64,000 bases of DNA from Daphnia carinata (lineage: Eukaryota). The notes beneath the pieces were generated by a model, which had not been told where the DNA came from, did not search any database, and worked only from the letters and a program-made list of their open reading frames with translations. The DNA is taken from the NCBI RefSeq assembly GCF_022539665.2, contig NC_081333.1, positions 496,001-560,000 of the forward strand, in the 5' to 3' direction. Position 1 is the stretch's first letter, and each line of letters begins with the position of its first letter. The translations under genes and the position numbers were made by a program. Below are positions 1 through 64,000 of this stretch, in pieces.

Positions 1-1836
1 AATCAATAACAATATATTATTTTATCAACCTCTTTAGGCATGTTTAAAACTTTTCGTGCTTACTCAGTACGATCAGCCAACCACTTCTCTTGGTGGGAGC
101 GTTGATCTTTTCCCAACGCCTAGGAATTTTAAAACATATATTAGTGTCTTTTTGCTGTAAAATTTGTCCATTATCTTTAATTTTTACATCAAAATACCGC
201 CATGTAACGGGTGCTGAATATTTGTGACTTAAAACGCAAAGGCTTAACCATAACTTATTGGTGCAAAGATTTGAATTTCAGCCGTTATTTTATGTATTTA
301 CTTATTTTTGTATGAACTTACTTTCAAAATGAATTGGTTACCTGCTTTAACCGACGGATTTCGGCATTATGCCTTTCGTCGCTCATTCTCTTTTCGTTTT
401 CGATTTTGATAGTTTGCTGTCGCATTTCGGCGGCCAATGATTCACATTTTTCAGCTAACCTCTTCTTTTCCTCGACAAGCTGTTGAATAAACTGAAAGTT
501 GCGACTCGTATTCGTCTCGTATTCCTCCTTTTGAGCTTTACAACGCAAGTTCAATTCACGCTTGGCTGTTTTCACATTGCGTGCCAAAAGTTCTCTTTGA
601 TGTTGGAGAGCTCGTTCCATAACCAAGATTTTATTGTCTTTATCCTCAACTAGCATCTGGGTAATGTGAAAAATGATCAAATTTAGTAGTTGTAATTTGA
701 TTCGACCAGTTCCTTAAGTGTGTTTGGTCAGATGAGTTACGTAACTAGTAATGATAAATTACCTGAAGGCTTAGGACCTCTTCGATTAGCTCAGCCATGC
801 TCATGCCGTGCAACCTGGTGACACCTTCGCAACGGGGTCTTCTAAAACCTCCTTCAGCATTTGATTCTGTTTCGGAATTTATGGCAAGAAGTGGCGACCG
901 TAAAACTGGTGTGTCACTGTTGGCATCGTCCAAAAAGTTTAATATTTCCGATAACACATTATTTTCCTTTTTAGTTGATTGGTCTTTCCTTGATTCTTCG
1001 TTTTTTGCTTCGGGCTCCTGCTTCCGCGTAACAATTTGAAACGATTGATTTACTGGCTTTTCGCTTCCACCTGATGGACTGCGAATACTACTCATCTCAT
1101 CTACTGAATCGTCAATCAAATTTGATGCTCCGGAAACAGGTGCGAGATTGTCATCCGCGCTAACGTCGACCACAGCAGATGGTCGTTGAATATTATTGGT
1201 CTCTACGCATGGATTACAATTGACGTTTTGTAACGTCATAGGTTCAGGTGTAGGTGCAGTAGTACATTGTCTGTTATTTGGTTGTAATTGGTCATTGATC
1301 GCGTAAGACTCAGACCGATGTAACCTGGGATCGGCTTCAATTTTCGTGAGTGCATCGGGATGTTTATATTGCGTGCAATCCGAAGATTGTAATTGGCCTG
1401 GTTGTCTTGAATTGGTGGTGCATATTATTGGTTTTTTGAAGTTATGCGCTGGTTTTTCTTGTTCCAAAAAAACCGGGTCGTTAATATCTTGCAGTGAAGT
1501 GTCGGGCTCGAGGCGTTCGGGGCTGTCACTGGAAGCGCTGCTAAATACCGCAAATGACTGTTTATCTTCGAGACTGTATTCAGTAACCGTGTCGTAACTT
1601 CCAACAGTTGCCAGCTCACTATCGATGCTGCTAGACCACGATCGGCGACTGGTGTGCGGAGGTGGAATCCAGTCTCTTTGCGGCTTCGTTGAACGATCTT
1701 CTCGAGAAGATGAGCTACTTGTCGCTGGGCGATGCAAGGAAGAATAAGGGTTTCGTCTGGACACAAAAGGGAACAAAAACAATTGCAATATAGTGTGCAC
1801 GTATTTACGTTTGGAACTGTCTAAGTGTGGTTTCAT
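1..1836 (-). CDS. CEP131: Centrosomal protein 131 (AZI1/dilatory-like); spliced, 3' end lies beyond the window
   Basis: Exon ~341-657 encodes LQHQRELLARNVKTAKRELNLRCKAQKEEYETNTSRNFQFIQQLVEEKKRLAEKCESLAAEMRQ, resembling the CEP131 coiled coil (..QREHYEATIQRHLAFIDQLIEDKKVLSEKCEAVVAEL..). Exon near 65-120 gives QEKWLADRT. Long low-complexity exon ~764-1756. ATG at 1836 is tentative. Confidence 0.8.
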
Positions 1837-2351
1837 TGTTTTCGGAAGATGAATTAGGATATTTAAATTAAAGATTTACTTTGATACGAGGGCTGTTGCT
1901 GGTCGATCCGACAAAATCTTTCGCGTCGTCAACGTCTCGCGGCGGAGGGAAGCATGCAGACAATCCTCAGACTTGCAACTCGAAATCGGTAAAGGTTTGT
2001 CAATCGGAAGCGTCTCGTAGGCGCGGTTTGAGCCGATTCGAAAATTAATTTGCATATTTGAACCCTTCAAACCAAAATCCTGAGACGCATTTGTGAGGTG
2101 AACTTGTGACGTAGCTTTATGAATTTTTTTCTGTTTTGCCGGAAAACCGTTACTGTAAGTTTCATTTTTACTACGAAATTTGATAGGCATTTTGCAGAAA
2201 CAAAGGTTCACTCACGAAAACTTTCAGGTTCAGTTTTACACTAAAATCAAAATAGATTTATATATGGGCACACTGTGAAAATACAACTGGCAGCAAACGA
2301 ATACCCAACTAAAAGACCCACATTACGTTCCTGCTTGGTCAATACTGTTTT

Positions 2352-2365
2352 GTCACCATGGGGAC
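2352..2365. promoter_or_regulatory. Candidate RFX X-box upstream of CEP131
   Basis: GTCACCATGGGGAC fits the relaxed X-box RYYNYYWWRRNRAY; ~515 bp upstream of the ATG of a ciliary gene. Confidence 0.5.
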
Positions 2366-2483
2366 AACCGAGACCACAAGTGAGGGTAGAGACGACGAGC
2401 CCTAACGAATGCCTTATCGACGCTATGACAATGAAGACGGGCGTTGCACTAGTCTGAATGAGCGTCGGAGGTCATGTATAAAC

Positions 2484-3797
2484 TATGGCAATCCGTTTTA
2501 CCCAAAATAAAAATAAAAAATACTGGCCATTTTTTCTGTTTTACTGCTAATTTCGTTTTCGTGTTCCTTGTTAAGTTTTGAATCAGAATCATATATAGTT
2601 ATCTAGATTTAATGATATCATTTTTTAATAGGAAAAAATTTTAAGCCCGACAAAATCAGCCCGGCCTTCTGTTTTTTACGGTTAATTCAAAAATTAGAAG
2701 CCTAATATAAAAATATACCCCATTTTCGTGATCAGCGATCAATTTCGAATCGGAATAATGTATTTTAAATGAAATTTAGGATTTTAAGAAAATTGAAAAA
2801 GTGAGAAGGCTATAAGCCTTCTCACTTTTCCAATTTTGGCCAAATTTCAAATTTGGCTTAAAATACATGATTTCGATGTAGAATGGAATGCTGATCACGA
2901 ATATAAAGTTTTTTTTTTAATTGGCCTTATAGTTTTTGAATTAAACAAAAAAAAAACAGAAGGCCGGGCTTATATTGTCGGGCTTAACATTTTGTCCTAT
3001 TAACAAATAATATCATTAAATCTCGATAACTATACATAATTCCCATTCAAAATTAACAAGGAACACGAATATGGAATTTGTTTTTACGTAGAGTATGTAG
3101 TTTTGGAGTAATCTAAAATATAAAATTAGTGTGTGCGAATCGAAACCATTACTAGCGCGCCAGTACGCTACAGCGCTAGCATGACACATTAAACTTCTTT
3201 GATTATTCAAAAACCATGAACTCTACGTAAAAACAAATTTCATTTTCGTGTTCCTTGGTTAATCTTGAATCAGAATCATCTATAGTTATCTAGACTTAAT
3301 GCTATTATTTTTTAATAGGAAAAAATTTTAAGCCCGACAATATAAGCCCGGGCTTATTTTTTAACCTAGCTTTTACCGTTTTACGTTTTATTCAAAAACT
3401 ATGAGGCCCACTAGAAAACAACCCTCATATTCGGGATGCCCGTTCAATTCTGCATCGAAACCATGTATTTAAAGCAAAATCTAAAATTTTGCCAAACTTG
3501 AAAAAGTAAGAAGGCTATAGCCTTCTCACTTTTCCAATTTTCATCATATCCTAGATTTCATTAAAAATACATTATTCCGATTCGAAATTGATCGCTGATC
3601 ACGAAAATGGGGTAAATTTTTATATTAGGCTTTTACTTTGTTAATTTACCGTAAAAAACAAAAAGTCGGGCTTAAAATTTTTTTCGGTCAGTGTATATGT
3701 AGAGAATTAACTAGAAACGTGGCCGATAGATGGCGATAGCAGTAAAACAGAAAAGGCCGAAAATATTTTTTTTTTCTGCGTAAAACGGATTGCCATA
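2484..3797. mobile_element. Non-autonomous TIR (MITE/foldback-like) element with nested internal palindromes
   Basis: TATGGCAATCCGTTTTAC at 2484 and its reverse complement ending at 3797; subterminal TTTTCTGTTTTACTGCTA / TAGCAGTAAAACAGAAAA; no credible ORF; same termini recur at 39237-44492. Confidence 0.85.
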
Positions 3798-4532
3798 ATT
3801 AACGCTGCGTTTCGCGTGAGGGGCACAGGTTTCGGTCAGCTCATTCGTTTTGTATTTTTAAGGTGCACGTCCGCGAGGGATGATTAGGAAGTGGCACGCA
3901 AGATTGCTATTTCGCGCTTGAATAGCAACTTCTGATGTAATTCTTTGCAATAAAATCATAATGCATTCTATTTCAATACCAAAGCGTGCACAGGAGGGAA
4001 AAAAGGTGCCACGAGAAGTTTTTATCACATGAAAGGGCACCCAAAGACCTTTGCTAGAAGATCGTGTGCGGCTTGAAGTAACCAATGTAATTTACGGGTA
4101 ATTTGTTCGGCAGTTGCAGAGAATAAAAAGATCATAAATAGTTACATAAAAGTCTCGTTGAACATTGTACTTCTACGTCACATCCACAAGCCAAACAAGG
4201 TACAGCAAAGGCTTCTCACGAAACTAATAGAAACACAATTGGTCGCCAAACAAGACAACACCACCAGAGGAATGTCAAATTGAAAAGATTGATCAAAGTC
4301 TAGAAAAAAACTAACTTTATTTTTTTTGTTTGTTTCTTTTTCAACTAGGAATGTTTTGGACAAATGACAATAAGGAGATTCAAAAACTAGCTGCGGACGG
4401 ATGACGCATTGTAAAGTTGAGAAAAATCTATAATGGACGGAATGGGTGTCACGTGTTAAAATCGAAAACGTTCATACAAACAACTGTAAAAAAAGGCACA
4501 TTTCTCTTAAGAATCCACTACTCAAGTAGCTC

Positions 4533-7500
4533 CTATCGCGTGAAACATAATGTTACCATATTAGTGATAACAGCAAAAACAAAAATCATAATCCAAGTCG
4601 AGGTGTTTGTAGAGGCACTTGCAAGACGGCACTTGTACATGTCATATCGTGTTGCCTGGTTTGCCACTAAATTCAGAAACTCTGATTCGACTAGTTGTCC
4701 GTCGAAATAAGTTATGGCATCTTCGAAAGGGTACTCGTAGCCTTGTTTGCATTCACACTTGTAACCGCCAGTATCAAAGCCTCTTCCCAAAATTGGAACA
4801 CACTAAAATTTGAACATATAGACATAGAAGAGTCAAAATGTAATGAAAATTCTGCGTTTAACCAAATCAAATGTAAAATGCACTTACATATGAAGTCTTG
4901 AGATCACACTTGTTGGTTTCTTTAAAAGCGTTAGGTGTATGATACTTGCCAGGGCACTGATTTATATCTAGAGTTTGCAGATCCATAGTTACGGTAACAA
5001 CTCCTTTAAATTCTAACTTAGTTCGCAATGAATCCCAGCCAAAAAATGGGGCTGCATAAGTTGAAACCCATTTTTTAACGAAGCCGTTGCAATCGAAATA
5101 AGGGCGTGTCCAATATCCATGGCGGAGATCAGCAGCTCTAAAACAAAAAGAAATTGGATAAATAAAAACTGGAAACAGACGAGGCTATCCACTTTATCAA
5201 TTCTTTGACTAATGAAATCAAATAACGTACACCTTCATAGTACTAGTCAAAGTTGCCTTACTTGTAAGATATCGGAAAATGTTCATATTTCTGGGTATGA
5301 TCGGCATATTCTTCTGAACGGATGCGGATTTTCAGATAATACTTTTCCAGGTCATCAAAGTTGGTCGACCAACGTGATTTTAAATGTTGATACCAAGGTT
5401 TTTTGAGGTACAAATCGTCTGTTTACAGAAACGAAAAAAGTTCGCATCACAAATTCTCAGTATTTTGAAAGATACGGTAATACCAGTAGAATTCAGGCGA
5501 GCTAAATCTTCAAGTTTGAACTTTCGGGTGTTCAATTGTTCCTTGTAGGCGTAAGGAGCGAATAGAGTACGATTAGGAAACTTACGACGCTCCCAAAACG
5601 TTCCGGCAGCCCAGATTTTGGTATTTCCAAGTACAAGTGCTAAAGTTTCGGCCATTAACTGATCTTCAGTTAGAGGTCGATCAGGTAAACGATTGCCCGA
5701 AAATACTTCCGTCGAATCAACAACCTAGATATAAACAATTGTCAATTGAAATAAAAACCTTTTAAAGTGAAAACAAAATTCTCTACCTGCAAAAATGCGC
5801 TCAAAAAGTTTGCCAATCGTAGGGCCATACGAGCTTCATTTTCAAATTGTTGTTCTGCACCGAAACCGATGTCGCCATGCAAGATCAGATCGTCCGGTGA
5901 AAAAAGCGCTCTAAGACATTAAGAAAAAAAATATCACGATCCTGAACTGAAGTTCTAAGCAAGGCAAAAATCGAAAAAACAAACAATGGATGGATGGAAG
6001 AGAATCGAATAAAAAACGAAAAAAAGAGGCCGAAAAACTAACAAACACTTACCGATTATTGCAGTTATGTTCGTTGACCGACCGAATATAACTAATTATA
6101 TGATCAATATTTTTCGCTTTCGTGTGTGTAGAATTTGGACCTTGGGTAGAATTCATGTAGTTGCTATTACGCTCCAAATACTGAAGGCGTAATAATGGTG
6201 ACATCTTTCCCCATTGTACGGGCTGTTTTTGAATCCCTGTTTAAGATACAGGCCATACATTATTTGTACGAGAGCAGCTAAGAAATACATGAAAGTGTAA
6301 TCACTTACATCCAATTTTATCGCAATGAAAATTTTCATTATGCTGTTCACTTGTGGCTCGTTCCAAAATTTCGCCGAGATAAGGTCGACGCACAGTATTA
6401 GGCAGTCGATGTCCAGGTTTACATCTACACTGATACCCACCTCGCCGGAATCCATATCCATGAATAGGTTCACACTATGAAAAATTCAAAGCAAAATTCT
6501 TCAAATTTGCTGAGCTACTTTTTTTTGGAAACTTTACCTCTGTTGTTTCTTTACACCTAGCAGTATCGGAAAATCGATTAGGGCCATCATTTCCCTGACC
6601 TTTAGGGCACTGGTTAATGTCTATTCTTTCAAAGTCCATTTCCATAACAGCTGCGGCGGTGTATCTATGATGATATAAATTATATTATAAAATGTTTGAA
6701 TACGTTAACGAAAAACTATATTTACGTAGGGTATTCAATGTGGCGAAAACCAGTATGACGTGGAAATATGTCCGCGATTGGAACAACAGCTCCCACGATC
6801 CATTTGTTTGATCTTCCACAATCAAAGTAAGGCTGAGTCCATTTAAGTGGTCCGGGGACTTCATCAGCACCGGGCGGTCCATGGAATGTGAAAGTCTCAT
6901 TTGTGTTGTTGGCGTATCGAATTTTCACTTGATAGGTTGTTTTTGTATCTTGTCTCCCATCCACTTGATCAGGAAGCCAAGCTTGGTACCATTTATTGAT
7001 ACGATAGTAGTCAGTGGTATAGTTTTCACTCTTGCTGTTTTTTGAGATGGCCCCAAGGTCACGAACATCAAACATGTTTAATGTAGAGTATCTTTCAAGA
7101 TGAATAGGGTCATTGTAATCATCAGCTCTAAAAGTCCGTGGGGCAAATAAGGGGAGGGTTTTGTTAAAAAACGATCTGTATGATGAGGTATAAGACATGT
7201 TTGGACTGAAGTAAACTGCACTGCTATTTAGCCGTGGATTTGATGACACATCAGCAACAGTTGAAAGAAAGTAGTACATCATTCCAGGATCATATGTGTC
7301 ATTGGTGGCAGGTCTAATAAAACGGGCTTGTAAAATGTAACTCCAAAAAAAAGCACGATTGAGTGCCATGTTGTGTAGATGCAACAGTGCTGTTCTATTG
7401 GGAAACACAGGATTAATGTTGATATCTTTAATATCAGGTAAATGAGAAACTGCATCTTCAGGCATGTGTAATTCGTTGACATTTTTAATGGGGCAATTTT

Positions 7501-7654
7501 CTGCGGTAACTGAATCCATTTGATATTTTAGAGCATCAAATTCATCACGAGACTGCCATTCGAACTGGCCGACAACACTATGTTCCCCAAGAATAGCAGC
7601 TAATATAAGTAAACATGTTAACTTGGGGAATCGCAAAATGGACTTTTGCCACAT
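4533..7654 (-). CDS. Cell-surface or secreted protein with two tandem GPR158/GPR179-type ectodomains (Cache-like + EGF-like), hydrophobic C-tail, no 7TM
   Basis: Signal peptide MWQKSILRFPKLTCLLILAAIL. Repeat 1: WTQPYFDCG..DINQCP..CEPIHGYGFRRGGYQCRCKPG. Repeat 2: WTRPYFDCNG..DINQCP..CVPILGRGFDTGGYKCECKQGY. Ends WIMIFVFAVITNMVTLCFTR*. Confidence 0.8.
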
Positions 7655-8548
7655 TTCGAAACTTAACTGACAAGCATGAACCACTGACAGTTTCAAAACG
7701 ACACACCCTGCAGACGCTCACCAAATACCAGGACTAGCTAGTAGTAGTGTCTTTACAGTCTTTACAGTTAAAAAATGAATTTTCTCAGCAGAGTTGTCAA
7801 ATGTTTTTGTTTTTGTTAACTCTATCTTGTTTATCCACAACATTGTTTAGCTTACACTTGAATAACTGATGTAATATTATATTTTGATGTTGCAGTAAAG
7901 TAAAATAATAAGGTGATGTCTAAAAGGCATTGTAAAAAATGCTTTGCTAAAATAGATTTTTACCTGACTGTTCTTCCAAAATCAAAATCCCTAGATTTCG
8001 TTAGCCCTCGAGGCCAGAACCCCCAGTACTAGTCAAGTATCTGCAAGTACCATGTCCTTTAGGTACCATGCAATGTAGTAGTGGTAGAGATTGGCCCGGC
8101 AATGATCTCTGCAAGAGAGAATGATAGAATCGCGTAGTCCTCGAATTGTTTAATCTTGCCACCTTGTATCTTGTACCTTGCGTGCCCTCTTATTTCGTTT
8201 GGCACTGGTAGCGACCACGGACGTTTTCCAATGGCGAAAAAAAGCGTACCAAAGATTAAAATTTCTGTTATTTATTGTTGTATTTTTTTCTCTTTAGGAC
8301 ACTTGCAACAGCATATGATTAGAAACTAATGGATACGTGTGCTTACATCCAACGTCACTGAGAAGAAACTGCGTGTGGAAGCCATAATTTGCGAAATTTT
8401 TATTTTAGTGTAACTTATTCATAGTAGCAATAGCTAAAGTTAGTGTGCATAGTACTTTCCAAAAGGATCCAAAATGTGGAAAAGTGAAGAAGTACACTTT
8501 ATTTTTAATCTAATGACAGGATTTTCGAATAACATTTAAATAAAGATT

Positions 8549-11500
8549 TTAAGGTCCTACATCAGGACTGTAAAATAAGCTTGAATAAAACGATGGGACA
8601 TCCATTTCCGACCGATACTTCGTCGCAATTTCTGATATTTTCAGTTTACGGCGAATGTGTGGAAGTTGGTAACTATTAATACGAGAAAAGGTTTAAGCTC
8701 ATTATGTTACAGAAAGTGTTGAACATCACATAAGGCAATGACTACCTGTCATGATCCAGACGTCGGCGTTTTCCAGCATTCACGGTAGTCTGTCTTACAA
8801 GTGATCCGAGTGCACGACGAGACACTACCATTCCGTCAACCAACGGCGTAGCAAAATTTAACCTATAAGAACATAGAATAAATAGTCTAGCACAGATGAA
8901 GTTCATATAATTAAGTACTTACTTCGAATGAGGTCCTCGCAAATGAATACGGTATAATCCTGACTGCTGCGCATGAATAAAAATAATGAAGCAGTCGCCT
9001 ACTAATTCTTCTGTTTTCACGTGTCCAACGTTATCACGGCCATTCCAAATCGTCTCCAGCAAGTCACCTTTATTCGAAAGATGTTACTTTGGTCAAGGAT
9101 TAAATCAACTACTACACTTTCGTTAAGTTAATTATTATTTTTTGTGTGCACACAAATGTAAAAATATGCGAAAGTGAATATTCGTCATATAATTCATTAT
9201 CAGATGAGAATTTCCAGATTCTGTAACAGTGAATGGTGACAGTTGAATCAAAAGTGAGGACTTACCAATTGGGAAATGATGGTGGTCCTCAAAGCTTTCA
9301 CACCACACGACGACCGTTTTAACTTCCGAAATGGATAAACTAGCATTTTTGGTGACTCTTTTGGACGGGGATGTTTGTCTTTCTTCGGTTTTCAAATGAT
9401 TTTCCAACGATTGACACGGCGTCGATGACTGGTGAAATGGTGCTAGTGCAAAATAATACGTTAAAGAAAATTGGTTTGAATTGAAAATTAGAAAGCAAAT
9501 GTCAATACAAGATACTGATGATGTCAAAGACGAGTTTAAGGCCGGAACACCAAATAAGATTTCGGAAACTCCGTCAGCCCAGTAAAGGTATTGGAAATTT
9601 ACTTGAAGACAATTTGTTTCGAAGTCTGTTCCTATCCTTTTTTCGAAGTCGGCTTTCACTTGTGCTGCGATGATCAAAATACATTTCATTATTAACGCGG
9701 AAAAATTTTATCAAATAACAATTGTAACAATTTTTTCGCTCTTTAACGATACATAGTTAACTTATGAAACAACGTAGTTTTTTTTTCTCGTTGATTAGTC
9801 TTATTTACGGTATCCATGACAAATCTTACCTTGAGACCATCCTAAAGTTTGCAGAAATTCCACAAAATGCGGATTCAATGATGAGGTCAACGTCTAGACC
9901 GCAAAAGAGAATTATTCGTATTAGAAAAACGAAAAGAGCAATCGAAACAGCAAGATTTTGCCTACCGTATTGGAGAGGATATCGTAACTGTCTTTTTGTC
10001 CTGACCGAACGTAAAACACACAAACTGTGTCATGACTACGGCTTCCCAATCGGTCGAGAGAATCCAAGTCTTCTGAAAAATGTGCAGAAGATGCATCTAA
10101 TCCAATTAATGAACTTCCTCTAATGGAGTTTTCCTGAAAGATAATATAAAAGCAGATATTGAATAAAATATCATTCGTGTTAGGTATAACTAACGTACTT
10201 GAAGGCCCTCAACAGAAAGGAAGCCGATATGCGACAAGAATAGCCGGGCTGTTTGAAATTCGTTACAGAGCGGAGGAGATTGGCACTCCAGCTTAGCTCC
10301 AGTTTCTTCTTGAACTTCTGAATTTTTTGAAGTTACTGACCCATCGACCAATCTACCAAGTTTGTCTAATTCTGCCGCTATGCGATCGTCGATCATTAAT
10401 GGCGTGTCCATACTAGGTAGTGTTTTATCTCTGCAATACATATTAAATCATTAATTCGGGCAGGTGATAAGGTTTTTGAAATGATGAATGTTACGCCAAA
10501 CAACGCCGCACTCGATCCACAGATTCAGGAAAGTACTGCGGCTCAAAGGCGAATACCGGTCCAAAATCGTTCATTGGCAAGGGTCGCCCAGGATTGACCA
10601 TATAGCTGTGAACTCCACACTTGTGTCGTGGTAAGTGACGTATCTGCGAAGCCCAAACTTGCCGGCCAAATTGATTGCGGATAAGGATTGTAACCATGGG
10701 GTCGGAGTCTAGAGATCATGGATATTTACATCGGTTTTATTTGAAGGATAATCGTGAATCCTTACCTAACGTTCTGCTAGGAGACTGCTCCAACACACCA
10801 AGTAGAATGGTTCCTTCTGATGCAGCAAAATATCGGAAATGCTGGGAAGCTGAGATGGGAGATTTACTGGAGTCAGTTTTCGGTACACATGATTTTTGCA
10901 ACAGGTCTTCTTCATTTAAAAGGCAGGATAGAGAGTCAGTTCCAGTTGGGGAAGGAAAGTTACCAACTTGTTCCACCAAAGACGTTAGTAAAAATTCCGC
11001 AGCGTCACGAACCCGAAGAGATACAGGCTTCAAGTGTTTTTCATGTTTCAGCTGTAGAATTTCGCCAGCTTTCCCTGTCTGCAAATTCGGTTTAGTTCCA
11101 TTTCCAGTTATTGTTATTATTTATTTATTTTTTTACCTGCGACTTTGACCCGGAGATTCCCAGTTCTATAACCTGAAGAATGAGATTCATGCATTCGGAG
11201 TCCGTTGCCAGATAAGGATGTGCGAACAACCACGAGGCACAACAATTAAAAGCTGCAACTATCGTAGAATGAAGGTCTTTGGAATGTGCCGGTGGTGGGC
11301 GAGAACACTGCACCGAAATATACTCGCAAAGAACGCGAATTACTCGACGACTTTCCCCTACATATTGCAAAAGTTTGTAGTATAATACAAACAAGGAAAA
11401 CAAACGTTACAGAAAGAGAACCTACGTTGATCAGGAACTCGTAGCTTCGCCAAAATCTCCGCCATAAATGCAAGGAGTTCCAGTGCAGCAAGAGAAGTAT

Positions 11501-14500
11501 TTAGATCTGCTTTCCATAATGCAAGAAGCTTGGAAGATACCAGATGGAAGGTGGCGTTCACCACACCATGGAAAGACCCTATCCCACAGCCAAACATTAA
11601 AAAAAAGAGAGAAAGAAAAAAAAATAAAAAAAAAAATAAATAAAAAACAAACTTATAAACCGAAATGGTTAATTTTAACTTGCGTTCCACGGAAGGTGTT
11701 TCTCTTTTTGATTATAAATTTAGCAAAGCTTCCACAATAGTTACAAAATACCTTACCTAGAGGAAATGTTAAAAGCGGTCCGGTGCAAGACATCCTGTCG
11801 GAGTATGACGCATCATGTTCAAGGTGAGAGTCGAATGTTATCTCACTTACACTGGGATACGAGTTAGAACTTGTGCTATGACAACTGTGGGTATCTGAAG
11901 TTGAAGACATCATGTTTGATGCACTATCAGCTTGCATCGGGGTAGGATAAGTGTTCGGCGCCAGCGATACTGTACTTTGCTCAGGCTGTTCAAATGCTGC
12001 CAAATCTTGGATTAGGCTGGCCAAACCACCTACAAGATGTTTAGATATATTACATGCAATACAAAAATGTTAAAGGATATGGTTATAAAAGTTAAATCCA
12101 GTTCCTCGAAAACAATATACCTAAAAGAAGATGACTATTCAAAGAATCTGTTTCCACTTGTAAAGCAGACAGCACAAGTTGCGTCAGGCGTGGGCGGATA
12201 TTGGAAAAAACTGTCGGTAACGCATTGCGTTCACCAAGAGATCCAGCCAATTCTTTGATTGGTAATGACTAGAGAAAATTTGTTGTTACTTCGGCAAACG
12301 AATGACTGAACATTATTATAATTTAAGCCTACGTGAAAATGAAGAGGTGCGGCCAAGATTGATAAAAGCACATGGATAGAGGCCCGTCGTAGATCTACTC
12401 GGTTTACACTAGGTCTTTCAAGTTTAACACATATTTTGTACTTTTGAATGTAATAATGAGTAATTATGATTTAGCGAAGGTGCTTTACCTGATTTTGAGA
12501 TCTTTGGCCAGCAAAATAACTTCCAAAGATTCTATAACTGATGGAATCAGCGTAAAAACGCCATCTAGGTTAACACGAAACAAATCAGCAGAATGCAACA
12601 AAATGCTTGCCATGGCTTCACCGATAAACTTTTCCTAAAATTTACGAAAGAAAACAACATAAATAATGAGCCATTCTAAAACAAGCGGGAGATTACGAAC
12701 CTCTTTAATTTTTAGACCATTATTTATCACCAAGTAAAAGCGAGCAAGGTACTGCGGCAATATTTCTTCGTCTGTACTCTTTGAACAAAAAATGCGACAG
12801 AGAGCTCCTAATGCTTCTGCTCGGCCATTTTCGTATCCTTCTATTGCCGTACCCCCAATGGAAGTATCGGAAGGTAGCTCAACAACGGTAGCACTACGTG
12901 GACGATTTGATTGGAGTGATGATTCGCTTGTGACACTAACGCTTGATGCACGCGACCTGTCAGCCATGTGCAGACTTGAGGTGTTGGATTCAACGGCCGA
13001 AGTTTTAACACTGAATTGGGTCTCACAGTCAATCAGAGCTGCCTCAAACAGCCACGAACCGAACAGATGCAATAGAGAATTACATCGAGCTCTGTGGGAC
13101 ATCGCGTTTGACGGTAATGAAGCCCCTAAAACAGTTCTTGTTAATGACAAATTTTTGAAACATAGATTGTGGGTCACACACCAGCAAAATCAGTTGGAAG
13201 TGTCGAACGCCCCGAATTCCCACTAGATGTGGTACGATCCGTCCTTTCATGTGGGAAAACGGAAGAACGCAAGCCTAGGAATGCATCAACCAGTCCAGCA
13301 ACCCCTTTCATTGCTTCTACAAAGATACTTGGTAATGAAAAAAGACATGGGTGCAGACTGGGATCTGAAAGCTAGAAAATAAAAAAAAATATAAATCTCT
13401 GCATATCAAGTAACAACAATTACATAAATACTTGAGAACTGATGATCGTATATTGCAAAAACTTGTGAGTCTGGCTTATTACGCTTGGACGTGCCAGTTG
13501 AACAGGATTGCCTATGCAGTGCAATAGTCTATACCAAGTTTGGGCCAAGACCTCACCGGATAATTGGGACGGAACTAGCATATATTCATCATCTACATTT
13601 GAGATAAAATGTAAATATAATTATTTCTTTATGAATAGATGATAAAACGGCTTACTTGTAGCGTATTTAAGAAATGCTGGACCGTACAACTCAGAAAGTA
13701 ATCGCGAAGTTAAGGCCAAATTGATTCGATTCCATTGAGTGATCAAACTCGTGCGATGCCGCCAGGACTGGGCAAGTTCGGTTAAAGTTTTCCACATCCG
13801 AGGGGACGGAAAGCTCTTGGCACATGCATGAAGCCAAATCTCGAAAAGCACACTTAAAACGCGGTCACAAAGCTGATCGCCTATATCATCTGCAATAATA
13901 ATTTTCAATTTACATTTTTTACTGTATGTTAAATAAAAAAACTGCTGACAATACCAATTACTTGGAACAGTAGGAGGAGCTAAAAGGACATCGTTGACGG
14001 TCAGAAGTAGCAAAAGAAGCGAATCCCATGTATCCTGGTCAATTATTGAGGAGTTTATAACAACCGATTGGATTGTTCGGAGGACTCTATGACAAAGAAC
14101 AGCTTGGCGATTTATCAAATCCGGTGCTGGAATAGAACAAGTTTAAAAGAAAATATTAATAAGAAAGACAATAAGCGACGCAAGTCCAAATTAAGTAGCT
14201 GTGAATTAAGTTACTTTTTGGTTTGGACCTAATACTAATTTTTGTAAGTAAAATGATAATCATAATATTTAATGAAAAATAAATGAAAAATAATAAGTAA
14301 TGAATAATGCAAAATAAGAAAAAATATAAAAATAAAGAAATGGTAATTAATCAATACATTACCTTCTCCAGGTCTAGGAATGAATATTTGAAATAGTTGA
14401 TAAATAATTTTTCTGGAATAATGATTAGGTAGCTTTAACAATGGCAGGGGAACAGCCGACTTTGGTTGAGGCAGTAATGCTGAGAGCCACTCACAGTAAA

Positions 14501-14980
14501 CATGAACACAATCCCGTATTGAATCATGTTCTGTTGTTGCTGTGTTAAGTGGTAAAGTTAATCCATAACCAATAACCTGATCAATATACACACAAAATTT
14601 AATGAGCAGGTGCTGATAAGCCTGGAAAACACTTTCAACTGTAAGAATTATAGATGGTAAAATGCTTACTTCCATGCACCAGTTGACTTCCCTGTCAGTA
14701 GTCAATTTTGCTGAATGAGGTGATGGATGGGTAATACCTATATTGGCTGCTATTGGCTGCACAACAAATGCAACTATTTGCTTGACTGGTTAGCAGTTTA
14801 AATATTGAAGAACAGTAATTGAAAAATTTATTTTGAAAAGTTAATATGTTCAAGAATCCCATTTCTGAATTAACCAAACATACGTGCATCAGGAGATAAA
14901 GGTAAAGATGTCAATACAGATCTATTTTCTATGTGGTTGCTTTGGTTGAAGAATGAAAAGGAGGACCAGTCGACATACAT
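8549..14980 (-). CDS. RALGAPB: Ral GTPase-activating protein beta subunit, multi-exon
   Basis: Starts MYVDWSS (human MYSEWRS); internal [52 protein letters not shown]; ends [41 protein letters not shown]. Confidence 0.95.
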
Positions 14981-17900
14981 CTTTTCTTGATATACCTTGT
15001 CCTCCTAATGATAAGTTAAGAAAAAAATAGTAACTGGTGACACTTGATTCAACTCAAACTGCCCAAATAATAAACAAAGATTCTGACTTGAATAAAACTA
15101 GTTCGTAAAGTAAGTATTTTTTTCGGAATTATATGAATTTGTGCCAAACCTTTTGATTAGAATTCATGCGGTTCAAAACCCCAAGATTCATTTACATCAA
15201 CATATTTTAAAGACATAAATTTGGTGAAAAATTGGACCAAACTACACTTTTTCCTCACGGAATTTCCTCTAAAGATTCTTGACGACTTGTTGGGAAGAAC
15301 GAGAACGACTGGATTTTGATCTAGTACCAACTATTGCCACTGCAAGCGGTAGCTAACATTCACGCTGGGTTTGTTTTTCTCAATTTTATCGTTTGCATGC
15401 AAAATTCACCCAAAAACTTATGAGACGTTACCACTCGATCTTCCATGAGGATGTTGCTGTTTCATTTGATTGTTAACATTCTAGCAGTTAGGATATTTCA
15501 CTGTGTTTTCCGATTTCGAAGTCTGGACGTAAAATGTTCTCTGTAGGTGACCGAACATCCGTCGTTTTCGGAAACCATAATGGGCTATTACAGCGGTGGT
15601 TGTTTGTCTTGGGCGGTATACAGGAGGGGAAAAAACTTTATGACGATGAGATTTTTTGCTATTTCCACCAAAATCGGAAGCTACTTCCTATGAATTTTCC
15701 TAAAGTTCTGTTATCTGCGGTCAGTGGTCGGCACTCAGGTCAGCGAGTTTCCGCACTGTTGAGTTAGCCATGCTTTGTGTTCTAGCAAGAGCTCATAGAT
15801 GGCGTTTGCATTCTTCCAAAGTGGGAAAATTGCTCATTTTACAAATTTAAGGTATAGGAACCTTTAGTAAGCTTGTATTTTTTTAAAGCTTCTCTTAATT
15901 AGCCCCATAAAGTAAAATAACATAGAAAATCAACATCTTAGCTTTTGGTTTAGTAGTTAGTTAGAATCTACACCGAAGACACGAGCTCATGTACAAACTC
16001 TTCATTCCTTCGTAGTTGTTATTTCCTCCACAGTTGTCGTTCGACCGGCGAGCAAGCTAGTAAAGTTATTTGTTTACTGGAACTGGAATGAGAACCCGTG
16101 GAGTTACAGTACCTAGCTGAACGTGTGAAATTTTGTTGAATAGTCTAAATATTTCAGTATCAAATTTTTAATTCGACGAAGGATTAATATGAACAAACAA
16201 CGTTCTGTAAGACTAGTGTTGCTTTTGGCACGTTTCGAAAGAAGTGATAACCACCAGTGAGAAAGTGTATGTGGCAAATTTCAACTGTCAATATTGGTAC
16301 GTAAAACATTTCTATTTATTAGACTAAGGCAACTAGGTTACAAAAAAACAAAACACAGATGTAAGAGTCTGAATTGGCGTCAGTTCACAGGCTCATTGGA
16401 GCATTTTGTTTTTGTTTTTGCGTTTTGTTCAACACACAGAATACTAAACACCACACGCATTTTTTTTTTAAAATCATGATTGTAATTTTGTTTTTGGATT
16501 CTTTTGCAATTTTCTTTGTCTTCTTTGGTTTTTTTTCTGTCGTTTTTCAATGGGACATAGCAGTGTGTTAGAGTTTGTATTCTCGTAATGCTGCCTGTCC
16601 CATTTCCGTAGCCAAGCAATGAGTTGCTGCTCGCTACGTTCGTTCACCTCCCCATTTTTTAGACGTGCATGACCTAAAAATCCACATAGTGGAACTGTTC
16701 AAAACCAACCAGAAATACTAGTTGAACAAACGGTCAAGCATACAATCTATACAGAACATGGAGGGAGAATTTGGCTAGGCAAACCGTATGGAAGTATCCC
16801 CTTGTCATCGATATTACGCTATTTATCTATTACAATTCATTATAATTGAGAATAAGGAAAAACATGTAGGTCAATCTTTTTAGTAAGCATTTTCTTAACC
16901 TGGTAACTTTTGGCGTAGGAAATTTAAGAGATGAAAATGTCAAATCGTTTCGATTCCCAGTGTTAAGTATATCTCAATCTCTGCATGAAAAAAAAATGGC
17001 TTCTCTTAAATATTCCGATGGGTCGATTAATTGATCTAGCCGTTCGTCAGTCAACATGTGTGATAAAATAAAATTTCAAAAAGAGAAAAAAAAACAGGAG
17101 ACATTTCAAAAAACGTATTAACGGCTAAAATAACGCAGGATGAGAATTTTTATCCAACCTGATCTAACCTCACAAAACAAATTCTACGAATGAAATGAAA
17201 AAAGGGAGGTTTTTGGTCGCCTCGATAGTGAACATAACATAATGCGGTTTCATTAGATACCGCTACCTTTCGTTGTGTACCGTACAAAAAAAATTCTCAG
17301 GTTTCGATGGTCAAACGCAATAAAACTGTTAGTTGAGCCACAGTACTTCGAGGTCCCTGTTGGAGTAAGTTTAGTTGGCGTAGCCTACCAAACGTGTTTT
17401 GAGAGTGAACTAAATATTAGCGTCTTGTTTATCGCCTCTTTCGTGAAGAAGAACTCAATAATTAAAACTAATTGCATTACTTTAACTCCATTAGCATTTC
17501 CGGCAGATAGTAAAGAAATGTAACCATTGAAATTGTACTAGACGAATCCGGCTTATCACCGGGATATGGTTCCAATTGTTTAATTTGATTGGGTTGATGA
17601 ACATTCAAAGCATGTGATGAGTAATGGTAGGCATGCTCAGACATGCCACATTGAGTCCAAAAGGGGAAAAACCCTAGGCCATTAGAGCGTAGTGGGTTGT
17701 ACCTTCTATTCCTGCGTTTGCAGCTGAAATGCTGACCCAAAAAAGTGGTAGATAGACATGCCTCAGAGCTATTCCGGGTTCTCTTTTTACCGCGCATAAA
17801 AGGCTGAAAAGCGGAGAAAGCGACAAGTTATTTATTTTCTCTACCAGTCGTATGGCTGATTCAGTCTACGGCATTCTACTTTACTGGAGATTTTAAAATG

Positions 17901-19998
17901 TTTTTAAATGAGTCACATCGCTCACCCTTAGATTCAATTGATGCCATACAGTAATCATGGCATCCAAGACTTGGATCAGGATAATGTTTTGGAGTTGAAG
18001 TTGCATCAGCTCATCTGTTCTAAACTTTTGAAAACAGTCCGGATGTTTCTTCAATTTGAATGTTCATACGTATTTTAGCAGAGGCAATTAGTTATTTGTA
18101 CAGTTCCATTCTGATTTTATTCAAGGTTACTGATTCTGAAATTCTAATTCGCTTAGAATAAACTAAAACTAAATCTACGTGAGGTGTTCAAGGAAACTGC
18201 TCCTGAAACGTTCATTGATCAAAAAGAAAGGAGAACCTTACAGAGTTGTGCGATCACCCATGAAATGATCCAGATGACTTCAGCGTTCGATACAAAGATA
18301 AAAGACTGCAAAGCCATATCCTGAAATTGCGTAACAAACAAAAAACTCTTTAACTGTGCTTGCACAACAGATACCGAATTACAGCTGCTATAGGCTTTGT
18401 TTGTATATGTATGTGCACTCAGGCTGAAATTTGTTTAATTTTGATTTTAGTAACTGTGTGCCATCCGTTCGTCATTTCAATTTTCTTCTTGTTTCTTGCT
18501 CGATAGACTGTAGAAATTGCTTTGCGAATTATTCATCTTTAACACTTCCAAGTTTTAACGGTTTTAATGGATGCCACACACCAGGATAGCATCGTCTCTA
18601 TGTTAGTACATCGAAAAGATGATTGGAGTGAAATAACGAACAACATTTTTCTAATACTGAGACTCTCATCCTGTCAAGTCATGTAAATTCCTTTAATTTG
18701 GCCAAAAATTATGAAGCGACAGTACCAACGCGCCAAAACTGTTTAAGAACATCCGCCATAGTTGGCCTAAGCATGCCTACAAAACAACTGGTTAAATCAT
18801 GGGACGCAGTCGGGTGTACTGGGGGAATTCCGGTGAAAGTGAGTCCACGTGCAAGATGAAAGCGACCTGGACAGGGGGTAGGGAAGAAAGAGGGGTAGGA
18901 TAAAAGCGAGACACACTAGAGTGCTTTGCTGACGTAGATACAGCAGGTAAAAGGAATTTTAAAAAGAGATCCCGGATCTTAACTTTTCCTCTCGATAACT
19001 TTTTTTTTTCCCTTTTTGTGTTTTCCCTCTCTTATTTCTTGGTGACCTCAATTTCTTTCCTATTAAGGTCTTGTGTTGTTTCAAGTTCTTTCTGTTTCAC
19101 GTGGTGGTGCAATGCATTAAGACAATAGGGCTTGTCATGTGAAGACGCCCTACGAAGTGATATTATTAACCACAGTAGACTTGCACTTGCTGATGCAGCA
19201 ATATTTTTTAAAAGTATCAAATCAATCCGTAGACAACCTCATCTGCACGGTAGGAATTATTTGGGTCACCAATTCCGCTTGCATCTCGTTCATTCTTAAT
19301 CCCTGCCGGCAGGATCTATGACAGCGTGTGGTTTGGGCGCAATAAAGGTGATGCAATCATGGCATGACACTCTGTCAACCATGTCATTGGCTACCGCAAA
19401 CTTCCGAGTGTTCGTAGAAACGACTTGTATTTCCTATTGATGTGTATTTAAAACCTCTGATATTCAGCTAAGAGGTAACCCAATATGGCACAGTTTCTTT
19501 AATGGGACGTCAATCGGGCCAAGTCGTCGATAAACAAAACCCAACAAACTGTACATTGTAGAAGACGAAACTAAAAGGGGAGGTGTTAGTTACTAGAGAG
19601 ATTTCCTCTTGCAAGACATCCGGACGTTTAGAAAGTTTGTTTTGAGATGATGAAAGTAGGTCACCAGAAAATTCTTCGTTTCTTGAATCATTCCCCCCAG
19701 GCTACTTGCAGTGGGGCTCTTGTGTGTGACCCTCCCCTTTCTTTCATCTCTCAGCGGTTTGGATGTACGCGTTGTTAGAAGCCTCTATGGCCAGTAGCAC
19801 ACCGCTGGTTGAAAGCGAAGGTTCAGCTGTTTACCCCTCTGTTTTTGTGAGAAAGTGATACTTTCTTTTCCTGTGTTATTCCAGACTCGAGTTTGAAATC
19901 TTGTTTTCTTTCTTTGATTAGTTGAACACCCCAGCTGATTGCCAAGTGTCATCCTCGTCAAATTCAGCAGCTATTGGTGTATCGACTTTTTCTTCAAA

Positions 19999-22900
19999 AT
20001 GCATGTCATTGTGGTGACGTTGCTGGTGAGTTGCGCGATCTCACCAGTTCTGGTGCAATCGGATGACATCATTATCGACGACGCGTCTCTACGGTCCTCC
20101 ATCTTAAATGATATACAAGCCTACAACGCATCTTGTTTCCCAAAGGACACCTGCCGTACTGATAAGGTCAGTTTGTTCAACTCACTTGATCTCGATCTGC
20201 TTCTTTCAAACATGCTGGATTTGGTCTAAGAGCGACGACCTGTCCATTTTTTTTTCATGGAACATCGATGGCCTCTCTTGAGGAAAAAGAAGTATGGCTA
20301 AGTTTATTTTAAATTCTTTCTGTAGGTGAGCCGTATTAGCGATTCCCCTGACTGGTCAAAGCGGAACTGCCTTTGCGATGATTCTTGCGCTCATTTCGGG
20401 GACTGTTGTCCGGATTCAAAGCGGTTTGAGCTCAACCAACAACGTTTAGCTGGTGCTCGTTTCAGCTGCCTACACCTGAGGCAATACAATTTCAACTGGA
20501 TTGTCAATAAATGCCCTAGAGATTGGAATGACCCAGAAGTAGCACTGGCCTGCGAAACTGAACCAGCCGAATGGCAAATTCATTTGGATCCCATTAGTCA
20601 CATGCCCGTGACGAGCCAAGTTTCTGGTATCACGTACAGAAACTTGAACTGCGCCATGTGCCACCAAGATGTGCCAGGCACTCGAGGAAACAATCATCCG
20701 TCTTCCCTTCGTTTTTGGTACGTGTGAAAATGATTAGTACACAATTAGCAGAATTAGCAAAACCGAAGTGAGTCGTACACAGATGGAGTTCATTTGGATA
20801 ACACGTGGTCGGCAGATGATGTAGTGAAACATGCCACAAGAGACATTGCTTTAAACACCCTTTTGTTTTCACAGGAATCCGAGATTAGAATGCAACTCGA
20901 TCTTGGCCGGAAGCACAATTCTTCAATCGATGACAAAGGATGATCTCGCCTCAAAGGTAAATTTTCCGCACTCATTCATTACTTTTCAAAACGATACGAC
21001 GTTGTTTCTTTTGCAGATTCAATGGGATAATGAACAAAAGATGTGGGGTCTTGTGGTCGACATCAACGGCAAAGGAGAACAATTTCATTCTTGCTTTGTT
21101 GATCCAGCCTTACCAGATGACCTACAGTCTTACTTACGACCATGCCAGCCTTCCGTGAACGACTGCCCTCCAGACTGGATGGATGACGACATTCGCAACA
21201 AGTGCTTGTCATACACGTCATTCGTCTATCGTCCGCAAGAAATCTACCGCAACATCCATTGCGCCTTTTGCAACAGTGCCCAGCTGCAAGAGTTGTCGTG
21301 CAATTCATCAGGCATCACCTTCCGCAAACTGCCCGATTCACGCGAATTTAATCCGTCCGCGTTCGCGCTCCTCTTCGATCTAAAGGACAACGACGGCAGT
21401 GGCATCGTAGGACAAGAAAAGAGTTGCGAAGATGGCCAACTCTACGATCCCTTTTCTCGAAAATGCCGTACAGTTTATTGTTCACAGCCTGGCACCGTCT
21501 ACAGAGAAGGACGTTGCCTACAAGCGCCCGGCGTAGCGCCAGCAACCACATCCATCGCCGATGGCAATCGACCGGCCACCGATGGGGATGCTATCGTCTT
21601 CCCCGAGCACCCTAACGTGGGAGAATCTAATGGTCAATACACAGATGGACGACCTGATGTATCGGTGACTCAGCTACCTGAGCTTCCGTCCACCGTTGTC
21701 GATTCATCGTCAACTGGGTCGGCAGTCACGGACAGCGAAGCTGTTCAACCAACGTTGACGAATTTCACTTTGATACATCCAGTGAATATGACCGACAAGA
21801 AGCAGATGTCGGCAGAAGGCAATTTCACTTCCTGTCCTAAATTTCTTCTTTCCGAAGACGAAGTACAATGGCTGGACAACGGCACCCTCTACGTTCCCTC
21901 CCATGGTAAGCCCTACGATGAGGGTGACTACGAGAAAGATAAAAATGGTGGCGTTTGGATTTGTGCCGAAGGATTAACCATGGTGTCCAAGTTCGATCCG
22001 GTTCTCGGATGGGTAACTGTAGCTGGATTGGGTCTGTCTGAAGTATGCCTAGCTCTACATTTGATTGCGTTCGTCATCAGCCCCGATCTGCGCAATTTGT
22101 CTGGACGCAATTTGGCGTCGTTGTCTTTAGCCCTTTTTGCTGCGTATGGCTCTTTCATTGCGGCACAATTCGTCCCCACTGGCGGCAACATTTGTATCGG
22201 AATTGCTTTATCAACCTTCTACTTCTTTCTGGCCGCCTTTTGGTGGACTTCAGTCCTTGCTTGGGATGTATGGCGCACAATTAGATTGGCTACTGTTCAG
22301 CTAAGGTGCTCGTCTTCCGGCCAACAGTGGGGGAAATTTATTTGTTATTCCATGTATGCCTGGCTGTTGCCCGCGTTAATCGTAGCCGCAGCCGTGGTTG
22401 TCGAGTACGTTGATACGGACATCCTTTCGTGGATGCCAACAGAATATCGCCCCTTCTTTGGTCGGAATGTCTGCTGGTTCGGCCAACGCAAGGCCATTCT
22501 GATTTATTTCGCAGCTCCGCTAGCCGTTATCCTGTCCATCAACCTTTTGCTTTTTATCAGTTCGGCTCACATGATCCGTAGCACGACCGCCAAGTCTCCC
22601 ACGTCCAGCAATCAGGCCAGTTCCCGTAAACAGCTTGGTTTATACGTCCGTCTTGCCCTTATCATGGGCCTCTCTTGGTTGGCTGGATTGATTGCTGGCG
22701 CTGCCGATTTTATGCCGTTATGGTACGTTTTCGTTGCTCTCTGCTCGCTCCAAGGCGTCTTCATTTTGTTGGCCTACACCTGCAATCCAAAGGTAGCTCG
22801 ATCCATCCGCAACAGGGTTTTGGTTTGTCGAAAAACCAATAGCCGACAATCCACTTACCGTACAGCTCTCGTTGGAGGCTTTAGAAGCCAAGACCTCAAA

Positions 22901-23017
22901 CGGCTGGGCAAGGGAGGCAAAGGCAAAGTCGAAGCCCGTGATTCGCACGATTCACAAGTTTCGCAGACGTCTCAAACTTCCCTGACGAAAACGACCTCGA
23001 ACACAACAACTCCGTGA
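19999..23017 (+). CDS. Family-B/Methuselah-like GPCR with N-terminal somatomedin-B-like and Cys-rich repeats
   Basis: Signal peptide MHVIVVTLLVSCAI; SMB-like NCLCDDSCAHFGDCCPD; two YRNxxCAxC motifs; seven hydrophobic segments with LRNLSGRNL, FFLAAFWW, CWF, LQGVFI; ~2-kb last exon. Confidence 0.85.
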
Positions 23018-24160
23018 ATAATAAAACATATTCGCATAAATTAGCATGCAAGAATGCTTTTTTATTTTTAATACTTCAAATGTACATTTTTAAAAAAAGT
23101 GGATTCCGTCCAACTTTATCCGTCCGGTTTGCGGATAATGTTATTTGGCTTCGGCGTTCACTAATGGACTTGGACTACAAAATACACAGAACACCCCTAT
23201 TTCCCTACCCCGCCTTAATTTTCAGAATGACTGAAAATCAGTGTTTTACTTATGTAGTGTGATTATCCTAAAACTTTTGAGTCTCCTCTCTTTCTCTCCG
23301 TTTCACTAGTCTTTAGTTCTTTTCGTCGTCTGGATACGCATCTCCAGTGATCGTTTGTGACATATATAAATGCATGCGCCTTTTTCTTTTTGATATCTTG
23401 AGTGTGATATATATGTGGAATGTTTGTGTGATTGTACGTATTGTATGTGGATCCGAAGTGGCTTTACCAGGTCTCAATTTTCAATGTCTTATTCAAACAA
23501 TTCGTGAATTCCTTCGTGTATCAGGATTCTTTTATTTTCACTATATAGTCTCAATCGAACAAACGGCTAACACAGTAATAGACTCACTTAAAGAAAATCT
23601 ATAAAAATAAAGGTGTAAATACTCGTGATACACCTTTCGTTCGGCCCCGTTGTAATCGTGTGCTGCAATTTCTTAATGTCGTCTTATACAAGTTATTACA
23701 CAGCTATTAGACACTCGGTACAAAACACGTGTTTCGTCTTGTCATTTAAAAACTATTAAGTTTAAGGTTAAACATTGGTATGACCTATTGGTTATACGGA
23801 ACGTACTCAGTGTTGAGTCATATTTCATTGAAATATTTTATTTTTATTTCTTTTTCTAGTTAGTAGTTTACAACCCATACAAATGTAAATGAATAACCCG
23901 TTCAAAAAATAAACAAAGACCGTTCCCCGTTTGAATAAAGGTGGAAAAGGCTGTTCAACGATTAGCCTAAGGAGTAGATTCGCCATTGCGTAAATATACG
24001 TTAGGATCAATCTTAAATCCTCAAACAGAAAACATCGAAAGGAATTTAATTCGATAATCTATAATGGAAGAAACGAACAACGCTTTTTTAAAAAATATTT
24101 TTGCCGCGATAACAATTATTGATCTTAATATTGCGTTGCCCCAAAAACTCGGTAAGGCAG

Positions 24161-26434
24161 TTAGACACGGCAACTAAGGTTACCGGCATCTGGATCAGAA
24201 TTGTAGAAATAGAAAGGCACTGCCAACGACAATATTATCAATATAAAAAGAAGAGTTCGTAAACTTTTCAACTGCTTCCTCAAGTTCTCTTGTTCGTCCA
24301 AAATTTTATTTAGCTGCGGGGCTATATCTTGCAATAGCTTGGCGGTCGCCGCGTTGTTCAAACCTGGCACGTTCCCTGCAAATTCATCGTCTTTGGCATC
24401 GCTTGGGGCTACGGAGCAACGCAAGCGATGCTGTTGTATGGTATTCTCGCTCGTTTTCTATAATAGATCATGAATAAAATTTGTAATGCCTTCAATGATT
24501 TGCTAGTTCGTATTGAATGTTTACCTTCCATACTTCGGACAACTGCACGTTTGTTAACGAGTCACTTTCGACCTGAATGACCAAGATTTTGAAAGGAACG
24601 AATAAATTTTATGAAAAGTGTTAAGAAAATAGTTGGCATGCGAGAATAAAAAATTGGCATTCAGCCATTACTGAGTGCAAAAAATTTTGTCAACCAATAG
24701 TTCTGTTTTATGCAACGGATATTAACATGGAATACTTGTTCACCGAGGAAGAAAGATGAACTACGAAGACGTAATAAGTTATTACCGTGCACGCCATAAC
24801 CAAAAATTTGTCGCGGACGAGTTGAGATGCTGAATAACCGGACTGGATGTGGACTGTAACATTCAATGAACCACCCGTGCAAATAATTCCTGCGCTTGGC
24901 CGAACTCTGTACTTATCTGGAGATGTAGTTTTAATCTGAATTGAAAAGACAGCGATATCGAAAAAAATTAATACATAACAAAAAATTTGCAAGTATTATA
25001 AAGCAAATACCTTGTAAGCTACATTACAGTTAGCGGTGTTGTTCATGACTAACGTTCCCGTTGTTTCTCCATCCTCGCGCCTAAAAACGATTTCTTCGGC
25101 AGGTGCAAGTTGGAGATACTGACCTAAGAATTTATTTAATTTTTGAATTCAGATGAAACCTACATTGTCAAAACTGCTGAAATTTACCAGGGACTGGTTT
25201 TTTAACCGATTCTGAAGAATCGGTAGACGTAGTTTCATTTGATGTAGTGCCTTCTGCAAAGTGAACCTATTCAAATGTTCAATAATTTGTGCCTTCAAAT
25301 TTAAACAGCTTGTTACCTTTTTCCGGGAATCGTCGAATTGCCCATTCAAATTTACAGGACCGGATGCGGGCAAAAATTCGGGTTCGAACACAAAATGATA
25401 ATTAACCGGACCACCCCATTCTGCCAGTTGTTCACTAACTGGGACAAAATCTTTGAGGTCTGATCTTCCTACAAATTTGACCTATTGTTATAATAAAACC
25501 GATTATCATCAACACATTTCAACTGCTCTCTAAATGTGTTTGAGAATACCATATTCACAGACTTTGCAGGCATCCACGACTTGATTACTTTCCAAGCAGC
25601 TGCAAAACAATTGACAATGAAGTTCATATGATAACTCATAATTTAGTGTTTTAAAATGGTTACCATTCAAGATCCATGACATTTCAAAGATTATTATGTA
25701 ATTCAGAAAATAAGGGTAATAATCTCTGAATAGCATGATTAAATACTGAACAAACTCCATGTCCATATTACTGAGTCCAGCACCTGTCATCTCAAAAAAG
25801 ACAGAAATCTTGCCACCTTTTTCCTGCTTTTCTAGGCGATCAAACCAATATACTAAAAAAGTTGGGGTGAAGAGATTGAGTAAGCATTCAATATGTATAA
25901 AAAGCAAATTAGCTTGCTGTGTCAGGTAATTACCAAGAACTTTATGAATTTCTTCTGACTTGTAAGTTCCTTTGACACTAGACTTCACCTTAACAATAAA
26001 CAGTGGTTTGCCATCCTTGTCCCTGCAATGGGGAAACATACCACCAGCACAAACAATTTGCTGATTTATGTTTGAATGGCTAATATCTATGAAGAGAAAT
26101 ATATGTAAAATCAAGTTAAGTTTAGTAGGCCAGTTTGTTACCATTTGCCCCAAATTTTTGTCTCCATTTTAAGGTTCCAAGTATCATATTAACTGCTTTT
26201 TCTTTATCAAGATCATGATGTAATAAGAAACGGCGAATCCAATCTTTATCATTTTTTAGTCTCTCAAGATCTTTAGGGTGAGCAATAGACTGTAAATCTG
26301 AAATTAAAATCATCACATTAGAAAAGTCCTTATCATAAAAGATAATTCAATTTTAAGTTACCTTGTTCTGGTGATTCAATTTTTTCTATGGCTCTTTGGC
26401 GAACCTCAAGGATGTCTTCTTCACTGGGTTCCAT
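24161..26434 (-). CDS. MOSPD2: Motile sperm domain-containing protein 2 (CRAL-TRIO + MSP + C-terminal TM)
   Basis: WIRRFLLHHDL..LKWRQKFG; FEMTGAGLSNMDMEFVQYLIMLFRDYYPYFL (CRAL-TRIO); IKTTSPDKYRVRPSAGII and RDKF (MSP); TM LLFILIILSLAVPFYFY. Confidence 0.93.
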
Positions 26435-26856
26435 CGCGGAAGACGTTACGTCTGCTGCTAAAGCGAAGACCAAGTTAAATGAAAAAGTGACGTGTCGCAA
26501 CTTTCACGATTTGATTTCTGTCATAAAAATGCGATAAAAGAAATCAATAGACACTTCAGTTTTACAGTTTGGACAACATTCCCTCATACAACAAATGAGA
26601 GGAAAGCTTATAAGGAACCCAAGAAACATACCTCACTTGTTTAAAAGTCACTTTCTTTTTACCACTTTCTAGTAAATTTCTTGTATTGTGGTTTTCCCCT
26701 TAGTCCACTGTAAGGACTATTAAGCGATGAGGCCTACCAACAAAACATTTGAGGTAGCAGGACCCAAAAGTCCAACAGGATGAAACAATAACCCTACTAC
26801 GCTACTGCCTACTCTTTTAAAAGAAAAAGCTATTCATTGGTCTCAAAATTCAAAAC

Positions 26857-26866
26857 AAGATGGCGC
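26857..26866. promoter_or_regulatory. YY1/Pho-like or CTCF-core-like motif in the MOSPD2-RAD21 divergent promoter
   Basis: AAGATGGCGC between two head-to-head genes. Confidence 0.4.
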
Positions 26867-27209
26867 TGACAAGTGGTCGAGATTGAATTCCAACTGCTAG
26901 GATGTTACTCAACCTTTTACTAAATTCGCGTAATGTGCAAAAGACAGTTTATAGGGGATGGGGCTTCCGTAATACAAAATGGTTTCATTTCTAATCAGCA
27001 GAATACTTCAAGACTTTTCTGTTAATCATCTTTCCACTATTCTCCTGCTGGGGGAGCTGAATTGTCAAACGCATCTCAGTCAAAGTTGACTGATTGGAAA
27101 CCAGGAAAAGGTTACATTTTCAATCAGCAGGATACATCAACTGTAGAGTATTTGCTTAAATTGGTTTAACGCATTTTTCAATTGACATCACAACGCACCA
27201 CTTTTTCTG

Positions 27210-27217
27210 TATCGATA
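27210..27217. promoter_or_regulatory. DRE-like palindrome
   Basis: TATCGATA ~520 bp upstream of the RAD21 ATG. Confidence 0.35.
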
Positions 27218-27738
27218 GCCTGAATAATGATCAAATCCGTTTTCAAAACAACTGTGCTTTGTTCGTAAAACGCCCACCAGGGACCTCTGGCAGAGATGGA
27301 AAACCTTACTCTTAAACCTCTGGCGTCTGGCCTGCATAATTTGGAATACAGTATGTGATCTTCCAACTTGACTGTTGACTGACGCCATTGACTCGTCTTT
27401 GTCGTTCGAAGCGTTAACGGTTTTCGTGAAAAGAAAAAGAATTCAATAATATTTTAGTTTATCGTGTCATGTGATTCACACTGTCATCCTCATTCTACAC
27501 TATGAGAATGTGTTTGCATAGTCGGATTACGAAAGGCAGTGCTTAAATGAGAATTTATTCCTGTGAAACTTTTGACAACCAAAACATACCTTGGCGCCAA
27601 TTCACTACTAGTTTTGGCGGGCAATTTTTTCTTACCTGTTGTTGATTATACCCGAAGTGTTTATCTGTATGAGCTTCTTCATCTCATTTTTTTGCTACAA
27701 GATACTTCACAAGGCTGTGTTAGCCAATATATTTCAAG

Positions 27739-30700
27739 ATGTTTTATGCCCATTTTGTTCTTGCTAAGAAGGGCCCACTTGCCCGTATTTGGTTGGCGGC
27801 CCATTGGGATAAGAAACTAACTAAAGCTCATGTATTCGAAACAAATATTCAGAAGTCTGTGGAAGATATTTTGCATCCTAAGGTTTGATTTGATTTAAGT
27901 TTCTTTTATCACAGTGCTTAAAACTTGATTTTGTTTGTTTTAAGGTGAAAATTGCTTTAAGAACATCTGGTCATCTGCTTCTTGGTGTGGTCAGAATATA
28001 CTCTCGCAAGGCCAAGTATCTGCTAGCTGATTGCAATGAAGCTTTTGTGAAGATTAAAATGGCTTTCAGACCTGGTATGGTGGATTTGCCTGAAGAAAAT
28101 AGAGAAGCAGCTGTCCAAGCAATTACTTTGCCTGAAGTTTTTCATGATTTTGATGCAAATGTTCCAGACTTGAAGTAACTAATGGACTGTTTTCATTTAT
28201 AAATTGTTACAGTAATTGGCAACTTGAATGATTTTCCCAGTGATGCTGAAATGCAAGCACAGTTTACCCTTAATCAGTCACGAGCTGAAGAAATAACAAT
28301 GCGCGAGGACTACGGGTGTCAGTTACCACCGTTGAATCATGACGAAGAAGGCTTTGGTGATCTTGGATTCGGCGATTCGGGACCCTTAGAAATGATTCGT
28401 GATGGGTCGTCAATTGACCACTCACTAGAACCTGTAAATACCAATGTCCAGTTTCGTAGCTTCTACATCTAATATTTTCATTCTAGGGAAGCTTTTTCAG
28501 TGAAGTTCGTGATCGCAATGAATCTCGCCGGAATCGTCCGTCTACGTCCAATCGCCAACGATCCGAAACGGACACACCCCTAAGAGACGATGGTTTTGGC
28601 GGAAATCTTGGACATGATGAAATTGGTATAACATACGCGAAATAGTTACCTAGCTTTTGTCAATTCATAGCTACCATGATTTTCCGTGATAGGTGGAGGT
28701 CTTTTTGAAGGTGGTGGTCTGTTTGATGATGCCCCAATCGGCGACGTACCATCATTGAACGAACCGTCTGACCTCGTAATAAAAAACAATTCTAATAATT
28801 ATTCTTACCAGTTTGTATTTACAACATTGGTTTTGCGTTTGGAAGGATATTAAAGTAGGAACGAAAAGTCGAGAAAATCTGGAAAGTGTCAATGGGCCCC
28901 ATCAAGATTCTGACGATGACGGAATTGATGCTTACGGAGGACCACCATCCGTAGGGGGAAGTAGTTCATCATCACGACCCGCCAGTCCGTTTGGTGGTCC
29001 CGTATCTACCAGTATGAGTCACCCTCCGGTGTCACCCAGATCTCCCACACGTGCTTCTGGTGAAATTAATAACCTTGACCAAGGTACTGCCAGCATTCCG
29101 GAAGGCGATGATCAAGTACCAGGAGTTAATGCCGACCAAACTACACTTCTCCATAACGAAGAAGAAGGCTTTGCTCTCGCCCCTGTCGATACGACTACAG
29201 TCAAGGGTGTGTGAGCTTGCATAAAATTTTGTCCATGGATCAACGACTCATAAAATTACTGAACTTTAATGTTTGATTTATTATCAGGATGGGCTCGTCA
29301 CAAACGCAAAAGGAAACTCATCGTTGACGAAGTTAAAAACATATCAGGAGAAGAAATGAAATCACAACTCTCAGATACATCCGACATTGTGACTACCCTG
29401 GATTTGGCCCCACCTACGAGAAGACTTATGCACTGGAAAGAAACCGGAGGAGTAGAAAAACTTTTTGCACTTCCCGGAAGGTCAATACCAGCCCGCTCAT
29501 TGTTTAGGGTAATAATTCATAACTACTAGATTTTATTTTGAATTAGAATTCGCCGTTCTATCAAATACCAATAATGTTTTGTTATTTCTATTGAATTGTT
29601 TTCAGGATTACCAAAGGCACCTCACTAGCCAGCCAACAGAAAATGATGATTTCGGCCTAACGCCTGAGGTGGAAAAGGAAAATGTTCCGTTGGAAACAGT
29701 GCGCTCCACAGAGGTTGTCGAATCGTTTCGTCAAGACTTTCCAGGTACTGTATTAAATCCATTAAAGAAAAATCGTTATATCAGACTAGTGTGAAACTAA
29801 TAGCCTTAACCGTGTATCCTTCCATGAAATGTAAATGGGATCTATTTTTCTGTTACAGAAGCGCCTACACCTCAACCTGTAAAACGCACAGTAGGACGTA
29901 AGCGAAAAGCTCCCGTTGACTTAGAGGCTGAGGCCGAGGAACATCAGAAACGAAGAGAAGTTCAATATCAGAGCTTACTGGCACCATCAACACAGTCATC
30001 TCCTGTTCCCACTGCCGTTCCGCCACCAGAAATGGGAGATCATTCATTTCCGCAATTTTCACTTCCCGCTTTACCTGATGTTCAGCCTACAGAGCCATTG
30101 CATACTCCCATCCAACCGGAACCAGTGGAATCTTCATTCGCAGAGGCCTCAAGAGCATTATCCGAAATGGAAAACATGGGATACGACCAGGTGTGTATTA
30201 ACTTTCACTGTTTACTTTTTTTAATTTTTTTTTTTAATAACCACAGCATATTTCAAATTTGTATGTTCTTTGATATTCCCATTTCAGAATATGGGAAATC
30301 TCGGCTTAGATGTTACTGAATCTTTTACCAATTTGCCTCCACAAACGCCTGGAGCAATTTCAGAGCGTGCACCCCCCACGCCTTGGCATGACGATTACGA
30401 AATGGCACCATCAGTTGGTCCCGTAAGATTACACAAAACACTTTCGATTTAAGATAGTAAGATTCGACTGATACATAATATATTACAGTTAGATGAGCAG
30501 TTGGCAGATGAAACCTATGAGCAGTTTGAAGAGCGCGTTGTTAATAAGCGAGCTGCGGCAATGTATCACCTTGTGCGTGCGAAAATGCAGCTAAATGACA
30601 CGATACCTTTCACGGAAATGGCTTTCCGGAACAACAAGAAACAAGTATGTGTGCAGAAACACGCACGTATCTTATCAGTGTATTTAAAAAATCATTTTCT

Positions 30701-30830
30701 GTAGGTTGCACAGAAGTTTTACTCTCTACTGGTCCTGAAGAAAAACCAGGTTCTTGAGTTATCACAACCCAAGTCCTACGCTGAAATCATGGTTACACAG
30801 GGGCCTAAATTTGATTCGCCGTCCTTGTGA
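27739..30830 (+). CDS. RAD21: Cohesin kleisin subunit Rad21/Scc1, multi-exon
   Basis: [84 protein letters not shown]-terminal [19 protein letters not shown] 30828-30830. Confidence 0.98.
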
Positions 30831-31558
30831 TGAAGATCGTTCAAACTAAACTGCGTTAAAGGTGTTCGAAAGATTATGTCGAAAACGTGCCGTGTCCTCA
30901 TGTTTCTTTTTTCCAATGTTTTGATCAAGAATAGCTATTGTGCGTTTTAAATTCTCTGCCGTGTGGAATAATGACGCGTGAATAATTGTAATACAAAATC
31001 GTGGTTTCGAACTTGTTAGTTTGTAGGATGTTTAGGAATGTTTGACCGACATTGGGTTTACCAAGAATATGCATGATGATCACTAGAATGTGGATGGAAA
31101 CGTGTAGTGTATATAAGCAACTTTCAGTCCACCACTTTGCTTAAAACGGGTGGGCGACAGCACGTAAGCCGATGGGCACGGATAGCGAGTGTATTAAATA
31201 TCAAATAAAGAGTGGCTATACACCGCCCTGGACGGGCCCAAAGTTACGAGGCTATACTATAGTTCTCGATGGTACGACCCATCGCCATTCAAGTTCTGTT
31301 TCGGCGAGAAAATTTCTGTCCCACAATCCGTACAAAAACCTTGAATTGCGTGTGGTAAATCTCTCTATGTTAAGAACTTTTATTAAGGAGAAAGTTAAGG
31401 GGTAATTTTTACATTTATTGAAACAAGTACACATAACTGATTGATTTGAATGTATATAGGAAATACTGCATTCTCATCCCTTTGTTTTTGAATCCCAACG
31501 ATTAACGAAAAAAAAAAAACATGACTTTCGAGTAAAATGTTAACCCGGAGCAGGTGTT

Positions 31559-34500
31559 CTAAACATCGTGGAAGCCTTCTCCACCTGAACGAAGTTTTCC
31601 ACGAATCCAGGGAAGGTAATACGTAATCCTAGTAAAAACATCCGGAAATCCAGGTTTAGCACATCTAGAGAAATATAGCGAACATACCAATCAATTAACA
31701 CTTCTAGTAGAAAAGCACATTAGCTACACAGTCTAAGTGTAATTGTTACAAGGTTCGAGAAGGTTAGATGGTCTAGCAAACATTGTTTCAATGTACATCA
31801 CAGCTTGATCATAGAACTTTGCTGAAATTCAAAAATTCACCCTGAACCGAATGACGTAATGCCAGCAAGATACCATCGTCCATCAAGTAAGCTGCATTGT
31901 AATGGTCCGCCCGAATCTCCCTATTATAGATGTATAGAAAATTATCCATCCAGACGAGTTCACTTGTGAAAATGTTATGGAAATTCCATGGTCAGTCTTA
32001 CTACTGTGCAGTTCAAGAAGTAGGACATACCAAAATCTCTAAACGGTCTTTTAGCTTACCACGCAGGTTCCCGAAGCTCCATCTGTTATAGGTCCGGCAC
32101 AAAGATGGTAATCGTTTATTGGTATGTTGTAAATAGTCCCGTACACTTGTTTACAGTGTGAGTTGTCTACCACTTTAAGAAAATACATTTAAACTACTTG
32201 CTCTATTCAATTCGTAGGTTACATACCCGGCAACTCAGTTTGATGAAGAATATTCTCTAATTTATTCCCTTTTTTCGATTGTCCCCATCCTTAATAAATT
32301 TCAGTAGTTCATGGTAAAATGTTGTTAAATGAAGAAACTTGAAAACCTGCGTACCTGTGGCTATACATCTTACTCCTTGGAACGTGTCAACATTATCTGA
32401 TAAGAATCTCTTTGATTATGTTTATCCAGGTATAAAGCATGAAATTTCTCTGTTACCTTCTGTTGGTAAGCAAATTGGACGAACACGATCAGTGGCATTT
32501 TGCAAACTTTCTGACTTTTGTAATTTCATTAAAGCTTTAAAATTTTATTAGAAAAAATTCAATTAAAACAACATACGTCAGGTTTCTTTTTAAACGCGTA
32601 CCAATGTCATGATGATATTCTTTGAATCTTTCGTGGAGATAAATTTTGTCTATCATAATTCTTTGTTCGAAGCCATCCTCCGTCGCCCGGTCATGCTCGC
32701 CCACAACAGCTGTCCACTAGAAGATGTATATGTATGTCATTAACCATATTAAATAACCAACAATATACACAAATTTTGATTACCAGAGGACTGAACGGAA
32801 AATTGAATGCGTCACTAGAAAATGCAGAGGAACAAGGTTTAGTGATAAATATATGTATGATACAGATACAGACATTCATTATAATTATTGTTCAACAGAA
32901 TTCTCATTTTACACATAATCTAATGATGTCTTTTTCCAGCCCCGTATACAATTAATAATATATCTATTTCAACAAGGATGTTTTCCATCGTCATCGTCAG
33001 GTAAAGCACCTTTAAAGGCTAAAGTAAACCGGACAGAAAAAATGAATCGGCATGTTTTTTGGCAGATCTTTGTTCTGTAACCTTTCTCTGTTGTGGTCAA
33101 GGTATTGCAACTTTTGCCTAAATTTTGTTTTCTTAAATATAATTGGCTTCCCAATCTGATGTCATTATTCCGAAAGTAGTCCACAACTGAATAACATTTT
33201 ATCTTAGTACAATATATAATTGTAATAGTCATGGGCGGAGATTCAACCTACTTGGAAATGCAGTGTGCTGCTGTCAAGACCCAATAATCTCCATTCAATC
33301 CATTTAGTAAGACACCTCCACACCAATGCCCAACAAAGCCCAATTTAGGATGTAGTAGTTGCAAAGACACCTAGATGAAATTTAAGTTCTTACATTTATA
33401 AATAATCATTCAAATATATGAAACCAATAGCTTATGATAAATTACGTTACCGTTACTCTGTCCAGCTACTCAGAACAGAAATGTATACAAAAACGCTACC
33501 ATTAAAAATACATGGAGTTGACAGTATATGCGCCTGAATAAGTATGTGATAACCTTCAACGTCTGAATTCACAGAAAATGTATCTACCCTCTAATACAAA
33601 CTACAGGCGATGATTATACTTTATACTACCAGTATCTATTCCAAATACTTAACCGCCGTATTTCTATTTTAAGTGTAAGCATTCAAAACTCCAATAACTA
33701 CTTACTTGCCAAGGCCATGCACCTGGTTTGCTCTGTTTCCCGTTAATGATGCGGGCATTTTGTGTCTCCCTTTCAAATTGTTCGTCGTGTTTATTACTTA
33801 TTTTTTTAAATATCGATTTAAGCAAGTAATTTTTATGCCTTGGGCCTATATAGCTAACACCATCTTCAATGTCGCGTGGTCGTCGTTGCCTGTAGAACTT
33901 GCTGATCCCGCATTCTATAATAATTAGAGGAAACTTTAAATCATTGAAATCGGCGTTGTTTTAACTAGTGGCGCCTCAAAGTTATGATAAATTCTTTTAC
34001 TATTATTGACAGCCAAATTTTCTAAGAAACAAGAATGTTCAGTTATAATGCTCAACTATAATAAATTTCATGACAATCTACTCCTTACGGGCAATGACTG
34101 GCGTACAAAACTTTTCCGCCATTCGTTCGAAAAGAAAATATTTTCTTTAAAAGATCTTTTGCAAATCGTCCATCCATTTGCCTGTCCCTTGTTATGCGTT
34201 TTACGGAAACTATGTTATTCAACCCATTTCTAGATCACCCCTTAAAAATTAGTAGCCTGCATTGGTCGACGATATTTCAAAGTTAAATAAATAAAATTAA
34301 TAAATAAGTAAACGGAAAATGAAAAAAAAGAAAGGGCAATATATGATACTCAGAGTAGTATCTTAATGAAAAATTAGGGAAAGTGTTATTATCTAGCTAC
34401 AAGCCAAAATAGTAGGTATCTGGGACCGGAACAATTTAGAGTGTGGTTAACGAGGGAACAAGGAATGGAAAACAGGTTCAATTAAGAAAACCAAAAAGAA

Positions 34501-35190
34501 AATAAGCATGTGAAAATTGTTAAATACCACAGTGATAATTCAAACGAATAAAAATAATCTATTGAAGAATGCGCAGAATACAGTAGGAATAAAAAACAAG
34601 TTATAACTTTCAATGTTGGGAGGAAAGTTATCAAACGCATCCCAAACAACTCCAACTCTCCTAACTTTGAATTACAGCAGAACCGGCTTAAGATTTAAAG
34701 AATCAGAAGTGGTAGTCAAAAAAGAATTATTTTTTCAAATTTTTCATAGCATATATTTGGGGTGAAGCCATAATGAATCATTTAAATTTGACGCCGGTCC
34801 GAACGCGCCAATAATTCGACAATAATTACTTTCCAAACAAAGTTAAGTAAGCCACCCTTCCCTTGGTCTATGCTCCCTGTTTTCATATATCTAAGCGGTT
34901 TTTATTTTGTCCCCCTTTTTTTGTTATGCAATTAACGAAATAAATATAATTAAAACAACTTCATATCGGCTTGGCTGCTAAATTATCAAATAAATTTATA
35001 CAGTACCATTGGACGGCGCGGTATCAACGTTATCTAATGGGTGAAGAAAATCAAAACTTGGAAAGGTAAATGGTAAACTATCTTCAGGGAATTCCTTGGA
35101 AGAGTTTGCACAGCAAACATTGCCAATTTCGATGGAGAAGACAAGAAAAAGAGAAATCCATCGAACGAACACTTTTAACTCCGTTTCCAT
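31559..35190 (-). CDS. Secreted trypsin-family (S1A) serine protease, many small exons (mostly missed by the ORF track)
   Basis: Signal-like METELKVFVRWISLFLVFSI; ECG exon ~33860-33915; activation site R-IINGKQSKPGAWPWQ (~33706-33770); VLTAAHC (~33260); HDIALMKL; GDSGGPL (~31900-31920); CAKPGFPDVFTRITYYLPWI; stop 31559-31561. Catalytic triad intact. Confidence 0.92.
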
Positions 35191-36977
35191 ACTACCGACA
35201 CTGGATTCGAATGATGATCGATGTTGCAAAGGATGTGGTCAAACTTCGTCGTTTTAAAACAATTCGATTTTTTTTAGTCTAAGCAAAATATTATTGCTAA
35301 CAGTTAGTTCCACGATGATACCCAGGCAGCGTAGCCTCGTTCACTGAAGAGAGCACTAGGAGCGACGGCAAATAAAAGAATCTGTTGAAAAGATTTCACT
35401 GAATGGGGTTAACGGAAGAGCGGAAGCTGCTTGGCAACGCAGGTCTACCACTGAATGAAAAGCACTGCTGATTCATCTAAAGCTGATATTCTATTAAAGC
35501 ATTTTTCGGCGACTGACGCTGCTTTATCAGGAAGTATTACAAACACGACTGAAAGCTTACTGCTTGCGTTTGGAATCCTATGACTATTCTACGACTATTT
35601 TCGGATTCATTAATCGTTACTTTTCTCTTCGTAATCCTTTCATTTGGTCTGCTCTCTCCACACTTTCTCGTGATTTCCGCAACAAGAAGGTTTTTACGTG
35701 AAATCGAGGACACAAAGCCTATAGAGCTCGTCGGTTCTTTTCAACCACCATGGAGAAACAGAAATAAAGTCGCAAACTAGGGTGTCCTGTTACTTTCTAT
35801 TTACGTCGTTTACACACCAATTACGCTCTGTTAGGCTGTTAGGTTAGACAACGATCTTCGTTTCTAAATACTCACTGCTTCTTGTCAACCCTGTGTTCCA
35901 TAACTCTAAGAATAAATTGATTTAAATTGGGATCACGCTGTACACGAATATGTGAATTTTGTTTGTTCAGTTTTTTTTAAGCTTTTGAAATACAAACAAA
36001 CAGTGCAATATAATTTAATAGAGGTTATGCAAAAAAATTTGAAAAGGTTGTCAGATGGTTGGGTTTGGCGCCACTACGATCACCAAGCATATGATCGCTT
36101 TATGCGCATCACTTTCTTGTATATGCTATGTTTTCTCTGAAAGCTCTGAAAGTACGTCATGGAAGTATGTTTTGTCGTTTTCTTACGTGATAATGAGTCT
36201 CTTCGAACGGATAGAGAAAGCAGGTCACAGCTTGGTTGTTTGTGCTTTGTGGTCGTTTGCGTCATGCTTGCCTTCACTTATATGTTGCTCCTCAAATAAT
36301 AAAAAAAGGAAAATAAAAACAAAAACAAAAGAAAAAAAAGGTTCCTAAAGAGAAAAAATTCGAAACGCTAAATATATCACTTGGGTTGTACCGGCATAAG
36401 ACATCTACCAAAACTTCTAAAACTCTTCTTAGATTTTTCTCAAACCAAGGAGAGATTGGTCACTGATTAAAAAGTCGCATATCAGGCCAAGAAACTTTCG
36501 ATTCTATAGGAGAAATATAAGGAATTTTTCTCCAAGTTCGTGAATTTTAAGCCAAGACTCAAGCGTGACTAAAAAATGCGAATTCAAGGGCCGAATCTAC
36601 GCAATAATTATGGAATCAGCAGCCGATTTCTTTTAAAACCCCCCTAGAAAATAATATAATGTTAGCGCATTAAAAACTTCGTTCCGAAGTTTTAGATATC
36701 TAAAATTCGTGTGCTAAAATTGAAATGCGAACATTAAGCATTAGATGGCACTCGTAGAGAGTCCTGGCACACTTGGGTTTCGTATCTCCTTTTTCAGGCC
36801 TTGATCAAGAAACTGTAAAGAAAACAAACAGTAAAAACACAAAAAGGCACTGTCTATTTACAATCTTTGCTCTTCGTTTAACGATTTCGAACAAGTTATC
36901 ACTAATAGCGTAAAGTTCAGAATACTAAATCGATAATAACAATCGATCAGTGTTAGCCGGTTTTATTCGCTCGAACG

Positions 36978-39115
36978 ATGAGTAACATATACGTTCAAGA
37001 ACCCCCAACAAACGGAAAAGTTAGTGTTGTTTCCGAAAACATGACATCAGTAATTGAAGGTGATATTAAAGAATGTTTTATTCCCCTTTCAGGTTGTTCT
37101 AACAACTTCTTTGGGAGAAATTGAAATTGAACTATGGAGTAAAGAATGCCCTAAAGCTTGTAGAAATTTTGTCCAGCTCTGCCTTGAGGAATTCTTCAAT
37201 GGAACAATTTTTCATAGAGTAGTTCCTAATTTTATTGCTCAAGGAGGAGACCCTACTGGTAAGTTAGCAGTAGCTGTACATAATTTGGTTTCAAAAGTGA
37301 TATATTTTTATGAAAGGCACTGGTCATGGTGGTGAAAGCATATATGGAGAACCATTTAAAGTAACAAAACATTTTGTTTCTGTTATTTTAATTGTTAATA
37401 AAAAATTTTTTAATTTTCCTTTTTAGAACGAAGTTCATTCCCGTCTGCGATTTGTTAGAAGAGGCAGGGAACTTAAGTACTTTTGTTTGATCTTTGCAAA
37501 TGTTTCCTAACAATTATCATCAACAGGTCTAGTTGCTACTGCCAACACAGGAAATAATGACAATGAATCACAATTTTTTTTCACTTTGGGGGCTTGTCCT
37601 GAATTACAAAACAAACACACAATATTCGGGAGAGTTGGAGGAAACACTTTGTTTAACATGGTAAATTATCATTGTTGAAAGACAAAAAAAATTATAATGA
37701 ATCAACTTAGAAATGATTCATTGAATAAATTGTATTTCCCCAGATTAAATTCAATGATCTGGATATTGATAATGTAAGTATTAGTTCATATTTACTTATC
37801 AGACACATGACTTATGATTCAACTCTTACAGGAGGAAAGACCAAGGCATCCTCCTAAGATACTTAAAACAGAGGTTATTAACAACCCATTTCCTGACATA
37901 GAACCAAGAATCAGCCAAAAGCAGGTTAAGGGGCCAGAAGAAACCAAACCCAAAGTTAAAAAAACAAAGTTAGTGAACTAAGTAGATTTACCTTGCCAAA
38001 ATCATAGCATTCTTAACAATCTTTTCTTCATTCTGTAGAAATCTTAAACTGCTTTCCTTCGGAGATGAAGAGGAAGATGAAACTGATGCCCAGCCGGTTA
38101 AGACATTTAAAGGGAAATCCTCTCATGATCTAACAGATGATCCTAGGCTTAGTATCATTCCGGCAGTTAATATGGAGACTGGAATCGGAAAAAAGTAATA
38201 ATGTTTAACTTATTGCCGTGATTAAGGTTAATTATCTTCCTAACTCAATTATTTAGAATAAACTTTTTTTTTTTACAGAAGTGAACAGAAGCAAATAGAA
38301 TCGGAAGTTGAGAAAGTAGTTGTGCCCCAGAATGAACCTCAAGATTTTGCTGCAAATGCTGATGATGAGGTAGTCGACGAGAAGAAACAAGAAGCGCAAA
38401 ACAGATTGTAAGAAATTAAAAACATAAGTGTATGCTCACTGCAACTAAAAAAAACTTTAATTTAGAAAAAAAATCAAAGAACAGATAAAGGATTTGAAGA
38501 GAGAAATGAAAAATCCTCGTGAAGATACAGAAGAAGAATTAACGAAGAAGCAAAAACTTGATGGTGATCATGTTAAGGATGAAGAAGAGAATGAAATACT
38601 AAAGAATTTTCATGAGCAGCACAAGAAATACGCAGTAGTGAAAACGACGCGTCGGGGGAAGGGTAACCGATTCTCTATTGTTAGCGGAACCTCACATTTC
38701 CACTAATCTTACCATCACATGGTCTACCGTAGGTGCTGATCGAGAGGCGGAAACACTTGCTTACCTTAAAAAATTTCAGGAAAAGCTTAGCGAAACGCGA
38801 TTGAAGGAAACAAATGACAGCGTCGCCGACGAAGAATCGGATGACCACACTTGGTGAGAAAATTTCACTAGCCGCTAGGACAGCTGCAGTAATTAATATT
38901 GTAATTATTATTTTAATTTAATACTATATTTTTGCTGCAGGTTAAATCATACCTTAAAGTTCGAAGACAACAATCCTACGTTAGCCAGAGATGCCAACAC
39001 AAAAGGAGATGATTGGTTTGAGATTTCCGATCCTCGTAATCCCCTAACCAAGCGAAGAAGAGAGGAGTCCAAGAAGATTTTGAAACAGAAAGGATCTACT
39101 ACTAAAATGGTCTAA
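36978..39115 (+). CDS. CWC27: Spliceosome-associated cyclophilin CWC27
   Basis: MSNIYVQEPPTNGK; ELWSKECPKACRNFVQLCLE..FHRVVPNFIAQGGDPTG; SQFFFTLG..ELQNKHTIFG; KSSHDL; WLNHTLKFE..DWFEISDPRNPLTKRRRE; TAA 39113-39115. Confidence 0.96.
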
Positions 39116-39456
39116 ATTTTTGAATACAAAAACGTTACGTTTTCGCCTGTACTGAACGAATAGGTCATCTTCAAATATACGATCGTCATTTCGATATATT
39201 GACATTGCGTAAATAATAATACCACGAGCTGTCGAATATGGCAATCCGTTTTACCCAAAATTAAAACTAAAATTATTGGCCAGTTTTTCTGTTTTACTTC
39301 TACCGCCGAAAATAGTAAAACAGAAAAAAGGAAAATATATTTTTCTGTTTTACTGCTAACGCCATCTATAAGTCACATTTTATGGCAATCCGTTTTACCC
39401 AAAATAAAAAATACTATGGCAAATATGGCAATCCGTTTTGTATGGCAATCCGTTTT

Positions 39457-39460
<4 letters not shown>

Positions 39461-39501
<41 letters not shown>
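39461..39501 (+). repeat. Poly(A) tract mirrored by an interrupted poly(T) at ~44387-44421
   Basis: About 41 consecutive A directly inside the innermost left TIR. Confidence 0.9.
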
Positions 39502-39504
<3 letters not shown>

Positions 39505-39658
39505 CACTTTTTTCTCTTTTTTCTACCCGTAGCCATCTACCAGTCGGTTTCGTTATTATAGGCAATATTGTAAGCAATTTGAGTTAATTGTATCCCATTA
39601 GCAGTTAATTGAGTAGCGTGGCTGGAGAAAAACTCGTGGCTGGAGGAACAATTTAAAA

Positions 39659-41031
39659 ATGGATAAGATAATACAACAAAAGGATGGTAAGTATAAAGAT
39701 TATTATATTGGTTTTCAATTATTAATTATTGTTTATTAGATCAAATTATGAAGCTGCAGGCCCAATTATTGGAACAACACAAAATATTGGATAACAGCAA
39801 TGCTAAGGATGGTAAGGCCTAATACATAATGATTCTATTTATTTGCTTTTATTCATTTGTGTTTTGTAGCTCAAATTTTGAGTCTACAAGCTCAGCTAGG
39901 GGAAAAGAACAAATTGGAACGGAACCGTTTCCAAACAGTGAAGGAGGTTTTTCCAAACTCAAACCTAACTGAACGTGAGGATGAATTGGCATTAGGCCTA
40001 AACTTTTCAAATAAGAATTCAAAATAAGTATAGAATTTTAACAAACAATTATTTATTGTTTAGTTATTCAGTCTACCACCTGACAGTGTGTTAAAGTTAA
40101 ATTCTGTTAGTGGTGCACTAAAAGAATTGTTAGTAATAAGTCCATGCAGCGAAGGAAGTGAACAATTGTGGGACCGTATTTGGGCTGAAAATGGGTGTGG
40201 TACGGAAACCCAGAAATAGCATGAGTTCAACATAAAACATGAATTAGGTACTTTTCGGTTTTTTGTCTATCAAAAAGTATTTTTAATGCTATTATTTTGC
40301 ATTCACAGAATTTTAGTGGGGGATCAAGTCAAGTCTGGACGTGTTACAGGATGGAAGAGTGAGCCTACAGTTGAAAAACACTGAAAGTGCATTACCATTA
40401 AGGTATGAGGTAAAGTAATACAGTATGCAAATTGTCTAATGAGAAGTACCATCTTGTGTGAATGAATCCTGTATAACAGCAATCCTTTATAGTTCTGTCA
40501 CAGCTAGAAGCCTCAAATAATTCTGCTTCTCTTGCTAAAGAACAACTTGTCCTTTACGCTCAGAGTGTTGGTGAAGCTGGGTACTTAAATGGCACTAAAG
40601 ATGTTTCATTTCGTTGGCATTGCAGCGATGAACATCATACATGGACTTTTTAGGTATGAAAGAAATTTTCTTGAAAATTTTTTTAATTTATGACAAAGCA
40701 TTTCTCCTGCTTTTTGCCAACCATGTCTAATCTAAAAAAAAATTTATCCAATAGGAAAGGATTTTCAGCATCCTGGGAACACAACTATCAACAATGCAAC
40801 ATTCTAGGGGTGTTATTTTATCATTCAAGAGCCTTATACAATGATTTTCATCTACAATTTGTATGGCCTTTCCCAAGCTTCTGCCAGAAGTTGAATCTAT
40901 GAGTCATGTAAGTCACATGAGCAACAATTGAGATGCTTAATGGTGTTGTTTTTCTTTTCTCAGTGTAGGTTAATAGCAACATTGGATCTGAAAAAATTCT
41001 TGGTTGGGGCAAGACACTGAATAAATTGTAA
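39659..41031 (+). pseudogene. Left-arm copy of an unknown ~8-exon gene
   Basis: ATG GAT AAG ATA ATA CAA CAA AAG GAT G|gtaagt; GT-AG introns; exon-3 donor removed by a 16-nt deletion near 39997; TAG at 40217; further stops and frameshifts; last exon VNSNIGSEKILGWGKTLNKL*. Confidence 0.65.
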
Positions 41032-41768
41032 TGATTGGATGGATGACATGATATTTCTATATTTCTATACTTCATTCGGATTCCCGAGACGGTATTTGAT
41101 ATTTAAAAAATTGAAGTGCATATCTGGGCTCCCTTCCTTTCCGTAGCCCCGTTTCCCCTTGACTCGTAATAAGCCCGTAGGGGGTCATGCCCCTACTGTA
41201 CGGTATATATAAAAACAACATATACCGAGGTTTGGAGGGCTCTGGCCGGAAAGGGGACGTGGGGTGCCGCTTCGTCCGATGATGTGTTCACGGAGGGTGA
41301 CGTGGCTGCCCACAAATCCGAACTAAAGGTTAATCGCTCCTGTAAAAATGTTCCAAATCTTCAGCTCTTCTTCCGGCTTCTCTTAGCCAATCACCGGGTA
41401 ATCTCCCCGGTGGGTCAACAAGGCAGTGTCTCCCCCTGCCTGGGTTGACGGCAACTTTTGAAAGGGCTATTGTGCCTTTTTAAAGTTGCAAAAATAATTG
41501 TAATGTGCAGAGAATTGTCAATAAAATTTTTTTTATAAAATATTTTTTGCAAATTCGTTTCTTTCATTGTCTGTATTCACACGTTACACTTTTTATATTT
41601 AGCTTGCTTATTTCACCTTTATTGTTTCTGTCACCTTTGATGGTAAGCATTGTTTCCATTGGTTTACCGTTTATCTGTAAGTATTATTTATTACACTCTT
41701 TGAATTCTTCAACTTAGATTCAAGGAACAATCTGGATATTTTATGCAGTAATTTTGTATTTTGTTTTA

Positions 41769-41834
41769 CTCGTATGGGAACCGATCCCCAGACATTCAGC
41801 GTGCAACGCCGATGCTCTAACATTGAGCCACGAG
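41769..41834 (-). pseudogene. Degenerate tRNA-like unit (Ala-TGC-like)
   Basis: Reverse complement reads TGGCTCAATGTTAGAGC A TCGGC-GTTGCAC-GCTGA ATGTC TGGGGATCGGTTCCCA: D arm, 7-nt anticodon loop and T arm, but no full acceptor stem. Confidence 0.6.
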
Positions 41835-41934
41835 ATATATTTAAATTTTTTATTATCGCATATCATATGTTATCGTCTAGGATGTTTATGCAGTTTTTCA
41901 CAACTATATGTTTATCTTTCTATTGCTTCCATAA

Positions 41935-42000
41935 GGTTCTTAGCTCTGTGGTAGAGCTTTTATCTGCGATACCTGTTACCCTGGGTTCAAACCTGAGTAG
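41935..42000 (+). pseudogene. Degenerate tRNA-like unit at the palindrome axis
   Basis: A-box-like TAGCTCTGTGGTAGAGC and B-box-like GGTTCAAACC at tRNA spacing; anticodon arm decayed. Confidence 0.5.
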
Positions 42001-42107
42001 ATGTGTAAAAATGTAGAAGAGTATATTGCAGAATTGCATTTCAGTTTTATTCTAAGTGTAAATGCAAGTCCACAAGTGACTAGAAAAAAAAGCCAACAAA
42101 ATCATAT

Positions 42108-42170
42108 GATTCGTGGCTCATTGGTAGAGCATCGGCGAGGTATGCCGAACATCCAGGGTTCGATCCCTGG
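42108..42170 (+). pseudogene. Degenerate tRNA-like unit (mirror partner of 41769-41834)
   Basis: TGGCTCATTGGTAGAGC A TCGGC-GAGGTAT-GCCGA ACAT CCAGGG-TTCGAT-CCCTGG; good A and B boxes; acceptor stem unpaired. Confidence 0.65.
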
Positions 42171-42836
42171 ATAATAATAGAATGCTTACAGATAAACGAT
42201 AAACCAATGCCCGTCACCTTACCACCAAATGTGACAAAAACAAATAAATCAAAGCCAAAAAAAAAAAATTGATAAATGCAATATGTGAACAAAGCAAGCA
42301 AACACACACAATGAAAGAAACGAATTTTGCAAAAAATATTTTATAAAAAAAATTTTATTGACAATTCTCTGCACATTACAATTATTTTTGCAACTTTAAA
42401 AAGGCACAATAGCCCTTTCAAAAGTTGCCGTCAACCCAGGCAGGGGGAGACACTGCCTTGTTGACCCACCGGGGAGATTACCCGGTGATTGGCTAAGAGA
42501 AGCCGGAAGAAGAGCTGAAGATTTGGAACATTTTTACAGGAGCGATTAACCTTTAGTTCGGATTTGTGGGCAGCCACGTCACCCTCCGTGAACACATCAT
42601 CGGACGAAGCGGCACCCCACGTCCCCTTTCCGGCCAGAGCCCTCCAAACCTCGGTATATGTTGTTTTTATATATACCGTACAGTAAGGGCATGACCCCCT
42701 ACGGGCTTATTACGAGTCAAGGGGAAACGGGGCTTCAGAAAAGAAGGGAGCCCAGATATGCACTTCAATTTTTTAAATATCAAATACCGTCTGGGGAATC
42801 CGAATTAAGTATAGCAATGTCATGTCATCCATCCAA

Positions 42837-44235
42837 TCAATACAATTTATTCAGTGTCTTGCCCCAACCAAGAATTTTTTCAGATCCAAATGTTACTATT
42901 AACCTATATTGAGAAAAGAAAAAGAACACAGTTAAACATATCAACTGTTGATCATGTAACTTACATGACTCATAGATTCAACTTCTGGTGGAAGCTTGGG
43001 GAAGGACATACAAATTGCAGATTAACATCATTGTATAAGGCTCTTGAATGATAAACTAGCACCTGTACAATGTTGCATTGTAGATAGTTGTGTTCCCAGT
43101 ACATGAAAATCCTTTCCTATTGGATAAAATTTTTTTTGGTAGATTAGACCTGGTTGGCAAAAAGGAGGAGAAATTCTTCGTCATAAATTCAAAATTATTT
43201 GAAGAAAAATCCTTTCATACCTAAAGAGTCCATGTATGATGTTCATCTCTGCAATGGCAGCAAAATTAAAACATCTTTAGGGCCATTTAAGTACCCAGTT
43301 TCCCCAACACTCTGAACGTAAAGGACAAGTTGTTCTTTAGACAGAGAAGCAGAATTATTTTCTGAGGTTTCTAGCTGTGACAGAACTATAAAGGATTGCT
43401 GTTGTACTGGACTTATTAACACAAAATGGTACTTCTCATTAGACAATGTGCATTCTCTATTACTTTACCTCATACCTTAATGGTAATGCACTTTCAGTGT
43501 TTTTCAACTGTAGGCTCACTCTTCCATCCTGTAACACTTCCAGACTTGATTTGATCCCCCATTAAATTCTGTGAATGCAAAATAATAGCATTAAAAATAC
43601 TTTTTCAATAGACATAAAACCGAAAAGTACCTAATCCATGTTTCTTGTTGAACTCGTGCTATTTCTTGGTTTCCGTACCACACCCATTTTCGGCCCAAAT
43701 ACGGTCCCACAATTGTTCACTTCCTTCACTGCATGGGCTTATTACTAACGATTCTTTTTGTGCAGCACTAACAGAATTTAAATTTAACACACTGTCAGGT
43801 GGTAGACTGAATAACTAAACAATAAATAATTGTTTGTTAAAATTCTATACTTATTTTGAATTCTTATTTGAAAAGTTTAGGTACCTGACTGTGTTCGCCT
43901 AATGCCAATTCATCCTCATGTTCAGTTAGGTTTGAGTTTGGAAAAACCTCCTTCACTGTTTGGAAACTGTTCCGTTCCAATTTGTTCTTTTCCCCTAGCT
44001 GAGCTTGTAGACTCAAACTTTGAGCTACAAAACACAAATGAATAAAAGCAAATAAATAGAATCATTATGTATTAGGCCTTACCATCCTTAGCTTTTCTGT
44101 TATCTAATATTTTGTGCTGTTGCAATAATTGAGCCTGCAGGTCCATAATTTGATCTAATAAACAATAATTAATAATTCAAAACAAATATAATAATGTTTA
44201 GACTTACCATCCTTTTGTTGTATTATCTTATCCAT
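42837..44235 (-). pseudogene. Right-arm copy of the same unknown gene; first four exons splice into an open ~131-aa ORF
   Basis: ATG 44233-44235: MDKIIQQKD|DQIMDLQAQLLQQHKILDNRKAKD|AQSLSLQAQLGEKNKLE..ALGEHSQ|LFSLPPDSVL..GTETKK* (TAG 43659-43661); later exons carry stops. Confidence 0.65.
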
Positions 44236-44590
44236 TTTTCAATTGTTCCTCCAGCCACGCGTTATTCTCCATCCACGCTACTGAACTAACTGCGAATGGC
44301 ATCCAATGGACTGAAATTGCCTACGCCAGTAATAATGAGTCTGAGCGGTAGATGGCTACGTGTCGGAAAAAAAGAAAAAAGTGCGATTTTTTTTTTTTTC
44401 CGCCTTTTTTTTTTTTTTTTTATGTAAAACGGATTGCCATAATATTGCCATAGTATTTTTTATTTTTATTTTGAGTAAAACGGATTGCCATAAAATGTGA
44501 CTAATAGATGGCGTTAGCAGTAAAACAGAAAAATATATTTGCCTTTTTTCTGTTTTACTATTTTCGCCATCTACCGGTGACGTTTTTAAA

Positions 44591-45090
44591 TAGCCTTCTT
44601 ACTTTTTAATTTTTGGCCAAATTTTAGATTTCGCTTTAAATATATGGTTTCGATGCAGAATTGAATGGGCATTACGAATATGAGGATTGTTTTCTCGTGG
44701 GACTCATAGTTTTTGAATAAAACGTAAAAAACGGTGAAGTGTGGTTAAAAAAATAAGCCCGACTTTATCTTTCGGGCTTAAAAATCTTTCCTGTTAAAAT
44801 ATAAGATCATTAAATCTAGAAAACTATAGATGCTTCTGATTCAAAATTAACCAAGGAACACGAAAATAAAATTTGTTTTTACGTAGAGTTTATAGTTTTG
44901 GAGTAATCTAAAATATAAAATTAGTGTCTGCGCATCGAAACCATTACTTGCGCGCCAGTACGCTACAGCGTTAGCGTGACACATCAAACTTCTTTGATTA
45001 TTCAAAAACCATTTTGAATTTAAGGATCCTCCTACTACCAGAATATTTGTACTGCATCGCGCTAGCGCTGGATCGTACTGGCGCGCTAGC
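44591..45090. repeat. Internal module of the 2484-3797 element family abutting the foldback
   Basis: 44591-45012 aligns directly with ~2813-3216 (AGCCTTCT..GGAACACGAA..TTTTTACGTAGAG..GCGCGCCAGTACGCTACAGCG..GATTATTCAAAAACCAT); 45048-45090 is an inverted copy of the GCGCGCCAGTACG core. Confidence 0.85.
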
Positions 45091-47579
45091 GTTTCGTCAA
45101 CTATTCGCTGTATTTCAGAAACGATTAACCTAATGAAAAAAAATTACAATTTTCCCGGAATTAGCATTCAATTTTGAGCAGCCCGACTGATAAATAAGCC
45201 CGACTTTCGGCTGCATCGTGCTCCGAAAGTCGTTCATTCTGTCAGCAGAGCTGAGACTAGGTGAATACCATCACAGCAGGAGTTCGGATTTTATACCTCC
45301 TACGCCTCGCTTTATATTTAAAAGCTGAAAAAATGTGAGAAAGAGGAAATGAAAGCAAAAAGTTTTGACAATGTGGGTTTAACCAAACTTTTTGCCAAAA
45401 TAAATTATTTGCTGGACGTTTAAATTGAAAACTTGTAAAGATAACGAAGGAAAATGGTAGACTAAAGAAAGTTACATTATTTAACATAGAACATTACCTA
45501 CGTATTTTAATCCAGTATATTTTTACTTAACCATAATTGCAAGCGTAAATTCATTGTTCTGCTCCTGGTGTGGGTAGATGACATACTAACAACATTAGCT
45601 GCCAATTTACGATCCAATAGGGTAATAAAAACTAAAATTAATACGTAAGGGATCAGAAAAGAAAGCTTTTTGAACAGTGCACTGAGGCCTTAGCATTAAG
45701 CCGAAGTTCAGAGAAAATAGGCTTTCAAATGCGACAGGAATACGTGAGAGACAAAGAGGAAAGATAGTATACGCCTTTATTGCCGGAGATGATTCGATTA
45801 TTCACACGAGATTGATCCCTGAAATAAGGTGGGACACATTTGTTTTTTGTTGTTGACGCTTCCAGTCTTTAGCACTTATGTGGTGCTAATCAGGTTAACT
45901 ACAACAAATCCATATGTAAAAGTGAGCGGCATCACTTCGGTTCCCCACGTATAAAAGTGAATCGGGATACACTGGCATACCGCAGTCAGGTATCCGATAG
46001 CCAGCACCGCATTTGCATTCTCGTCCGTCTCCTTCTTCCCGAATAACTCCATGATGCGCCCCAGTTTAATGATCGTTATGGTCTGTTTCGTCTTCATTTT
46101 TACATTCTGGGGACAATTAGTCGAGGGCACTCGCAAGCTGCCGTTCAACGGTAGCATTTTCGGAAAACGTAGCAATCCAGGTATGTTATTATGTTTATCG
46201 TTACATTTATGTGATAATAAATAACTTTTAAAGCTTCATATATGATTACATAATATTTCAGATTAAGTGTATATAGTCTACGCATATAGTCTGCAAATTT
46301 GATTGTTGTTTTTGTGGCCTTTGCTGCAAATATTTTTGCACTCTGTTTGGCTCTGTTGGACTGGCAACTTCACCCAATGTTGCAATTATTTGCAGCTAAC
46401 ATTCCAACGATGATTTCTGTCAATCATGCAGGCACAGGCAAGCACGCTGCATCACCAAATTTCCAGCATCTTTGCGACGCGGCTATGAACGCGTGCAGTG
46501 ACTGGCTACCTATTGGCTCCAAATAGCGCCGGGACGATACAGCTCTTTTTCATCAATCAAACGATACGCCGTACATAAAATAGTAACTGTTTTACCCTCA
46601 TGAAGTTCCTCTTTAAAGATGGATGTACACTAATTAATAGGACGTGAATAAACATATAGTTCAATGTCCTTTTTTCTCCAAATCACTCGCTTATTCGTCG
46701 CTTGAATTAGCCTGATAAAATTTCATTGAGCTAGTCAAATTGATCGTTTATTTTTTTGCCACGAAAATGGGTTTAACTTTTAATAAGTGTATGCATAATT
46801 GCGTATAATATTATGGTATGTAAAAACAGATGAAATAAAAACCAAAGTTAGACGTACGTGTGCTTGAGGCTGCTAATTAAATCAATGACAGAAAACATAT
46901 CGCGATCTGTTATACAACTAATGCGGCGGTACAATGCAAGGAAGATTAGCAAACGAAAGAATCAGCTCAGATGGGCATTCAGTTATTAATGCTAAAAAAC
47001 ATTTTGTTCACTAATAGAGAAGTATATCGTAGATATATCTAGTTAAGTATGGTTATCGTATGAACAGCTCACACAAAAGAGAAGACAAACTTGCATTTAA
47101 TCGCATGTTAGTAGTATACTGACTGTTGCATGACATCCAACTTACAGTTTTTGGAGTTGCTAATGTTTGCCGTTATTTTTTTCCCAGAAGCTCAATTTGA
47201 CAAAGCGTAATCATTTCCAACCATACCCATTATAAACCGTTAGACACGTTCACTAACATATTTCAATAGATGTATTAGTTTGAAAATTGGGAAGTCCATA
47301 GTAGTTCACTATTATTAGGAATGCATAATCGGATTAATTGCCAGAGAGCAGTCACAATTACTGAAGCTGTAAGTTGGTAAACTGCTTACAAAGAACGCGA
47401 AAGATGTTGCTACTTTTTTTATTGTCTTGTCTTTTATTGTCTTTTTTTGTTTATTTTTTTTCTGTAATAAGATCGAGAATAAGAATCAAATAATAAGATA
47501 AGCGGCTCACTAGATGGTCACGCGTATAAAACGAAAACGCCGTGAGAAGATGGACTGTGTCTGATCAATAGGTACGGGT

Positions 47580-50500
47580 CTACGTGGGACCGGCTCGTTG
47601 GATGTAAACGTTGATCAATTTCATTTTGCTGCTATTTAGTGATTCTAGGTACGGTTTCAATTCCTCGGGCGCTCGCTTGTAAATTTCAACGATACAGAAA
47701 ACAGCTGCTTTGCGCACAATACTTTCGGCATGGTCGGTGGCACGCAAGAGTGCAGGCATCATTTCGGGTAGAATAGTCACCGTGTCTTCATGTGGGCGCT
47801 GCTCAACTAGTCGAGTCAATGTTTTGATCGCAGTATAGTTTTCAGGGTAATTATCACCAATCGCATGTTTTAAAATGCGAATAAGCTTGTTCAATGAAAG
47901 AACGGCAGCCAAAGTTTTGGCGCAACTTTCAGCCGAACGTACAACCTGAAGTTAAAAAGGATAAACAATGAAGTTTCTACGCAACGATACTTGATTACAA
48001 AAGAATTAAACCACTGTACCTCTCTCTCTTGGTCACGTTGTGCTCGAAAAATGTTGACAAGAATTAGGTCAGCGTAGTTCTCCATCTCTTCCAGCAACCT
48101 GGGCGTTGAAAGCATTGTTGCCCAAAGATTAAATACTTGGCGGCGTACAAAAGAGTCAGGATCTTCACGACATGAAACTAAATGTTTGAAAACTGGGCGG
48201 AAATTGTCTTCAATTAGGTTGCCTGCTCCCTGATGCATCAACTGTGTTAGCATCCTCATAGCATCCTTTCGTGATTCTGAATCTTCTTTTCCAAACAGTG
48301 CAAGGATTCGCTGCATTGTAGCTCTATCAGCTTGTTCCATTGGTGACATCAAAACATCGGTCCCAAGAGAATTAGGCATGGTTTTTTGACGTTTCTCTTC
48401 CAGTGGCAATGGCTTGGCTTCCCCTTTATTTTTTTCAAACGATAAATGCGAAAGCTGTGATATTCCAGAATCTTGTGATGTCGAATCTCGCTCTAAAGAC
48501 GATTTTTCAAAGCTGTAATTCTGGATTTCTGCTGTAGTTTTTCTGATGGATCTTAAAATGAAATTGTTATTATTATACATTTGTCGTATAACGTGTTGAG
48601 GGCGATATTAAATAGGGAAAATTTGCTATTTAACATACTTATAAACTTCCTCTGGGTTATAATGCTCATTTTCGTCATTTTCCAATGACCTGGATGAAGA
48701 GATTTTGGAAAAATAAGTAGGCGTGGATGGTTGCTGGGAAGATGGGTTCGGTATTTGAAATTGCGATTGCGGGGTGACAGGTGATCTTAAAGGTGACGAT
48801 CCAGCAACAACCGACGTGGGAGAATCTGACGCTCTGTTTAAACTAACATTATCCATAGTTCTGTTCAACTGAGATTGAATGATTTGTGACGCGCTGTCCT
48901 ATGATGTTACAAGAGGACAAAGTATTAGCTTCGCGGAAAACCACGCCTGAATTCTAATTCCTTTCGGAATTGGAAAGGCATGTAGGGCATCTTTTACTTA
49001 ATTAATTTAAATTTCATCTATTTAATTCAAAAATGTTTTAATCATTACCTGGCACACTTTTGGGAGGGTATTGAGGATTCGCGTCACTTCAGCGGGGTGT
49101 AAACTGAATAAAGTATAAAGCGCATCTTGCGAAGCCTTCCGCACTTCAGCAGATCTAATATCGCTAGTCCAAGCGACTACTTTTGCAACAGATGCTTCAA
49201 CCAGTTGCGGAGACACTGAAGCGCCAACACCCGCCATGCCCATCATTAAACCTGGCATGATAGAAAACCAGCTCTGTAAATGAATTGAATTTTCATCGTT
49301 TTTCAAATTAACGCACCTGGCGATCCAGATTGCGACGTAACAGCCATCAAATCAGACGGTTGCATGTCGCGTACTAGAGCAGTCAAATAATTCAGCAAAG
49401 CAACTTTTACTCGAGAATTCGGTGTTTGTGTGTTGTCCATCATGAATCGCAACAATAACGCCATTTGTAGGGAATATGGAAAGCAGTATCTACAAGTTAA
49501 AAAAATAAAACACATATATATACTGATTGCAAGACGGGAAAAAAAGAGTAATAAATAAAATGAAAGATTAAGTTTAGCCATTCAAAATTACCGGACTAAG
49601 TCCAAGGTTTTCAGAGTTTTGGCTTGAACAGATCCCAAAAGGTCGGCACCTAATTTGTTGAGCAGGCGACTCATCAAGAAATACAAATTTTCATGCATGT
49701 CATCCTTATGAATCTCAATCAATACTGTTAATGCATCTAAAAACAGGCTGAAAACCTATAACGAACAAAACAAGAAAGAAAATTTTAGATATCACTCCAA
49801 CCTCTTAATTTGAGAGAACATTTTTCATGGAAATAGAATAGTTCCTACTTTGGTATGGGCATCGGTGAACATTTTCCCAAGAATTTCTATCAGTTTACGT
49901 AATTCGTGCGATGGAATCAAATTGCCGGAGCGCAAGAAAGCTTGAAGTCCCATTAATCCCTCTTTTCGCTCTGACCAATGGGTACTGGAACACGCACTGA
50001 TAATATCATAAATATCCTTGTGAGGCGATTCAAGCCAATTTTCACGAAAGTGGCGCTAAAAATATAGTCAATCAGATAAATAAATATTAGATTTGGCAAT
50101 TGGATAGACAAAGCGATGACAGGCTTACATCGGAACGACGATTTACTGAATCCATGGAGCGTTCCGAACACACGCTCGAAGTTTCACTTTCATCGGAATG
50201 ATCATCATATCCACCGACACGAGGAGGACGAGTCTTATGAAATAACAATCTGTTTTTTTAAATTCGTTTTTCTCAAAACAATGTAGATAAGAACTATACC
50301 AGCGCATCGGAGAGGGCAGATTCGGCTTCTCGGCTTTGCTGGAGAATTTTCTGAGCTAGCACCGGGCGACTAGGCGTACCTTTTTCGCTACACCCAGACT
50401 GCGAACGAACCCTAAAACCAAAAAGGTTTAACTTTGAATATCATAGTTCATCATAGTTGCTTTTGCCAACCAGGGAAATGTTAGTATTACCTGGTAGGCT

Positions 50501-53500
50501 TAGATAGCACTGAATGATTTCCACCACGATTGGGACTCGGTTCACGACTCGTATTACTACTTCGAGGTCCACGTGGTGGTGTGGCGTTAGCTACCATTCC
50601 ACTACTGGACAAACGCCTTGGCCGACCTAGTGTTGAACTTTCTACATGTCGAACAGGTGTTCCAGACGGATCGTATGTCTTGTAAGAATATCTGGATGAT
50701 GGCGAACCTGATCGGCTTCCGGCTATTTAACCATTTCAGAATACAAATGCAATTTTAGGAAAATGTGCTTTGAAAAGCCCTGGCCGAGTGTTGCCAAAAT
50801 ACATACGTTGAGACTGTGAAGATCCCGAAGTTCTTGAGCGAGTCCTAGAATTCCGATGATCAGGGGATGTAACGGAGCGAGGATCCGACGAATTGCTATC
50901 TTTTTTGGATGGTGCTGATTTTTTCGCCAATGAATTTGCATCGCCATCATTTATAGATGAAAAAAGAAATAAAATTTAAAACGAAAATTCGGAGATGTCA
51001 AATTTCAAAGTAACTTACGCAATGGAGCAACGTAACCTCCTCTAATGTTACGCACGGCTCGATTTGCCGCCTGCAAATCGATGGCACTATTTGAACGCAT
51101 ACCAGTAGGGACCGCTGATCCGTTAGCCGTGCCAGGTCGTGCACCGTAACTTGGCATGCCAACTTTTCTTGGCGGGATTCCAGGGAGTCTACTTAAATTC
51201 TCAGAAGAGCCAACTTTTAACCTTGGATGAACCGGAAGCGATGCAGGACCCGAGTTGGCATTTGTCGGTGGCCGAGCAAGTCCAGCTGATTGTAGTGAAT
51301 GGCTTGAACTGGAATTAGAGAGGCTTGCCTCTCCATATAATAATTTCTGGTATGAGAGATCCAACGAGTGAAGTAATGCATCAGCTTGAGCAGGGAAATG
51401 GGAAGCAAATCCCCCGTAGGCCCTGAAAATGACGCGACAGAAAATGAGTTAAATAAATACGACGAATGATAATAAAATGAAGAAAGTTAAAACTTAAAAG
51501 CGGCAACACTAAAACAGAAATTAATGGCGCTTACTTTCTGGAAAATGCACGAGCATCCGGATCTGCATCTTTGATACCGTTGCTTACAGCACTCTGAATG
51601 AGGGCGACATGTTTTTCAAGAATGTGTGTGGGCCACGTATGCAGGAGTTGATCTAAAAATTCACACATGGCACGGCGGATATCCTTGGATTTGGAAGTCA
51701 TGTGATTAGTTAAAATAGGGATCAATCGAGCACTGTGAGTGTGTGCAATGATGAAGCGAATACAAACAGTGCCAGCTGTAGCCATGATCTGTAACAGAAG
51801 CGTTATCCATTAGTACGATCTGATGCATCGATATCCAATAAGTACGCGCCAAGAAGAGAACAGGTAAAGCTTCTTACCTTTGCACTGTTTGGAATCAACA
51901 AAATTAATGGATTCAATAAAGCTTCCGCAAAATGGTCCAATTTATTTTGTAGCTGTTGTGACATATACGCGATTGACACGCATGCTTCTCGGACAACCTG
52001 TGATCTACGAGGAAAGAAGCGAAATTTCGTATTTAAAAGCAAACATTTTTTTTGTGTGTTTTCACAATATTTTTTTTTTACCTTAGATCTTTCACGCTGG
52101 TTACAAAAGCTGTTTCCAAAAGACGAATATGCTGAAACAACTCATCGTAGTTGGCTGCACCAGCTATCAGCAGAGACCGTATCTTTTTTAACTGCGATGC
52201 GAATAAAAAAAAAACGGGATGGTAAACTACAAATCCTGAAATGCACTGGGTGAAATCTGTTTTACTCACTGTTTCGGCACGTTTAGCCCAATCGTTATTA
52301 GGGTCTTGGATAATTGTTCTCATGCTGACCAGATGCTCTTCCATTTCTTTGGCTGAGTAGATCTGAATTTTGGGTACGTCTTCAAAGGCTCTCATGAATG
52401 TTTCTTCATCCATCCCGCCTCCTGCCGCCGGACCTAATAATACAGAATTAGCTGTACATCCCATAGATAATAAAAACAACCAAACACTACGTTTGAAAAT
52501 TGTACACGGCAGGCGTATAATAGTACAAATACGAATAATTTTCTGCTCGATTAATTAGGTAATTAATCTTTTAAAGTAATAAAAAAAATACAATCAATAC
52601 TTGTACCAGCAACAGATGATGTGACTCCTTTACTTAGGGGTGGCGCCATTAATTTCCGTACGGCGGGGGCACTGGTAGCTCTTTTGGAACCGGTCATTAA
52701 CTGCATGTTATGAAATGAGATTTAGCATTGTGATTTTAGGACATTCGCTTTATCGTGAAAAAAAAAAAAAAAAAAAAAAAAAAAAACGCGAAAAGTATTC
52801 TTGGACAAGGGTAAGATGACCCCCATTTGATTTCCCTTTTATGGCGCAACTATGGAATATAATCTACACTCGTTTAAATTCTTCTAAAAATGCAATTCAT
52901 ATTTGGAATACAATAAAATAACTTAAATTCCCCAGGTAGAGATGCAAAACCTTCGTCAATAATATAAAAAGAAATAACTGGATTGTTGATTGGAATTCTT
53001 GATTAACATCCGCAATTTTATCCCTGTTAAAAATTCGAATTCTTGTTCTCTTTTTTTCCGCCCAAAACTAAATCTTTTACCAGTTTATCGCTTTTGAGAA
53101 TTCAAAACGTTTTATCTCATGAATAACTCAGAATCGAGCACCCAAGGCAACGGAGCTTACAGCTTTCTAGTCGACGATAAAACGCACAAAAGCCAAAGCA
53201 ATTTGGTCTTCACGCAAGAAAGTTATGATTTTGCATACTTGAGTGACGACTTTCATTCCCCATTTCCACCTATTGCATCCCTTCCGTCACCATTCACGAC
53301 GAAATGTCGAATACAACAAAGAGAATGGCAAACACCATTATGTTACATTTGAAAAGGCAATCTTCTTTTCAAACGAGATGGATATTTTCCGTTTATGGTG
53401 AAGGAGGAACACCTACAAGGTTACGGCGAAAACTGCCAGACGTAACAAATGACAAAATGGAACTTACCAAAGAGCGGTCTGGTTCATCTTCCGTTGGTTT

Positions 53501-56500
53501 GGCAATACCTACAAACATAATTAGTTTAGAAATGATAAAGAAAAACATGTTATAACAATACATTAAGTACTTGACAACGTTACTCTAAGGGACTACCGAT
53601 AGGAGTTCAATTATATCCCGCATTATTCGAAAAATGTTCGGTATCGCGCAATCAACACGAGTCGACGACTCATTAGTTACAAGTGATGTTTAGAGATTCG
53701 TAGCACGTTCGGGTTTTGCATTACCTTTTCAGGTTTGAAATCGAAATCATACGTACGTAAGCGAACACTCAGCCTTTCTCACTCGTTAATGTCGGGCGTA
53801 TCCAGTACATTAATCTAAAACCTGTACGTGAGGAAATGACGAAGCTTCACGTGACCTTCACTGTAACTAAATCGGTGGAAGGAGCGGTGAACGGGAATGT
53901 TGTTCTCTATGATGAGTTCACCGTCGCACCCAAAGTTTTAAAACTTTCTCTTAGAGATAAAAAAAAAAATCAAATACTAACAAAGCATCGCCTGCAGCTG
54001 CACCATGACTTGGTATGCAGCATCACTGATGTTTTCCTCCCAGAGCTATCTTTACTGTTAGCAGCAGACTAACAACTAACGTTCCGTATCCCAAGCGGTA
54101 TTATCACAGAAAATAACTTTTACCTTTCTGGCTGCATTAAAAGCCATTTGAAAGATGTGTGACGAAATACAAGAAAAAAAGATAAAAACTGCGGCGCCTA
54201 TGACATTCTCTTTGGGAATAAACTATTCGATAAAAAAAAATGCAGACACGGCAGCCCTATTATCGATATTGTCCAAACAAACGGGAGATAAAAAGAGGCA
54301 CCAGATAGGACGACCTAATCAGGTTGCTTTCCGTTATGAAAAGCAAATAACCCAAAAACGGTAATGTTAGCTCTTGTAAAGGGGAGCTCGCTTCACACGT
54401 TCGCAACACATTAATAGCAAGAATTGTTGAAAAAAAAATTTTTACCAGGGTGTTCAGCACTCAGTTGTCGGTTGTAACATGGAGGCAAGGACTTTGATTC
54501 AAGCAAATTGTCATAACGCATAATCCACTCGGTATCTGGGCCCCAATCAACATCCGAACGGGATAACGACCACTTTCGAAATCGAAGACTAGATTTTTGA
54601 CTGCTGATAGGAGACAACCCGAATTGACGTTGAATATTAGCTTGGGCTAGGCGGTTCTGTGTTTCGTATGACATCTGTAACGAAAATTTTTTTATCGGTG
54701 TTGGCCTCCTGTCCGGTATCAAATAGGTAGGGAACCGTTCATCGCTGCCACTATCCAGGCTCTGATGTCGGACTAATACAGGAATTTTAGCACTTGCGAT
54801 AGCGGTAGAAGACGGCTGTTCGTTCTTCGTGCAGTCTGTCGGTTGGTCTGATAATAAAGGGGCCATCTGACTAGTGTCCACACAGATAGGCTGTGATGTC
54901 GGAAATTTAATAATAGTTTCTGATGGTAATATTCCATTGAAGTCTATATCAACGTCACTTGTGGTTGAAGGCTGTGTTTTTGTTTCTGAGTCGCACATGG
55001 TGTTGTTTGACAGTTAAAAACTTCGATCTCCTGCACTGTTTCTAACGACGTAAATTAAGCACCGGTGAATTTTTCATCATTTCCGTCGACCTTTCGTCGA
55101 AAACGGAAAGAAACGATTGAGAAAGAAGACATCTTCTCTACACGGGGAAGAGCATTTGACTAGCAACCGCTGTCTGTGAGTTCTAGCAGTCGACTGAACG
55201 ATTGGTCACCTGACCAGCAAAAGTGTTATGCTAAACTGTGCTGTGTAACGAGATAAGATGTCTTACTATTTTAATCAATTTTTCGGAGCCGCACAGCTTT
55301 GACTATTTCAAACACCCGTGTTTTTGCTTGCGTGGAATGCGAAATTCCATCTGGACAAAATGGCAATTTACCGGAAAACCAGCAACAAAGGAACTTAAAT
55401 TCAACAACGCCATCTGTCGAGGTACAGTACTTACAGGAAATGGAAAATTGTAAAAAGTGCCCACGTCTTCACAAACAATTAAATCATTAAACCCTTAGAT
55501 TGAAAACGGCCACTCTTCTCTAACGTTTGTTTGTTAGTAAAACGGAACTAACTTGTTACCAGTTCTTACTTTGGGAGGAAAACATAACAATTTAAATTGT
55601 TTTGCGAAGAATCAAAGCGCGAAGGAAAAAAAACAGTAGACTATTTAAGCGCGAGGATAGCCATTCTAAATAATGAATTGAAAAGTTGACTTACCATCAA
55701 GCGAAAGCACAGCAGTCGGTAGCATATCTCCCGCGTCCCGAACTTCATCAAATTTCGCGAGCAGTACGTTCAATCTATCAAACAGAAACATGTTCAGCTA
55801 TATTAAAGAAAACCAAGGATCGTTATAAAAAAAAAAATTCCAACAGAATGGCATTGAACTTGTCAAAAGCGAACTCTTGAGAACGTTGACATATTGGCTT
55901 CTCATTGTAGGGTATTTCCAACTGACACACTTACTTGGCAGGTGGGACGTTTCCTCGCTTTTCTAAATCAGCGCGAACCTTTTCACCAACATGTCGGTAA
56001 ATTTCAACTAAAGTCTGAAATGCTGCATCCCGAACAGCAGGCGTTGGATCGCTAAGACATTTCACTATGGATGGCACAAGCTTATTCAGCGACAGAGAGC
56101 AACTCCCATACCTTTAACACGTTGGTGATAGTAACGATTAAAATTTGAATGTTAGTAATTTTATATCTTTAATTGAAACTTACGAATTTAAGGTGATGAC
56201 CAATATTTTGTGAATTTCTTCTCTTACTTTATTATTTCTATGAACAAAAGCAGAGAGTAAACGTTCCCATAAGAGCTGGGGCTGTATGCTCCATTCCATT
56301 AACTTTAAAATGAAATCTTCGGCTTTTTCACGAACCGAGTCCTTTGAATCGCCTAAAGTAAAAAATTTAAACCAGAAACTGTGATTACAAAACGCAATGA
56401 ATGAAGAACGACATCTATATATACGCCTATTACATGGCAATATGCTAAAGCAAATAATCAAAATTACATTGTGAACGCCAAACTGACGAAAATTGTGTAA

Positions 56501-57055
56501 AAATAATGACGAGTAAACGATAACTGGATCATTATTGCGTGCATACCTAATCGATCAATCACGGCATGAAGAATCGTCTGAATATACGGCCGAAAGTCCT
56601 CTTTCAGCCTATTCACAAGAAGACTTAAAACTTCCAGCCCATTTTGACATACCTGCATGTAAAAAAATTCACTTGAATGCTGAGTTTTCATCCACACGCA
56701 CATTCTGAGTAAAATGGTAATATTCACAATGTTATGATAATGTACGAGTTACCAACAGCAAAGCAGGTCAATTAAATAAATTAGGTTCTTATATTAATCT
56801 TTTTTATGACATGTGGTACATTAGATGTTAACTTATAAAAACACTTATAGTTGTTAATAAAAGAAGCAATAATATCACCTTAAAGTTGCTGTTGTTGATC
56901 CATGAAACAAGGCCATCAATAAACAAACCAATATCTTCACATTTTGGAGGGTTATCAGGTGAAGTAAGGTAGGTGATAATGTCATCACCAATCAAAATCT
57001 TTTTCCTAACATCAGTAGTCCCCAGTAATGGTAAAAATAAATCCAAGTTGGACAT
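47580..57055 (-). CDS. CLASP: CLIP-associating protein (CLASP/Orbit/MAST), multi-exon
   Basis: TOG1 MSNLDLFL..WINNSNFKV, DRLGDSKDSVRE; TOG2 SVKDLRSQVVREACVSIAY..LIPNSAK.MATAG; Ser/Arg linker SQRSRPGSRSGSP-like region ~50700-50900; TOG3 CSSTHWSERKEGL; C-terminal DHAESIVRKAAVFCIV..SKMKLINVYIQRA. Confidence 0.96.
54445..54998 (-). CDS. Probable alternative first coding exon of CLASP (TOG1-less isoform)
   Basis: ATG-started ~184-codon frame inside a CLASP intron ending GAA CAC CCT G|gtaaaa (phase 1), the same phase as the constitutive donor near 55695 and the next exon 53468-53508. Confidence 0.6.
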
Positions 57056-57861
57056 TTGTCTGGTGTTCTCAAATCCTATAACAGGAATAGAAGTTAAAAA
57101 AATTTTAAACAAATAAATAAATAAGCAATCCACGACAACCAAATTTCAGACAATAACATCTACTGCCATAAAAAATTTAGCATCTCATTACGTTTCTTTT
57201 CTTTCACTAGATAAAGAACTTAATAACTTACAGTTGAAGGAAGGCATATTTATCTTGATTCAGTTAGAATTTGTTTTGTAATATGCCACACCTGACAGTG
57301 CCAACAGAACATCAAAGCTTATAATTCATTTTTGACAGAATGATATACTACTTGCGCCTATTGGACAATTTAAGACAAAACGAATTGCCGTGAACAGTCC
57401 AACTGAACGAAGACAAAATGGTAATTCTATCGTTACGAGAAATACATCCAGTTGTGCGGTTTATTTCTTGTTGTGTAAAATGGCTCCAGTTCACCATTTT
57501 GTCTACGTTAAATTGTAGATTATGGAGATAAATACTTGCATCAATCTATAGTTTAAAACATCCAGCGAAGACGACGTAGTAAAGATAGATTTAGCCGTGA
57601 AGAAAGGTCGTTACAATTATGACGTCCAATCTCCAAACAATTTTCTGCTTAGATTGATGCGGCAAAAAGTGAAAATATCTCTGCTGTTTCGCTGCTAGTA
57701 CACGTTCAATGTTGCCAAACTGTTTTAAAACACCAGAAAGACAACACTAATAAACATGGGAAGTTAACAATTACAAGACCATGAGAATGGTTCATGGGGT
57801 GCGCACAATAACAGTCATGGAATCCGTACCAGATTTTAACAAAGATCCCGATTTAAACGCT

Positions 57862-57869
57862 TATCGATA
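57862..57869. promoter_or_regulatory. DRE-like palindrome in the CLASP / AMPK-beta divergent promoter
   Basis: TATCGATA between the two ATGs (57055 and 58460). Confidence 0.45.
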
Positions 57870-58459
57870 GAGTCATACAACTTTATTTGCAAATCACATG
57901 TAGTCCCCATCGAACGTCCCTCGCGGGCGTAACGCTATGGCACCTTTTCATCTAAAAAGAGTTTGGGTGACAGCGCCCGTGGTGACTATGTAGCGCAGCG
58001 GACCACAAGAGATCGGCCTTCAAGCTTCAACAATCCAGAACGTGCTATAACATCCTAAACAGTAACGCTAGAGGTCTCCGGATGTCGGTTATTTCTGCAA
58101 ACCCCATCTTGATTATGAAAATATGTAGTATTGCATGCTACATAATAACAGCTTAGTGTAAAAAAATTTCTATAAAAATTTCTTTCTTATGATCAGTCTT
58201 GCAACGTTAATTGAAGAAGCAACCAATAACCAATTCGTTCGTGCGCAAAGTAAAACGTTTAAGTTTAAATCTGGTATTTGAATTTCTTCATTTTATGTTA
58301 ATTCCTATAGATAGAGTGAACCCCTAAGGTGGTCAATCTTTTAGTCTTGGAATCTCCAGTATTCTTGTAGCCAATAATAAACTAGTTAGATGATTTAATA
58401 CTTTGTTCTAATTATGTTTTTAAATAACCATTTTGATTTCCCAAAATCTTAGCTGAGCA

Positions 58460-59795
58460 ATGGGACAAGCAAATAGTTCACGAGAACGTCATAAATCTGG
58501 AGAAATTCAACCTTGTTCTCCAGGTAAAGATGGACAAGCATTTGTTTTTGATAAGAAGCCAAACAAACTTCTGTATCAGACCTCTGGAGAAGATGAAGAT
58601 TATCTTAACAGCCAAAGTATGTAACTGGTGCATTGAGCCTTTTCTTAATGCTTAATTTTACAACAACAATAAAAATTTCTCTTGTTTGCTTAGGGTTTTG
58701 AAATATCTGGCACACCAGGAAGTATAGATTACAATCATTCAGCACTAAATCCTTCCCATGAAGATAATTTTGGGATTGAAGAAAGCTCTCCTAAAGTTCT
58801 TCCGACTGTTTTCAAGTGGGATGGTGGTGGTAAACAAGTTTATATTACTGGTACCTTTTCAAACTGGAAAACAATCCCTATGGTTAAGAGGTAAGTGGCA
58901 CTTACAGGTGGAAGAATGTCATGATAAAGTAGCAAATAATTTATACAGCCATGGAGATTTTGTGACAATTGTTGATCTACCTGAAGGAGAACACCAATAC
59001 AAGTTTCTGGTTGATGGGGAGTGGATGCATGATCCAACTGAGGTAATAAATATAGATTCATAAAAAATCTAATTACTCTGGATGAAAGATGAGCTTTAAA
59101 AAAATTTCTCTTTTAGCCTGTTACAGATAATGGAATCGGATCGAAAAACAATGTACGTCATAAATTAATAGTCCACACACTTTCGATTAAATAATTTTTT
59201 ATATTGCTGGTCATGTTTCATAGATTATTTCAGTAAAGAAATCGGATTTTGAAGTTTTCGATGCTTTGGATATAGACAGCAGTACTGTTTCAGGGTCTCA
59301 AGGTTCAGGTGAATAATAAGTTCCTAGACAACATGAAGCTTAAACGTCATATAATATGTATTTTTTAATGTGTTGTGGAACGGTCCAACGACAGAAGACT
59401 ATGGTCAAGAAGTGCCGATACCTCGACCACAAGAAAAATTTACGCCTCCAATTCTACCGCCTCATTTGGTAAACACTATTTATTAAATAATGTTTGCCTT
59501 ATTGTATAAGTTTTTCCGATACTTTTACTCATATGCAATCATCGAACGCATCAGCTTCAAGTTATCCTCAATAAAGATACCCCATTATCGGTGAGATTAC
59601 TTTTCTACACTTACGGTGGACTTTCATGAGCATTTCTGTCCTTTGCAGTGCGAGCCTACCTTGCTACCGGAACCCAATCATGTTATGCTTTGTCATTTAT
59701 ACGCATTATCAATTAAAGATGGAGTGATGGTTCTTAGCGCGACTCATCGTTACCGAAAGAAATACGTAACCACGCTTCTTTATAAGCCCATTTAA
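58460..59795 (+). CDS. PRKAB: 5'-AMP-activated protein kinase beta subunit
   Basis: Myristoylation-type start MGQANSS; glycogen-binding module PTVFKWDGGGKQVYITGTFSNW..MVKSHGDF..LPEGEHQYKFLVDGEWMHDP; PPILPPHLLQVILNKDTP..EPNHVML.HLYALSIKDGV..HRYRKKYVTTLLYKPI*. Confidence 0.98.
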
Positions 59796-62700
59796 GGAGG
59801 AAAAAGTTAAGTAATCGAATTCCAACTCGGTTATTCTCCTTGTGTAAATCAAACTGCGTGTGGCTAGATATCATGGTTCTTATTCATTTAGAGAGAAAAA
59901 CTATTCAACTACTTCTACCTATGAAAATATGGTTGAAATGATGTCTTATTATTTACGATTAAGACATTAAAGAGCTTCTCAATTTAGCGCTTTATGTAGC
60001 TATTCGTCGTATAGTTTGTTCCGTTTTACCTAACCCCTGATAATACAGTCAGTCGGACTATCGCCATCTTGAATACATGTGTATACCTAAAATTTTCTTG
60101 ATCGTGGAGTGAAATCTATTCATACCGTTTTGTTTAATGTCGTTGCACAGTTATTAATTAAAAACAAATATGGTTTATACGGTGCTGAAAAGAGCGCTGG
60201 GCATAAAATGCATTTAAAGTTGAAGGCACGACCTTTTGGTCGGGTCAAGTTGTGGAAAAACCTAAAGTTACTTGCTAACCAAACACTAAGAAATAATCTG
60301 TATTCGTCATGAGCTGATCGGTTTCACGAGGCTATTAAAAATGTTTCAACGCATGTTTTTCCCCCACATTGAAAGTTTCGTGATGCTTCAGCGTATCAAC
60401 ATGGTTCCATAAATTAGATCTGGGTTTATTTAAGCTAAAACTACAAAAAAAATGTGTCGTAAGAAATGGCCTAAACATTAAAAAAACACATGTCGCAGAA
60501 GTGAACACGTACGATAAGAGGAAAAAAAATTGCTAACTTTGCTATTAAAGTTTCATAAATAAATGTTGTTTAGTTCGGAAAGAAAAATCGTATTCAGCAA
60601 AAAAGCTATTAGTAATTTGAAATCATTTTTGAAATCAAATTTTTTCTTATTTAAGTCAGATTTCCTTGAAAAATTCAAAAACACGGAATCAGAAACATTT
60701 AACCTGTTGTGTCATATCTTAAAAATGAGCTAACAAGTGATAACAAGGAATACGAGTAAATATGGGACTAAAATTCACTGCAATGGTAATTGGGGACTCC
60801 CTATTCGTTAAGATATTTTCAATCAATCTGTCCGTTTACACATTGTTTACCTGAAGTATGGAAGATAGGTGGGCACATACCAATCGCGCTGTTAAGTAAA
60901 TAATAGCTCAATGTTTAAATAAAGAACAGCGGAAGCTTATCTAGAAAAAGAATTCGTAAGCCAATTTCATTGATAATAATTTATGACTGTTTATTTATTT
61001 TAATACGCCGTGGGCCTTGGACAATTCCCAAAAGTGGAAAAATCGAGTAACGTAAGGCTTGTGGCGTATAATGATTATATGATTTTATATGATGTTGAAT
61101 AATAATATATACGATTTTCTAAAGGATGTCATTGTTAAATAAGAACTGCATTCTCAGAACTATTTGGCCAGATAAAAGTTCAATATGACTCTTTATCAGT
61201 TCCGGTGTTTTGGCTGAGAAAGAAACTTTCGTTTTTAGGTTTCCCCACTTTAAGTTTACGGAAACTTCGCCCTTATGCAGCTTAGTCCCATACATAAAAT
61301 ATTAAAGCTGAAGGTAAAACCGATAACGGACGACTTTGTACTAAACTGAGGTCAACTGTTGAACTAACTCACAACGAACGATCCGGAAGCGCTGTTAATT
61401 CACGAATGGTTCCTTAGAAAACGATTGCAGCCATTCAAAGCTCCAAGCGGTCCCCTTCCTGGAAACTGCGTTAATTTTGTTTGCTGCTACGTGATAAGAA
61501 AAAACGAGGCTTACAGTGAAACAATTTCGAGAGCATATACTGAATAATTGTGCATAAATATGGAAATACATATAAAGCATTGAGGACATTTTACAAGAAT
61601 CCATCTCATTACTAATACTTCATACCGTACAAATGCTCATTGCTTTTTCACACTAACCAAATTTGTTGCATTTCCGAATCTACGCTAACCTCTTGCTATT
61701 GTTTAGTTACTCGATGGTAAATTTGAAAATTGTCTCTGTCCACTTCGTTAAATTGCCTGCGTGTACAAAATTTAGGCCTCAAGGAGAACCAGCCGTGTAT
61801 TTTACAGTACGTTTGGCTTCGCTGCATCCTACACAGCCTCTACCCACCGTAACCGTGTGATTCCAAAGCTTCTTAGGGAAAAAAGGCCATGAGGATTGGC
61901 ACAGAATGTGTGGCAACAATTCCTTACCTAACGTTGCTTAACGCATTTAATTGCATTTCTGGCTGCTTCCATTTAAGGTCCGCTGTCTGTACGATGAGCT
62001 GTACACTTCATGCAGTGAAATCAGGAAAGATTAACTCAAATTCACTAACCTCTACCTCCCCTGACGCCGGTGAATTAATTCACAGACTTTTTTCGCATAA
62101 ACTTATGAAAATTCAAATTTATTCGAAATCTAAAAGAGCAGCTAATGAAGTTTGTCGCAAATTTGAAGAGACAGGTAATTCAAATCCTTTCTGGAGTCGA
62201 TGATTATTTTTTTTTTCAAACCACATTTAGCGAATAAAAAAATATCCATGTAAACAAAACATTTTACTATTGGAAAAAGCAAAAAAAAAAAAATGCCTAT
62301 TCAATGAAAGGGCAACAAGTGAACGCGGTCGTAGCAAGTAGAACTTGGTTGCACGAAAGCCGCAAGCTGCACTTATAATGATTCTCGACCCATTACAATC
62401 GCGTCCCAAAACCTAAGAGATTAGTTAAAGCTTTTTGCCTGTCAGTCCGGACTATCCCTTTAGTAAACGGAAGAAAACCGTCGTATTTTTCAGTACTGAA
62501 CATTGTTCATAGATTAACTGGTTGAAGAAGGGATAGGTGGGGAAATTTTATTGTGCCAAACGGCGTAAATCGCAAATGGCGTACCGCTGTTAGTGAAAAG
62601 TTGATACTTCAGAGCTTCACATTCTTAACATGACTCGTAATGAAAAAAGAAATTTTCCCTTTACGAAACGACCAAACTTTTCGTGTTAAAAGGAGATAGA

Positions 62701-63022
62701 AAAAAATAAAATGCGATCAGATGAATACTTTTTCTACGTTCCTTCGTTTATTTAAAATTATTATTGGAAAGCAAATTCTGTTTATTTTATAATTTTTCGT
62801 TGAAACACATTGGCATGTATGTCCACGAATCACTTCAATTCAACACATAGATCCACGAAGGGAAAAAAATTTTAACTTTGCAAACCAAATTAACTAAGCG
62901 CGATAAACTGAGTGAGTTGCTCGTACAATTTTCTATTGAAATAAAAAATATACATATATTTTTTACAAATAAAATTGTATACGAATATCAAATTTTTTTT
63001 TCATGATTCTATTTTAACCTTC

Positions 63023-63198
63023 TAGATGGCGTTCACGAACTGAACTGGAAGCGATACGCCAACCCTGAGCGCCAAAGCCGGCAAACGGCGGTACCAAGTA
63101 CCAATTTAAGCGCTGGTAGGCTTGGCTTTGGCTTTGAGAGTCTTGTTGAAGTGGTTCTTGCGTGTTCAGTAATCGAAAGTTCCCTTGTCCCGGTAAGT
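63023..63198 (+). promoter_or_regulatory. Possible promoter and non-coding first exon of a downstream gene
   Basis: TAGATGGCG at 63023, GC-rich patch, Inr-like TCAGT near 63167, strong donor GTAAGT at ~63193; no coding exon seen in the window. Confidence 0.3.
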
Positions 63199-64000
63199 TT
63201 TCAATCTATTTCACTTTACATTGTATTAAACTGCACATCGATGTATGTACTTAGTTTTTCAAAGATGTACGTTTCGAGAAATCAACATATTGTTCGAAAA
63301 GAAGTGTCGAAATCTTGCTATTGTTCCCTGCCAAAAAAGAAAAAAGGAAAAAAGGGGGGGGGGAGGGGGTATACACAGACAGTGAAGCAAGTCTATTGCC
63401 CGACAAGCATGGGTGCGTCACATCAGCAGATCGAGGGGAGTAAGAAAAACGGAAAGCACAAAATTGTTTAAAATTTTGCCAGTCTTTTGTTTAAATGGAT
63501 GCCACCTCTTGCTCTTTAGCTAAAGAAATTTCAAATGATGTCGGTGGTTGACACTTTAGTTACATTTCTTTTTGCCCGTGCGTAACTTTTGACGTTTAGT
63601 CAAGTCTTACGTTTTAAACGTAAATGCAAAAAAAGTGTCCAAAATGGCTCCTTTACCTATCTAGCCTCGCGAAGTTGGGCAAAAATCGCTGATAACGGTA
63701 AGGTTTGATTTCGTTAGGACTTGACAGTTGATCAAGCGTGCTAGGAAAAGGTATTTAAAAGTCTCACGACTAGTTTTTTTTGCCGCCATATTTGACCTGT
63801 CACGTGCGCCACTGTTCGAAAGAAAAGGTTTGTCTTATTTATTCTTTACCAAAGCTTATAACAAGACGTAATTTGTGTGCGGGAATGACGGGCGTCATGC
63901 CATAATGTCATCTAGTTTTTGATGATAGCTATCATAACGTAAGCAAAGGTCGAAGAATACATAATGAAACAAACGAAAATCTCGGAACAAGTTGGAATTG

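Follow-up and report, generated by a model that had tools for sequence, protein, structure and literature searches.

Several groups of transposable elements bear on the locus described here. IS3EU elements have TAYGG..CCRTA ends and 6-bp TSDs (PMC12730594, PMC10045372), and the share of Selaginella GingerRoots that carry gene fragments is put at 29% (PMC10045372, PMC12730594, PMC6839031). ISL2EU elements are characterized by GG termini and an AT TSD within an A/AT/T target (PMC4482050). Chimeric copies of Galileo combine TIRs of two subfamilies and have flanks that do not match (PMC3573991).

We describe a mirrored structure of 5.3 kb in a window of 64,000 nucleotides of Daphnia carinata DNA (GCF_022539665.2 NC_081333.1:496001-560000; positions are counted from the first letter of this stretch). 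It is likely, with a probability of roughly 55%, to be a non-autonomous foldback DNA transposon with IS3EU-type ends, in which each arm carries a spliced orphan gene and the arms come from different subfamilies (outlined in table 1). The two arms (39307-41693 against 44566-42172) form one inverted alignment of 2,436 columns with 89.6% identity (E=0) around a 263-bp spacer, in agreement with an earlier note on this DNA that had proposed arms of ~2.5 kb mirrored around a spacer of ~260 bp. That note placed the start at 39237, ~120 bp past the stop codon of CWC27; the identity of the upstream gene and the distance (122 bp from the stop at 39115) both hold, but the mirror itself begins at 39307, and 39237-39306 is an extra end without a partner. 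The mirrored order of parts is likewise borne out for the gene, the structured block and the tRNA-like units, which are present in both arms, whereas the symmetry is patchy: it reaches 100% at 41200-41499 and falls to 69% at 41600-41699, and ~80 bp (41694-41776) have no counterpart in the other arm. Both arms have the same composite end stack, and beyond 44566 the sequence continues as a MITE body related to 2484-3797 of the window.

Table 1. Features of the mirrored structure and its surroundings (positions in the window).
Feature	Position	Strand	Remarks
Sister MITE, TATGG..CCATA ends	2484..3797		1.3 kb; flanking 6-mers agree 5/6
Final coding frame of host gene CWC27, outside the element	38897..39115	+	phmmer to human CWC27 E=3e-10; spliced contigs
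Unpaired outer end: terminal motif, A-rich linker, partial subterminal module	39237..39298	+	resembles MITE end at 2484
Left arm of inverted repeat	39307..41693	+	89.6% to right arm
Left end stack: terminal motifs 39381, 39424, 39441, A-rich linker, subterminal GCCATCTA module	39381..39545	+	
Left-arm ORF, K-type subfamily	39659..40219	+	exons 39659-39686, 39740-39811, 39870-39997, 40064-40219
Left unit, spliced 3' non-coding part	40220..41525	+	closes at AATAAA 41520-41525
Structured GC-rich block	41061..41553	+	99% between arms; fold z=-3.9
Left tRNA-like unit: head 41837-41766 with A/B-box-like motifs, body to first T4 ~41540	41540..41837	-	points into left arm
Unpaired spacer with third, more decayed A/B-box remnant near 41937-41995	41841..42103		divergent copy in X1
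Right tRNA-like unit: head 42104-42170, body to first T4 ~42325	42104..42325	+	points into right arm
Right arm of inverted repeat	42172..44566	-	same alignment as left arm
Right unit AATAAA	42354..42359	-	828 bp from left AATAAA
Right-arm ORF, D-type subfamily, 131 aa	43659..44235	-	exons 44235-44208, 44154-44083, 44024-43885, 43814 onward
Right end stack: subterminal module, T-rich linker, motifs ending 44441 and 44492, back-to-back subterminal modules	44349..44586	-	
MITE body related to 2484-3797, far end missing	44590..45173		81-83% to 2815-3518

All eight terminal motifs in the window read inward as TATGG, the IS3EU/GingerRoot terminus, and all eight fit the TAYGG..CCRTA pattern. The inverted repeats exceed the 30 bp by which IS3EU/GingerRoot TIRs are recognized, with a common end module of ~100 bp and arms of 2.4 kb. 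These TATGG ends are shared with the sister MITE (the outer end at 39237 is 89% identical over 66 bp to 2484-2549), which upholds the earlier description as a foldback TIR element and makes its end type IS3EU/GingerRoot-like. The run of A previously read as poly(A) lies where the end module common to these ends has its A-rich linker, and it does not represent the tail of an mRNA; a retro-origin drawn from it is ruled out, as the introns are kept and the run is an end linker. Each arm has an end motif at its outer side only, ~220 bp upstream of the ATG, and a motif scan of the window found none between the arms; a two-ended unit therefore requires both arms, and a simple nested insertion is excluded. 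No further terminal motif that would close the MITE body at 44590-45173 is present in the window.

The 6-bp flanks of the sister MITE match at five of six positions (P=0.007 for random 6-mers; one element, with one mismatch). Around the 5-kb structure no 6-bp TSD was found, the best of eight left/right end pairings agreeing at 4/6, and the mirror extends 74 bp past the outermost paired end motifs; this copy was thus not inserted there by clean cut-and-paste, and, since the large structure has no 6-bp TSD, we describe it as IS3EU-like and do not file it as an IS3EU member. ISL2EU was rejected on target context: the A/AT/T context of GG ends with an AT TSD occurs at 0/8 ends, and at every end motif the AT is bordered on its outer side by T at left ends and by A at right ends. 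An integrase-like DDE transposase was not found in the element (no Pfam match under E=0.02 in 14 + 18 = 32 frames, one of which was CWC27), as would be expected of a non-autonomous copy. Scans of metagenome and viral-contig collections for an autonomous partner with the same ends gave chance-like matches only: the 24-mer end motif had 0 matches in metagenomes, and the 18-mer had 12 single matches in metagenomes and two in viral contigs, which we take as chance, the subterminal module being absent beside the match at 14 loci.

The spliced gene that had been noted in each arm, oriented toward the axis, is confirmed by exon structures in both. In the left-arm gene a 16-nt deletion has removed the third splice donor and the ORF is broken, retention of intron 3 giving a product of 85 aa; the right-arm protein is identical at 131/131 residues to XP_059350649.1 (LOC132087855; P0035). 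The arm gene family counts 85 or more RefSeq proteins (12 clusters with 84 member sequences, and one further protein, all listed names being D. carinata) on nine chromosome-scale contigs of 7.9-14.4 Mb. The left arm is 95% identical to its best relatives and the right arm 98-100%, while left and right agree at 115/127 positions; the opposite arm ranks 17th and 23rd of 46 among the relatives. Judged by sequence, the arms stem from different subfamilies (K-type left, D-type right), so the mirror is unlikely to have arisen recently by local inverted duplication. The arm genes differ by 12 non-synonymous and six synonymous changes in 128 codons, a comparison that, at the sequence level, shows no strong constraint.

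Pack-type capture of a host gene, as first proposed, is unsupported: no donor gene was found, and no Pfam domain was detected in the arm-gene proteins. Pfam searches of the family proteins and NCBIfam searches of four proteins gave nothing near the curated cut-off, and TPR matches fell only on P0053, which is unrelated to the family. A profile search of 1.84 billion proteins returned 10 matches, namely two family members, seven Daphnia or Logan proteins that align with just one of exons 3 and 4, and one JGI/IMG repeat protein. Relatives of exon 3 and of exon 4 occur separately in D. magna and D. sinensis; exon 4 resembles the N-terminal part of a probable transposase fragment of D. magna, the second half of which we take, by eye, to resemble a transposase N-terminal region. 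An ESM Atlas search gave best scores of 0.77, which are leads only, single-sequence folds had mean pLDDT of 44 (P0009) and 41 (P0048), and a comparison of P0048 with PDB sequences, plasmids and viral contigs returned nothing usable. For the downstream exon at 40477-40650 no longer homologue was found, and a KDZ-transposase remnant in the 3' exons, suggested by a likeness, was discarded for want of Pfam support.

The sequencing run X1, recorded as 'DNA?', was taken by inference as RNA because its contigs skip GT..AG introns at 7/9 listed CWC27 joints; no differences were seen in the CWC27 exon pieces listed. A second run, X2, gave no contigs that aligned. At the listed arm-specific sites every X1 contig has the other letter, so that the family is represented and not the locus itself. 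A CWC27 contig stops at 39194, although contig ends cannot show transcript ends. Beyond ~41500 the summed contig depth drops, to almost nothing in the spacer; contig depth cannot show level.

The alternative that survives best takes a single-gene element as the mobile unit, with the palindrome produced only once, when a K-type and a D-type copy were joined at clustered IS3EU-type ends by ectopic recombination or by aberrant (alternative) transposition. The missing TSD fits such a join, as do the stacked, broken and back-to-back end modules and the truncated MITE at the flanks, and alternative transposition yields inverted composite insertions in maize Ac/Ds (bioRxiv 2020.01.07.897926). In the analysis of LOC ids (52 ids; 45 of the 84 proteins listed), 41 listed ids have no consecutive partner and most listed family copies look single, against a palindrome moving as a unit; the closest K-D neighbour pair on one contig is at least seven ids apart among the listed ids. 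On the other hand, six consecutive steps occur among the 52 ids against 0.14 expected, of which five are identical-protein pairs (adjacency is by id and carries no pair orientation). X1 also has contigs from a diverged spacer copy, which differ from this locus at 13 of 176 bases, and among its contigs is one that spans the spacer into the right tRNA-like head. The five identical pairs and this spacer copy speak for a possible recurrence of the whole palindrome as a unit, and together with the shared end stack and the absence of an inner end motif, which excludes simple nesting, they make a one-off join rather unlikely.

Toward the axis, family contigs in X1 have GT..AG joints at 40245/40307, 40407/40478, 40407/40562 and 40650/40752. 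The structured block that had been reported is present, its fold being equalled by 0/100 shuffles, and no Rfam family matched it. The arms are identical over a 367-bp run (41194-41560), where the maximum among 10,000 shuffles is 226. The tRNA-like core stands in part: mirrored, outward-facing units occur at 41777-41840 and 42104-42167, 73% identical and separated by 263 nt, and their heads have a cloverleaf-like fold. True tRNA genes are ruled out, since ARAGORN reports 0 and the Rfam tRNA scores of the right (27.8 bits, E=0.012) and left (23.1 bits) heads lie below the cut-off of 29. The A/B-box-like motifs, called with a loose pattern, are putative. The bodies of both units align better than all 200 shuffles, whereas the similarity of the spacer remnant to the other two heads is no better than that of shuffles.

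The earlier note had proposed a candidate hairpin-RNA locus here. In its fullest form this reading is Mu killer-like, with RNA started at an arm promoter or running on from CWC27 crossing the axis, folding back and yielding siRNAs by which the family is silenced. A read-through RNA would be perfectly complementary in 791 of 2,007 21-column windows, CWC27 shares the strand of the left arm and ends just ahead of it, the ORF of that arm is broken, and Mu killer is proposed to act likewise (PMC3440606). We nevertheless find this reading unlikely, because each arm has its own AATAAA ahead of the axis, the two being spaced 828 bp apart, and read-through coming from the right would encounter three more. 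Moreover, spliced family contigs in X1 indicate that the family was not shut off in that sample, and the listed contigs hold no cross-axis record, although contigs cannot show absence. The locus is probably not a dedicated hairpin-RNA gene, and leaky read-through across the axis may occur.

It is still harder to see the family as young host genes under selection, with the palindrome a gene pair kept by conversion and the transposon ends bystanders. Many copies do have intact, spliced ORFs of 131-162 aa, and both the separate D. magna and D. sinensis relatives of exons 3 and 4 and the 367-bp identical run would suit such a history. Against it, high-identity copies are dispersed over nine contigs, stop codons fall at many differing places (102-179 aa), constraint between the arms is not strong, and an end motif lies upstream of the ATG in both arms; we regard this reading as very improbable. 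An assembly artefact, whether a read fold-back or two joined haplotypes, is scarcely credible, as the arms differ by ~10% including indels, belong to separate subfamilies and enclose a unique spacer, and the right-arm protein occurs letter for letter in RefSeq.

For the preferred reading, a foldback transposon with IS3EU-type ends, we suggest the following history. The inverted repeat would have grown inward from the ends until it included a complete transcription unit; a subsequent recombination or conversion event involving different copies would then have joined a K-type to a D-type arm with loss of the TSD, by analogy with chimeric Galileo. Movement, if any, would rely on an IS3EU/GingerRoot transposase encoded elsewhere. 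Transcripts of each arm would start near its end, run toward the axis and be polyadenylated before reaching it, the usual product being an ordinary mRNA rather than a hairpin. The outward-facing tRNA-like units may be SINE-like Pol III remnants, and the identical 367-bp block could reflect recent conversion or a conserved cis-acting sequence. A more elaborate proposal, which we offer as speculation with low odds, is that dozens of orphan genes, spliced and transcribed, were carried across the D. carinata chromosomes by a palindromic IS3EU-type element whose two mirrored genes move together, and that the near-invariant structured 3' block and the outward-facing Pol III units form a built-in axis stop that sets the amount of self-directed hairpin RNA, with copies switching between mRNA and family silencing.

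If the preferred reading is true, no fewer than 55 D. carinata RefSeq loci annotated as 'uncharacterized' would represent transposon cargo and not host genes, and counts of lineage-specific genes would be affected. The Galileo-type foldback structure would be extended to IS3EU-type ends and to arms that hold a whole spliced gene, and the locus would serve as a natural experiment, in a crustacean, on how an inverted repeat of 2.4 kb that is transcribed escapes small-RNA silencing or contributes to it.

Like Pack-MULE/Pack-TIR elements (PMC6839031), the locus is probably a non-autonomous TIR element with spliced gene-like cargo, but no host parent was found, its ends are not those of MULEs and the cargo is present twice. 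It shares with maize Mu killer and Ac/Ds composites an inverted transposon duplication adjoining a host gene able to drive read-through (PMC3440606, bioRxiv 2020.01.07.897926); for those systems hairpin transcripts with siRNAs have been reported or proposed, whereas the Daphnia arms have polyadenylation signals before the axis. With IS3EU/GingerRoot it has in common TATGG..CCATA ends, end modules of ~100 bp, gene cargo, many unpaired ends and, at the sister MITE only, a near-matching 6-bp flank; it differs in that it has no transposase core and no TSD at this copy, and in its arms, which are 100-150 bp in IS3EU/GingerRoot and 2.4 kb here, with a whole transcription unit mirrored. The long, internally repetitive inverted arms without transposase are those of Galileo/Foldback of Drosophila, likewise non-autonomous and with TIRs grown by absorbing internal sequence, and, as in chimeric Galileo, the arms represent two subfamilies and the flanks do not match (PMC3573991). 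Galileo, however, belongs to the P superfamily, with TIRs of up to ~1.26 kb and 7-bp TSDs, whereas the Daphnia element has IS3EU-type ends and arms twice as long, each with a spliced ORF, its own AATAAA and a tRNA-like unit.

The large structure is a genuine inverted repeat, as the earlier note had claimed: its two arms form a single inverted BLASTN alignment of 2,436 columns at 89.6% identity. An inner pair of 64 nt (73%) encloses a 263-nt spacer, and the stop codon of CWC27, the gene upstream, lies 122 bp ahead of 39237, in agreement with the start proposed some 120 bp past it. Identity between the arms is uneven, being 98–99% at 39800–40099 and 85–97% across the remaining gene, with a peak of 100% at 41200–41499 and a low of 69% at 41600–41699. 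The longest run identical between the arms is 367 bp, against a longest run of 226 bp in 10,000 shuffles of the mismatch positions.

Coordinates of features in and around the palindrome (window positions)
Feature	Position	Remarks
Left arm	39307–41693	aligned inverted with right arm
Right arm	44566–42172	
Inner pair	41777–41840 / 42104–42167	
Structured block	41194–41560 and 42319–42685	left copy coincides with longest identical run
AATAAA sites	41520 and 42359	828 bp apart
First T4 after tRNA-like heads	about 41540 and 42325	
TATGGCAATCCGTTTT, left side	39237, 39381, 39424, 39441	
TATGGCAATCCGTTTT, right side	ending 44441 and 44492	
Sister MITE	2484–3797	1,314 bp; TATGGCAATCCGTTTT at both ends; TATGG..CCATA ends; internally palindromic body 2658–3672, 80%
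MITE body without far end	44590–45173	right of structure
X1 contig joints	39256/45053 and 44578/45041	also a loose end before 39381
A-rich runs	11594–11654 and 52743–52786	match the element's linker by composition only
Long multi-exon gene	~47600–52500	- strand; CLASP-like by eye

Each arm carries one copy of a spliced gene pointing towards the axis. The spliced right-arm open reading frame is XP_059350649.1 (LOC132087855; 131/131 identical), which makes Daphnia carinata the very likely source of the window; the left-arm copy is missing 16 nt, the third splice donor included. A search with exon 4 yields 84 member sequences in 12 clusters, each of which has an uncharacterized D. carinata protein as its representative; the 45 members listed are spread over nine contigs of 7.9–14.4 Mb, and one further member comes from a profile search across 1.84 billion proteins. 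The family comprises at least 55 distinct LOC ids, while the member count may include isoforms. It has two main types, K and D: the left arm matches its best K-type relatives at 95% and the right arm matches D-type relatives at 98–100%. The arms agree with each other at 115/127, and each ranks the other 17th or 23rd of 46. A recent local duplication is unlikely as their origin, because it would be expected to leave the arms as nearest neighbours.

Contigs of a sequencing run, X1, on record as 'DNA?', skip GT..AG introns at seven of nine listed CWC27 joints and show no differences from the window in the CWC27 exon pieces listed, from which we infer that X1 is RNA from a near-identical strain. 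For the arm gene, GT..AG occurs at 6/12 listed joints, introns of the 3′ non-coding part included, and the family is therefore spliced. At the listed sites with an arm-specific letter all contigs have the other letter, although contigs lose rare variants; they speak for splicing of the family, not for expression of the palindrome locus itself. The structured block, a GC-rich region near the inner end of each arm, folds better than 100/100 shuffles, matches no Rfam family and has the same sequence in both arms, which belong to different subfamilies. No difference from it is seen in two X1 pieces (98 and 136 nt), which hints at uniformity throughout the family, beyond these two arms, and the block may be cis-acting. 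Each copy has an AATAAA at its inner end. The proposed tRNA-like core holds as two heads with cloverleaf-like folds that point outward into the arms, both of them below the Rfam cut-off; Pol III transcripts from these heads would end at the first T4 sites, which adjoin the AATAAA sites.

The end motif TATGGCAATCCGTTTT occurs eight times in the window. Read inward, the ends consist of this terminal motif, an A-rich linker (previously described as poly(A)) and a T-rich stretch, to which fuller ends add a GCCATCTA module. In IS3EU elements the ends are TA..TA and the TSDs usually 6 bp long (PMC10045372, in extract); the termini read TAYGG..CCRTA (PMC12730594, in extract). The sister MITE, whose 6-bp flanks agree at 5/6 positions (P=0.007 for random 6-mers of the window), is likely a non-autonomous IS3EU-type element. 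ISL2EU, for which the extract of PMC4482050 gives an obligatory A|AT|T target, was rejected, this context being found at 0/8 ends. Around the large structure no TSD was found in eight end pairings (best 4/6), and the mirror extends 74 bp past the outermost paired end motifs. Its ends are thus IS3EU-like but the copy is rearranged, and it is not classed as an IS3EU member. X1 contigs place the same end modules on other flanks or bodies, and the ends are thus common to several repeat families.

The arm gene matches no Pfam or NCBIfam family at cut-off. The profile search gave 10 matches: two family members, three to exon 3 only (two D. magna, one other protein), four to exon 4 only (two D. magna, one D. 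sinensis, one other protein) and one unrelated TPR protein. The D. magna LOC116918539 protein matches exon 4 at 58% over 45 aa; its first 60 residues match this exon, followed by a helical region ending RKLNRRKYIVRLG, where the protein stops. This remainder presumably resembles the region preceding the catalytic core of IS3EU transposases. Residues just before the core of GingerRoot transposases are similar by eye (GingerRoot supplement); profile, fold and database searches did not confirm the likeness. As a lead, it suggests a mosaic gene, at least partly of transposon sequence, rather than the captured gene of the earlier note.

We favour, at a probability of roughly 55%, the reading that this is a non-autonomous element bounded by ends of the IS3EU type. 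Its inverted repeat would have expanded to take in the whole transcription unit, and its K-type and D-type arms would have been paired by recombination or conversion between copies, each arm giving one polyadenylated mRNA of its own. A unique joining of two copies with a single gene each, comparable with Ac/Ds composite insertions, is conceivable but unlikely. A single arm has the end motif on its outer side only, which counts for a two-armed unit. Recurrence of the palindrome is favoured by six consecutive steps among 52 LOC ids against 0.14 expected, five of them identical-protein pairs on four contigs, although consecutive ids would also arise from direct duplicates in tandem; and by X1 spacer contigs, which differ from the window at 13/176 bases and one of which runs into the right tRNA-like head. 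Against it, 41 of the 52 listed ids have no consecutive partner, and the closest K–D ids on one contig, among members listed, are seven apart. The LOC-id test rests on 45/84 proteins, and the id of the locus's own gene comes from a later numbering series, so the result carries little weight either for or against recurrence.

A hairpin-RNA locus of the Mu killer kind is improbable: 791/2,007 21-column windows pair perfectly, which makes the role structurally possible, but the proposal is so far unsupported. A selected host gene pair is very improbable; the arms differ by 12 non-synonymous and six synonymous changes over 128 codons, small counts that show no strong constraint between them. An artefact is scarcely credible.

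Taken singly, the parts are all of known kinds; what is new is to find IS3EU-type ends together with 2.4-kb arms, a spliced orphan gene in mirror image and tRNA-like units that face outward. Open sources yielded no description of the element, and a Repbase entry for the ends may exist. The favoured element resembles Galileo, which, in the extract of PMC3573991, lengthened its TIRs by recruiting internal sequence and has among its copies 12 chimeras that combine TIRs from two subfamilies and have flanks that do not match; on the favoured reading the palindrome would share these traits.

What the first reader, a model, noticed from the sequence alone, without database searches (positions are those of the whole stretch)
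42837..44235. Hidden multi-exon gene of unknown family in both arms, decaying asymmetrically
Invisible in the ORF track because exons are short. Exons 2 and 3 both open with a repeated KD[D/A]Q..LQAQL coiled-coil-like motif at phase-1 junctions. The right arm keeps a spliceable ~131-aa ORF, while the left arm lost the exon-3 donor (deleted GAACACAGTCAGGTAC near 39997). Both share the exon-4 TAG, which therefore predates the duplication or was copied by conversion. Downstream exons can be threaded as ..LQDGRVSLQLKNTESALPLRYE|QSFIVLSQLE..GETGYLNGPKD..PKLPPEVESMSH|VNSNIGSEKILGWGKTLNKL, suggesting a longer ancestor (inference).
Basis: partly seen in the sequence, partly recalled or inferred. Interest (0 to 1): 0.7.

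Follow-up and report, generated by a model that had tools for sequence, protein, structure and literature searches.

The report
Transposon-built chimeric gene in Daphnia palindrome
Two broken, mirror-image copies of a small water-flea gene run into a decayed piece of the RNA polymerase III gene, and the gene's front end likely comes from a DNA transposon, which makes it a likely new example of a known process (transposons building genes from spare parts) rather than the remnant of a lost long gene.

Summary
The hidden gene is real. Exons 1-4 plus two codons of exon 5 of the right arm match a 143-aa Daphnia carinata RefSeq model at 128 of 143 residues without gaps. Intact relatives lie on at least three scaffolds. 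The shared exon-4 TAG is Trp132 in 3 of 3 intact sequences. Both arms are damaged: right 131 aa, left 85 aa after loss of the exon-3 donor.

The 'longer ancestor' is wrong. The intact gene stops at the start of exon 5.

Exon 4 is homologous to the leader of a D. magna protein whose remainder resembles the helix-turn-helix of integrase-core (PF24764) transposases. The arms end in TATGG..CCATA repeats of IS3EU type, shared with a 1.3-kb MITE in the window that has a 5/6 target duplication. The palindrome itself has no target duplication and no transposase core.

Best reading: a non-autonomous IS3EU/GingerRoot-like Pack-TIR whose own first exons were fused to captured host DNA, present here as an inverted pair partly homogenised by conversion. 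A new member of a known kind; modest interest.

The parts
39237..39543 (+). Left cluster of IS3EU-type terminal repeats (TATGG starts at 39237, 39381, 39415, 39424, 39441, plus subterminal motifs in both orientations)
   Evidence: 89% identical over 66 nt to the left end of the MITE at 2484
39307..41837 (+). Left arm of the palindrome
39659..40316 (+). Left gene copy: exons 39659-39686, 39740-39811, 39870-~39997 (donor deleted), 40064-40247, 40309-; premature TAG 40217-40219; native stop 40314-40316; 85 aa if intron 3 is kept
40274..40714 (+). Decayed genomic fragment of RPC1/POLR3A (two exon pieces and parts of three introns), left arm; clear to about 40660
40755..41030 (+).
41140..41553 (.). 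GC-richer block nearly identical between arms (3 mismatches in 410 nt against 42330-42739)
41766..42169 (.). Centre: tRNA-like heads at the inner arm ends (41766-41837 minus, 42114-42169 plus; below the Rfam cut-off) around a 267-nt spacer 41838-42104
42105..44566 (-). Right arm of the palindrome
42841..43116 (-).
43214..43615 (-). Decayed RPC1 genomic fragment, right arm
43631..43814 (-). Exon 4: homologous to the leader of D. magna XP_045026876.1 (HTH-bearing, transposase-like); premature TAG 43661-43659
43885..44235 (-). Exons 1-3 (44235-44208, 44154-44083, 44024-43885): predicted long helix; exon 2 is a tandem duplicate; exon 3 is shared with D. magna KAK4007650.1 and XP_045032190.1
44345..44590 (-). 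Right cluster of terminal repeats (CCATA ends at 44441, 44452, 44492, plus subterminal motifs)
44590..45012 (+). Interior sequence of the same MITE family (81-87% identical to 2815-3518); no matching terminus found up to 50000
2484..3797 (.). 1314-bp MITE with the same TATGG..CCATA termini, 66-nt TIRs and 6-nt flanks matching at 5 of 6

Best explanation
Each arm carries a broken copy of a 143-aa multi-copy Daphnia gene followed by a decayed genomic piece of RPC1, and the unit is likely a non-autonomous IS3EU/GingerRoot-like DNA transposon whose own first exons were likely fused to this captured host DNA. Steps: (1) shown: the gene, its junctions, its intact paralogues on several scaffolds, and the RPC1 fragment with introns. 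(2) Shown: TATGG..CCATA repeats flank the arms and are shared with a MITE. (3) Inferred: exon 4 is the 5' part of a transposase gene cut off in the first helix of its HTH, and exons 1-3 are a helical leader of an element ORF; the catalytic core was replaced by RPC1 DNA through template switching, so an RPC1 intron now serves as intron 4 and RPC1 exon DNA supplies the stop and 3' UTR. (4) Inferred: a transposase acting in trans spread the unit to other chromosomes. (5) Inferred: at this locus two copies of different sub-lineages came to lie tail to tail, and patchy gene conversion copied the nonsense codon and other changes between them. The protein has no catalytic domain and is most likely a passenger.
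For: RefSeq match 128 of 143, no gaps; cluster of 3 sequences (5 accessions) plus a 102-aa relative, on contigs of four different lengths. RPC1: frameshift-aware score 214 against 25-34 in 12 shuffles; intron read-through also matches; the only 2 PDB hits of the left-arm frame among 177,635 sequences are RPC1 (E 0.15 and 0.19); the Logan relative is RPC1 at E 2e-22. Exon 4 against XP_045026876.1: 56% over 54 aa, score 147 against a maximum of 49 in 1000 shuffles; that protein's residues 43-164 resemble HTH regions of PF24764 integrase-core proteins (feature scores 0.96 and 0.92, TM up to 0.63), and residues 43-53 lie inside the part shared with exon 4. IS3EU ends are TAYGG..CCRTA with 6-bp TSDs (PMC12730594); GingerRoot captures gene fragments with introns and often loses the DDE region (PMC6839031 section 17); IS3EU is listed for D. 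pulex (PMC8594854). The arms sort with different paralogues at residues 14, 21, 36 and 99, and divergence is patchy, 0.7% to 19%.
Against: No target duplication at any TATGG/CCATA pair of the palindrome; the flanks are inverted or unrelated. No transposase core in the window, and no full-length transposase bearing the exon-4 leader was found (none of 754 candidates). XP_045026876.1 has no Pfam hit, its single-sequence model is poor (pLDDT 41), and it is itself a predicted model that could be a chimera. The link of PF24764 to IS3EU is recalled, not shown by a call. The exon-3 homologues continue into a different, ubiquitin-like-looking domain (Atlas scores under 0.8) whose element origin is untested. 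The DNA around the intact paralogues could not be seen. The IS3EU share listed for D. magna is 0.00%.
Confidence: 0.65

Rival explanations
1. The 143-aa gene is a lineage-specific host gene family that the TIR element merely carries or sits beside; the D. magna HTH model is a separate chimera, so exon 4 is not of transposase origin.
For: Intact ORFs at several loci, 96.5% identical; no Pfam transposase hit for the gene or for XP_045026876.1; exon-3 homologues lead into a different domain.
Against: Intron 4, the stop codon and the downstream DNA come from a broken RPC1 copy, so the gene is a recent chimera. The shared stretch reaches into the HTH-aligned residues. Copies are dispersed, and here the gene starts about 220 nt from a TATGG terminus in both arms.
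Confidence: 0.2
2. The whole 5.3-kb palindrome is a foldback-type element that moves as one unit, with a left-type and a right-type arm; the RefSeq paralogues are arms of other copies. (This differs from the best explanation only in step 5.)
For: The arms resemble different paralogues (left: the 143-aa group; right: the 102-aa model, 100 of 102); both outer ends carry outward-facing TATGG termini.
Against: No TSD at any symmetric pair of termini; the symmetry runs 74 nt past the outermost paired termini into subterminal fragments, and the right flank continues as MITE interior. This looks like a local rearrangement.
Confidence: 0.3
3. One reading: one longer (about 300-aa) ancestral gene with eight coding exons that decayed in both arms.
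For: AG/GT pairs can be drawn around exons 5-8 with Daphnia-sized introns.
Against: Intact relatives stop at codon 143; exons 5-6 are off-frame RPC1 and intron sequence; threading needs further shared stops and frameshifts; no homologue for exons 7-8.
Confidence: 0.02

Closest known systems
IS3EU/GingerRoot DNA transposons, gene-fragment-carrying GingerRoots (PMC6839031, PMC10045372, PMC12730594)
   Same: TATGG..CCATA termini; captured host gene fragment with exons and introns; no DDE region; dispersed copies.
   Different: No TSD at this locus; about 2.5-kb inverted arms instead of 100-150-bp TIRs; the capture is spliced to an upstream ORF to give a multi-copy 143-aa reading frame; no alpha-kinase or TET ORF as in fungal IS3EU.
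Animal Pack-TIRs, e.g. Drosophila Ssk-FB4 (PMC8277862)
   Same: TIR element holding captured host DNA, chimeric gene structure, several genomic copies.
   Different: Here nearly all coding sequence is not from the captured gene: RPC1 gives intron, stop and UTR. There is no evidence of translation or selection, unlike Ssk-FB4.
RefSeq D. carinata LOC130695125 / LOC130694400 / LOC130691170 / LOC130695855 (uncharacterized)
   Same: Same gene family: 124-128 of 143 and 100 of 102 identical residues, same junctions.
   Different: The window's copies carry a premature stop (both arms), a lost donor (left) and a lost native stop (right).

Membership tests
IS3EU/GingerRoot | Termini TAYGG..CCRTA | tested here: met
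   TATGG starts at 39237-39441 and CCATA ends at 44441-44492; same at MITE 2484/3797 (definition from PMC12730594)
IS3EU/GingerRoot | 6-bp TSD around the palindrome | tested here: not met
   Flanks of every TATGG/CCATA pair are inverted or unrelated; no matching right terminus for 39237 up to 50000
IS3EU/GingerRoot | 6-bp TSD around the same-TIR MITE (2484-3797) | tested here: inconclusive
   5 of 6 match, chance about 0.006, one element only
IS3EU/GingerRoot | TIRs longer than 30 bp | tested here: met
   MITE TIRs 66 nt at 80%; terminal repeats mirrored in the arms
IS3EU/GingerRoot | Integrase-like DDE transposase in the element | tested here: not met
   No Pfam hit in the arm and centre frames scanned; only a leader homologous to an HTH-bearing D. 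magna model. Expected for a non-autonomous copy.
IS3EU/GingerRoot | An autonomous partner with the same TIRs in the genome | not testable with these tools
   No genome is held for this window; the 14 TIR-pattern hits in viral and metagenome contigs were not related elements
Pack-TIR | Host gene fragment captured as DNA (exons and introns) inside TIR-type ends | tested here: met
   RPC1 exon and intron sequence at 40274-40714 and 43615-43214
Pack-TIR | Other copies with the same structure and distinct TSDs | not testable with these tools
HECT E3 ligase / alpha-kinase accessory ORF | Catalytic domain in the downstream exons | tested here: not met
   No Pfam HECT or alpha-kinase hit; exons 5-6 are RPC1

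The most novel reading that the evidence does not exclude
A young Daphnia gene family was born when an IS3EU-like element fused the helical leader of its own transposase gene to a captured RPC1 intron and exon. The truncated 143-aa product is kept because it binds the full-length transposase and damps it, while tail-to-tail pairs like this one yield hairpin RNA that silences the family: a self-made two-layer brake.
Probability: 0.08. Interest if true: 0.65.

Novelty: new member of a known kind. Interest (0 to 1): 0.3.

Why it matters
It resolves an 'uncharacterized' multi-copy RefSeq gene of Daphnia carinata as a likely transposon-made chimera. It also gives an arthropod example of gene capture by an IS3EU/GingerRoot-like element; in the passages read, such capture was described for a clubmoss and for fungi. 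If the intact copies are translated and constrained, this is a traceable case of new-gene birth from element exons plus a host intron. If not, these models are transposon passengers that should be flagged in annotation.

Tried and rejected
No genome is held for the window.

HECT idea (by eye, exon 7): no Pfam hit, dropped. Alpha-kinase idea: no hit.

Longer relatives of KAK4007650.1 and of XP_045026876.1: none among 2215 and 754 candidates (weak evidence). The exon-3 pattern in metagenome contigs gave 321 pattern matches, none confirmed. The TIR pattern gave 2 viral and 12 metagenome loci, none similar to the window beyond 22-36 nt.

Selection: arm-to-arm pN/pS in exons 1-4 is 0.48 (one-sided p 0.055), but the wrong-frame downstream control gives 0.58, so no selection is claimed.

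Structure: the 143-aa model is one long helix (residues 3-60, pLDDT above 85 for the first 50) plus a low-confidence rest; Foldseek found nothing at E 0.001 or below. The XP_045026876.1 model was too poor to search; PDB sequence search gave nothing for it.

Continuation of RPC1 into exons 7-8 is not supported (296 and 90 of 300 shuffles reached the observed score). Pfam scan of the six frames of 41040-42352: no hits. ARAGORN: 0 tRNA genes. Earlier findings: five look-ups, nothing.

Paper searches: IS3EU+HECT 0 papers; IS3EU+ubiquitin 2, PF24764 1, Daphnia carinata+TE+genome 6, none relevant by listing; the IS3EU second-ORF search returned only off-topic rows.

Full report
Setting. The window is an animal genome with short introns and 32-50% GC; flanking exons hit cyclophilin, Rad21, CRAL-TRIO, 7tm_2 and AMPK-CBM families (6 of 8 pieces with a clear family). 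Close relatives of the gene are labelled Daphnia carinata, so the window is that species or a near relative (inference). No genome is held.

Anatomy. 39307-41693 and 44566-42172 are inverted copies, 89.6% identical over 2436 columns. The symmetry continues to tRNA-like heads at 41766-41837 and 42114-42169 (Rfam 23 and 28 bits, cut-off 29), around a 267-nt spacer. Indels and 10% divergence rule out an assembly duplicate. Divergence is patchy: 3 of 410 in 42330-42739, 3 of 252 across intron 2 to intron 3, 0-17% in the other segments and 19% at the inner ends. The segments for the Fisher tests were chosen after looking, so those p-values are descriptive only.

The gene is real. The right-arm model has GT..AG introns of 53-70 nt and stops after 131 codons. 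A phmmer search of a left-arm read-through frame against 1.84 billion representatives gave 7 hits at E 0.001 or below. Its cluster holds 3 sequences under 5 accessions; a 102-aa relative matches at 100 of 102; the four lie on contigs of four different lengths. These are RefSeq predicted models; whether RNA supports them could not be seen. The shared TAG is Trp132 in all three 143-aa sequences. The native stop survives in the left arm (40314-40316) and is lost by a 1-nt deletion in the right arm. The left arm lacks the exon-3 donor and would give 85 aa. Exon 2 arose by tandem duplication of a unit spanning an exon end, an intron and an exon start (69 of 103 columns). AlphaFold gives one long helix for residues 3-60 and low confidence beyond; Foldseek finds nothing.

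No longer ancestor. The third hit is an unnamed Logan protein that reads a genomic RNA-polymerase gene through its introns (PF04998, E 1.5e-21); its cluster mate is closest to RPC1 of Pol III (E 2e-22, against 7e-14 for Pol II). A frameshift-aware alignment covers 40274-40714 (score 214, 74 of 157 columns) and 43615-43214 (176); 12 shuffles score 25-34. The translated intron matches too (0 of 300 shuffles in each arm), so the capture was of DNA, not cDNA. Independently, the left-arm frame finds only two PDB sequences, both RPC1, weakly (E 0.15 and 0.19). Exons 7-8 stay unassigned; an AATAAA in exon 8 of both arms suggests a 3' end there (inference).

Where the coding exons come from. Exon 3 matches the N-termini of D. 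magna KAK4007650.1 and XP_045032190.1 (65-67% over 48 aa). Those proteins continue into a domain that the Atlas places weakly near ubiquitin-like folds and one HECT-rich cluster (scores under 0.8; a lead only). The end of exon 3 and exon 4 match residues 7-60 of D. magna XP_045026876.1 (56% over 54 aa; 147 against a maximum of 49 in 1000 shuffles). That protein's residues 43-164 resemble HTH regions of eukaryotic proteins that carry PF24764 integrase cores (feature scores 0.96, 0.92; several structure rows are PF24764 clusters). The shared stretch thus ends in the first helix of the HTH. That PF24764 proteins are IS3EU/GingerRoot transposases is my recollection; a paper search for the accession gave one unrelated listing. 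Against: no Pfam hit for XP_045026876.1, no longer relative found, and it is a predicted model.

The ends. TATGG-starting repeats cluster at 39237-39441 and mirror at 44441-44492; the same termini bound a 1314-bp MITE at 2484-3797 whose 6-nt flanks match at 5 of 6 (chance 0.006). PMC12730594 (passages) gives IS3EU ends as TAYGG..CCRTA with 6-bp TSDs. PMC10045372 (passages and a supplement search) unites IS3EU and GingerRoot; none of the 14 IS3EU entry names displayed from its alignment looked like a Daphnia entry (30 of 34 places shown). PMC6839031 (passages and section 17) reports 22 of 77 GingerRoots with captured fragments containing introns, mostly without DDE. PMC8594854 (one table passage) lists IS3EU at 0.05% in D. 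pulex and 0.00% in D. magna. PMC8277862 (passages) describes animal Pack-TIRs and template-switch capture. PMC3520738 (passages) added nothing. For the palindrome no TSD was found; symmetry extends past the paired termini, and the right flank continues as MITE interior with no terminus up to 50000. So 'works like a Pack-GingerRoot' is well supported, while membership as an intact IS3EU element is not met at this locus.

How the pair arose. The arms differ at 14 of 139 comparable codons. At residues 14, 21 and 36 the left arm agrees with all three 143-aa sequences and the right arm with the 102-aa one; residue 99 sorts the same way with one of the three. Yet both arms share seven states absent from the three intact sequences, the TAG included. 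Two sub-lineage copies joined tail to tail, followed by conversion, explains this best; a mobile two-armed foldback is the rival. Arm-to-arm pN/pS (0.48) is not distinct from a wrong-frame control (0.58), so selection is not shown.

Verdict. A real, partly annotated gene, broken in both arms; a captured RPC1 fragment (shown); origin from an IS3EU/GingerRoot-like element (likely, 0.65). New member of a known kind, interest 0.3. The paper searches run here showed no description of this family, but Repbase and most subscription journals were not searchable.

Noticed in passing
window 2484-3797: 1314-bp MITE with the same TATGG..CCATA TIRs; its interior is built of nested direct and inverted repeats (2658-3672 is itself about 80% palindromic), so this family seems prone to fold-back rearrangements.
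   Followed up: partly
window 41766-41837, 41932-41993, 42114-42169: Three tRNA-like heads at the palindrome centre (two weak Rfam tRNA matches, a third by local alignment only); possibly SINE relics that seeded the tail-to-tail junction.
   Followed up: partly
window 41140-41553 / 42330-42739: Block 99% identical between arms, GC-richer, with a TATA-like run near 41205 and a CCAAT near 41388; no Pfam or Rfam match; could be a promoter or a recent conversion tract.
   Followed up: partly
window 37054-39115: Cyclophilin-domain gene (PF00160; looks like CWC27, name recalled) appears to end about 120 nt before the first TATGG at 39237, so the element may sit in or next to its 3' UTR.
   Followed up: partly
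window 44590-45130: MITE interior without a right terminus directly outside the right arm, ending near a short GC-rich palindrome at about 45050-45095.
   Followed up: partly
P0005 / P0017 (D. magna KAK4007650.1, XP_045032190.1): The exon-3 leader is also used by D. magna genes with a ubiquitin-like-looking domain; if these are the second ORF of the element, both element ORFs might start with exons lying in long inverted repeats.
   Followed up: partly
window 20855-23017: 720-aa single open frame with a secretin-family 7TM domain (PF00002), in the GC-richest part of the window.
   Followed up: no
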